A stretch of DNA of 61,663 nucleotides from Octopus bimaculoides (taxonomy: Eukaryota), in assembly GCF_001194135.2 (NCBI RefSeq), contig NC_068996.1, positions 44,256,256 through 44,317,918 of the forward strand, read 5' to 3'. The notes below the pieces were generated by a model. The model had not been told where the DNA came from and did no database searches. It saw nothing but the letters and a program-made list of their open reading frames with translations. Positions 1 through 61,663 of this stretch are shown in pieces; within the stretch, counting starts at the first letter, position 1, and each line of letters begins with the position of its first letter. The position numbers were made by a program, and so were the translations under genes.

Positions 1-77
1 AATTCAAACTGAAAAACTAAGACGTTATCTAATAGCTATAGCGTTTTAAGCAAGAGTTCGCGCGAAAATACTACGAT

Positions 78-232
78 AGGTTTCTTTCAGTTTCCGTCTA
101 CCAAATCCACTCACAAGGCTTTGGTCGGCCTGAGGCTATAGTAGAAGACACTTGCCCAAGGTGCCACTTAGTGGGACTGAACCCAGAACCATGTGGCTGG
201 TAAGCAAGCTACTTACCACACAGCCACTCCTG
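78..232 (-). mobile_element. Family A SINE, 5' half
   Basis: tRNA-like head ggagtggctgtgtggtaag..gggttcagtccc plus gcaccttgggcaagtgtctt. Confidence 0.8.
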
Positions 233-800
233 TGTAAAGATACTGAAGATTCAGTATACACCACATGGCAAAATTATGAGTTGAAAATATGTGTAAAAAA
301 AATCTAAAAAGTGGAAGAGAAATGCCTTCGTTTCATATAGTTTAATATCTTTTTATATAATATGTATATTACTGTTGCTAATTTTATGTACCTCTACAAC
401 CTGACCCCACCCACACCCCATTGTTCTTATACCTTGCACATCATCCCCTTATTCTCCTTCTTGAGCCAATCCTATCTCTCTCATCTTTCCCATTCTCCAT
501 ACTGATATTTCCAAAACTGCAATACCACCTTTGTGTAGCAGGTGTTCAGAAATGTGGGTAGAAGTGAATGTAAAGAGTAATGAACAAAGGTAAACACTAG
601 GTGATTATCTCCCTTGCATTTACCTTTATAGCAAGGCATTTTCCCCTCCATATTTGAAGAGGTCAGAGGCTAGAAGTGTTTGAGGTCTGAAGATAAGCTG
701 TAAGGCCAGATCCCTTATGAGCGAGAAACGTATGTATGTATGTATGTGTATATGTATGTATATGTATATAGGTATGTTTGCATGTATATATATGTATGTA

Positions 801-853
<53 letters not shown>

Positions 854-1506
854 GTATATACATCTATATGTGTTTATATGTATGTACATGTATATGTGTA
901 TTTATATATTTATGTACATGTATATGTGTATTTATATATGTATGTATATGTATATATTATTGTTAAAGAGGACAACAAACATAAGTCAATGCAAATATCT
1001 CAAGTCGTATACAATATTATTAATGGAAAAAATTCAAAGTCTTAACAGTTGTTTCTGGGATATCGCCGAGTATGGGATATTCTGTCAGCAGAGACAAATA
1101 GGGAAGAATAGGGAAAATGAGAATGGTATATATTAATGAGATGACGACATAGAGGAAGGGAGTAAAAGAATAAGGGGATGCAGAGAAAGGAGGGAAAAAG
1201 AAGCATAAATGTTCATAGTTCAACTTTCCAAAGTTGTAGAAACAAGAGCATAATCCCTTAGGTGCAATCCTGTGTAAATACGTAGGATTGCACCTAAGGA
1301 ATTATGCTCATGGATCACGAGGATGTGAGTTCAAGTCTCATAGCTGGCCGACGACAGATTTTTCTGCAAAATGTAGATAGTTTATCCTTTTAATGCTATA
1401 TTATTTGAATTATCCTGCATTTGAGAATAAAATTATTTCCTTATCTTTCAATACATCTCAACGCTTCTAAAGCAAACTTTGTTGACTTTCAACGTAAGTT
1501 GAATTT

Positions 1507-1544
<38 letters not shown>

Positions 1545-2012
1545 NNNNNNNNNNNNNNNNNNNNNNNNNNNNNNNNNNNNNNNNNNNNNNNNNNNNNNNN
1601 NNNNNNNNNNNNNNNNNNNNNNNNNNNNNNNNNNNNNNNNNNNNNNNNNNNNNNNNNNNNNNNNNNNNNNNNNNNNNNNNNNNNNNNNNNNNNNNNNNNN
1701 NNNNNNNNNNNNNNNNNNNNNNNNNNNNNNNNNNNNNNNNNNNNNNNNNNNNNNNNNNNNNNNNNNNNNNNNNNNNNNNNNNNNNNNNNNNNNNNNNNNN
1801 NNNNNNNATATATATATATATATATATATATATAGGTTCAAAAAAGGAAAAAGACAAAAAAGCAACAACAAAAAACAATGTGAGGACGTGATACAGATTG
1901 TGTTACTAGACACTCTGGAAAGGAAAGATATATATATATATATGTATATATATGTAATGTGTGTGAATATATATACATATGTGTGTGTGCCTATATATGC
2001 ATGTATGTATAT

Positions 2013-2047
<35 letters not shown>

Positions 2048-2829
2048 TGTATGGTAAAATGAAAAGCCGAATATGACAGTACAATTGTTATTGAATTGCT
2101 ATGCTGCATCACAAAGAACTGGATGATTGCCAAGAAATAAAATCAAAAACAAAATATAAAAAAAAAAAGTGTCCATCTGTAATGTTTTCTAAACCTTCAC
2201 CATTATCATTCTCATTAGAGAAGTTGGGTTACTTTTACAATGCTGTTATCAATCCGTTGTTCACCTGATTGAGGTGGGAGAAGATAATGAGGTAAGCGGG
2301 AAGGGAGAGAAGTTAACAAAGGTAGAAATCTCATTTTAATTGGGGAATGGATTTTTAAATTAGTTTTTTGTTTTTTTTTGCTGGTTTGTTTGTTTGTTGT
2401 TGTTGTTGTTGTGGGTATTCTTGCCGATATTGTTCATGTTGTTTGTAATTACCTTTTCGTGCCTCTACCGGATTGGTTACATCTCTCTAACAACCATACA
2501 TCACTGGCTGTTACCTTGGAAACCATTCTTTACCGTGTTTTAATTCCTGCTGTTGTCTTTTCCTTCTTTCACTTCAACCATCATCACTGTCACTACAACA
2601 GCAACAACAACAGCAACAACATTCATACACATGCATGTGCTTGCAGGTTCAACATATTCCACAGTTCTTCTCTCACCTGCAGTGATTGATCAATCTCTCT
2701 GTACCACTCCCTCGTCTTCTTCAACGTTTCATTACCTGCAAATAGTTTTTCTGGTTAATGAGAGGAGCTAGATGCTATGGGGTGGCGAGGAGAAGAAGCA
2801 ACGAATGTTATGGCCACTGGCACCATCAC

Positions 2830-3345
2830 ATACCACCGTCTCATCACCACCGTCTCATCACCATCGTCTCTTCCCCACCGTCTCTTCCCCACCGTCTCTT
2901 CCCCACCGTCTCTTCCCCACCGTCTCTTCCCCACCGTCTCTTCCCCACCNNNNNNNNNNNNNNNNNNNNNNNNNNNNNNNNNNNNNNNNNNNNNNNNNNN
3001 NNNNNNNNNNNNNNNNNNNNNNNNNNNNNNNNNNNNNNNNNNNNNNNNNNNNNNNNNNNNNNNNNNNNNNNNNNNNNNNNNNNNNNNNNNNNNNNNNNNN
3101 NNNNNNNNNNNNNNNNNNNNNNNNNNNNNNNNNNNNNNNNNNNNNNNNNNNNNNNNNNNNNNNNNNNNNNNNNNNNNNNNNNNNNNNNNNNNNNNNNNNN
3201 NNNNNNNNNNNNNNNNNNNNNNNNNNNNNNNNGTCTCTTCCCCACCGTCTCTTCCCCACCGTCTCTTCCCCACCGTCTCTTCCCCACCGTCTCTTCCCCA
3301 CCGTCTCTTCCCCACCGTCTCATCCCCACTGTCTCATCACCACCA
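2830..3345. repeat. 14-bp minisatellite (CCCACCGTCTCTTC)n with gap, next to a (CAT/CAC)n field extending to ~3745
   Basis: Direct reading. Confidence 0.95.
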
Positions 3346-3748
3346 TCACATCAATGTCACCACCACGACCACCGTCATCATCATTAGCAATGGCCATCTT
3401 AATCATCTATCCTCCAGATGATGTAATCATCATCAACCGTATCCTCACCATCATTATCATCACCATCATTATCATCACCACCACCATCACTAAAAACAGC
3501 TTCATCATCATCACCATCATGGTCATGATAATGATGACGTCATCATCAGCGTTGTTGTCGTCATCAACATCGTCATGATGATGATATTACCTTCATCATT
3601 GTCATTGTCATCATCAATCTTGTCATTGTCATCACCATCCTCATCATCATTGTGGACGTTATTGTCTAATTATCATCATCATCATCATATCTACCACCAC
3701 CACCACTGCTGCCACCACCATCATGATAACCATAATTGTCATCATCAT

Positions 3749-4160
3749 AGGTGCAGACGTACCTGTGTGGTAAGAAGCTTGCTTCCTAACCACATGGTTC
3801 TAGATTCAGTCCCACTGCGTGGCACCTTGGGTAAGTGTCTTCTGCAATACCCTTGGGTTGACCGAAGACTTGTAAGTGGATTTGGTAAATGGAAACTGAA
3901 AGAAGACTGTTTTGTGTAGTTGTTCGTACGTTTGTGTTTGTCTCCCACCACTTGTTGACAACCAGTGTTGGTGTGTTTACATCCCTGTAACTTAGTGTTT
4001 TGGCAAAAGAGACCAATAGAATAAGTACCAGGCTTAAAAAAGGAAAGAAATAAAAAAAATGTGCTGGTGTTGATTCCTTCAGCTAAAAATTTTTCAAGTT
4101 GGTACCCCAGCATGGTCGATATCTAATGACTGAACCAAGTAAACCATAAAAGATAAAAGA
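3749..4160 (+). mobile_element. Family A SINE, diverged full-length copy
   Basis: Head, body and gtaaa..aaaga tail align with other copies. Confidence 0.75.
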
Positions 4161-4979
4161 TCATCACCATTATCTTCGTCATCACCATCAGCATCAGTAT
4201 CNNNNNNNNNNNNNNNNNNNNNNNNNNNNNNNNNNNNNNNNNNNNNNNNNNNNNNNNNNNNNNNNNNNNNNNNNNNNNNNNNNNNNNNNNNNNNNNNNNN
4301 NNNNNNNNNNNNNNNNNNNNNNNNNNNNNNNNNNNNNNNNNNNNNNNNNNNNNNNNNNNNNNNNNNNNNNNNNNNNNNNNNNNNNNNNNNNNNNNNNNNN
4401 NNNNNNNNNNNNNNNNNNNNNNNNNNNNNNNNNNNNNNNNNNNNNNNNNNNNNNNNNNNNNNNNNNNNNNNNNNNNNNNNNNNNNNNNNNNNNNNNNNNN
4501 NNNNNNNNNNNNNNNNNNNNNNNNNNNNNNNNNNNNNNNNNNNNNNNNNNNNNNNNNNNNNNNNNNNNNNNNNNNNNNNNNNNNNNNNNNNNNNNNNNNN
4601 NNNNNNNNNNNNNNNNNNNNCTAGCAGAGTTTCTACAGCTGTATGCCCAGCTTTATTTGATAACTAGTTGATCTAGCAAGTGGGGCCACATATCATTGAG
4701 GCGGGTCTGGTGCGCATTGATGCCGTCAAGAGGTAGGCCGTTGACGAAACGGCACGCATTCTCTCCTGATGACCCATACACTTGCTGGCTTCTGGTATGC
4801 GGAGCTTTTGACTGGTAGCACTTACATGTGCAAGTTGTTTGCAAAACAACATGGGTAATGTAGAATTACACTTTGGTGGGGGGGGGGGAGCGCAAAAACA
4901 AACAGTGTCATGAAGCTGGAATGTTTCTGATTTTAAGTTTGTTTGATCAACGAACGGTGACCCGGGGAAATAAAGCAAC

Positions 4980-4992
4980 ATGATGCTTTCAG
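4980..4992 (+). CDS. Putative first coding exon (M-M-L-S-, phase 1) of an unidentified multi-exon gene; possible exon start at 4938
   Basis: gcaacATGATGCTTTCAG|gtatgt: A at -3, in-frame TAA just upstream, strong donor; G|AT joins the next exon to give MMLSDIVMT. Short, so weaker than the other exons. Confidence 0.5.
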
Positions 4993-5171
4993 GTATGTCA
5001 TATGTTACGTTCACCCATGTATGACATTTCAATTTTCTGTTGAAAACTTGTATTCAGTATAAGTTTTCTTGAAATCAATGAATGAGCCTCAATGTGGTTC
5101 TTGACCAGCTAGCGATAGCAACGAAATCGCCCTCAAAACACATTCTACTTACTTAGAAATGTATACAGACA

Positions 5172-5598
5172 TACTCTTTTACTCTTTTACTTGTTTCAGT
5201 AATTTGACTGTGGCCATACTGGAGCACTGCTTTTAGTCGAGCAAATCGATCCCAGGACTTATTCTTTGTAAGCCTAGTACTTATTCTATCGGTCTCTTTT
5301 TGCCGAACCGCTAAGTTATGGGGACGTAAACACACCAGCATCGGTTGTTAAGCGATGTTGTGTGTGTGTGTGTGGGGGGGGGGGAAACATAGACACACAA
5401 ACATATACACACACATATATATATATACATATATACAACAGGCTTCTTTCAGTTTCCGTCTACCAAATCCACTCACAAGGCTTTGGTCGGCCCGAGGCTA
5501 CAGTAGAAGACACTTGCCCAAGGTGCCACGCAGTGGGACTGAACCCGGAACCATGTGGCTGGTAAGCAAGCTACTTACCACACAACCACTACTATGCC
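5172..5598 (-). mobile_element. Family A SINE, full-length
   Basis: High identity to 9885-10290; internal TA/CA microsatellite. Confidence 0.85.
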
Positions 5599-6933
5599 TA
5601 GGGTAAAAATTAATAATTTGTTGATAATTAGTAATTTTACCAAGTAGTTCGGTGTGTTAAAAACCATTATCGGTAAATATATAAACACAATATAAAATTT
5701 CGGGTTCAGCAAATATAGCTTCACCACGCACTGAAAATTAGAAATAGCAGCCAAATAGTAGTTTTGGCTGCTATTTCTAATTTTCGGTGTGTGGTGAAGC
5801 AATACTTGCTGAACCCTAAATTTTATATACTTAGAAATGTATGTATATTTGAGCCAGTGATGGAATTGCTACATAGCAAACTAGACCTGCTAGAAATAAT
5901 AGCCAAATTGCTTCAAATCACACTGTTGACTTACAAAATATATGTACATATAAGCCAGTGATAGAATCTGCTGAAAACTTTAGCTGCCTACTTTCAAATT
6001 TGTATTCAATATAAATTTTCTTGAAATCAAAGCATGAGCCTCAATGTGGTCTTGACCAGCTAGAAATAGCAACTAAATCACCCTCAACTGATCTACTAAT
6101 ATATGTATACTAGAGCCAATAAGGTAATTGCTACATAGTAAGCTAGGTCTGCTAGAAATAGTAGCCAAATTGCCTTCAAATCACGCCTTACTGTCTTGAT
6201 ATTTCGTTTGAGTCACACCCTACAATGTGAAATAAAATAAAACATGACATAACATAAATAAAATAATGTAATCCTTGATATATATAAAGGTGGGATGGTC
6301 ACCACTGGAATGTCTTCAATCATAGGTGTAGGTGTTTGGTGCCAGACAACAACTTTTTTTTATGTCCTTGTTAAAGAGAAAATTCAAAAAAAATCTTTTC
6401 CTTCTGTCTGTTTCATTCCTGTATTTTATTCTTTCTTTTTCTTTTTTCTGTCTTCCTCTTTTTCCTTTTTCTTATATTTTTTTCTTCTTCTTTCCCTTTC
6501 TCTTTACAGTCTGACCTTCTTACTTTTGTCTTCTCTTATCTTTCCCCACCTCTTCTCCTGTCTTCCTTTTCTTTTTTACTTTGCTTTCATAATATCACAC
6601 ACTTGGATACTCGTAATTGGACACCGACTAAAGGAATAAAAGGCGGTGCTCCAGCATGGCCACAATCGAACTGACTGAAATGAGGAAAAGAATAAAATAA
6701 TACAAAGGTGCAGGCAAGTTTATGTGATTTAGGTAGGCGTTAGCCCTGGGCTAACAGTACCTAGTGAATGAATTTGGTAGACGGAAACAGAACCAATTAA
6801 GTATGTGTGTGTGTGTGTGTGCACATGTTGAACTGTTAATCCCTACAGTTCTATATTTAAGGGATGAGGAATTATGCACATTATTTACATTATTTACATT
6901 TGATGGATCTTTGTCCTCATCTTGTTTGTTGTT

Positions 6934-6979
6934 AACACAACGTTTCGGCTGATATACCCTCCAGCTTTCATCAGGTGTC
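6934..6979 (-). ncRNA. Minimal type I hammerhead ribozyme motif, inverted copy
   Basis: Minus strand GACAC-CTGATGA-A-AGCTG-gagggtatat-CAGCC-GAAA-CG-TT-GTGTT; palindromic ACGT helix III intact, one A.C mismatch in helix II. Confidence 0.7.
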
Positions 6980-7149
6980 TTGGGCATATGGCGTAGTGGT
7001 TAAGAGCGAAGGCTACTAACCCCAAGATTCTGAGTTCGATTCCAGGCAGTGACCTGAAAAATAATAATAATAATAATAATAATAATACTGATGATGATAA
7101 CATTGAAAAATACCTTAGGAATGAGAACCCAGGTTCGAAATTTCCCCAA

Positions 7150-7195
7150 GACACCTGATGAAGGCTGGAGGGTATATCAGCCGAAATGTTGTGTT
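7150..7195 (+). ncRNA. Minimal type I hammerhead ribozyme motif (helix III variant GAAAT-GTT, probably impaired)
   Basis: GACAC-CTGATGA-A-GGCTG-gagggtatat-CAGCC-GAAA-TG-TT-GTGTT; helix I GACAC/GTGTT, helix II GGCTG/CAGCC. Confidence 0.7.
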
Positions 7196-7521
7196 AACAT
7201 CAAACAAGATGAGGACAAATATCTGTCAAATGTAAATAATGTAAATAATGTGTTAATCCCTACACATATTTTTCTCTCTCCATTTTTTTAATCCTTTCTC
7301 TCTCGTTTTATTTTTTCCTCTACATACCAGATATAAAACATAAATACTGGGATGAGTATAACTGACTAAACCCTTGAAGATGGGTCCCACCAGTTTGGAG
7401 GCCCCACGAAAGGTTTATAAGCATTTCTGTTCCTACTTTGATCAATGCATTTAGAAATAAATGTGAATACATGTATTTTTGGTATGTGCTGATACACTAT
7501 GAGATAAAGAAATTAAAAAGG

Positions 7522-7554
<33 letters not shown>

Positions 7555-7746
7555 CACACACGCATACACACATACACACAACTATAGAATGGTAGAAACA
7601 GATAAGGTATGTAAATATATTTGTGTATTGCTTAGCTAGAAGTTGTTGGTAGCAAGGCAAAGAAATTTATTGCATATGACAGGACACATAGATGGACAAT
7701 ATTTATTCATTTATAAATATATTCATATATAGGTATTTATATATAC

Positions 7747-7808
<62 letters not shown>

Positions 7809-7810
<2 letters not shown>

Positions 7811-8170
7811 TTAACTGCTTCAGTCATTTCACTGTGGCCGTGCTGGGGCACTTCCTTGAATAAATTAGCTCCAGTACATATTCTTTTCACCTTTTAAGTC
7901 AGGTGCTTAATCTATTAGTCTTTTTCTGTCAAACTGCTAAGTTAAGGAGCTGTAAACAAATCAACACTGCATGTCAAACTGTGATGGAGGACAAACACAC
8001 ACACACACACACACACAGTGAGCTTCTTTCAGTTACTCTCTACAATATCCACTTACAAGGCTTTTGTTGAACTGGAACTATTGCACATTTGCTCAAGGTG
8101 CCACACAGTGGGACTGAACCTGAAACCATGTGGTTTGGAATCCAACTTCTTACCACTCAGTCACACCTGT
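7809..8170 (-). mobile_element. Family A SINE, degenerate
   Basis: Head, internal (CA)n and tail recognisable. Confidence 0.6.
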
Positions 8171-8297
8171 TGAAGCACTGTTGTCTCTTCAATGTCGAGA
8201 ACAACAAAAGCAAAAACAACTATTACCAATTTCTGTTAGATTTGTGTATAACAATGCACATTGTGTATGCACTGATTTTGGTTTCACATTTAGCCAT

Positions 8298-8685
8298 GTT
8301 GTTGTTGGCACTCCGTCGCTTACGACGTCGAGGGTTTCAGTTGATCCGATCAACGGAACAGCCTGCTCGTGAAATTAACGTGCAAGTGGCTGAGCACTCC
8401 ACAGACACGTGTACCCTTAACGTAGTTCTCGGGGATATTCAACGTGACACAGAGTGTGACAAGGCTGACCCTTTGAATTACAGGCACAACAGAAACAGGA
8501 AGTAAGAGTGAGAGAAAGTTGTGGTGAAAGAGTACAGCAGGGTTCGCCACCATCCCCTGCCGGAGCCTCGTGGGGCTTTAGGTGTTTTTGCTCAATAAAC
8601 ACTCACAACGCCCGGTCTGGGAATCGAAACCGCGATCCTATGAATGCGAGTCCGCTGCCCTAACCACTGGGCCAATGCGCCTCCA
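8298..8685 (-). mobile_element. Family C tRNA-derived SINE, full-length, (CAA)n tail
   Basis: 13-bp TSD CACATTTAGCCAT (8285-8297, 8686-8698); head ggaggcgcattggcccagtggttagggcagcggactcgc..ggtttcgattccc. Confidence 0.9.
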
Positions 8686-9644
8686 CACATTTAGCCATAC
8701 ATTGTATGCATCACGTACTAAAAGAAGCGGTCTTTTGGGAATGAAATATAAGGGAATTAATAAATATTTGAAAAGCAACTAATTAATTTAAATGAACCTG
8801 AAGAAAAATGTTACCTGTAGGGTGGGGAAATTATGGCATCAGTTGAAAGACTTTCGCAAAAGACCTTGTGGTACTTTGTTACTCCTTTTTATATTCTGAG
8901 TTCAAATCCCGCCTTCATCAATTTTGCCTTTCATCTTTCTGAAGTTGATAAATAAAACTAACTAACAACTGTCAAGTACTGGGGTCGATTTAATCAATTA
9001 CAATTCTTGATGGTCTTGCTCCAGTATGGCCACAGTCCAATAAATGAAACTGGCTACAGAATAAAAGAATTGCAACGAACAAAAAGAAACCCCCACAAAA
9101 AAACAAGAAACACCTGTTTCTTCTCTTGGGATTCATAATAGAAAATGCAACCCCCCACCACCACTCTTAAAGTGAAATATTTCTGAAGGTGATGGCGGGA
9201 TTTATACAACACTTTAGTGATAGCTTAAATAATGCTTCGTTTATGAAAGGCTATTATTTATTTAATATATTTTATTGATTGGGACAAGTTCTTGGCAATC
9301 TGAATTGGCCGTCCAATTTTAATTGTTCATTTGATGAAGATATGTCATATTACTTACTCTGTTAAAACCACCAGGAATGGCATGAATAAATAACGGCCAG
9401 TCCGTTCCCAGTTTTCTACCTCATTTTTTGTTATTATTTTATTTATAAATAAGCTACACAATTCATTAGCCTGTGTAAAAGACAATCATTTATATTCATC
9501 TTACTTGAAATTCTTTTCCCTTTTTTTTTTTTTTTTATTCCTATTAGATGTGTACCTTCTCTTGGGAGGTCTTTGTCTTTCATACATTCAATGCTCACTT
9601 CAACATTTGGCAACAGTGTTAAACAGTTACATTATGGATCTTTA

Positions 9645-10550
9645 TTTTAAACCCTTTTGTTATCATGTTTCTGTTGAAATACTTTATCTTTGTTTCATTT
9701 CATTTTGAAAACAAGGAAGAATTTAGTGAAATAACTTTGCAGGTCATTAAACTAGTGTTTAGAACTATAAATTAACCTGAAATTAAGGTTCTAATTTAAA
9801 TTATTTTAACCCTTTGTTACCATATTTCCGTTGAAATATATTCCTTTTATTTGAATTACTTCTTAAAATGAAATATTTAATATAGGCACAGGAGTGGGTG
9901 TGTGGTAAGTAGCTTGCTTACCAACCACATGGTTCCGGGTTCATTTCCACTGTGTGGCACCTTGGGCAAGTGTCTTCTACTATAGCCTTGAACTGACCAA
10001 AGCCTTGTGAGTGGATTTGGTAGACGGAAACTGAAAGAAGCCCGTCGTATACATGTACATATATGTATGTATGTGTGTGTATATGTTTGTGTGTCTGTGT
10101 TTGTTCCCCCAACATCGCTTGACAACCGATGGTGGTGTGTTTACGTCCCTGTAACTTAGCGGTTCGGCAAAAGAGACCGATAGAATAAGTACTAGGTTTC
10201 CAAAGAATAAGAACTAGAGTCGATTTGCTCGACTAAAAGGCAGTGCTCCAGCATGGCCACAGTCAAATGACTGAAACAAGTAAAAGAGTAATAAAATACC
10301 TTTGTCATTATTAAGCCAGTGTTTGGAACATAAATTATAGTTTTCATTTAGATCACTTTAATCCTTTTGTTACCATATTTCTGATGAAATATACTCCTTT
10401 TATTTGAACATACTCCTTTTGTTTGAATTACTTTTGAAAATAGTGAAATATTTAGTAAAATAACTTTGACTTTATTAAGCCAGTGTTTGGAACATAGATT
10501 AACAGGAAATTTTGGTGTAAGGGTTTCATTTAGATCACTTTAAAACATAA
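9645..10550. repeat. ~160-190-bp AT-rich tandem repeat (3 units) split by a SINE
   Basis: ttaa.cc.tttgttaccatatttc.g.tgaaata recurs at ~9647, 9806 and 10357. Confidence 0.65.
9885..10290 (+). mobile_element. Family A SINE, full-length, inserted in a ~160-bp tandem repeat
   Basis: tRNA head, CORE-like ccttgggcaagtg segment, microsatellite, tail ggccacagtcaaatgactgaaacaagtaaaagag. Confidence 0.85.
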
Positions 10551-10964
10551 AGTTTATATTGTTATGTCTCAAGCTACTGCTATCTAGCACCTTTGGATGA
10601 TCTCTACTCAACTGCTACACAACTGCTACTCAACACACCTACCACAGCCAGACTTCCTCTATTTATATGTCTTGGGAAATCCTACTTCTTCGCCTGGGGG
10701 CTTCAACACAACATATATCAAAGAAGGAGGGGAGTCTCAGATTGGTTTGTATCAAAAGGGGAAACAGTCAACTGACTAAACTGGAATCATTTCTGTTCAT
10801 TTATATTGATAAGAAAATTATTAATATCACAACACACCTTCTTTAAATGATGCTAATCTATGTGAGCAAAAATAAATATTCCTATTCTGTGTCACTTATA
10901 GTCAAATATAAAATTAATTTTTCCTTGCTAGCAGGAAGTGCAGTGAGGTGATATAGTTTAAAAC

Positions 10965-11460
10965 CATCTTCTCTGCCCACTGTTCCTGAGAGGGTCATGG
11001 GGGTAGAGTTGTCAGTCACCTCTATAGGTCCTTTGAAAAGCAACCATTGTTGGACTTTCTGGTTGAATTCCTAAGCATCAGCAACTTAGGCTTTGGCTGT
11101 TATCAAACCATCCCATTCTTGGTCTACCTCTAGGTCTCCTGGTTGGCTTGGCTTGAAGAATCTGTCTTGTGATTCCTTCTTGTGATATTTTAAAAAAGTT
11201 TTTCAAGTTCCTGAGCTGTGACCCCTCAATATGGAGAAGTAACGACTTGACCTGGAGAGACTCCTTGACCTCCAAAAAGTGCATCCTGTTGAGTAATGTC
11301 ATTCCAGAGATTCTTTGGAGGAATCCTGTTAGTGATGCATATAATTGCAGTTATATTCCTTTGATCATTACACAACATCTATGACGATAGTTGAGGAAAG
11401 GTTCGGATACTGAACTGAAGATCTCAAGTGTGTATGAAATTTCAATAAATAGTCTGGCCA
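10965..11460 (-). mobile_element. RTE-clade (Rex3/Expander-like) LINE 3' fragment
   Basis: GFLQRISGMTLLNRMH...SLLLHIEGSQLR...RQILQAKPTRRPRGRPRMGW; typical RTE C-terminus. Confidence 0.75.
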
Positions 11461-12007
11461 CATAACTTGGCATTTCAGGTTTAGAAATAAAATACCTTAT
11501 TTCTGTCCACTGAATAGGGATTTTAATGATTCAGAGGCTAAAAACTCATATCAAAAATTGAAAACAGTAAAGAAAATTAATCGTTTTGATATCAACCAGT
11601 ATAGTTATGTGATAAAAGGTTTTTTGCTTTTGCTTTTGTTTTTTTGTTTTTGTTTGTATCTACATTAAGACCTTCAACAACAACAACAACAACAACAACG
11701 AAGAAGTACATGAAGGACTGTCTATATTCAATATGTTCTTTCTTTTGTAAGGAAATGCAGTATGGTGTTTGAGGGGAATTCGGTGGCTACTTCTTGTAGT
11801 TCAACCAACCACAGAAAAGCTCCCTCACTGATAAGAAACCAGCATTGTTGTTGTTGTTGTTGTCATTGTTTTTTTTTTTTTTTAATTTTTTTTTTTTACC
11901 CCCATATTCAGCAGACATAATTAAAGATGCTCCAGCTGTAACATTCCTTATTTTATCAAAGACACTGCTACACTGTCCAGTCTATCTGCCTGTATTTAAC
12001 ATGGCAG

Positions 12008-12240
12008 TATCATCATCATCATCATTTAACGTCTGCTTTCCATGCTAGCATGGGTTGGACGATTTGACTGAGGACTGGTAAAACCAGATGGCTACACCAG
12101 GCTCCAATCTGATTTGGCAGAGTTTCTACAGCTGGATGCCCTTCCTAAAGCCAACCACTCAGAGAGTGTAGTGGGTGCTTTTACGTGCCACCGGCACGAA
12201 GGCCAGTCAGGAAGTACTAGCAACGGCCATGCTCGAAGTG
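12008..12240 (-). mobile_element. Family B repeat (RTE-associated, SINE-like, (GAT)n tail)
   Basis: ggttggc.ttaggaagggcatccagctgtagaaac...ccaacccatgctagcatggaaagc.gacgttaaa.gatgatg. Confidence 0.75.
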
Positions 12241-13599
12241 GCTTGCATTTGTTTTAGCTACTATTTCTAATTAGTCAAGGCTCCATAGAAGCTCTTTTGA
12301 TAAAATCAATATCAATATTATATTAATAGATGAAAGTTCAAGTGGATGGATAAAGAGACACTTGAGTAGAAGTGAAGTTGCTCTTCACTTTGATTAGAAT
12401 TAGCTTAGTGAAAAGATTAGATTAAGTAACATGCCGCCTGTATTAGAATGTTAGTTTTTGGGGATTTCATGATGGATTGTTATTGTTGGGTCAGAAAAAA
12501 GACAGAAAAGGAATTGGTTTATTAATAAACTTACCCAGCTTCTTTATATTTGGGTAACGAAGCATTTTCACTAACCTCCTTCGTGTGATGCAACGACTAT
12601 TGTACTATAATTTTTCAAGAGTACGAATACAGAATGTGGCTCTGTGATTAAGAGGCTTTATTTGCAACACCAAACGGTCAAGAAAGCTTCTGCCATAATC
12701 TTGGGTGGAACAATACCCTGTGAATAGAATCTTGTTGAAGCCTGTCATGTGTGTGTGTGTGTGTGACTTTCTTATTTGGTACTCAACATTTTTAATACCA
12801 ACCTGCCTCAGTCTTCCCATGGTTCAGTGTTTCAACCTTCTTATTTTTAGGTGATCAAATTTAAAGCCTTACACCAAACTTTATGTAAGTTTAAGTTCCA
12901 AACACCAGCTAAAGGATAACAAAGTAAATGTAACTAAGTTGTTTGCTATTTTCAAAACTAGTCGAAACAAATGTAGAGTATACCAATGGAAATGTGATAA
13001 TGAAAGGGTTAAACAAAGGAAGCAGCCTCAAGCTTTAGAGCTCAACATATTATGTAATTCTTTCTGCTGGAAGCATAAGGATTCAAATTTAAGGGAATGG
13101 ATTAATCCGATTACGCTAACCTCAGTGCATAACTGGTATTTATTTAATTGACCCTGAAAGGATGAAAGGCAAAGTTGACCTCAGTGGAATTTGAACTCAG
13201 AACATAGCAGCACATGAAATATCGCTAAGCATTTTTCCCGGCGTGCTAATGGTTCTGCCAGCTCACCACCTTCTCAATATATTACGTAATGTGTACTGGT
13301 CCGCATAAGAAAAACACCCTACCATCCCATGTAAAAAGCACCCCTGCCAGTTCACGTAAAAATATTTGTGCTGGTCCACATAAAAAAGCATCCATGCCAG
13401 TCCACCTGAAGAGCAACCGTGTTGGTCCATATAATAAGCAGCCATGCTGGTCCATGGAAAAAAGCTGTGTGAAAAGCACTAAGTCCACTCTCTAAGTGGT
13501 TGATGTTAGGAAGGGCACCCAGCTATAGAGACCAAACTAAATTAGACTGGACCCTGGTGCAGCTCGCCAGCATGGGAAACTGGTATTAAACTAGTAACA

Positions 13600-13825
13600 C
13601 TCTGGTTTCTAGAATGTCATCCTAAAGCAGCCTCCAAATGGTCACCACTGGAAGGGGAAAAGGAGACGAGAAAGACCAAAAACTACATGGTTAGGAACAC
13701 TCATAACTGACTTGAGAAAGACCGTCTTTACATGGGCAGTTGCAGAGAAAACCACAACCAACAGAAACCAACGGCATCAACTTGCTGCCCAATATACCCG
13801 AGAACACAAGAGGAAATGATATTGA
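13600..13825 (+). mobile_element. RTE-type LINE C-terminal fragment followed by (CACT)n-like repeat
   Basis: KRRRERPKTTWLGTLITDLRKTVFTWAVAEKTTTNR resembles the KRxRGRPKTTW...W..AE..A.DR motif. Confidence 0.6.
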
Positions 13826-14559
13826 ATGTAACACACACATTCACTCACTCACATTTACTCGCTCACATTCACTCGCTCACATTCACTCACTCACATTCAC
13901 TCACTTACTCCACTTGGTTTCATTGACCAATTCCTCCTCTAGTTGCCAATTTTCTGATCTTATGTCATCCTCCTCCTTCACCTCATTGTCATCCAACATC
14001 CATTTTTCTTTGTTGGCATACGTTGAGCAGTTCAAGAGGGCTGCACTGAGCTCCAATGTCTGATTTGGTATGGTTTCTACAGCTGGATGCCCTTCCTAAT
14101 GTCAACCACTTTACAGAGTGTACAGGGCACTTTTTTTATGGTACTAGCACTAGTGAGACCACTCACAAGACAAGACACCCCTCAGCTCAGTGGGGTGTAG
14201 TATTAAGGGATATAGAAGTGTGATAGAAAGATGGAAGCAGGTGTCTTGTTGAAGGTGAATAAAAGGCTTCCTCATCTGGAAAGAGAGAGAGATGTCAAAG
14301 TACGAGGAGAATATGAGAGAGAGAGAGGAGGGTTAGAGGAATAGGAAAAGTGAGTGGGAGGGTAAGTGCACTGCAGAGAAAAGAGTGTGGCAAATGATCA
14401 GTGACAGGTGGTTATATGCAGAGAAAATCAGTTTTGCATCTGAGTAAGTGAGTCTCAAGTAGATTCCATCTGACCCTTAGGGGTCAGATTTTATTGTTAA
14501 AATTTATCGACAGTAAATTGGTTATACCTTCTACCATGCACAAAATATTTTAATTTTTT

Positions 14560-14714
14560 TTAGCCAGTTTTTAACAATATTTAATTATAAAAATATAATT
14601 AGATCATTTAAAATTATTTTTTTAATTTTTGAAACATTGAGTGGTTATGGAGGTTCACCTGAGTAAAATAGGGGTCAAAAGGGCCTGTAGATAAAAGATG
14701 GTTGAGAACCTCTG
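14560..14714. mobile_element. Right-end fragment of the same hAT MITE family
   Basis: ggttatggaggttcacc...gtagataaaagatggttgagaacctctg resembles ~52760-52835. Confidence 0.5.
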
Positions 14715-15044
14715 ATCTAAGAAATCATTATTATCGTCTTTTTCATATCATTATGTTGTATCATTTTTGCATTTTTGCATTTCTCAAGATTGGCAATTGC
14801 TACACCTTCGTCTTCTAAAGATGACAATTCCCTGGGAATATTGCTATTTTCTTTTTTCATATTTCATTTCCTTTTTACTCTTTTTACTTGTTTCAGTCAG
14901 CTGCAAATCATGATTTCATAGCTAGTGTACATAATCCACTTTCTAATCGCTGTCGGTACTCTGTATATTTATTAAGATAATTTTTACTTTAAGATTCTTT
15001 TATAGCATGAGGCATTTACATGTTGTAACGAACTTAATATAATT

Positions 15045-15378
15045 AATAGTACCGCCTGACTGGCTCCCGTAGGATTTTCGAGCGAGATCGTTGCCAGTGC
15101 CCCTGGACTGGCTTGTGCGGGTGGCACATAAAAGACACCATTTCGAGCGTGGCCGTTGCCAGTATCGCCTGACTGGCCTTCGTGCAGGTGACATGTAAAA
15201 GCACCCACTACACTCTCTGAGTGGTTGGCGTTAGGGAGGGCATCCAGCTGTAGAAACTCTGCCAAATTTAGATTGGAGCCTGGTGTTGCCATCCGGTTTC
15301 ACCAGTCCTCAGTCAAGTCGTCCAACCCATGCTAGCATGGAAAGCGGACGTTAAACGATGATGATGATGATGATGATA
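15045..15378 (+). mobile_element. Family B repeat
   Basis: Same core and (GAT)n tail; 5' sub-repeats gtggcac.taaaagcacc. Confidence 0.8.
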
Positions 15379-15543
15379 TGGTAAGTAGTTTGATTCCCAA
15401 CTGTGGTCTCAGGATCAGTCACATTTACATACAGGTACACTTGCACCTATATTTTGTTATGCAATGTCTAATTCCAAATTCTCTTCTTAATCTGGCATTT
15501 TCTGATGTTCATTGTGGCTTTTTCTTTTTAATTTTCATTCCAG

Positions 15544-15687
15544 ATATTGTGATGACTGCCAGTCGCCATGAGGACTGTTCAATGATCCGACTTGAGAGGA
15601 AATGTCAGAGTGAGATAGACAACAGCCAAATACATTTCATTGGCGGCGGACCATATAAAGGGATTCTGGTCAACAAAATGGCACCCA
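15544..15687 (+). CDS. Coding exon (144 nt, phase 1 to 1): (D)IVMTASRHEDCSMIRLERKCQSEIDNSQIHFIGGGPYKGILVNKMAP
   Basis: Acceptor tttcttttttaattttcattccag, donor CCCA|gtaagt, one open frame, non-repetitive protein-like composition. Confidence 0.85.
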
Positions 15688-15786
15688 GTAAGTATTGATG
15701 CCTCTGGCTTCTTTATTGCATTGTTTTTGTCACTGTTATTGTTATCGTTGCCACTGCTAACACCATTGCATAAACTTTAAGCCAAG

Positions 15787-16019
15787 GTGGCGAGCTGGCA
15801 GAAACGTTAGCATGCCGGGCGAAATGCCTAGCGGTATTTCGTCTGCCGTTACGTTCTGAGTTCAAATTCCGCCGAGGTCGACTTTGCCTTTCATCCTTTC
15901 GGGGTCGATAAATTAAGTACCAGTTACGTACTGGGGTCGATGTAAATCGACTTAATCCCTTTGTCTGTCCTTGATTGTCCCCTCTATGTTTAGCCCCTTG
16001 TGGGCAGTAAAGAAATAAG
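15787..16019 (+). mobile_element. Family D (Deu/Nin-domain-like) SINE, young copy
   Basis: 15-bp TSD AAACTTTAAGCCAAG (15772-15786, 16020-16034); gcctttcatcctttcggggtcgataaattaagtaccag resembles the Deu/Nin core. Confidence 0.8.
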
Positions 16020-16855
16020 AAACTTTAAGCCAAGCTTTGTTGAGCAAAACCTGGCTCTGATTCTCTCTTTGTTTTGATATATTCAGGACTGTGTGACATT
16101 TTGCTTATGTGAGACAGTTAGACATAAACAAATGCAGCTGCTTCCTAAATGGTGTGAATATAAAGAGACACACGGAAGCAAACAAACACAATTCTATGTG
16201 TATATATATGTATATATGATGCTTGTGCTTGTGCCAGATAAACACACCCAGTCTGCTCTAAAGTGGTTGGCATTAGGAAGGGCATTCAGCTGGTGCTTGT
16301 GCTTGTGCTATGTTTAAAGCACTCAGTACATGTACGCTCTGTACTGTGGTTGGCATCAGGAAGGGTATCCAGCCAGAAAAATCATTCCAAAACTGACTGT
16401 GGTGCTTGGCGTAACCCTCTGTCTTGCCAGCTTCTCTCAAAGCATCCAACCCATGCCAGCATAGAAAATAGATGTTAAATGATGGTGGTGATGATACCTG
16501 ACCACACATCTTCACAATACACACACACTTGCACATATACAGATATATGTATATGTATAAAATACATGAGGCTATGATTTAGTGAGATTTGTCTACTATT
16601 TCTAGCAGATCTGGTGACCACATAGAGGCTTCCCCCTTTGGTTCATCACAACATTAATGATGGTGATGACAAAAACAAGAGTACTGATTGGCCAAGCTTT
16701 TCAGTCTCCCATGTGAAATGTGTTATTATCAGCCCCTCTGCCGTACGTAAGGCTACATAAAGCTACCGTATACTTAACTCATGATAGCTGAGAGAACTCA
16801 CTTGAAAACAAGTACAGGTCAATGAAGAAACCTCTGCTTCATGCATGGACAACCT

Positions 16856-16893
<38 letters not shown>

Positions 16894-17279
16894 ACCTATT
16901 TATTATTTTTTTTAGCTGCATGCCTTATGTGTTACTGCTTATCATAAACTGGGCCATATAAACAAAAATAAAAAAAAATAATCATTTACTGACAAAAAAA
17001 GACATATGTAGTTCAAAACACACCATATACATTGCTTTAAGGAAATCATTAAAAATGACTATCCGTGAATGACAGAGAAAGAGAGAAGGAAAATTATACT
17101 GTTGAAATGAACAAACTCAGACCTATAGATTGTGTTACAAAAATTTTAATAAACAGCTATTATGGCTATACAATCATGACATTGCATGATGTGACATACA
17201 AAACAGTTGTTCAGTTGCAACAGGTTGCTTTCTACAAATAGCCATGAAATCTCCTTCAAATTTCACCCAACCATCTTAA

Positions 17280-17470
17280 CCCTTTAGCATTTGAATTATT
17301 CTGTCACATGTCATGCTTATTTATTCTCATTGTTTTCCATTAATAATTCATTATCTCAAAGCTATGAGATTTCAATGATGTGATTGTTGGTTTTGTAGAA
17401 TGATATTGTAGGGTAGGTGTGAGAGGCAGGACCTGGCCAGTTTGAACATAAAGCAGGTAGAATATTTGGG
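17280..17470. mobile_element. Truncated copy of the same piggyBac-type MITE
   Basis: TTAACCCTTTAGCATT start; gtaggtgtgagaggc..ctggccagttt is the reverse complement of ~41662-41700. Confidence 0.55.
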
Positions 17471-19519
17471 AGTCCTTTGTCAGCCATAGTTAACCCTTTT
17501 TCTGCACATTTATGTGCAGCATGGGAAGCAGAATATTTTGAATAAGACAAGCTGTTGCCTATGCATGCAAGTGTCCTCAATCCATGCTAATGAAAGGTCC
17601 CTGAAATGGACTGGCACTGCTTGGAACCAATATGGTTGCAAACATTGCTGTCAGGATACATAGAACAGTTACTACAAGACATTTTGCCTGACCCTTTAAG
17701 GGTGAAGGGTCAAGTTCAGTCTCATTACATGGCACCTGAGGCAAGTGTCTTCTAAGCCTTGCGAGTGGATTTGATAGACGGAAACTGAAAGAAGCCCATC
17801 ATGTATGTAAAGACTTCTTTGATAATGAATGACTTTGAGATTGCAGCTAGAAAGTTCCCCTCCAAGGTACAAGTCCGGGCAAGGTTGTTCATGGAACACC
17901 AGCTGTCACCCATGCATAGTAGCCTCCCCTCTCCACACCACTGATATTATCCGAGGGAAAGGCAAAGATTGATACAGCTTGGCATCAGTGACATAATTCA
18001 TCTCTACAGCTGAGTGAACTGGAGCAATGTGAAAATAAAGTGTCTTGCTCAAAGAACACATACATACATATATAATTATATACAATGGCCTTCTTTCAGT
18101 TTCCATCTACCAAATCCACTCACAAGGCTTTGGTTGGCCCGAGGCTATCGTAGAAGACATTTGCCCAAGGTGTCACGCCGTGGGAATGAACCCGGAACCA
18201 TGTGGTTGGTAAGCATGCTACTTACCACACAGCCACTAGATATTTTTGTGGAATACACGAAGTGTAAATTAGAACCAAAGTCTTGCGCAAGACTCTGGTT
18301 CTAATTCAGACTTAGTCTATTCTACACACACAAAAAAGTCTATTCTATAAAAAACAGGTGGGAAACAAGAGAGGTCTTATTACATAGCTGCAGGCATTGG
18401 TACATGGTAAGATGCTTGTTTCATAACCATAGGGTTTTGGGTTCAGTCTCGTTTTGTAGCATCTTGGGCATCTTCTACCAAAGCCTCTGGCCAATCAAAG
18501 TCTTGTGAGTGGATTTGGTAGAAAGAAACTCATTGTGTATGTGTGTGTGTGCATGCGTGTGCATGTGTATCCCACCATCACTTGACAACTGGTGCTGGTT
18601 TCTTTCTTTCTCTGTAAGAATAAATGTAGAGTGATCATGGAAAAAAAAAAGTTCTATAGGTGGTGAGTTTGTGTCTTGAAGTCCTAATTGTCCTCATTGG
18701 GTCATAATATATTAAATTAAATGAATAAGGCTCCTGTTTCTATTCGATTATGAAAATCAACTGGAAGGCAGTTTTCTCATTCTAAAGATGTATTTAAGGG
18801 ATTTGATCAAATAGCTGTTCATTGAAAGATTAATCTTTCTCATGCAATAAATATAAAACATATAATATAAACAGTTTGGCAAAAAGAGACTGAGAGAATA
18901 AGAAACAAGCTTAAATATAAATTCCATGGTCAATTTGTTCAAGTAAACCCTTTGAGGCAGTGCTCCAGTATGGCTGCAGTCCAGTGATTGACACAATCAT
19001 AAAGATAAAAGATTAAAGATATTACTTATAAAAAGTCAACCATTAGGTGGCATGGCTTGACTCCCTGATGACAATAACAGTGGGGTGGTGGTGGTGGTGG
19101 TGGTGGTGGTGGGGAGAATATGTTGGAAGTTAGAAAGCTGCTTCTGCTTCTTTTCATAAGAAAATGATGATGATGATGATGATGATGATGATAATGGTTT
19201 GGAGTAGGGATGGGGCAACAGCAGCATTGACAATGATGTAGAGGTTGTCACTGAACTTACAGTTTCTCAAGAATTACTTTCTTCACTCTTGTAAATCATC
19301 ATTGTTATCATCATCATCAGCAGCAGTAAGAAATAGTTGGATGATACACTGGCAGATTTGTTAGAGCATCACATAACCTGCCATATCATATTTCTTCCAG
19401 CTCTTTACATTCCATGTTCGAATCCTGCTGTGGTTGAATTTGTTTTTCATCCCTTTGGAGGTTGAGAAAATGAAGAATCAGTCGAATATTAGGAATAATA
19501 ATAATAATAATAATAATAA

Positions 19520-21305
19520 AAGATCTATCAAAACAACAATCACAGCACTTGAACAATTCTGGACTCCTATAACAACTGAAGAGGTCACCCAGGTACTGAA
19601 AAAACTAAGCAACTGGAAGGTACCCAGGCATGACAAGATTGCCACATTCTGGTTAAAATAACAGGAATACAGAAAACACTGGCTGAAAAATTTAAGGAAA
19701 TCCTAGCACAGACAGAAACAATGCTTGAATGGCTCATGGAAAGGAAAACTATCCTAATTCCCAAATCCACTGAAACAGCAAACCCACAAAATTACAGCCC
19801 AATAATTTGTCTCCTTACAATTTTCAAAGCCTTTATTGCAATATTATTGCAGAGAATGGGCAAGCATCTGGAAGAAAACAGCCTGTTTCCAGAAGAGCAG
19901 AAGGGATACTCTAAGGGCTCATACAGCTGTAGAGATCTGCTACTGATCAATAAAGCCATGGCTGAAGACAGCCACAGATAGAAGAAGGGTCTAAGTATGG
20001 CTTGGATCGATTATTGAAAGGCTTTTGATAGTATTTCCCACATATGGATCCTAGAAACACTAGCCATGATCAAGGTAGCACTGATAATCATAAAATATAT
20101 AAAACATTCCATGAATAAATGGCAGACAGTGGTACAGCTCCAGACAAAAGATGGTCTCATAAAAACCAAAGCCATCCCCTAGAAGAAGAATATTCCAGGG
20201 AGTCACGCTCTCTCTACTCCTTTTCTGCTTGGTACTGACACCTTTATTTGACATGCTAAACAAAACTGGATGTAGATACAACTGTTATGGCTAAACAATC
20301 AGCCACCTCTTATATATGGATGACCTAAAACTATATGCTACAAATGATAAACAGCTGGAAAAATTACTACAGACAGTACATGGATTTACCAAAGAAATAA
20401 ACAGGAAATTTGGGTCAGGAAAATGTGCCAAAGCAACCTTGAAAAGAGGAAAACTAGTTAAGAGTAGCAACATCACTCTAGATAAAGCCAATGAAATAAG
20501 AGAATTAGACCAAAGCCAGACATACAAATACTTATGAATTAATGAACTAGATACGGTACAACACACACAAATGAAAGAGAAAATTAAAAAGAGAATACTA
20601 TGGATGAGTTAGATTAATACTGAAAACAGAACTCAATGCGAAAAACAAGATAATAGGTATCAACACTTTAGCCGTCCCAGTTGTAAGTTACAGCTACAAT
20701 ATTCTTAATTGGACTCTAAATGAACTAATCAAAATAGACAGGAAAGCAAGAAAAATAATGACAGCAAAATCTCGACAATGGTTGAGAAGCTCAGGACTCA
20801 AAGCAGAGACTGAAGGATCAAAGCCTTCCCACCAGAAATCACCAAAAATATGTAATGAAAAGAAATACAAGTAACTGCAGAATATGTGGTGATGGAGAAG
20901 AAACAATAGATCATATTGTCTCTGGCTGTCCAGTCCTGGTTAAGAAGAACATGACAGTGTTAGGATCTATATACACTGGAAGCTATGCTGACACTATGGA
21001 ATAACAACAGAATAAAGATGATATAGGCACACCCAAGAACAGGTCACAAAAAAGGAGAAAACAACCATACTCAGGGATATGCCAATACATACAGATAGAG
21101 AAAATAACGCCAATAGGCCAGATATAGTTATCAGAGATCATCAAGAAAAAAAATGCTTTCTAACTGATGTATCAATACCAACAGATGATAATGTTTCTCT
21201 AAAAGAAATGGAGAAATTTTCAAAATGCAAAGATCTGGAAATAGAGGTAACTTGAATGTGGAGCCTAAAAACAGAAGCAATTCTTATTGTAGTAGGCGCA
21301 TTATA
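19520..21305 (+). mobile_element. Degenerate R4/Dong-like non-LTR retrotransposon (RT plus C-terminal restriction-like endonuclease)
   Basis: Broken frames give LIPKS..NYSPIICL, EEQKG, AWIDY*KAFDS, HLLYMDDLKLY, YKYL, then ANRPDIVIRD...DVSIP..KEMEK..DLEIE (PD-D/E-xK type). Begins right after an (AAT)n run. Confidence 0.85.
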
Positions 21306-21549
21306 TATATATATATATATGAGTGTGTCTCTCTCTCTTTGTCAACATTACTTGATGTTTGTAAACGAAAAACACTTTCATCCGTTTCCAAACTTCCATG
21401 GAAACATGCCCAGTCATGTGGAAATAACTTACCTGGAAACAACTGAGGATTGGTGACTAGAGCGGCATTTTACCATAAAAATAATGTCTCAACAGATTTT
21501 GACTGATTCATACAAACATGCAAAAGTAGACATTAAGATGATGGTAATG

Positions 21550-21596
<47 letters not shown>

Positions 21597-21612
21597 TATT
21601 ATTATTAATTAT

Positions 21613-22020
21613 TCCACCAAGGTTGCCTTTGCCTTTCATCTTTTTGGGGTTGATAAATTATCAATGTGATCGACAGACCCCTCCCACCAAATTTCAGGCC
21701 TTGTACCTATAACCTATAGTAGAAAGGATTATTATTATTATTATTATCATTACTATCATTATTATTACTATTATTATTATTATTATCATTATTATTTTTA
21801 TTATTAAGGTGGTGAGCTGGCAGAATTGTTAGTACGATGGTCGGAATGCTTAGTGGTATTTCGTTCATCGCTACATTCTGAGTTCAAATTCTGCTGAAGT
21901 CGACTTTGCTTTTCATCCTTTTGAGGTTGGCAAATTAAGTAACAGTTGCGTACTGGGATCAATCTTATCGACTGCCCCATCCACCAAATTTCAGGCCTTG
22001 TGCCGATAGTAGAAAGGATT
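21613..22020 (+). mobile_element. Two family D SINE copies separated and flanked by (ATT)n
   Basis: Nin-like core; tail aaatttcaggccttgtgcc.atagtagaaaggattatt. Confidence 0.7.
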
Positions 22021-22034
22021 ATTATTATTTATTC

Positions 22035-22325
22035 TTTTTATCTCAGATTTTGTTGGAACTCCTGGAGTCTTGCATATGTAGCAGGCTTGCTACCTGCAGC
22101 CTACGGTACCATGCTATTCATTCTTTTCAACTATCTAATACTTTCCTGATTATTCTGGCCATACCAAAATGGCAAACCTTTTGTAACAGTTCCACTGGGC
22201 ACTCTATTCTGTTTTCTATTATATTCCTCTTGATGCCTTCTGATATTGTCCCCAAGAATCCAAGGATTGGCATTATCTTCACCTCCTTCATTTTCCATTG
22301 CCAGGCTATTTCATACTTAAGAGGA
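22035..22325 (-). mobile_element. 3' end of a second R4/Dong-like LINE with 3' UTR
   Basis: Minus translation YEIAWQWKMKEVKIMPILGFLGTI...LQKVCHFGMARIIRKVL*; UTR runs into (AAT)n. Confidence 0.7.
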
Positions 22326-22339
22326 TTTTATATACTCTC

Positions 22340-22528
22340 TCGTTTACTTGTTTCAGTCATTTGACTGTGGCCATACTGGAGCACCACCTTTAGTCGAGCA
22401 AATCGACCCCCAGGACTTATTCTTTGTAAGCCTAGTAATTATTCTATCAGTCTCTTTTTGCCAAACCGCTAAGTGACGGTGACGTAAACACACCAGCAAT
22501 GGTGGTCAAGCGATGCTGGGAGGGACAA

Positions 22529-22563
<35 letters not shown>

Positions 22564-22748
22564 CACATATACATATATATATATACGACGGGCTTCTTTC
22601 AGTTTCCGTCTACCAAATCCACTCACAAGGCTTTGGTTGGCCCGAGGCTATAGTAGAAGACACTTGCCCAAGGTGCCGCGTAGTGGAACTGAACCCAGAA
22701 CTATGTGGTTGGTAAGCAAGCTACTTACCACACAACCACTCCTGCGCC

Positions 22749-22749
<1 letters not shown>
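22340..22749 (-). mobile_element. Family A SINE, full-length
   Basis: Aligns to the other full-length copies. Confidence 0.85.
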
Positions 22750-22788
<39 letters not shown>

Positions 22789-22879
22789 TTGCCTTCCTTC
22801 TTGACTATTCGTGGGTCAAAGGGGCACACAATATCAAGTATACAGCACATTATTACTATTATTATTATCATTATTATTA

Positions 22880-23365
22880 TAGACATCGCACAGTATACAA
22901 TATCACGAGGTTGGTCAAGTCACAACAAGGACCTCAGACAGACAATACTTTATGCAATATATGTGCAGTTCCAAGTAATGTCAACTTTTGCAATACACTT
23001 AGATTGTAGGGTATTTCTAAAGTTTTCAGATGTCTTTTCAGATTGGTGATATTGAACCCAATGCTCCGATGACAATAGGGATAACCTTTGTTTGACTCTC
23101 ATACCTGCCACATTTTAATGATCTCAATTCTCAGGTCTTCATATTTATCAACTTTTTCTCTTTCTTTCTTGATGATATGTTGATCTGGCACTACCTATTA
23201 GGCACTCTTGTTTGTCCCTCCTAAAAGTTACTATATCTGGCCTTTGGTGCTCTAACACCTTGTCTGTCTGGAATTTAAAGTCCCAGAGGATTTTTGCCTT
23301 CCCCATTATATCCATTACCTTTTCTGTTTTATGTTAGTACCAAGCACCCATAACCTCATATCCAT
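22880..23365 (-). mobile_element. 3' fragment of a third R4/Dong-like LINE
   Basis: Minus translation KILWDFKFQTDKVLEHQRPDIV...KYEDLRIEI...IVIGALGSI; + strand (ATT)n on both sides. Confidence 0.75.
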
Positions 23366-23559
23366 ATTTATTATTATTATTAGTGGTGGTGTTAGAAGGG
23401 GCAACTAAAGGAGTTAGTATAAGGAAGGCTATCCAGATGTAAACATTACCTTAAAAAGACTATTCAAGCTATGTCTGTATGGTATAATGGACATGATGAA
23501 GATGATATATATGTTTTATATGTTGGATCTGGAAAAAGAGGTGGTGCTTGTGACCATTG

Positions 23560-23895
23560 CAGGTTCTCTTAGACCATTGAGACTGATGCCATTAATACCC
23601 CTCTTGAACTTTTCTTGCAAGTCAACATCTGCATAAAAGTCATGAGCAGGGAAGGAATACCCAAGGGTTGATGTTCTAGGGAGAAAGGATTTGGCTTAAT
23701 AATTCAGTGTTGGATCTGAGGAGTTAGGCATAATAAAGATGAGAGGAGATGAGAAAAGATGAGTGGATCAGGAATAGCTGAGTGGAGGTGGCATGAGCTC
23801 AACCAACTCTGAGAAGCATGGGCCATTATAGTAGTAGTTGAAAAAGCAGAGAGAGGAGGCAGTGCATATATAAGCTAGAGGGTGGAACATGTCTG
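23560..23895 (-). mobile_element. L2/CR1-group (Crack/Daphne-like) LINE 3' fragment
   Basis: ASSLCFFNYYYNGPCFSELVELMPPPL...SFLPRTSTL...DLQEKFKRGIN fits the ASLSLFYRYY..CSSEL / SF.PRT..LWN / DL..FK..VN tail motif. Confidence 0.65.
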
Positions 23896-24249
23896 TGAGT
23901 AACTTTAAACCAATCAGTCGAGTAGCTCTTTTCTAGTGTGATTTTTGGATGGAGAACTGGCTGCTATTTCTAGCTTGTTTTGAGCATCTTCCTAACTATC
24001 GACAGAACATTCACAGTGTGTTCAAACTGAAAGCCACATGTGTGTGGTTACTGTCCATGATAATAATTTAATAAATTTGGTATTTGTTATTTAAAATCTG
24101 AATACATTAATAGTCAGGCCAAGCTGTTACAACTACTCATTTGTTGGAATTGCTGTAAAATACATAACAAAAAAATGTTCACTGTTGTTAACTGTGTTAA
24201 TACATTGTATGGATAAATTTGGTCACACACACACACAGGTGCCAGTTAA

Positions 24250-24585
24250 AGTGCATGGCTCAGTGGTCAGAGTGTCAGGCTCGCAATCATGAGGTAGCAG
24301 GTTTGATTCCTGGACTGGGCTGTGTGTTGTATTCATAAGTAAGACACTTTATTTCATGTTGCTCCAGTTCACTCAGTTGTAGAAATGAGTTGTGACATCA
24401 CTGGTGCTAAGCTGTATCTGCTTTTGCCTCTTCCTTGGATAACATCAGTGGTGTGGAGAGGGAGAGGCTGGTGTACATGGGCGACTGCTGGTCTTTTATA
24501 AACAACCATGATCGGAATTGTGCCTGAGAGGGGAGATTTCTAGGTACAATCCCATGGTCATTCATGACCAAAGGGGTTCCTTACC
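24250..24585 (+). mobile_element. Family E tRNA-derived SINE
   Basis: gcatggctcagtgg..ggtttgattcc head; body gctccagttcactcag..ggcgactgctggtc..catggtcattcatgacc. Confidence 0.75.
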
Positions 24586-24592
24586 TTTTTAC

Positions 24593-24633
<41 letters not shown>

Positions 24634-24718
24634 TATAGTACCAAAGGGCCATTGCTCCAACATGGCCTCAGATGGGATGGATAAATAAAATCGAGAAGCT
24701 AAAAGGCATAGAAATACA

Positions 24719-25247
24719 GGCGCAGGAGTGGCTGTGTGGTAAGTAGCTTGCTTACCAACTACATGGTTCTGGGTTCAGTCCCACTGCGTGGCAACTTGGG
24801 CAAGTGTCTTCTACTATAGCCTTGGGCTGACCAAAGCCTTGTGAGTGGATTTGGTAGATAGAAACTGAAAGAAGCCCATCGTATATATGTATATGTAGAT
24901 GTATATATATATATATATATATATATNNNNNNNNNNNNNNNNNNNNNNNNNNNNNNNNNNNNNNNNNNNNNNNNNNNNNNNNNNNNNNNNNNNNNNNNNN
25001 NNNNNNNNNNNNNNNNNNNNNNNNNNNNNNNNNNNNNNNNNNNNNNNNNNNNNNNNNNNNNNNNNNNNNNNNNNNNNNNNNNNNNNNNNNNNNNNNNNNN
25101 NNNNNNNNNNNNNNNNNNNNNNNNNNNNNNNNNNNNNNNNNNNNNNNNNNNNNNNNNNNNNNNNNNNNNNNNNNNNNNNNNNNNNNNNNNNNNNNNNNNN
25201 NNNNNNNNNNNNNNNNNNNNNNNNGCACGAAAATGCAGAAAAAAGAC

Positions 25248-25300
<53 letters not shown>

Positions 25301-25500
25301 ATATGTTTGTGTGTCTGTGTTTGTCCCCCCAACTTCGCTTGACAACCGATGCTGGTGTGTTTACGTCCCCATAACTTAGCAGTTCGGCAAAGGAGACTGC
25401 TAGAATAAGTACTAGGCTTACAAAGAATAAGTCCTGGGGTTGATTTGTTCGACTAAAGGCGGTGCTCCATCATGGCTGCAGTCAAATAACAAGTAAAAGA
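24719..25500 (+). mobile_element. Family A SINE with N gap in its internal microsatellite
   Basis: 5' and 3' halves flank the (TA)n run and gap. Confidence 0.85.
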
Positions 25501-25582
25501 GTATGCAACACACACATGCATACTGAACATACACATTCACAACATATGCCATACACACAAACACACCGCATATGCCTTATGC

Positions 25583-25812
25583 CAGTCGTTCTCAACCATT
25601 TTTCACTTACGGATCCTCTTTTGGTTCCTATTTTGTTTGGTTGAACCCTCACAGCCATTCAATGATTAAAAAATTCTATTATAGTTTTAGAATTAAATAT
25701 TATTAGGAATTGTATAAAAAAAAAAATCTTGTATATTCTAGAAGTACAACCAGTTAATTGTATATAAATTTTAGCAACAAAATCTTATGTCGACAATGGT
25801 TAAGAACCACTG
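25583..25812. mobile_element. hAT (Charlie/MER5-like) MITE
   Basis: TIRs CAGTCGTTCTCAACCATT / AATGGTTAAGAACCACTG; 8-bp TSD CCTTATGC / CCTTATAC. Confidence 0.75.
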
Positions 25813-26960
25813 CCTTATACGAACACAATACAACATATCTTTCTCTCTGACTTTGTTTTCCATAACTATATTACAAGTATTAGCGACCCTATGCTTCCAT
25901 ACCAAAATCTGAAGGTTCATGATTTTCTTTATAGAAAATAGTAGTTTACCATAATATTCTGCTAGTCTATTCATAGTATACTTTGCTGGTCTCCTGTTCT
26001 TAATTTACTCTTAAGACAATGGTCAGTTTAACCCTTAATTACAGGGACTGGTTCATCTGATATCAGGGCATTTTCATACACAGTGGGCCTGTGTGGGAGA
26101 TGTCTACAGGCCAGCCCTTTTTCCGAGTCCTGTATGTCTTTATTAGGACTGTTATCTATGAGTTAATAATTAGCTGGAATCCATGAGTGGTACGACTACC
26201 TCGGGTTAGATCAGACGATGCAGTAGTGTTGGCTATGGGGTAATTTTATACTCCCCCAAAACTCCTCATCACTGGCTGCAGTTTAATATATTGTCCAGCA
26301 TAACTACACAATATCATTGTCATCATCATCATCATCATCATTGTCATCATCATCATCATCATTGATATATGTATGCAAGTACTATATATATAAACAATAT
26401 ATATATAAAATACATATAAAGCATATTCTTATGCAACAGACAACTTACATTTACTCACACTCAGACATGCAGTCACACATTCACCCCCCCCCCACACAAA
26501 AAACATACACAATATACACAATTTATACAATACAGCACTATGGGGTCACCTGGGAACCTTAACACTATGCTTTGCAGCTCCTACTGATCATTCCCCACCC
26601 CCTTTTTTCTTTCTATACTAGATGCAAATAGCCATGCAAATCCTGTTGCAGGAACATACCCTGCCTCCCTCCCTCTCACTCTCATAGTAATCCCCTCTTC
26701 CCCTAGAATCAAACTGACACCCAACCCAACCCCTCATCTATCTCAGGATTTGTTGTCCTGCAAACTGTAGGTGGCATGGAAAAAGCACCCAGCCCTTACA
26801 ATAAAGTGGTCGGCATAGGAAGGGCATCCAGCTGTGAAAACCTTGCCGAAGCAGACATTAGAGCTCAATGCAGTCTTTGGAAACATCAGATCCCATCAAA
26901 CCTTCTGATCCATGCCAGCATGAAATGTGGACATTAAATGATGACAATGACAGCGCTGTA

Positions 26961-27147
26961 GTAGTAGTAGTTGGCTGCGTCTCGTGTTTCCGAGCTTGAA
27001 ATCCAGTTCATTTTCCTGGGTGTTTGAACCGCAGATGGCTCCGCAATCGAAGGGTTGCATGAAACATACGGGGACATTGTGGACAAGGGATAGAAGGGGC
27101 TGGTTTGGGAAGGAGAAGGCGCTGCTTTCTCTCCCGTCACTTGAGTT
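26961..27147 (-). mobile_element. Young 5'-truncated RTE-type LINE end with C2H2 finger and (TAC)n tail
   Basis: Minus frame RERKQRLLLPKPAPSIPCPQCPRMFHATLRLRSHLRFKHPGK*; 10-bp TSD CAGCGCTGTA at 26951-26960 and 27148-27157; CpGs retained. Confidence 0.75.
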
Positions 27148-27292
27148 CAGCGCTGTACACCTCACTCAAAATAGCGTTAAAAGAAATACAATGTACACAT
27201 AAACCCACGTATATAGAAATGTTTAGATGACCATTACATGTTCTTCAACAATACTGCTTTTAATAAATGTTTTTTTTTTAATCTTTTATTAG

Positions 27293-27378
27293 ATTTACAG
27301 GAAGTTGAATCAGCCGAAGGACGACTTGAATTTCTAGTGTACCTCAGTGATAACGAACAAGAAAACAAGTCAATTATG
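27293..27378 (+). CDS. Coding exon (86 nt, phase 1 to 0): (N)LQEVESAEGRLEFLVYLSDNEQENKSIM
   Basis: Acceptor ttttttaatcttttattag, donor ATG|gtaata; phase matches both neighbouring exons. The alternative AG 8 nt downstream would give an immediate stop. Confidence 0.8.
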
Positions 27379-28329
27379 GTAATAATATTTTTTTTGAAGA
27401 CATTGTTGGCAATCTCTTGAGGGTTGAAGATGTTTGTCCACCAGATTTAACATTTATTGACCTGTGTGTGTATGTGTGTGTGTATGTGAGTGCATAGGCC
27501 AAGGTATCCATGAGTCTGTTTGCTAAATGAGTAGAGTATTTTTTGTATCCTTGGTAATAACAGGCTGTGTACTGGTAACTTTGTGCTGTGTTTTATCTTC
27601 TTGCTTAACATGGAATTGTGTGGTTGGGTTTACATTCAAATTTTTTTCAGTTCCTTCAAAGAATATCTGTCTCTGCTATGCAAATAATTCCTCTTTATAT
27701 GCTTTCATACCAAATGCTTAAGGTATTTCTTTAAGAATGCTTTTGGTAGTCATACAACTAAATTAGTCCTCTTTATAAAGGTAGTATATTGGTTACATAT
27801 ATTACATCATACCTTGTTACTGTGTGGATCAAGATTCCTATTAACTGACCCCTGGTATTTAAAACAAAGTGCAATGTTATTACTAGCCCAAATATGCTTG
27901 AGGCACATTCAACTGGGGAACAAGCCATTCACAGTGTTTTGTCATGGAGAAAATTTCTTACTGTAGACAAATGATGTGGATATACCCAGATAAGTTTGCA
28001 GCGCCACCTGCCTAGACTGTGAGATGTCAGCATTTTGGAGTAGTTGTCTCCTCTTTGGTCACAGACATCAAACAGGTAACACTTATGGTATGCAAATTAG
28101 TAGCTCCAGTTTTCTGTATCATCTGTAATTGTTGAGTGTATAAACAAAATGGCTGCTTCTTTCTTTGGAATTGGTCAAATTGATGTAGACACCCCTGATG
28201 AGAATTCAATAAGATTTGAAAATCAGTTAAGATTGTTCATCGTTTTAAATTAGCCTTATCTATAAAGAGCTTACATATATCTAGCAGCAAAACATGTATA
28301 ATCAAATGACAGGTGGTGTTCTCACTGTG

Positions 28330-28498
28330 ATATATATATATATACAAAATTATATAAGTATGCATATGGATCTATATGTATGTATATGTACATATATCTT
28401 TGTGTATATATATATATATATATACAAAATTATATAAGTATGTACATAGATATGTATACATGTATATGGATCTATATGTATGTATATGTACATATGTT

Positions 28499-28555
<57 letters not shown>

Positions 28556-28655
28556 NNNNNNNNNNTATATATATATATACAAAATTATATAAGTATGTAC
28601 ATAGATATGTATACATGTATATGGATCTATATGTATGTATATGTACATATATGTT

Positions 28656-28693
<38 letters not shown>

Positions 28694-28950
28694 CACAAAA
28701 TGATACAAGTACGTACATAGATATATTTATGGATCTCTACGTATGTATGTATATGTACATATATGTTTGTGTGTATATATATATATGCAAAATTATATAA
28801 GTATATACATAGATATGTATATGGATCTANNNNNNNNNNGTATATATATATATGCAAAATTATATAAGTATATACATAGATATGTATATGGATCTATATG
28901 TATGTATATGTACATATATGTTTGTGTATACATATATATATACACACACA
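28330..28950. repeat. Higher-order TA-rich minisatellite (~75-120-bp units marked by caaaattatataagta and ggatcta)
   Basis: Landmark motifs recur 5-6 times. Confidence 0.85.
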
Positions 28951-29358
28951 TGTTGGGCTTTGCTAATAGCATGTACTCACAGTTAGCCACTTACTTAAAT
29001 AAAATTTGTCACAATGCATCTATGGGAAAACTGTGAATAAACATTTACTGGTGTTGTAAATAGTGGCTTAGTTGGTTGAATAAAAATCCATAATAGACAA
29101 CAGAAGGTGGCAATAATAGCCATTTGGCATTCTCACTAAACTGCTGCTGAGATGCTTTTCGTTTCCTTCTGATATCTTGTGTTTATGAACATTGCATTCC
29201 TGTAAGAACGATAAGATATAGGTAATGCTTCCAATTTATGCAAAAGACCAGAAATTTTGAGGGGAGGGGCATTAATCGATACTATCAATACTAGAATTTG
29301 ACTGATACTTTATTGACTCAGAGTGAAAGACAATATAATAATAATAATAATAGTAATA

Positions 29359-29719
29359 ATAAGGGCACTAAGAGAGCACAAACCTCCACTAGGGCAACAC
29401 CAATGTCCTCTCAATGATTAGCCAGATATGATTTTTTTAAATGAGAATATCTGAAATAAATGCGACTGCTCTCACAAACGAGAATATTAAAAATGAATCC
29501 GACTGCTCTCAAAATTTAAGTGAAAAAACAGGAAAAATAATCCAGAATCCTTGTCTGGTACTGGATTGATCCCAAAATCTAATCAGTTCGTACCAGTCAC
29601 GAGACCAAACATTCCTGAAAGTTTCATGTGAATCCATCTAGCAGTTCTTGAGATATCTTGTCCACGGACAAACAAACAAACACAACTGCAAACAATACTT
29701 CTGCCTTTGCTAAGGTGGA

Positions 29720-29723
<4 letters not shown>
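29359..29723. mobile_element. Non-autonomous Helentron/HINE (DINE-1-like) element inside an (AAT)n run
   Basis: Terminal GC hairpin ACTTCTGCCTT-tgct-AAGGTGGAGGT, related ACCTCC motif near the other end, internal (CAAA)n; homologous to 45152-45549. Confidence 0.6.
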
Positions 29724-29762
<39 letters not shown>

Positions 29763-29763
<1 letters not shown>

Positions 29764-30230
29764 TATCCTTTTTAGTATAGGCACAAAGTCTGAAATTTGG
29801 CAGCTGGGTGCTAGTCAATTATATTGACCCCCGTGCTCACTGGTACTTATTTTATTAACCCTCAAAAAGGATAAAAGGCAAAGTCAACCTTGGAAGAATT
29901 TGAATTCAGAACATGAAGCTGTAAGAAATGCTGTTAAGCATTCTGTTTGGCATACTAACGACTCTTGCAAGAAGCTGCCTAAGTAATAATTATAAAGAAA
30001 ATAATTATAATAATCATTTGTATTATAAGCACAAGACTTGGAATTTCATGGGAAGGGGGTAAGATGATTACATCAACCCCAGTGCATAACTGGTACTTAT
30101 TTTATTGACCCTGAAAGGGTGAAAGGCAAAGTTGACCTCGGTGGAATTTGAACTCAAATTGTTAAGACAGACAAAATGCTGCTAAGCATTTAATCTGGCA
30201 TGCTAATGATTCTGCCAGCTGGCTGCTTTA

Positions 30231-30264
<34 letters not shown>

Positions 30265-30498
30265 TAATAATAATAATAATGATCCTTTCTGCTATAGGCA
30301 TAAGTCCTGAAATTTGTGGGGAGGGATCAAGTTGATTACATCGACTCTAGTGCATAACTGGTACTTATTCCATTGACCTTGAAAGGATGAAAGGCAAAGT
30401 CAACCTTGGTGGAATTTGAACTCAGAGCACGAAGACAGACAAAATGCTACTAAGCATTTCACGCTCTGTGCTAACACCGGTTCTGCCAGCTCATTTCC

Positions 30499-30542
<44 letters not shown>

Positions 30543-30990
30543 TGTTTCAAATTTTAGCGCAAAGCCAGAAAGTATAGACACTGGAATTAGCTCAGAAAGA
30601 GTAAAAGTAAATATGATGATGGTAATCTTTTCTACTATAAGGTGACCGGCAGTCTGGAGTGTGCGGCAGGGAGTTAATTAGATATATCCCAATGTTCAAC
30701 TGGTACTTATTTCATGAATTTCAAAAAGATGAGAGTCAAAATTGACCACTAATAATAATAATAGCTTATAACATTAGTTCAAAGCTTGTAATTTGGGGTG
30801 AGGGGCTAGTCATTTAAATAGTCCCTTGTATATAACTATTATTAATAGTCTTTTTGGCAGTAGGTCACTTATTTGATATAAGGGGTAGAATTGGTTGAAT
30901 CAACCCCACTGCCTGAGTAGCACTTATTTTAACTTTGGAGGGTACAAAGAATCGTTCCCTTGTAAGATTTGAACTTGGATTATAAGGACA
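29763..30990 (-). mobile_element. Head-to-tail array of at least 3 clear and 2-3 decayed family D SINEs with (AAT)n spacers
   Basis: actggtacttattt..attgacc..gaaagg.tgaaaggcaaagt..acc recurs at ~29840, 30090, 30357 and 30699. Confidence 0.75.
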
Positions 30991-31319
30991 TATTACTAAC
31001 TTCAGTTCAGAAAAAGAGGGAAAATGCTACATATTAAACAAAATATTATTGACTAGCTGGCCCCGTGCTGTGAAAAATAATGGCTAATTGTAGTATTTTA
31101 TATATAAATATGGATGGTAAATCAAATTAATACACTTGTCTATATTATTTAGTGGTTGTCTTTTGAGATGTGACATCAATCATCATTGGTTACTGAAAGA
31201 ACACTGGTTCACACATACATTCACATACTTCCCTTGTACATGCACTCATACTTACACAGAGTTGAAACACTGTTTGATTTTTCTTTTCAGCATTGAATGT
31301 TTACCCTTCCACTTCTATT

Positions 31320-31367
<48 letters not shown>

Positions 31368-31740
31368 ACACATACACACACATTCAAATAGCTCCCTTTT
31401 ACATACACATATACTCACACAGTTGAAACACTCCCAGTACCAGTTTGCCATCACCCCTTTCCTCCAAATTCATATGTTGTGACAGAGAAAAACACAAGTA
31501 TTATTATAGTAGATTGTACATACATAGTGTATGTATTTTGCTTTATATACTCATTTGCTGTGGGATAGCAACTGGTGAATGCTCCCTACAAGACACTGGG
31601 TGTTAAAGAGCTCTGAATGTCACAGAGCAGGCAAGACAACTAACCTTGGCTTGGCGATGCTGAGCTGTCTTGCTTGGTCTGTGACATTCAGATATTCTTT
31701 AACACTTGGTGTTGTGTAAGGAGCTTTCCTCAGACATTGA

Positions 31741-32078
31741 GGAGACCCCTTTCAGTCATGAATGACCATGGGGTTGCACCTAGAAAGTTCCCCTCTGAGG
31801 CACAAGTCTGGGCAAGGTTGTTCGTGGAAGGCCAGCAGTCGCCCATGCATACCAGCCTTCTCTTTCCACACCACTGATGTAATCCAAGGGAAAGGCAAAG
31901 GGGCCGATACAGCTTGGTACCAGTGATGATGCAACTCATTCTTACAGCTGAGTGAATTGGAGGAACATGAAATAAAATGTCTTGCTCAAGAACACAACAC
32001 GCAGCCCGGTCCAGGAATCGAACTCACAACCTCACGATCATAAGCTCGACTCTCTAACCACTGAGCCATGCACCTTCA
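31741..32078 (-). mobile_element. Family E SINE (partial copy at ~17820-18060)
   Basis: Reverse complement aligns with 24250 and 59301. Confidence 0.75.
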
Positions 32079-33772
32079 CCCTCAGACACTATTCCGCAGA
32101 CACTATTCCGCAGCAAATTTGGCGTATGAACAAAATATATACACTATATATGTGCAACCAATAATGTTTACATTAATAGAGCTGCTTTTAATTTGTAATT
32201 TAGTTAAGCAATATATATTTTAAGTCTGCTTTTTTTTTTTGCCTTTTTAAAATGTTTTTCCCTAACCTACATATATTAATTAAGAGAGACTGTCTGTAAC
32301 GAACCAACTCACCTATGAATGTATTAAACATGTTTGTTTCTGACGTTCATTCTTGCACAATATGTGACCAAATCAACCAATTGCAGATTAAGCGTTTTGA
32401 TAGTCAATATAAATCAATAGATAGTTAAATACGTATGAAATACAATTTAGATCAAGCCATTGAAGGTAATATATCCATAATCGTTTGACTTGCTAGAAGC
32501 AGCAGCAATAGTGAAAATAGCAGTAGTAGTAGTAGTAGTGGTGTATTGTAACAGTGTGTTGCTGCATCTACCTCCCATTTGTTGGTGATTTCCTACTATT
32601 CCTGGCAGATGATGCTTCTGCAGCACTCAGGTGACAACCCCACAACCTATGGGTCAGTTTGGGTAGTTGTTGCTGGCGAGGATTTTACGAGGTCGGTTTG
32701 CAAATTCTATCTCAACTTCTTTTAGCCACCTGTTCGTCACAACATACAGAGGAAACATTGAGTCCATTCTTGACATGCTGCCCCCCCCCCCCTACATACA
32801 TATACAGTGCTAGATCAATGTGAAATGAAGTGTATTGCTCAAGAATGCAACCCGCCTCCTGGTCCAGGAATTGAACACACGATCTGACAATCACAAGTTG
32901 CATCATGTCTGCATTAACCTCACTTAAACTTGCTCAACTGAAAACATGACGCTGGTATGGTTGTGTGGAAAGAAGCTTGCTTTCCAATCACATGGTCCTG
33001 AGTTCAGTCCCACTGTGTGACACCTTCGGCATGTGAGTTCTACTCCAGCCCTGGGCTGACCAAAGCCTTGTGAATGGATATGTTAGGCAGAAAATGAAAG
33101 AAACCTGTCATATCATGGTTTAACATTCCCCTTCCATGCTGACATAAGTTGGATGGTTTCACAGGAACTGGCCAGGCAGGAGACTGCACCAGACTTCTGT
33201 GTCTGTTTTGGCATGGTTTTTTTATGGCTGGATACCCTTCCTAACACCACCACCTTGTGGAATGGATCGAGTGTTTTTTTTTACCAGTACAGGTGAGGTC
33301 AATTTTGATATGGTTTTTACAGCTGGATGCCCTTCCAAAGGCCAGCCATTTTAGAGTTTGGACAAGATTTTATATATATATATATATNNNNNNNNNNGGA
33401 ACAAAACGCATGTCGATGAAAGTTCCTTTAATTCCTACATATATGTTTCAAAACAAATGAGTCCTTTCACAAAGAAGAAAGGGCCCTCATTTGTTTTGAA
33501 ACATATATGTAGGAATTAAAGGAACTTTCATCGACATGCATTTTGCTCCATTTGTTGTTATTATCCATATATTCTCAAAATGTATCACGTTAACTCGGTA
33601 TATCAACCTGTAAAGCGGCTGGGATATCTTGTTTTTTAGTGTAATTTTGCTACCCCTGGTAACTATTAACGTATTCAAATTATCGAAAGTTTTAATAACT
33701 GAGATAATATTGATATAAACATAAACTTATATATATATATATATATATATATTGATGATGATGATATATATA

Positions 33773-33814
<42 letters not shown>

Positions 33815-33984
33815 TGCGTGCGTGCGTGCGTGTAATATGTAGATGTGGCTTCACCACTATTTGCTCAATGAATTGCAGTCTATATTGTAGTGGAATAAGA
33901 AGTTTTTGAGTAGCTGCTGCCAATCATCATCATCATCATCATCAAGATCGATCTCCTCCTCCTTCTCAGCATCATCAGCTGTTA

Positions 33985-34570
33985 GACATGTTTTATAAAG
34001 GATTTATGAATTTCACAATGCAAAATCCACCACGTGAAGGAAAATTATCCTATGCTGCTTCTTGTCTTGTTTCCTCGATATTGAGTGATCCTGAAATACT
34101 GGCAGACCTTGTCAACCCTCACTTTCATTATCAATTTGTTGTCAGAAGCAGCCTCTGGTCTTTTCTCGACTTTGGCCTGAATAATTACTCTCTTTATAAC
34201 TGGACTATAAACGGTAGACGACAGTGCACACATCTTCTTTATTTTCCCATTTTAGGGCCAAGACCTTTCCTCCCCTAAAGGCACAATTTTCACCCCCACC
34301 TCTTTAGTTTTTCTTCTTCAGTGGTTTAAGCATTTCTTTTCTGTTTTGACTTACAGTAGAATACAAGTGAGTATAATTCTAGGCAGGGATATCAGCTGGT
34401 TGTGAACTAGTATAAAATTTATTAATACTTGGACTATATAGCCTTGTTGTAGCAAAGGTTTCATAAGTGTCATAACTTTCTGTAAGGATATTGGGAGATC
34501 ACTAAATTCATCATCAAGTTTCATCCCTTTTTCTGACTGCTCAAACACACACTGATTGAAATTCACACAA
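33985..34570 (-). pseudogene. piggyBac-like transposase remnant
   Basis: Across frameshifts: VMTLMKPLLQQGY..., FYTSSQ, FRGGKVLALKWENKR, KRPEAASD..VDKV, IFLHVVDFAL*NS*ILYK. Confidence 0.75.
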
Positions 34571-34605
34571 TGTAAAATATTTTATTCCAAATCTCTGATG
34601 TTTAA

Positions 34606-34872
34606 CCCATTACCTCCCATAATTCTATTAACTGGAATTTCTTTATGAAACTTTGATTTCTAGCATAAAACAGCCTTAGAAACATTTCAAAATAACATTT
34701 TAAATAGAAATAAGCGAGATATTGGATGAAAAATTAGCAAACCTCATTTGAATATCAGAGAATATACCTAGTAGATATAGCAAAAAGGTTAGATATGTGT
34801 AAATATTAACAGATAATTACGAAATTTGTAATTTTTAAGTGATCTCATATGAGATCACTGGTAGGTAATGGA
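34606..34872. mobile_element. piggyBac-type MITE
   Basis: TTAA-CCCATTACCT ... AGGTAATGGA-TTAA (TTAA at 34602-34605 and 34873-34876). Confidence 0.65.
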
Positions 34873-35479
34873 TTAAGAAGAAGAATGTATTGAATTCACC
34901 CAAGCCCACCTTTATATAACATAAAGGTTTCATCAATGCTAATATCCCTTTTTTTTTTGGAATGTATGAGCTCTGAAATTTTGCTTGCAGATGACAGAAT
35001 GCATCGTATAGCTTATTTAATTTAGGTTGGAAGTGAGTTACAGAAACATAAGTTTTGATGTCAGAAAAATATAGATACTGCTTTAGTTTTCAATACTGAT
35101 TTTATGACATCCATCCATACATTTTCCCCACCTATTATTCCTAGCAGGGCCATGGGAGTAGGATTTTCAGACATCTCCTCTCTAGGCCCCTATCAGAAGT
35201 AACCATCGTTAGACTTTTCCTTCTGGTTTCCTAAATGAGACTAACTGAGACTATGGATATTAAGCAACCAATGAATGAAACAAGTAAAAGATAAAAGATA
35301 TACTGGAATTGATTTGTTCAACTAAAACCCTTCAAGGTGGTGCCCCAGCATGGCCACAGTCCAGTGACTGAAACAAGTAAAAGATAAAAGATATACTGGG
35401 ATTGATTTGTTCAACTAAAACCCTTCAAGGTAGTGCCCCAGCATGGCCACAGTCCAATGACTGAAACAAGTAAAAGATA

Positions 35480-35656
35480 GGCGTAGGAGTGGCTGTGTGG
35501 TAAGTAGCTTGCTTACGAACCACATGGTTCTGGGTTCAGTCCCACTGCGTGGCACCTTGGGCGAGTGTCTTCTACTATAGCCTAGGGCTGATCAAAGCCC
35601 TGTGAGTGGATTTGGTAGACGGAAACTGAAAGAAGCCTGTCGTATATATATGTATG

Positions 35657-35742
<86 letters not shown>

Positions 35743-35954
35743 TGTGTTTGTGTTTTTCCCCTCCAACATTGCTTGACAGCCGATGCTGGTGTGTTTACGT
35801 TCCCGTAACTTAGAAGTTCGGCAAAGGAGACTGATAGAATAAGTACTAGGCTTACAAAGAATAAGAAAGCCTGGAATCGATTTGCTCGACTAAAGGCGGT
35901 GCTCCAGCATGGCCACAGTCAAATGACTGAAACAAGTAAAAGAATAAAAGAGAG
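35480..35954 (+). mobile_element. Family A SINE, full-length, preceded by tandem 3' tails
   Basis: Full alignment; long internal (TG)n. Confidence 0.85.
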
Positions 35955-36368
35955 TATAATCTAGGAAGGGATTAAATGTATATTGTGATGATCTATCAAT
36001 CACCAATGGTTTATTACTTTGTATTGAGTTCAACTCTTACTGCAAAATACTTCAGACAGAAAAATACCTCATGTGCTTTCTTGTTACTTAGTAACAGTTG
36101 AGTAAATAATGAAATATTAACGACCTACATTACGTAACTATTATATGTTAACCTCAAATTTAACTGTGAAAAAATAAACCTTTAAATCTTTCTGAATAAT
36201 ACACCAGATACTAGATATCTAGTTGTCATACTGTCAAATAAGATGAAAAAAAAAAAAAGAAAAAAAAAAACACTCTGTGACGAATGATAAGAAAAAGTGA
36301 TCAGCAGGATCTGCAGGAACAGGTATAAGTTACAGCTCACTATGCAACCGAAACTCTGGAAGCCTGTC

Positions 36369-36369
<1 letters not shown>

Positions 36370-36416
<47 letters not shown>

Positions 36417-37360
36417 ATATGTATGTATGTGTATATGTATGTTTGTCTATATGTGTATGTATGTATGTATGTATATGTATCTATATGTATGTATATATGT
36501 GTATGTATGTATATATATATATATGTATGTATGTATATATATATGTATGTATGTATGTATATATATATATATATGTATGTATGTATATATATATGTATGT
36601 ATGTATGTATATATATATATGTATGTATGTATATATATATGTATGTATGTATGTATATATATATATATGTATGTATGTNNNNNNNNNNNNNNNNNNNNNN
36701 NNNNNNNNNNNNNNNNNNNNNNNNNNNNNNNNNNNNNNNNNNNNNNNNNNNNNNNNNNNNNNNNNNNNNNNNNNNNNNNNNNNNNNNNNNNNNNNNNNNN
36801 NNNNNNNNNNNNNNNNNNNNNNNNNNNNNNNNNNNNNNNNNNNNNNNNNNNNNNNNNNNNNNNNNNNNNNNNNNNNNNNNNNNNNNNNNNNNNNNNNNNN
36901 NNNNNNNNNNNNNNNNNNNNNNNNNNNNNNNNNNNNNNNNNNNNNNNNNNNNNNNNNNNNNNNNNNNNNNNNNNNNNNNNNNNNNNNNNNNNNNNNNNNN
37001 NNNNNNNNNNNNNNNNNNNNNNNNNNNNNNNNNNNNNNNNNNNNNNNNNNNNNNNNNNNNNNNNNNNNNNNNNNNNNNNNNNNNNNNNNNNNNNNNNNNN
37101 NNNNNNNNNNNNNNNNNNNTGTATATATATATGTATGTATATATATATGTATGTATATATATATGTATGTATATATATATGTATGTATATATATATGTAT
37201 GTATATATATATGTATGTATATATATATGTATATATATATATGTATGTATATATATATGTATGTATATATGTGTGTGTGTATATATATATGTGTGTGTGT
37301 ATATATGTATGTATGTATTTATGTATGTATGTGTGTGTATGTATGCATATATATGTGTGT
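36370..37360. repeat. Large (TA)/(TATG) compound microsatellite with gap
   Basis: Direct reading; similar fields at 730-960, 39480-39650 and 53465-53760. Confidence 0.95.
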
Positions 37361-37510
37361 GATGGATTCTCTTATCATTAACGACAAATGAGGGTTCAGT
37401 AAAATATATCGTTAATCATGTTCTGTGGACACGAATATGTCTCTTGAAGTCTGCTGGTGCCTTGCAAACTTTTGGGTAAATGGAACAAGTTGAAGACTCA
37501 GTTTTCTTAC
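37360..37510 (-). mobile_element. Decayed RTE-type LINE 3' end (zinc-finger remnant)
   Basis: STCSIYPKVCKAPADFKRHIRVH* then a short UTR. Confidence 0.5.
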
Positions 37511-37608
37511 TCAAATAATAATAATAATCTTTTCTACTATAGGCACAACGCCTATAGTAGAAAGGTGATTGGAGGCGGCCATATATATCGCAGTCATTAC
37601 AACACGAT

Positions 37609-37662
37609 GAATGCACGGTGTCAAGTGGGCCACTTTTGGTAAGCAGAGCTGGTGATGTGGGA
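37609..37662 (+). pseudogene. 28S (LSU) rRNA fragment embedded in a SINE
   Basis: AAGTGGGCCACTTTTGGTAAGCAGAGCTGGTGATGTGGGA matches the conserved LSU segment AGTGGGCCAYTTTTGGTAAGCAGAACTGGCG(A/C)TGYGGGA (LR6 primer region) with a few substitutions. Confidence 0.75.
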
Positions 37663-38832
37663 GGTGGGGGGGCTAGTCGATTAGATCAACCCCAGTATGT
37701 AACTGGTGCTTAATTTATCGAGTCCCAAAGGACGAAAGGCAATGTTAACCTGAACAGAATTTGAAATGATGATGATGATGATGATCATGATGGATTCTTC
37801 CATTGAAGACAACATATGAGCGTTCAGCTTTTTGCCGAACGATCTGCACAAATGATTTATTTATAGTGATCAAATGTATGTGCTGAACATTAGTTCACTA
37901 CCTCCATCAAATTGACGTCTGAACAGGTGTTGAAGTGATTGCTGAGTAAAGTGAGATGGAGCGTTTTGCTCGAGAACACAATGCACTACCCAGTCTAGGA
38001 ATAGAAACCATGATTTTGCAATCATGAGTGCAATACTCTAACCATTAGGGCAACAAGAGCAGCAGCAACAACAACAACAACAATAATAATAATGATAATA
38101 ATAAGGGAAATGTGAAATAAGATAAATTTGTTCTTTGTAAGGAGATATGAATACTGATATTTTAGGCTGGGGCTATTTCAACATAATATATGTGAATGGA
38201 CCATAAAAGGCTGATGCTTGACGTATCAAGCCTGTTGGCTTAATTTAACTAGTTTGCCATATTGCTTCAAATGTTTAAGTTGCTACACACTGCTTGTTTA
38301 GCTTGATCAAACATGGGCTTTTCCGGTACTGGCATTGATGTAAAAGCACATCATGAAGATATGTACATATCACAGAGAGAGAGAGAGAGAGAATTCTAGT
38401 AGCTGTCTTTTTTCACTTAATGATTGTAAATTTAATGTTTTCATGTAAAAGATTCAACATGTCAGTTATCTAAACTGAACTAAAGAAAGAAAAAAAATCC
38501 CTGCACATGCAAACATACATACAATGAGGAATGAAAAATAACCCTCTCCCCTAATAACAAAATACAAAACAAAACCGTAAAAAAAGGAAACAGTGAAAAA
38601 AACAACCCAAAACCCCAAGTATATAAATGATGGTGTGAAACAAATCACCTTTGTAATTATGTTATGTGATTTCATTGTTTAATCATGTGACTATGTAATC
38701 TTCATGGAAAGTAACATAGTTGTGAAGATACATCAAAATGTGTAATGGATTAGCATTTAGTGGTCTACTTCCCTGTCAATGATTGCTTATCTGTCATTCT
38801 ATCTCTTCCTCTTGTCATATATATATAATATG

Positions 38833-38876
<44 letters not shown>

Positions 38877-39111
38877 AAGAATAAAGTTTTGAATGGTACC
38901 ACAATGCACTATAATACAAAAAATGGACTATATACCTGTTGTAATTTAGTTTTCTATAGTCCGATGATATTTCGTAATACAATCCCTTTTTAATATATTC
39001 TTAGATGGAGTCACTGCTATTTCTGTATTCTAGTGCATTGTTGTACCATTCAAAACTTTTTATTCTTTACAAACAATACACAATGCTTCAAGTGAACTAC
39101 AATACTCTCCT

Positions 39112-39142
<31 letters not shown>

Positions 39143-40019
39143 CTATTTTTGGCATGCATATGTTGGTATAGCTTTGCATGCATATTGTTGTTGTATGTGC
39201 TTGGATGTGTGTGTGTATATATATAAAATATATACATCCTTTGATTTCTTTTCCTAGCCAAAGGTTTTTTCTTTAACCCAGTATATTTATAGCTTTTCCC
39301 CACTTTGAGTTTCACCATTCCAGTAAGGAACTTTTTCATGCGTTCTTAAAGTTTTAAAATTCTTATGACATCAACAATATATAAATATTTGTGTCTCGAG
39401 TAAGTGTCTCCTACTATAGCCATAAGCAAACAAATCCTTGTAAGTGGATTTGGAAGACAGAAACTGAAAGAAAGCCCATCACATGCATACATACATACAT
39501 ACATACATACATACACACACACACATACATACATAAATACATACATGCATACATACATATACACATACATGCATACATACATATGTACATGCATACGTAC
39601 ATGCATACACATATACATACATACATGCATACATACATACATACATATATGTCTTTATGTATGTGATTATCCCTCACCACCACTTAATGATGGAAGCTGT
39701 TTTGTTGTTGACTCATAACTTAGCAATTTGGCCAAAAGAGACTGATAGAATAAGTATTGTGCTTAAAAGAACTGAGTCTTTAGGTTGATTCATTTGACTC
39801 ATATGACTGAAACAGGTGGAAGGTAAAGGATATTTATTGTTACACTAAAAAGCAGTGCATGGTGTTAGAATTTAAAAAATATTTTGAAATGCTTTAACTG
39901 AGGAGGGTTTATGTAATGGATGTATTTCCTATTATATATAGCACAAACACGAAACATGTGTATTAAATCTTTTCAAAATATTACTCTTTGGTTTGACTTC
40001 ATTATTACAACAACATAGG

Positions 40020-40484
40020 AGGCAAAGTGGCTGAATACCTTTCGAGTGTTGGGTCTGACAGAGGCAAAGTAACTGAGTTCCTTTTGAGTGTTGGGTTTGA
40101 CAGAAGCAAAGTGGCTGAGTACTTTTTGAGCGTTGGGCCTCACGGAGGTGATGTAGCTGAGTTCCTTTCGATTGTTGGGTCTCATGGTGGCAATGACCAA
40201 GACCTTTGACATTATGTCATGCTTGAGAAGAAGACCCATCAAGCCAAACAAAATTGCTGTTGTGGCAGTTACTGGTGTCATGCAAATGGCACCTGCGCTG
40301 GTGTCACATAAAAGCACCCATTACACTCTCAGAGTGGTTGGCATTAGGAAGGGCATCCAGCCATAGAAAACCATGCCAAATCAAACTGGATCCTGATGCA
40401 GCCTTGCAGAATGTTAACCCAGTCAAACAGTCCAACCCATGCCACCATGGACAATGTACATTAAATGGTGATGAAAATGATGAT
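40020..40484 (+). mobile_element. Family B long variant with ~4 tandem 42-bp 5' units
   Basis: gaggcaaagtggctga.tacc.tt.gagtgttggg.ct.ac repeated; homolog at ~49480-49850. Confidence 0.7.
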
Positions 40485-41632
40485 ANNNNNNNNNNNNNNN
40501 NNNNNNNNNNNNNNNNNNNNNNNNNNNNNNNNNNNNNNNNNNNNNNNNNNNNNNNNNNNNNNNNNNNNNNNNNNNNNNNNNNNNNNNNNNNNNNNNNNNN
40601 NNNNNNNNNNNNNNNNNNNNNNNNNNNNNNNNNNNNNNNNNNNNNNNNNNNNNNNNNNNNNNNNNNNNNNNNNNNNNNNNNNNNNNNNNNNNNNNNNNNN
40701 NNNNNNNNNNNNNNNNNNNNNNNNNNNNNNNNNNNNNNNNNNNNNNNNNNNNNNNNNNNNNNNNNNNNNNNNNNNNNNNNNNNNNNNNNNNNNNNNNNNN
40801 NNNNNNNNNNNNNNNNNNNNNNNNNNNNNNNNNNNNNNNNNNNNNNNNNNNNNNNNNNNNNNNNNNNNNNNNNNNNNATATATATATATACATATATATA
40901 CATATATATATCTCTGTGTGTGTGTGTGTAGCGAGAGTGTGTTTGTATCTTCTTGTCTTGATATTGTACAATAGTTGTAGACGAGTGTCACCATCATACA
41001 AGCAGTGTCCTTTATTTCCTGTCTTATATGAGAACATATCAAGCCATGGGGTAGCATAACATTACCTTACTTGAAAATGGATGAAGGTTGGTGACTAGAA
41101 GGGCATCTGTCTGGCTGTAAGAGAAAATCTGTCTCAACAAATTTCATTCTGACTCGTGCAAACATGGAAAAGAGAATGTTAAAACAATGACAGTGGTGAT
41201 GATTAATGTGCATATATGAATGCTTGCATAGATACACACACATACACACATGCATGTATACATATATACAGACATGGACACATGCATACATATGTCGATA
41301 GGATCCTTTCAGTTTCCTTCTGCCAGATTCACTTATAAGGTTTTGGTCAGCTTGAGGCTTTAGTAGAAGGTACTTGCCCAAGCTGCCATGCAGTGGAACT
41401 GAACCTGAAACCATGTGGTTAAGAGGTGAACTACCTCTATGCCATGTCAGCATGTGGAAAAGTAAAACTAAAAAAACCCAAAACCTCAAGCGTACCTGTC
41501 TGTAGAATAGAATGGAACAATAGACGAAACAGAAAACAGTGGTTTGTGTATACAAAAGAATAAAGGAAAGGGGAACCATGTAGTATAAAGAGAAACTTTG
41601 GTAAAAAAAAATGTGGGGGGGAGGTTGTTTAA

Positions 41633-42226
41633 CCCTTTAGCATTTACACCAGCCATATCCAGCTAAAACTGGCCAGTTCCAGCCTCTCACACCTACCTTA
41701 CAATGTTACTCTAAAAATTGTGGAGGTGCAATGGCCCAGTGGTTAGGTCAGCGGACTCGCTGTCGTAGGATCGCGGTTTCGATTCCCAGACCGGGCGTTG
41801 TGAGTGTTTATTGAGCAAAAACACCTAAAGCTCCATGAGGCTCCGGCAGGGGATGGTGGTGAACCCTGCTGTACTCTTTCACCACAACTTTCTCTCACTC
41901 TTTCTTTCTGTTTCTCTTGTACCTGTATTTCAAAGGGTCAGCCTTGTCATACTGTATCACACTGAATATCCCCGAGAACTACGTTAAGGGTACACATGTC
42001 TGTGGAGTGCTCAGCCACTTGCACGTTAATTTCATGAGCAAGCTGTTCCGTTGATCGGATCAGCTGGAACGCTCGGCGTTGTAACCGACAGAGTGCCAAC
42101 TCTAGTCTAAAAATTATAGTCACACAGTCAAAATTTCAACACTACAAGATAATACTGAGTAAATTCAAAACAATGTGGTGGATAAATAGCCATTACTTTT
42201 TATAGAATAATTTGAATACTAAAGGG
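41633..42226. mobile_element. piggyBac-type MITE interrupted by a family C SINE
   Basis: TTAA-CCCTTTAGCATT ... AATACTAAAGGG-TTAA; a truncated copy in the other orientation lies at ~17280-17470. Confidence 0.7.
41720..42105 (+). mobile_element. Family C SINE nested in a MITE
   Basis: 10-bp TSD TCTAAAAATT (41710-41719, 42106-42115). Confidence 0.9.
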
Positions 42227-42566
42227 TTAAAGAAAGGGAACTGTTCTGTAAGAAAAAAAAGAAAAAAAGAAAGGATCTGAAAAAATAAATAAATAAAAGC
42301 TGTAAATTACAGACAGAGCAGAAACCCAGTGTGTTAATTGTAATTGTGCTTAATTAGAAAACGAGTCTTGCAGAAGAATGATACTTTTTACAAAATAATC
42401 GGCTGCTTCAATTATCCTATTGTTCTATTATTCATTGCTGATGACTTTATTTTGTTTTTTTCTTCTTTGTTTTTTTTTTTGTTATTTTTCTAAATAGTTG
42501 AGTTAACCCGCAAAAAAACTACAAATTGTACATACCTTACTCAGCACTCTGAAGTCTTTTTATTAT

Positions 42567-42611
<45 letters not shown>

Positions 42612-43257
42612 ATATGTGCATTCACCTGCTTCTCTGACCTTTGTCATTCTATCAGTGTCTGTCTGCCTGTCATTGTTGTTTTTTTTCCATATGTGTGTTT
42701 ACTTTTATTTTGTCTTGTATTTTTGGTTTATTATATCTTTGCATTGTTTCACTGGTCATTGGGTTGGTTCGTTCTTCCTATTGTCTTTCTTGTATTTGCT
42801 GTTTGGTTTTGGTCATATGTAGAAATCTCTGTCTCTCTCTCATCCTTGATCCCTCCTCTAAGATTTCTCTTCTCTGTCTCTCACACTCACCTTATACACA
42901 TATGCATGTATACATACATAACATGCAGTTCTGTAGTGGGTGTCATGTCCTATCACTTGATCTTACAGATTTTGTGAAAAAGGCCATGTGGTTGTGTGTA
43001 TTTGTGTGTGTGTATGGAGGCTTTGATGAGTGGTTAAAAAGTTCACTTTGCAGTCATATAGTCCTGATTTCAATCACACTTGATGACAGCCTTGCTTAAT
43101 GTCTATCACTATAGACTAGTATCAACGCAGACCATGGAATTGACATTGAAAGGATGGAAAATATGGAAGGCCATCATTTGAGCTGTAACTGTCATTTGAG
43201 CATCCACCCATATCACACTCTGTGTGTCATGAATTTTACCTGAAAATTGCACTAAGA

Positions 43258-43555
43258 GTGAGGGCGTGTGACCTAGTAATTAGGGCGATGCACTCACAAC
43301 TGCAATATCATGATTTCAGTTCTCTGACAGGCCAGCACATTGTATCCTTGAGCAAGACACTTCATTTGATGTTGCTCTGAAATCGCTGCGTTCTGAGTTC
43401 AAATTCTGCTGAGGTTGACTTTGCCTTTCATCCTTTCGGGGTTGATTAAATAAGTACCAGTTATGCACTGAGTTCGATATAATCAACTTAATCCGTTTGT
43501 CTGTCCTTGTTTGTCCCCTCTGTGTGTAGGCCCTTGTGGGCAGTAAAGAAATGAT
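43258..43555 (+). mobile_element. Family E head joined to a family D body
   Basis: E-type head to gcaagacacttcattt, then ttctgagttcaaattctgctgaggttgactttgcc with the 15787-type tail. Confidence 0.6.
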
Positions 43556-43945
43556 AAACATTAGATGTGTGGTACACCATGCACCTGTATAGGTAAATAG
43601 TGATTTGATGGAGGAAGTGAGCTTAATGTACACTAAATATCTGATTACTATAAACAAAATCATTTGTACAGGTTTTTCAGCAAGACACTCTGGAACCTTC
43701 ATCTGTTGTCTACATCAAGAAATGGCTTTAAACCTGCTCAGAGTTACATCTCTCTGGTTTTTCCCATTGATAATTGTTAAAGAGCTAGACTTACAGAGTC
43801 TGGGAATCAGACGGGGGCAGCACTGGACAAATATGGTGTTTTTACACCTTTTTACCATAAGAGAGAATTTCTTTCTCCATGGTCACTGCAGTGAATTTCC
43901 CTTTAGAATTTGAAATATGTCACAAGCATATTTTAACTAACCTAA

Positions 43946-43979
<34 letters not shown>

Positions 43980-44924
43980 GATGCATTGTTGCATTGCCTA
44001 GTGCTTATTCACTCCTGATTGTAAGATCTTGGTTTCAATTCCCAAACAAGGCAGTGTGTTGTGTTCTTGAGCAAAACACTACTTTGCGACCATTTCAATA
44101 TTTAATATGTAGTATATTGTGGATCTGTATCAATTTGATGAAGCCTATTGTGCTTCTGTGCATCTGTGTCAATTGCATATTGTGCATCTGTGTCAATTTG
44201 ATGAAGGGACGAATTACTGTACAACAGACATTTGATCACTATAAACAAATCATATGTGCAGGTTGTTCACCAAGAAACTACAGAATCATTTTTCTTGAAC
44301 TCAACAAACCATCACCACCATCAACAACAGAGTATATAAGTGTCTGTTGAATACCTACTTATTAATTTATACTCTAAGTGGCTAAGTTGAGAAAAAAGTT
44401 GAAATACTCAAAGGAACAGTATGTAGTAAATAGGAACTGAATGTTATAAGCGTTTGTATAACGTTTATCTTTTTGTTTTCCATGTAGAAATTTGTGTATG
44501 TTTTATATTTCCTACTTAATCCTTTTAACATTTAAACTGATCATGTCTGGCCAAAAATACCCTCATTTTCATATATCAGTACATTTACTCATTTGCATAT
44601 ATCAGTACATTCACTGGAAATTAGTGTTAATTTACTGAACTAAAACACTCCTGATGAGAATGTATTTATTTACAACATATCCATTAATTCATTAGCACAC
44701 TGCTGTGTTGCTAATGAAAAGGAATCTGGTGAATGCATTGATATGCAATTGAGTAAAAGCAGTAACTGTTATTCATCACATTTTCCATAAGAAGTTATAT
44801 AGTTCTTTCTCTCTTTCTCTGTCCATCTTTCTCTCTCTTTCTTTAAAACACAATGTTAAACAAGCTATTGGTCAAGTATTGTTCTTTCTGTTTTTCTCTA
44901 CAAAAGATCCATTTTCATTTTCTT

Positions 44925-45135
44925 CTCTGGACATAACTGCATAAAACTGACCATGAGAGAAGTATTCATTGTTTCAAACTCTGAAAGCATTTTGCATTGA
45001 GCTTTGTTAGTATGGAAACCAAAATATAGTTTGACAGGAAATTGATACATTTGCATTTGGAAAAGCAATTCACGATCACTTGGTGGCTTATACATTGCTG
45101 GGATAAATAAATCTTTTCTTTTATGGGCCCCCAAA
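44925..45135 (-). pseudogene. Helitron PIF1-type helicase C-terminal remnant
   Basis: DLFIPAMYKPPSD..LLFQMQMYQFPVKLYF..TNKAQ, then frameshifted EYFSHGQFYAVMSR (cf. QFP.RL.FA.TINKSQG / FSHGQLYVALSR). Confidence 0.65.
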
Positions 45136-45151
45136 GCAGTAAAAGCACAAA

Positions 45152-45549
45152 TAACAAGAGCACCCAGAGAGTGCAAACCTCTGCCAAGGTAACACTAATG
45201 TCCTCTCAACGATTAGCCGGAGATGATTTTTGAAATGAGATTATCTGAAATAAACTCGATTGCTCTCACAAATGGGAATACTGAAAATGAACTTGACCAT
45301 TCTCAAAAATTAAGTATAAAAACTGGAAACATAATCACAGAATCCTTGTCTGGTGCTGGATTGATCCCAAAATCTAATGCAACTGTGCCAGTCATGAGGT
45401 CAAACATCCCTGAAAGTTTCATCCGAATCCATCCAGCGGTTCTTGAGATATCTTGTGCACAGACAAGCAGACAGACAAACAGACAGACAAACAAACAAAT
45501 ATAACTGTGACTGAAAACAATACCTCCGTCTTCGCTAAGGCAGATGTAA
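45152..45549. mobile_element. Second HINE-like copy
   Basis: Aligns along its length with 29359-29723; hairpin ACCTCCGTCTT-cgct-AAGGCAGATGT; (GACA)n microsatellite. Confidence 0.6.
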
Positions 45550-46075
45550 CAATGCTGAAAGTGAGTGAGAGAATGGGAGATAGAGAAAAAGATTTGGAAA
45601 GACAGTGGGGAAATAAACAAACTGAATTTACAGAACGAAGCAGTGTTTACTTGTTGGCTAAGTTGTGTGGTTTGTAAAATTGTTTCTTAGATATAAATGT
45701 CTTTGCTATCACATCTCCTTTCAGAGTGTCTTATAGCTGTGCAAGTGTCTCTGTAGTTTCCTCTTTTGATCAAAATGGGCTAGAAGAACTTGATATGATG
45801 TATCACTTCTCGTTGTCACTGTTATATCTGAACTGTTACAAAATCAAACGTTCCTGATGTTCTCTTATTGCTCTCCAGCTGTGTATCTTCAACAAGTGGA
45901 TTTTTGATAATTTTCCTATTTTAATAATTAGTTGTTTATAAAAGGTAAACACTTTTGTTTACACCCAATTACTTATAAACATCTAATTATTAAAGTTGAA
46001 AGATTATCAGAAAACCATTTCTATTCATTTTTTCAGATAGATAATACTGTTTCAAGGACTTTCTATTTCTTATTC

Positions 46076-46124
<49 letters not shown>

Positions 46125-46471
46125 GTTGTGGCTGGGTAAGTCATTCTGTTTTAATGCCATGTTAATTAACACACTCACTGGTTTGATTTCCATTCATTTT
46201 ATTTAATTTTTTCTAAAATTTTCGTTGCTTCTTGCAATCTTTTCAATAGTTGTTGAAAAATAAATAAATAAATGAATGTAAATTGAACTGATGAGTGTGT
46301 TAATTAATAAGGTATTAAAACAGAATGACTCTCCCCAGACACACTAAAATATACTTCAACACACAAATTCACATAAAGAATCTTGCAAACCAAATACAAG
46401 AACAAAATACACACACACATATTTGCTCTTGACATGAACCCATTGGTACCCTAGTTAGCTCATAAATAAAG

Positions 46472-46502
<31 letters not shown>

Positions 46503-46510
46503 ATATATAA

Positions 46511-46555
<45 letters not shown>

Positions 46556-47536
46556 GTCTGTTGCTAGTGAAAAGAAATTGGCTAAAATTTATAATACCAG
46601 ACAACCTGTGGAAATCTATACAGGTATAAATGTGTGAAGGCGAATTTTGTAATTATAGGTGTGTATGTCGGGTGTGGCAGAAGTTGAGTCACTATATTAA
46701 AATATATGGAATGTTGTCTAGGTGTATAAATATACGTGTGTTTATGTGTCTGGATATCTATGATTATATGTATGTTTGTGTATTCATGTGTGTGCCCATT
46801 TCTGTGTGTTCATCTTGAACTCTGTGTCAGTGTTTTTCCATATTTACCTGCTATATCTATATGTCTTCGGGTATGTGTAATAAATATGTGACTATTAAAG
46901 AAATGATAATTCATTAAATTTTGATAATATATGCATAACACATTTGTATATGTGTGTGTCTTTATATGTATATGATATAATATTATGGTATAAATCCAAA
47001 TTTACAGGTAAAAAATCAATTAAATTCAATTTATCATTAATTAAAATTAAATTAAGTTTCACAGTNNNNNNNNNNNNNNNNNNNNNNNNNNNNNNNNNNN
47101 NNNNNNNNNNNNNNNNNNNNNNNNNNNNNNNNNNNNNNNNNNNNNNNNNNNNNNNNNNNNNNNNNAGTGCAGGTGCCACTTAAAAAGCACCCAGCCCACA
47201 CTGTAAAGTGGTTGACATTTGGAAGGGCTTCCAGCTGTAAAAACCTTGCCAAAACTGACCGCGCCTGTGCTTGTGCCATGTAAAAAGCACTACATCCACT
47301 CTGCTGGGAGGGGGCGGTGTGTTGTTATGAAGGACATCCAGCTGTAAAAACCCTGCCAAAACAGACGCAGAAGTCTAGTGCAGGTTTCTGCATGGCTGGC
47401 TCCTATCAAACTCTCACCTATGCCAGCATTGAAGGCAGACATTAAACGGTGATGATGATATATATGTACATATACGTATGTATATATATGTATACTTATA
47501 CACACACTCTTGTAAAACAATAATACTCTTGCTATG

Positions 47537-47579
<43 letters not shown>

Positions 47580-47900
47580 ATATGTATGTATATTTATATT
47601 TAACTAGATATACACAAGCACACACACGTATATAAATAAATATGTAAAATATATACATATACATATTTATATCTGCATATATTTGTTAACATATTTACTC
47701 GTTATTTATAAAAATCATGCTCTCATCTTGGAAGTTGACTCACCTCTCTTTGTGCGACTAAAATATTTGGTAATGTTGTTGTAGGTGGAAGTTTCCTTTT
47801 CAAATCAATAGTAGAAGGAACAACAACAACAGGCAATGCAATAAAAAGATAACAGTACCAACACCAACAGATGATCAAACTGCATTTTCAAAGACACCTA

Positions 47901-47981
<81 letters not shown>

Positions 47982-48692
47982 TATATGTAAGTTCTTCCTT
48001 TTTCACATCCTGAACAAACCTATCAGGACCCAATGACAAAGAAATAAATACCTGAGCTGAGACATACCATATATGTATTCGCAATGATCATTGAATTAAG
48101 ATAAAGCATATACCTGTTTTTTTTTAATTTCTGGTTGAATTAGAACATAGTAATTCAAGCAGAAAAAAATTAGTAGGCGAAGATGTCTGTTCAATGCACA
48201 CCTTAAAAGTCTTACAAAAAGGACAGAGAGAGATAGATAGATAGATTATATAGATAAATAGATAGAGAGAGAGAGAGACAGAGAAGAGAGTAAAACACGC
48301 TTTAGGAAATGTCCCATGTACAAGGACTACATAGAGAATGGGAGAGATGTGTGTAGGTGTGGGTGTGTTACTGTAGACATTGATATGTTTTTCCCAAGTA
48401 GAGGAAAGAAGAAAAAATTTGAAAGAATTATATGTATTTTATTAAATGTATGATTCTATGTGAATGTTCTCCCTATGGTACAGTACTGGGGAGTGAAACT
48501 GGTTTTATGCCAGTGTTTTTCAGCCGATATATTTTGTCTATACATGTATGTTTCTACACACTTGAATATGTAGAAACTTGCATGTACCATGGGAAACAAA
48601 TTTCTTACCACATAGCCATGATGTAATGTGTGGAAGAAGACAAAAATACAAAGGTAGATGAACACACACACACACACACATATATGTATAAG

Positions 48693-48743
<51 letters not shown>

Positions 48744-49313
48744 GCATGGCACCTTTGGCAAGTGTCTTCTACTATAGCCTTGGGCTGACCAAAGCCTTGT
48801 GAGTGGATTTGGTAGACGGAAACTGAAAGAAGCCCGTCGTATATATGTATATGTATGTATGTATGTATTTGTGTGTGTCTGTGTTTGTCCCTCCACCATC
48901 GCTTGACAACCAATGTTGGTGTCCCTGTAACTTAGCGGTTCAGCAAAAGACACTGATAGAATAANNNNNNNNNNNNNNNNNNNNNNNNNNNNNNNNNNNN
49001 NNNNNNNNNNNNNNNNNNNNNNNNNNNNNNNNNNNNNNNNNNNNNNNNNNNNNNNNNNNNNNNNNNNNNNNNNNNNNNNNNNNNNNNNNNNNNNNNNNNN
49101 NNATATATATATATATATAAATATACATGTTCTTTTATTCTTTTACCAAAGATATGTTTGTTATTCTTTTATCAAAGACATGTTTGTTAACACTCACGAA
49201 CCATCTCTTTCTTTCTCTCTCTGTTTTTTGCACGCACACACACACACACATGTAAGAGTATACATATGTAAACAGAGATACATTTGTTAACACTCACGTA
49301 CCATCTCTCTGTG

Positions 49314-49344
<31 letters not shown>

Positions 49345-49479
49345 TATATAAGTATGGGTTTTAACATACGTAATTGAAAAATAATGCTTCAGGAATTTTT
49401 TGTCCTCTACACACACAGCCACCCACACATGTCTACTACTATGTTATTCATCATATTTTATTTCTTCTGGTTTTCTGTT

Positions 49480-50005
49480 CTGAGTGAGTGGCTGAGTTCT
49501 TTTTGAGCGTTGGGCCTCATGGAGGCAAAATGGCCAAGCTCCTTCCGAATGTTGGGCCTCATGGAGGCATTGACCTAGACCTTTGGTATTATGTCATGCT
49601 TGAGAAGAAAATGCATCAAGCCGAGCAAAATAACAGTTGTGGCAGATACTAGTGTCACACAAATGGCACCTGTGCCAGTAGCATGTAAAAACACCCATTA
49701 CACTCTGAGTGGTTGATGTTAGGAAGGGCATCCAGCCATAGAAGACCATGTCAAATCAAGACAGGATCCTGGCACAGCCTTCCAGCATACCAGCCCAGTC
49801 AAACCGTCTAACCCATGCTAGCATGGACAACAGACATTTAATGATAATGAGTGGTTGTCTTTAGGAAGGACATCCAGCTGTAGAAACTCTGCCAGATCAG
49901 ATTGGAGCCTGATGCAGCCTTCTGGTTTGCCAGTCCTCAGTCAAACCATCCAGCCCATGCTAGCATGGAAAGCGGACGTTAAACGATGATGATGATGATG
50001 ATGAT
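49480..50005 (+). mobile_element. Two family B copies head to tail
   Basis: Long variant, then a short 3' copy ending in (GAT)n. Confidence 0.7.
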
Positions 50006-50117
50006 AAGATTGTCCTTGTCTTTCATCCTTTTGGAGTCAATAAGAATAGATAAGTACCTTTTGAGCTCTGGGCTTGATGTAATTGACTTAGGCTCTCAGG
50101 TAAAATTGCTGGCCTTT

Positions 50118-51215
50118 AACATTTAGCATCTGTTTTCCATGCTGGCATGGATTGGATGGTGTGACAGGAACTGGCAAGGCCAGGGACCACACCAGTTTCT
50201 GTAGTCTGTTTTAACATGGTTTCTACAGCTGGATGCCCTTCCTGTTGCCAACCACTTTATGGAGTATACCGGGTGCTTTTCATGTGGCACTAGCACACTG
50301 TGCTTTTTACATGGCCCCAGCAACAGTCCTTTTAATGTGGCACCATCACCAGTGATTTTTACATGGTACCAGCACCAGGGCTTTCATGTGGCACCAGCAG
50401 CAGTGCTTTCATGTTGCACCAGTGCCTTTTATATGGTACCAATACCTGTGCCTTTTATGCGACACTTGCGCCACTGCTTTTCATGTGGCACCAGCACTAG
50501 CACTTTTTGTGTGGAGCCAGCACTGACAGGATCAAGTACCTTGCAAGGCAAGAGCCCCTCAACAGGGAAGAATTACTAAAAAAAAAAAAAAGGATACTGT
50601 AAGAATCTTTCCACTATGCTCCCCCCTCTCAGTCTTTTAAACGATGATGATAATGAATGCGAGAGAATAAACTACCAACCTCTAAATGAAGCTATTTTCG
50701 TGACAAGGAAATTACTGTCAAAACTAAGTGGATTTACAATTTAAGTTATTATTACACTTGATTTCATTGAGAACGATAAATTGCTTTTAACTGTAGAGGC
50801 ATGTGGCTTAGTGGTTAGGGTGTTTGTCTCATGATTATAAGATTGTGGTTTCAATTCCTGGATCAGGCAATGCATTGTCTTTTTGAGCAAAAAACACTTC
50901 ATTTCACTCAGCTATCATCATCATCGTTTAACGTCCGCTTTCCATGCTAGAATGGGTTGGACAATTTGACTGAGGACTGGTGAAACCAGATGGCTACACC
51001 AGGCTCCAATCTGATTTGACAGAGTTTCTACAGCTGGATGCCCTTTCTAACACCAACCACTCAGAGAGTGTAGTGGGTGCTTTTTACGTGCCACCGGCAC
51101 GAAGGCCAGTCAGGCAGTCCTGGCAATGGCCACGCTCAAAATGGTGTATTTTATGTGCCACCCGCACAAGAGCCAGTCCAGGGGCACTGGCAACAATATC
51201 GCTCGAAAGTCCTTA
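50118..51215 (-). mobile_element. Two family B copies (~50118-50560, ~50915-51215) flanking a family E head
   Basis: Core motif on the minus strand in both. Confidence 0.65.
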
Positions 51216-51229
51216 CACATGCTGCGGGC

Positions 51230-51448
51230 ACGTGTATATGTTTGTGTGTGTGTTTGTCCCCACCAACATCGTTTGACAACCGATGGTGCCGTATTTACGT
51301 CCCCGTAACTTAGCAGTTCGGCAAAAGAAACCGAAAGAATAAGTACTAGGCTAACAAAGAATAAGTCCTGGGGTTGATTTGCTTGACTAAAGGCGGTGCC
51401 CTAGCATAGCTGCAGTCAAATGACTGGAACAAGTAAAAGAATGAAAGA
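51230..51448 (+). mobile_element. Family A SINE 3' half (similar partial or decayed copies at ~18075, 18375, 32945, 39390, 41295, 48745, 52290, 56312, 58840)
   Basis: tgtttgtcccc..gacaaccgatg..aataagtactagg..tail. Confidence 0.7.
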
Positions 51449-51571
51449 GTATATATATATATATATATGTACTTTTTGTTGAATACATTTTACATCTTTC
51501 ATGTGTGGATGGTGTGCTATATTACACACACACACACACACAATATCTATTTATCCATCCATCCCATCCCT

Positions 51572-51623
<52 letters not shown>

Positions 51624-51914
51624 CCTCTCTCTCTCTGGATGCATGGTGTTCAGTTACTCAATAAATGAAAAATGCATTAAATACTCCAAAACATACACAT
51701 AGGACAAACACAGAAAGACCGTAATTCTTCATCAGTTATCGACTGAAAAATACTATTGCTCAGTTTCATGCCTTTAACGATAAAATTGGGAACTATATAT
51801 CATCATCATTTAATGTCTGTTTTCCATGTTAGCATATATATATATTTATAACAAACAGATGTATTAATTTAACACTTGGGAAGTGAAAAAGACTTATATA
51901 TATGCATATATATA

Positions 51915-52280
51915 TATCGTGCTGGTGGCACATAAAAAGCACCATTTGAGCGCAATCGTTTCCAGCTTCGCCTTAGTGGCACTTGTGCCAGTGGCATGTG
52001 AACAAAACATTGGACTGACTCCTGTGTAGGTGGCACGTAAAAAAATACCATTTGAGCGTGGCTGTTGCCTGTACCACGGGGCTGGCTCCTGTGCCGGTGG
52101 CACGTAAAAATTACCCACTACACTCTCAGAGTGGTTGGTTTTAGGAAGGGCATCCAGCTGTAGAAACTGTGCCAAATCAGATTGGTGTCTGGTGTAGCCA
52201 TCTGGTTCACCAGTCCTCAGTCAAATCGTCCAACCCATACTAGCATGGGAAATGGATGTTAAATGATGATGATGATGATA
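51915..52280 (+). mobile_element. Family B repeat with amplified sub-repeats
   Basis: Core plus (GAT)n tail. Confidence 0.75.
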
Positions 52281-52504
52281 TATTTATTTATTTATGTGTC
52301 TTTGTGTCTGTGTTTGTCCACCCCCACTGTCACTTGACAACTGATGTTGGTGTGATTATGTCCCCATAACTTAGTGGTTCAGCAAATATGACTGATAGAA
52401 TAGGTACGAGGGGTTGGTTTCTTAGACTAAAACCCTTTAAGGTGGTATTCCAGCATGACAGCAATCTGATGATTGAAACAAGTAAAAGATAAAAGATTGT
52501 ACAT

Positions 52505-53064
52505 CAGTGATTCTCAACCAGGGTCCATATAGCTCTCGAGTATTATACAATTTTGTGAGGGTCCATGCAAGCAAAATAGTAAATTGGAGCTCCAAAGATG
52601 AATTTTAGGGGCTCATGAAAAAAAATTTTGATTTAGGTATATTTACTGCGAGAAACAGTTAGGCTTCTTTTTCTAACATTTTACATAGTTCAACCTTAAT
52701 GTGTGAAAACAAAATAGGAATTGAAGAAGAAGTTTCTATTAAATTAGGTTTTAAACATCGAAAGGCTATGGGGTTCACCAGAATAGAATAATAATAAAAG
52801 GGGTCCATAGATAAAAAAATGGTTGAGAAATTCTGCTTTAGATGTATGTATTGGTATGTATTACAAAAAACAGCTAGGTTTCTTTCTCTTACATTTTACG
52901 TAGTTCAAACTACACAACTTAATGTGTGAAAAACAAAATAGGTATTTTGAAAGAAGTTTCTATAAAACTAATTTTTAAACATAGAATGGCCATGGGGGAC
53001 CACCAAAATAAAATAGTAACGAAAGAGGTCCATAGATTTTTTAAAAAATGGTTGAGAACTACTA
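52505..53064. mobile_element. hAT (Charlie-like) MITE with two right ends
   Basis: Left TIR CAGTGATTCTCAACC; right TIR-like GGTTGAGAA at 52821 and 53050; 8-bp flanks TTGTACAT / TCGTACAT match only the outer end. Confidence 0.65.
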
Positions 53065-53471
53065 TCGTACATCGATACTAATTATAAAATGCAAATAACA
53101 TTCTGCTGAGTTGCTTCCCTTGCACACTAGTAAGTACTTTAAAAGTCTGAACAAAATTACACAGTGATTTGTACGGTAGTACTCAATGATTCTCATAACG
53201 TGGCCCATTACATGCAGTGGGAGCATAGCTTACCAGCAATCAGTAAAGAGCCATTTCTCAAGCCAAATGCAACCAAAGTTTTACTCATCACAGGCATCTC
53301 ATTAATTTGATACGTAATTATATACCTAATGAATTGCAGACTACTGGTTTCATGGATCTCTGTTGTATACTTATATATATATATATATATATACTCTAGA
53401 TAATGTACTAAGTGCACTTTTTTCCTGCGTTTTTACACATACACACACATATGCACGCATAAATATGCACA

Positions 53472-53529
<58 letters not shown>

Positions 53530-54034
53530 TACACACTTTCACTCACACAGGCACGCATGCACACACATATACACAGGCACACATATACACTCTCCCTCAC
53601 ATGCATGCACACTCTCTCTCACACACATACTTTCACTCACACACAGACATGCATGCACACACACAACACAAGTACACAGGCAAACATAGACGCTCTCTCT
53701 CACACACATGCACACATGCACTCTCTCTCATACACACACACACACACACGTACACATCTTTTGGAGCTTTACTTGTTTGGTAAGGGAGTTGATCTGAGGC
53801 TCTGTTTTGAAACTGCAGGAATTGCATCAGCCTGGAAGAGCCTGCTTAAATTATTTCAGAACAGGCTAAATCTGTTACACTTGCTTTTACATTTAATTTA
53901 TGAGCCATTGCGGTTTTTGTCACGCATTTCTGATCTGACCACTGATGCAATTCAATGCCTGTGTAATTATGTCAGTGATTAAGTCACAAATGCATGATAA
54001 AATTTTTTTTCGTAATTAGGTAATTAGGCACAGT

Positions 54035-54652
54035 GGAGGTGCAACGGCCCAGTGGTTAGGGCAGCGAACTCGCGGTCATAAGATCGCGGTTTCGATTCCC
54101 AGACCGGGCGATGTGAGTGTTTATTGAGCAAAAACACCTAAAGCTCCATGAGGCTCCGGCAGGAGATATGGTGGCGAACCCTGCTGTACTCTTTCACCAC
54201 AACTTTCTCTCTTTCTTCCTGTTTCTGTTGTGCCTGTAATTCAAAGGGTCAGCCTTGTCACACTGTGTCACGCTGAATATCCCCGAGAACTACGTTAAGG
54301 GTACACGTGTCTGTGGAGTTCTCAGCCACTTGCNNNNNNNNNNACCGGGCGATGTGAGTGTTTATTGAGCAAAAACACCTAAAGCTCCATGAGGCTCCGG
54401 CAGGAGATATGGTGGCGAACCCTGCTGTACTCTTTCACCACAACTTTCTCTCTTTCTTCCTGTTTCTGTTGTGCCTGTAATTCAAAGGGTCAGCCTTGTC
54501 ACACTGTGTCACGCTGAATATCCCCGAGAACTACGTTAAGGGTACACGTGTCTGTGGAGTTCTCAGCCACTTGCATGTTAATTTCACGAGCAGGCTGTTC
54601 CATTGATTGGATCAACTGGAACCTTCGACGTTGTAAGCGACAGAGTGCCAAC
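54035..54652 (+). mobile_element. Family C SINE (apparent internal duplication is probably an assembly overlap)
   Basis: 13-bp TSD AATTAGGCACAGT (54022-54034, 54653-54665). Confidence 0.85.
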
Positions 54653-55368
54653 AATTAGGCACAGTTATGGCTATGTGCTTATGAAGCTTGCTTCCCAACA
54701 GCTTGGTCTAGGGTTCAGCCTCAATGTGTGACGCCACGGGTACCAGATGAACACTAGTGTCAATATAAATAACTATCCAATTCCCATGAAATTCCCAGAC
54801 TTTTTACCTATAGTAAGAATAATTATTTATTTTTAGACCTAACCAAAGATACAAGCCTATGACCATATATCTCTGAGAACAAATTCTTAGATCCAATATC
54901 ATTCTTGACTGTCTCATGTCTGAAAGTATTGCAACAAGCATAGATGCAAATATTTCTGCAGTATATTTACCAAACTTGAAACTGTAACAATTTCAGTTGT
55001 TGACCTTTTCAGATTTGAATGCTAAGAACGAATGCAGCTATTAATTTAGTCTAAATTAAGCAACTCATTGATCCAGTCACAACTACTATCATGCGAACCT
55101 GGGAGACTGGTTTCATAGACAAGTTAATTATAGATAATTACTTTGAAAGGTGGTGGTGTTGGTGTTGAAAGCCCTCCCACCCTCAGTGAAAAAATATATA
55201 TAAAAAAGAAAAAATGCGAAAAAGCAAATAGAAAATATCTAAAACAGTCTGGGTTTGATAATGACTGCAATGTTTAATTTGTGACATATGAGTTCTGTTT
55301 CTAAGCTGCATAATATATGTGTGTGTGTGTGTGTGTATAGATCAAATAGAGTGAACATGCTTCAAAGC

Positions 55369-55399
<31 letters not shown>

Positions 55400-57234
55400 N
55401 NNNNNNNNNNNNNNNNNNNNNNNNNNNNNNNNNNNNNNNNNNNNNNNNNNNNNNNNNNNNNNNNNNNNNNNNNNNNNNNNNNNNNNNNNNNNNNNNNNNN
55501 NNNNNNNNNNNNNNNNNNNNNNNNNNNNNNNNNNNNNNNNNNNNNNNNNNNNNNNNNNNNNNNNNNNNNNNNNNNNNNNNNNNNNNNNNNNNNNNNNNNN
55601 NNNNNNNNNNNNNNNNNNNNNNNNNNNNNNNNNNNNNNNNNNNNNNNNNNNNNNNNNNNNNNNNNNNNNNNNNNNNNNNNNNNNNNNNNNNNNNNNNNNN
55701 NNNNNNNNNNNNNNNNNNNNNNNNNNNNNNNNNNNNNNNNNNNNNNNNNNNNNNNNNNNNNNNNNNNNNNNNNNNNNNNNNNNNNNNNNNNNNNNNNNNN
55801 NNNNNNNNNNNNNNNNNNNNNNNNNNNNNNNNNNNNNNNNNNNNNNNNNNNNNNNNNNNNNNNNNNNNNNNNNNNNNNNNNNNNNNNNNNNNNNTATATA
55901 TATGATTCTATAGGGATAGAAATGAAGCTATTATGTTCTACTGGACACAACATAATAGTTACTTTGATGTTGTTGTTATTGTTGTTGTACCCCAGTTCAG
56001 CCTTTGATCAAATGCATCCCATTCACGATCACTTTATATTTATTATTTTTGTATATTTAGAATTACATTGTCTAATGCATCCTTCTTTCTTATGAACAAT
56101 AGAGTGTGATTTCAGGAAGTGCTGGCTACTATATCTAGTAGGTTATACAACTTTTGTATACACACTTCTTTGGTGGTGGTGTTGTTCTTGTTGTTGATAC
56201 CCCAAATCTAGTTCTGATCAAACAGACTTATGCTCAAAAGGCACAAACATCCTAACATTATCAAAGACTATCCAATACGTTCTTCCTTTTTTTTTTTATT
56301 TCTATGACAATAGGTGCCGGAGTGACTGTGTGGTAAGTAGCTTGCTTACCAACCACATGGTCCCGGGTTCAGTCCCACTGTGTGGCACCTTGGGCAAGTG
56401 TCTTCTACTATAACTTTGGGCCGACCAAAGCCTTGTCAGTGGATATGGTAGACGGAAACTGAAAGAAGCCCATTGTATATATGTATATATNNNNNNNNNN
56501 NNNNNNNNNNNNNNNNNNNNNNNNNNNNNNNNNNNNNNNNNNNNNNNNNNNNNNNNNNNNNNNNNNNNNNNNNNNNNNNNNNNNNNNNNNNNNNNNNNNN
56601 NNNNNNNNNNNNNNNNNNNNNNNNNNNNNNNNNNNNNNNNNNNNNNNNNNNNNNNNNNNNNNNNNNNNNNNNNNNNNNNNNNNNNNNNNNNNNNNNNNNN
56701 NNNNNNNNNNNNNNNNNNNNNNNNNNNNNNNNNNNNNNNNNNNNNNNNNNNNNNNNNNNNNNNNNNNNNNNNNNAGTTTAACCTTTCACACATTGCATTT
56801 TCTCTAGAGTTGTTTCCCCTGCCACTGCCCTGACACTACAGGGGAGAGAACTCGTACAGTGACATGCTGCATCTACAGTGTGCTGAAGGTTAAGTGATTG
56901 CATAGAAGCTCTCTTGATTTTGGTTGTAGTGGTGATGATTGAGATGACGTAGGCTTTGGTGGCTGTAATTAGCAATTAACAGTGGAGGTTTTAGTGATGG
57001 AAACAGAAGATGAAGTGATTGCAGTACTGGAGATGCCCAGTTGTAGTCAGTTGGTTTGTATCTGTACTGACTGTATTAGTGATAGTCATGATAGTTGCTA
57101 TTGTTTAGCTCTATAAAGACACTGGAATATTCTGCTAGAACCATTTTCTTACCTTTAAATATGAAGAACTCTATTATCTGATGAAGACAGCGTCTGCTTG
57201 CTCAAAGATTTACTGCAATTCTAAATTGACACAA

Positions 57235-57565
57235 ATTTTGGCACAAGGCCAGCAATTTTGTGACAGGGAAGGGGGTAAGTCAATTACATCAACCCCAGTG
57301 TTCAAGTGGTTCTTAATTTATCGACCCTGAAAGGATGAAAGACAAAGTCGACTTCAGTGGAATTTGAACTCAGAACATAAAGTCAGACGAAATGCTGCTA
57401 AGCATTTTGCCCAGCATGCTAACAATAATAATAATGATGTTTCAAATTCTTGCACAAGGCCAGAAATTTCAGGAGATGAGGGTAAATGAATCGTATCAGT
57501 ACTCTATTTTATTGATCCCCAAAAGAATGAAAGGCAAAATCAACCTTAGCAGAATTTGAATGAGG
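57235..57565 (-). mobile_element. Two tandem family D copies (another at ~13120-13270)
   Basis: Nin-like core twice, (AAT) spacer. Confidence 0.65.
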
Positions 57566-57573
57566 AACATTAA

Positions 57574-57609
<36 letters not shown>

Positions 57610-57616
57610 TTACTAA

Positions 57617-57945
57617 GCAGGAGTGGGTGTGTGGTGAGTAACTTTCTTACCAATCACATGGTTCTGAGTTCAGTCCCACTGCATAGCACCTTCGGCAAGT
57701 GTCTTCTACTATTGCCTCAGGCCAACCAAAACCTTGCGAGTGGATTTGGTAGATGGAAACTGGACAAAGCCCATCGTTTATATGTATATGTTTTTGTGTG
57801 TGTGTTTACGTCCCTGTAACCTAGCAGTTCAACAAAAGAGACCGATAGAATAAATACTAGGCTTACAATGAATAATTTCTGTTCAACTTAAGGTGGTGCT
57901 CCAGCATGGCCGCAGTCAAATAACTGAAACAAATAAAAGGATAAA
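57617..57945 (+). mobile_element. Family A SINE with internal deletion
   Basis: Head and tail present. Confidence 0.75.
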
Positions 57946-58304
57946 CGAGTAAGCGTTTTGTCCAGTGTACTAACAGTTCTGCTGCTCACCAGTTTCGCAA
58001 TTTGTAGCAATATCGATATGTTTGCAGTCGGGTTCTGAAGTAATGTTTGTGGTAGTCAAGAGAATAAAGGATTTTTTTTTTTTTATTATATATTTATTTT
58101 GTTGTGTTATTTAAGTTACAAAAGAAGACCATTTTGCTAACATTCTGTGATAGTTTTAAGTCCCAAACCCCTTTCCTCAAACATATATAATGCAGTCAAT
58201 AGAAATGACTACTTGGACGAATAGTCTTATATCAACAGCTTGTCCTCATTCATTTGTCATTCTTCTTCCTTCATATAATTATGTACTATAAATTATATTT
58301 GCTT

Positions 58305-58790
58305 ATCACCATCATCATCATCGTTGTTTAACGTCTGCTTTCCATGCTGGCATGGGTTGGACGGTTTGACTGAGGTCTGGAAAGCCAGCAGGCTGCACCA
58401 GGCTCGATCTACAGCTGGATGCCCTTCATAATGCCAACCACTCTGAGAGTGTAGTGCATGCTTTTTATGTGCCACCGGCATGGTAGCCAGTCAGGCAGAC
58501 TTGGCATCGATAGTGCTTTTTACATGCCACTGGCACGGAGAGCCAGTCAGGCAGATCTGGCATCGACCACCTTTGGATGGTGCTATTTATGTTACTGGCA
58601 TGAGGAGCCAGTTGGGAGGCACTGGCATCAATCACATTTGGATAGTGCTTTTTGCGTGCCACCAACATGGGAGTCAGCCCGGCGGCACTAGCCACAGCTA
58701 CGATATTGATTTCACTTGACTCAACAAGTCTTCTCAAGCATATCATATTGCCCAATACATCAAGGGTACTTTAAACGGGCCAAACGTGCA
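58305..58790 (-). mobile_element. Family B repeat (further copies at ~13290, 14030, 16230, 26770, 33110, 47166)
   Basis: Core motif and (CAT)n on the + strand. Confidence 0.7.
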
Positions 58791-58989
58791 ACACTGGCAT
58801 TTACTTATAAATATAACATGCTAACATAGTTACAAGCATGACTGTGGTTAAGAAGCTTGATTTGTAACCATGTGGTTTCAAGTTCAGTCCCACTGTATGG
58901 CACATTTGGCGAGTGTTTTTTTTTTCCATAGCTCTAGGCATTCTTATGAATGAATTTGACTGGCGGAAGTCTGGCATGTATGTACATAC

Positions 58990-59026
<37 letters not shown>

Positions 59027-59259
59027 TATCTGTTCATTTCCCTCCATGGTTTGTCAACTAGTGTTGGTTTGCTTACATCCTTTTAACATAGCAGTTTGCC
59101 AAAAGGAAAGGGATAGAATAAGTTCTAGACTTTAAAAACAAATAAGTATTGTTCAATGAAACCCTTCATTGGGGCGTCAAAGCATGGCTGCAATCCAGTG
59201 AATGAAACAAGTTAAAGATAAAAGATATGATAATGTAATTTGTTTAATTCTACATTTCC

Positions 59260-59296
<37 letters not shown>

Positions 59297-59300
59297 CAAA

Positions 59301-59630
59301 GGCACATGGCTTAGTGGTTAGGGCATTGGGCTCAATCATGAGGTAGTGAATTTGATTGCCAGTCTGGGCTGCATGTTGTATTCTTAAGCAAGACACTTTA
59401 TTTCATGTAGCTCCAGTTCACTCAGCTGTAGAAATGAGTTGTGACATGACAGGTGCCTAACTGTATTGGCCTTTGCCTTTCCCTTGGATAACATTGGTGG
59501 TATAGAGAGGGGAGGTTGGTATGCATGGACGACTGCTGGTCTTCCATGAAACAACCTTGCCTGGATTTGTGCCTCAGAAGGGAACTTTTTAGGTGCAATC
59601 CGATGCTCATTCATGACCAAAGGGGGTCTT
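59301..59630 (+). mobile_element. Family E SINE flanked by (AAT)n, just upstream of the last exon
   Basis: Aligns with 24250-24585. Confidence 0.75.
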
Positions 59631-59650
59631 TACTGCTTTTAATAATAATA

Positions 59651-59681
<31 letters not shown>

Positions 59682-59717
59682 TAATAATAACTCTCTTTTT
59701 CTGATCTGGTATTGCAG

Positions 59718-59829
59718 GACTATTGGACCCTCAGGTTTTGGTTCCTAGGTCGAGCTGATGGAGTCACTAAAAAAAGGGCCTTCACTGATTACTTTCAGGA
59801 ATTAATGAACCAAGACGACTTTCCAAAAA
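59718..59829 (+). CDS. Coding exon (112 nt, phase 0 to 1): DYWTLRFWFLGRADGVTKKRAFTDYFQELMNQDDFPK; gene continues beyond it
   Basis: Acceptor ctctctttttctgatctggtattgcag, donor AAAA|gtatgt, open frame, phase matches the 27293 exon. Confidence 0.85.
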
Positions 59830-60344
59830 GTATGTTGTTTATATTGTTTTTAATATTTTAACTCCCAAGCCTTATTTCTTATTTTGTTCCAGGGTTCAAT
59901 TTCAATATCTTATCTAATTTTGATATGAATGCCATAATGTTTTTCTCTCTGTATCATGCATTAAACAAGGATCACATAGACTTTTTTTTCTCATGATCCA
60001 CTTGTAGGTCATTTTGATATCTAAGTTCATTTTATGAACTTCACCTTCTAGTGGATCATAAAATAAACTCAAATTCTTGGCTATTTTATCCAGAAGTAGG
60101 CACATCTATTTTATTCAAAATCTTTAAAAAATAACATGGTTGATTTCCTTGGTACATAAAATGTATTCTGTTCCCTTCTGTTAATTTTATATTCTGTTCA
60201 ATCAGTCATTTTATCAATATGATATAAATGCGAACAATCAAAAGAAAATGCAAGGAAAATTACAAAATATATGAAAAAAATAGAAGTTCTGGTGGACCGT
60301 AATTAGTAGTTTAAGCAACAATAACATGCCAACTCCCAAAAGGG

Positions 60345-60640
60345 CTCATCATCATCATCGTCATCATCGTCATCGTTTAACGTCCACTTTCCATGCTAGC
60401 ATGGGATTGGACGATTTGACTGAGGACTGGTGAAACCAGATGGCTACACCAGGCTCCAATCTGATTTGGCAGAGTTTCTTCAGCTGGATGCCCTTCCTAA
60501 TGCCAACCACTCTGAGAGTGTAATGGGTGCTTTTACATGCCACCGGCACAAGGGCCAGTCACACGGTACTGGCAACGACCACGCTCAAAATGGTGTATTT
60601 TTAGGTGCCACCTGCACAGGAGCCAGGCCAGCGGCACTGG
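60345..60640 (-). mobile_element. Family B repeat
   Basis: Near-identical to 12008-12240 and 50915-51215. Confidence 0.8.
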
Positions 60641-61043
60641 TAACAAAAAGAAATAATGAGGTGGCAAACATAGCACCATGACCCTGTGATGGGTAATGTG
60701 GGAATTGATGTGTTTAAGAAATTCTTCTATTGGTGCACATTTCAGTATTCTACACATAAGGAAAGTAGGAAAGCGGTTGTTGTTGATAATCTCTTGGACC
60801 CGAGAAAGATGATTCCACAACTTCTTGTTGAACACTCTATACAAAAGCATTTGTACATTAGCTCCCTCCCTCCATCAAACCAACGTTACTTGGACAGATA
60901 TATGGTGTACCACACACACAGACATTGCATAGATATATGTATGTATATAATGGAATCTCCTGTCAAAGATGATGGATGAGCATTCAGCTGAATGACCTGC
61001 ACACACACAAGTACATGTACATACACCGATAGACAGACAGGCA

Positions 61044-61113
<70 letters not shown>

Positions 61114-61474
61114 ATACTCAATCATAGTACAATATGAACTAGAAAATATAAGTAAAATTTAAACTGGTTTAATCCATTTGTTGTGGAATTTGAAAACAAT
61201 GTGAATACATTTAGTTAATTACTTTATACAGAGAGAAATTAATGAGGATTTTTCGACATATTTCATAGCTTGTTGATTACTCAGAAGACAAGTACCCCTA
61301 ACTCCATTGGCCCATAAAGAAAGCATTTAATTCAATCACTGTGCCAAGACTAACTTGCATGTTATGTATTTATCAGTGACACAAATTAGATAATTGATAT
61401 TTATGTATAATAGAATTTGATTTAAAAAACCTGAGATAAATATAAAGTGCGTGTATGGTAAATGCATACATATA

Positions 61475-61663
61475 GGCACAGAAGTAGTTTTGTGGTAAGT
61501 AGCTTGCTTACTAACCACATGGTTCTGGGTTCAGTCCCACTGCGTGGCACCTTGGGCAAGTGTCTTCTACTATAGCCTTGGGCAAGTGTCTTCTACTATA
61601 GCCTTGGGCCAACCAAAGCCTTCTGAGTGGATTTGGTAGATGGAAACTGAAAGAAGCCCATAG
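61475..61663 (+). mobile_element. Family A SINE 5' half with 26-bp internal duplication; runs off the window
   Basis: cttgggcaagtgtcttctactatagc repeated at 61551-61602. Confidence 0.8.

What the first reader, a model, noticed from the sequence alone, without database searches (positions are those of the whole stretch)
37529..37765. 28S rRNA piece captured inside a SINE tail together with a perfect fold-back
A minus-strand family D tail (tttctactataggc) folds back on itself (14-bp stem, 5-nt loop). About 45 nt of unassigned sequence follow, then ~55 nt of LSU rRNA antisense to the SINE, and the SINE resumes at a GTGGGA microhomology shared by both. This looks like a fossil of template switching onto rRNA during reverse transcription or repair.
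Basis: partly seen in the sequence, partly recalled or inferred. Interest (0 to 1): 0.7.

Follow-up and report, generated by a model that had tools for sequence, protein, structure and literature searches.

The report
rRNA-patched break scar in SINE
An old octopus SINE copy carries what looks like the scar of one repaired DNA break, where 8 bases were replaced by a short fold-back copy of the neighbouring SINE sequence plus a 60-97 base piece of 28S ribosomal RNA; it is a clear but ordinary example of a known kind of repair footprint.

Summary
A perfect 14-bp/5-nt-loop inverted repeat lies at 37531-37544/37550-37563. A real 28S fragment lies at 37603-37662 (nhmmer E=3e-14 against 22 metazoan 28S stretches) and is the only one in the window. 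It reads sense on the + strand, so it is antisense to the minus-strand SINE. The SINE resumes at a shared GTGGGA (37657-37662).

New points:
- Against nine other copies in the window, only GAAATTTG (8 nt) of the SINE is missing, and the SINE parts on both sides are collinear.
- The fold-back extends a 4-bp inverted repeat native to the SINE (AGGC-N5-GCCT). It was probably 16 bp long originally.
- The "unassigned" 45 nt probably also comes from 28S, from a length-variable expansion segment (suggestive only, p about 0.06).
- An RT copying 28S rRNA would write onto the minus strand. Simple template switching during first-strand SINE reverse transcription therefore does not fit.

Best reading: a break in a resident, old SINE was repaired by snap-back synthesis on one end and 28S-templated synthesis, primed by 6-nt microhomology, on the other. 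This resembles class-2 templated insertions and Pol theta end-joining scars.

The kind is known and interest is modest.

The parts
37514..37528 (-). SINE 3' tail, (AAT)5 as read on the + strand, (ATT)n on the SINE strand
   Evidence: Sequence. Tails of the same kind sit on the other copies.
37529..37553 (-). SINE 3' end retained left of the break (ATCTTTTCTACTATAGGCACAAcGCCT). It includes the native 4-bp inverted repeat AGGC..GCCT.
   Evidence: Alignment to nine window copies, consensus ATCCTTTCTACTATAGGCACAAGGCCTGAAATTTGGTGGGA. There are 2 differences from the consensus: 37530 C>T and 37549 G>C.
37531..37563 (.). Perfect fold-back with a 14-bp stem and 5-nt loop. It would be 16 bp (37529-37544 / 37550-37565) if 37530 was C as in the consensus.
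   Evidence: The right arm GCCTATAGTAGAAAGG equals the reverse complement of the SINE consensus over 16 nt.
37554..37565 (+). Newly made part of the fold-back (ATAGTAGAAAGG): an inverted copy of 37529-37540, inferred to be snap-back synthesis primed from the native GCCT
   Evidence: This stretch is absent from all nine other copies. A consensus SINE end cut after GCCT folds into exactly this terminal 4-bp hairpin (MFE -3.0 kcal/mol, 57% of the ensemble).
37566..37602 (+). The formerly 'unassigned' stretch: probably the upstream continuation of the 28S piece, i.e. the hairpin loop and 3' stem TGATTGGAGGCGGCC plus a lineage-specific expansion
   Evidence: GATTGGAG occurs at the homologous place in L012 and L013, TGATTGG in L022, and CAACAC(AC)GA(C/T)GAATGC in L026. 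The spacer here ranges from 3 to about 50 nt among the references. The nhmmer envelope reaches 37570. Statistics are weak: 18 of 200 and 58 of 1000 shuffles do as well. No donor was found elsewhere in the window.
37603..37662 (+). 28S (LSU) rRNA fragment, sense on the + strand, antisense to the SINE
   Evidence: nhmmer E=3.1e-14. Rfam LSU_rRNA_eukarya model 1125-1163. Universal primer site rd5b matched at 19/22.
37657..37662 (.). GTGGGA microhomology shared by 28S and the SINE at the right junction
   Evidence: 28S references read ...GCTGTGGGATGAACC. SINE copies read ...TTTGGTGGGAGGGG.
37663..37765 (-). SINE body right of the break, 78% identical to the local consensus. It lacks the roughly 85-nt tRNA-related head.

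Best explanation
This is the scar of one break-repair event inside a SINE copy that already resided at this locus.

Shown: a break fell within GAAATTTG, about 25 nt from the SINE's 3' tail.

Inferred steps:
1. On the left end, the + strand 3' terminus (...TATAGGCACAAGGCCT-3') folded back on the SINE's own 4-bp inverted repeat (AGGC/GCCT, 5-nt loop). It was extended by 12 nt on itself, which produced the 16-bp fold-back.
2. On the right end, the minus-strand 3' terminus (...CCTCCCAC-3') annealed through 6 nt to GUGGGA of 28S rRNA. It was extended on that RNA for at least 60 nt, and probably about 97 nt. The polymerase would be one that can copy RNA, such as a LINE reverse transcriptase acting in trans or DNA polymerase theta.
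3. The two extended ends were joined at 37565/37566.

Net result: 8 bp deleted and about 103 nt of templated filler inserted, with no target-site duplication and no A-tail on the insert. The element has no evident function. It is a neutral fossil that has since picked up a few substitutions.
For: - Collinear SINE on both sides, with only GAAATTTG missing relative to nine other copies.
- The fold-back starts exactly at the native AGGC-N5-GCCT repeat, and its right arm matches the consensus over 16 nt. A consensus end cut after GCCT has that 4-bp terminal hairpin as its MFE fold.
- Purified Pol theta extends such self-paired ends from as few as two terminal base pairs and leaves inverted repeats in the joined product (PMC11292364; PMC8391894).
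- The 28S identity is secure.
- Strand logic, read directly from the sequence: antisense 28S, the cDNA of rRNA, lies on the minus strand and continues from ...CCTCCCAC with a 6-nt overlap.
- Microdeletion, microhomology, no TSD and no poly(A) match the class-2 templated insertions described as RNA-derived patches at double-strand breaks, 73-414 bp (PMC5110952).
- The insert looks younger than the SINE. It shows 4 changes in 72 exposed nt (28S core 3/40, fold-back 1/32), against 23/105 for the SINE body versus the local consensus (Fisher p=0.003). One of the 28S changes is CpG>TpG, as expected for resident genomic DNA.
Against: - There is no read-level, population or orthologous-locus evidence. 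An empty pre-repair SINE state has not been seen.
- The age contrast rests on a consensus of only nine local copies and on small counts. The 28S core alone gives p=0.053.
- The species' own 28S was not available. The three 'substitutions' and the 28S origin of 37566-37602 are therefore inferred from other metazoa.
- RNA versus DNA (rDNA) as the template cannot be told apart from this sequence.
- The left junction (GG|TGATT) is not a clean microhomology join.
- The polymerase is not identified.
Confidence: 0.5

Rival explanations
1. Same break-repair scar, but the 28S piece was copied from rDNA or a free rDNA/cDNA fragment (DNA) rather than from rRNA. Possible routes are microhomology-mediated replicative template switching (MMBIR/FoSTeS type) or capture of a double-stranded fragment.
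For: Microhomology at the junction and an inverted segment next to a distant-templated segment are also typical of DNA-templated switching. With a DNA template, orientation carries no information. Nothing in the sequence, such as a processing boundary, proves an RNA origin.
Against: rRNA is by far the most abundant possible template, whereas rDNA is a distant and much rarer one (established knowledge). Patches at experimental breaks were shown to derive from RNA (PMC5110952). Simple capture of a double-stranded fragment would not need a 6-nt overlap.
Confidence: 0.2
2. The chimera arose during the retrotransposition of this SINE copy itself. The reverse transcriptase or second-strand polymerase jumped from the SINE cDNA to 28S rRNA, then to the SINE RNA 3' end, and back again.
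For: LINE RTs switch templates and produce 28S/LINE chimeras (bioRxiv 10.1101/2025.02.02.635956). RTs self-prime by hairpin. Both insert pieces read on the minus strand as copies of sense RNAs (28S rRNA and the SINE RNA 3' end). That could fit jumps during second-strand synthesis.
Against: First-strand switching gives the wrong orientation for both pieces. A second-strand model needs three jumps that land back within 8 nt of the departure point. Known chimeras carry the foreign RNA at the 5' end and are mostly in sense. The insert appears less diverged than the SINE body. No TSD bracketing the chimera was found.
Confidence: 0.15
3. The chimera is not unique. It is one copy of an amplified SINE subfamily whose master gene acquired the fold-back and the antisense 28S module.
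For: SINEs are known to gain modules by recombination with rRNA, for example 5S-derived heads (PMC4824008). Copy number in the genome could not be measured here.
Against: None of the nine other family copies in the 61.7-kb window has it. The 28S 23-mer is unique in the window. This copy lacks the promoter-bearing head, so it cannot itself be a master.
Confidence: 0.05
4. Assembly or gap-filling artefact: a chimeric read or mis-join placed rDNA sequence inside a SINE in this gapped draft scaffold.
For: The window has 14 runs of N, the nearest at 36679-37119. The region lies between microsatellites. Read support could not be checked.
Against: The 28S piece differs at 3 of 40 near-invariant positions, including a CpG>TpG change. 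Fresh rDNA contamination would not show this. The junctions show biological signatures: a 6-nt microhomology and a fold-back nucleated on a native repeat. A 60-97-nt island flanked by collinear SINE is not what a graph mis-join produces.
Confidence: 0.05

Closest known systems
Class-2 templated sequence insertions (RNA-derived 'patches' at repaired double-strand breaks; Onozawa and Aplan, PMC5110952)
   Same: A distant, transcribed sequence is inserted at a break, with microdeletion, junctional microhomology, no target-site duplication and no poly(A). The size is in or near the reported range of 73-414 bp.
   Different: The donor here is rRNA, the host site is a SINE in an octopod genome, and the patch comes with a snap-back inverted duplication. 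RNA origin is inferred, not shown.
Polymerase-theta-mediated end joining scars with snap-back (stem-loop) templated insertions
   Same: An inverted copy of the sequence next to the break, primed from a few terminal base pairs, followed by joining through microhomology.
   Different: Typical scars are a few to about 30 nt and are templated locally. Here a further 60-97 nt come from 28S. Dependence on Pol theta cannot be tested from sequence.
28S rRNA/LINE-1 and U6/LINE-1 chimeric retrocopies (template switching or twin priming during TPRT)
   Same: 28S rRNA pieces of 50-482 nt fused to a retroelement copy.
   Different: In those chimeras the rRNA sits at the 5' end of the retroelement, is mostly in sense, and the whole is flanked by TSDs. 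Here it is internal and antisense, with collinear SINE on both sides.
Dispersed LSU-rRNA pseudogene fragments
   Same: A short, decayed piece of 28S outside the rDNA. Isolated fragments of the same 28S region were also seen in metagenome contigs L005, L006 and L012.
   Different: Both junctions and the pre-insertion sequence can be reconstructed here, because the host is a repeat with a known consensus.

Membership tests
Class-2 templated sequence insertion (RNA-derived patch at a break) | Insert is templated from a distant sequence | tested here: met
   28S rRNA, nhmmer E=3.1e-14, unique in the window
Class-2 templated sequence insertion (RNA-derived patch at a break) | No target-site duplication and no poly(A) on the insert; microdeletion and/or microhomology at the junctions | tested here: met
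   8 nt (GAAATTTG) deleted relative to the consensus, GTGGGA overlap, no duplication, no A-run
Class-2 templated sequence insertion (RNA-derived patch at a break) | Donor is RNA (donor locus intact; processed features) | not testable with these tools
   The piece is internal to mature 28S, so no processing boundary is available. Only the strand logic favours RNA.
Pol theta end-joining scar with snap-back insertion | Inverted copy of break-adjacent sequence primed from a short terminal self-pairing | tested here: met
   12 nt of new inverted copy continue the native AGGC/GCCT pairing
Pol theta end-joining scar with snap-back insertion | Dependence on Pol theta | not testable with these tools
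   Needs genetics. A LINE RT could do the same.
TPRT template-switch chimera (U6/L1, 28S/L1 type) | Foreign RNA at the 5' end of the retroelement copy, in the same orientation | tested here: not met
   The 28S piece is internal and antisense, and the SINE continues on both sides
TPRT template-switch chimera (U6/L1, 28S/L1 type) | TSDs and an endonuclease site bracketing the whole chimera | tested here: inconclusive
   No convincing direct repeat flanks 37514-37765. The truncated 5' end abuts the (ATG)n run of a neighbouring element.
Twin-priming inversion | 5' part of the element inverted relative to its 3' part | tested here: not met
   Both SINE parts are on the minus strand and collinear
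rRNA-containing SINE subfamily | Many copies share the same rRNA module and junctions | tested here: inconclusive
   0 of 9 other copies in the window.
Functional LSU rRNA gene | Reaches the Rfam gathering score | tested here: not met
   No family reaches gathering in the window. The local hit is only 15.9 bits.

The most novel reading that the evidence does not exclude
The fold-back plus antisense-28S insert may not be a one-off scar. It could mark a composite SINE lineage, or a recurrent class of rRNA-templated repair patches that is unusually common in cephalopod germ lines. Octopod genomes would then carry many such RNA-templated scars, giving a natural record of RNA-templated break repair.
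Probability: 0.07. Interest if true: 0.55.

Novelty: new member of a known kind. Interest (0 to 1): 0.3.

Why it matters
The host is a repeat with a recoverable consensus. The pre-break sequence, both junctions, the priming microhomologies and the direction of synthesis can therefore all be read from one locus. That makes it a clean natural example, in a mollusc, of a break repaired with snap-back synthesis plus an rRNA-derived patch. These processes are otherwise documented mainly in mammalian cells, flies, worms and in vitro.

It is not a new mechanism and has no evident function. Its value is as a seed for a genome-wide census of such scars in cephalopods.

Tried and rejected
- Exact look-ups of two ORFs spanning the chimera in public assemblies: not on record.
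- Protein-space searches with one frame and with all six frames of the insert, hoping to hit spurious ORFs on octopus 28S or other chimera copies: nothing. A control with the ordinary SINE body found only one protein, an Octopus vulgaris hypothetical protein. That database therefore has no power for octopus repeats, and these negatives say nothing about copy number.
- Exact 31-mer of the focal 28S piece in metagenome contigs: 0 hits. Junction 29-32-mers in prokaryotic genomes and viral contigs: 0 hits. These collections do not hold the organism.
- Local donor for the 45-nt stretch: the longest exact match elsewhere in the window is 10 nt, below the shuffled expectation of 10-13.
- Profile test of the 45-nt stretch as 28S: the gain is small (48.3 bits against 47.2 +/- 0.8 for shuffles, 18/200; shared 8-mers 58/1000). 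I report it as probable, not shown.
- Twin priming, P-nucleotide-type hairpin opening (the 5-nt loop is native SINE sequence, not a perfect palindrome) and rDNA-specific R-element co-transcripts were considered and rejected on anatomy.
- The weak snoRNA, miRNA and sRNA hits from Rfam in this region are far below gathering scores and I treat them as noise.

Full report
**Context.** The window is AT-rich, full of microsatellites and tRNA-derived SINEs with (AAT)n tails, and carries 14 runs of N. It is therefore a gapped draft scaffold. A translation of the SINE body finds one protein in the 5.8-billion-protein collection, a "Hypothetical predicted protein [Octopus vulgaris]" at 70% identity. The window therefore comes from an octopod or a close relative. 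No Rfam family reaches its gathering score anywhere in the window.

**The observation.**
- The inverted repeat 37531-37544 / 37550-37563 is 14/14 with a 5-nt loop. Only three perfect, non-low-complexity hairpins of at least 14 bp with a loop of at most 12 nt exist in the 61.7 kb, and none appeared in 30 shuffles.
- The 28S identity of the centre is secure. Rfam's LSU_rRNA_eukarya model aligns 37624-37662 to positions 1125-1163.
- I fetched 27 metazoan-type 28S loci from metagenome contigs with a degenerate pattern. Four that I checked are true rDNA with SSU and 5.8S alongside.
- A profile of the 22 distinct stretches hits the window once, at 37603-37662, with E=3.1e-14. The alignment stops exactly at GGGA.
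- Positions 37640-37661 are the binding site of the universal 28S primer rd5b, matched at 19/22.
- The piece is sense on the + strand and the SINE is on the minus strand, so it is antisense to the SINE as stated.

**The SINE frame.** Nine other copies of the family lie in the window. Their alignment gives, in + strand orientation: (AAT)n ATCCTTTCTACTATAGGCACAAGGCCTGAAATTTGGTGGGAGGGGG.TAAGTCGATTACATCGACC...
- The focal copy follows this consensus up to GGCACAAcGCCT (37553) and again from GTGGGAGG (37657) to GAATTTGAA (37765). There it lacks the roughly 85-nt head and abuts the (ATG)n run of a neighbouring element.
- The two SINE parts are thus collinear and in the same orientation. Only GAAATTTG is missing, and about 103 nt take its place.
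- GTGGGA is common to the SINE (TTTGGTGGGAGG) and to 28S (GATGTGGGATGAAC), which confirms the microhomology.

**The fold-back is built on a native repeat.** The consensus already contains AGGC-ACAAG-GCCT, a 4-bp inverted repeat with a 5-nt loop.
- In the focal copy, the sequence after GCCT is not GAAATTT but ATAGTAGAAAGG, the reverse complement of the 12 nt to the left of AGGC.
- The right arm matches the consensus for 16 nt (GCCTATAGTAGAAAGG). The left arm now has T where the consensus has C (37530). The repeat was therefore probably 16 bp when made and has since taken one substitution.
- A consensus SINE end cut after GCCT has exactly this terminal 4-bp hairpin as its minimum-energy DNA fold (-3.0 kcal/mol, 57% of the ensemble). 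That makes it a ready self-primer.

**The "unassigned" 45 nt.** In the reference 28S sequences, the stretch upstream of GAATGC is a hairpin (…CCGGCTCGCT(C/T)GA(T/C)(T/C)GGAGCCGGGC) followed by a spacer. The spacer runs from 3 nt to about 50 nt among taxa, so it is an expansion segment.
- The focal stretch begins TGATTGGAGGCGGCC. GATTGGAG is in L012 and L013 at that place, and TGATTGG is in L022.
- It ends CAACACGATGAATGC, compared with CAACACACGACGAATGC in L026.
- The nhmmer envelope reaches 37570.
- The formal tests are weak: 18/200 and 58/1000 shuffles do as well.
- No donor exists elsewhere in the window.
- I consider it likely, roughly 60%, that the rRNA piece is one contiguous stretch of about 97 nt (37566-37662). 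Only the species' own 28S can settle this.

**Direction of synthesis.** The SINE RNA corresponds to the minus strand, so first-strand cDNA made by target-primed reverse transcription is the + strand.
- An RT that jumped from SINE RNA to 28S rRNA would write antisense 28S onto the + strand. The + strand carries sense 28S, so that model fails.
- Read on the minus strand 5'>3', the SINE body ends ...CCTCCCAC and continues ATCACCAGCTCTGCTTACC.... This is the cDNA of 28S rRNA, and the TCCCAC overlap could pair with GUGGGA of the rRNA.
- That is what extension of a minus-strand 3' end on rRNA would produce.
- The fold-back is what self-primed extension of the + strand 3' end from the other side would produce.
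- Two ends, each extended and then joined, explain the whole structure with one break. This part is inference from the anatomy.

**Comparison with known processes.**
- Purified Pol theta extends self-paired 3' ends from as few as two terminal base pairs, and the joined products carry inverted repeats (PMC11292364). It also shows snap-back replication and reverse-transcriptase activity (PMC8391894).
- RNA-derived patches of 73-414 bp with microdeletion and microhomology, and without TSD or poly(A), are described at experimental breaks and as class-2 templated sequence insertion polymorphisms. A LINE RT acting in trans at a break is offered as one mechanism (PMC5110952).
- 28S/LINE-1 chimeras exist (n=18, 50-482 nt). 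In those, the rRNA is at the 5' end and is 83% in sense; antisense cases are ascribed to twin priming.
- The present structure meets the anatomical criteria of the first two classes. It fails those of TPRT template-switch chimeras and of twin priming.

**Relative age.** The focal SINE body is 78% identical to the local consensus (23 mismatches in 105), against 78-94% for the other copies.
- The 28S core differs at 3 of 40 positions from a sequence that is near-invariant in metazoa: 16 of 22 references read ACTGGCGCTGTGGGA. One of the three changes is CpG>TpG.
- The fold-back has one change in 32 exposed positions.
- Four changes in 72 nt against 23 in 105 gives Fisher p=0.003. The 28S core alone gives p=0.053.
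- This suggests that the insert is younger than the SINE, which favours repair in a resident copy. It also indicates that the insert is old enough to be real genomic DNA rather than contamination.
- The counts are small and the consensus rests on nine copies.

- Exact-protein look-ups and protein searches across the chimera found nothing. A positive control shows that this database barely holds octopus repeat ORFs, so those negatives carry no weight.
- Scans of metagenome, prokaryotic and viral collections for the focal junctions found nothing, as expected.

**Verdict.** It is a template-switch fossil involving 28S, but most likely a break-repair scar in an old SINE (about 0.7 for repair overall, 0.5 for the RNA-templated version) rather than an accident of SINE reverse transcription (about 0.15). 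An amplified subfamily and an assembly artefact remain at about 0.05 each. It is a new instance of a known kind, of modest interest, and is mainly useful as a model locus and as a search template for a census.

Noticed in passing
window 5700-5820 (perfect core 5733-5755 / 5763-5785): A long hairpin: a 23-bp perfect stem with a 7-nt loop, inside an imperfect inverted repeat of about 55 bp per arm. It looks like a MITE-like or hairpin-RNA-like palindrome. No Rfam family reaches gathering.
   Followed up: partly
window 1240-1310 (perfect core 1256-1271 / 1284-1299): A second hairpin: a 16-bp perfect stem with a 12-nt loop, within an imperfect stem of about 27 bp. Its origin is unknown.
   Followed up: partly
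window 29747-30530: Three copies of the same SINE family lie head to tail at about 250-270-bp spacing. Each has its own (AAT)n tail, so SINEs appear to have inserted into each other's tails.
   Followed up: no
window 21600-21745 (minus strand): Another copy of the family has a small tandem duplication at the same spot as the focal fold-back (CTACTATAGGTTATAGGTAC) and an internal deletion. The TATAGGC...GCC region may be prone to slippage or breakage.
   Followed up: no
window 37766-38060 and 37364-37400: A different minus-strand SINE-like element lies immediately right of the focal SINE. It has a (CAT)n tail (read as ATG repeats) and a tRNA-like head near 37960-38050. A similar GATGGATTCT... 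start follows the microsatellite at 37364.
   Followed up: no
L005, L006, L012 (also L009, L015, L019 by eye): Metagenome contigs from some unidentified metazoan carry isolated 28S fragments (Rfam model about 670-1450 or 818-1170) in non-rDNA context, with no long ORFs. They cover the same 28S region as the focal piece, and four of the six end at the same point (...GATGAACCAAACGT). This suggests dispersed rRNA-fragment copies in that genome.
   Followed up: partly
window, 14 runs of N (e.g. 36679-37119, 40486-40877): The scaffold is a gapped draft. The nearest gap is about 410 nt left of the finding, beyond a (TG/TA)n microsatellite.
   Followed up: yes
P0001 (Octopus vulgaris annotated protein, 116 aa): An annotated 'hypothetical predicted protein' of Octopus vulgaris matches the SINE body translation at 70% identity. 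It is probably a gene model built on a SINE.
   Followed up: no
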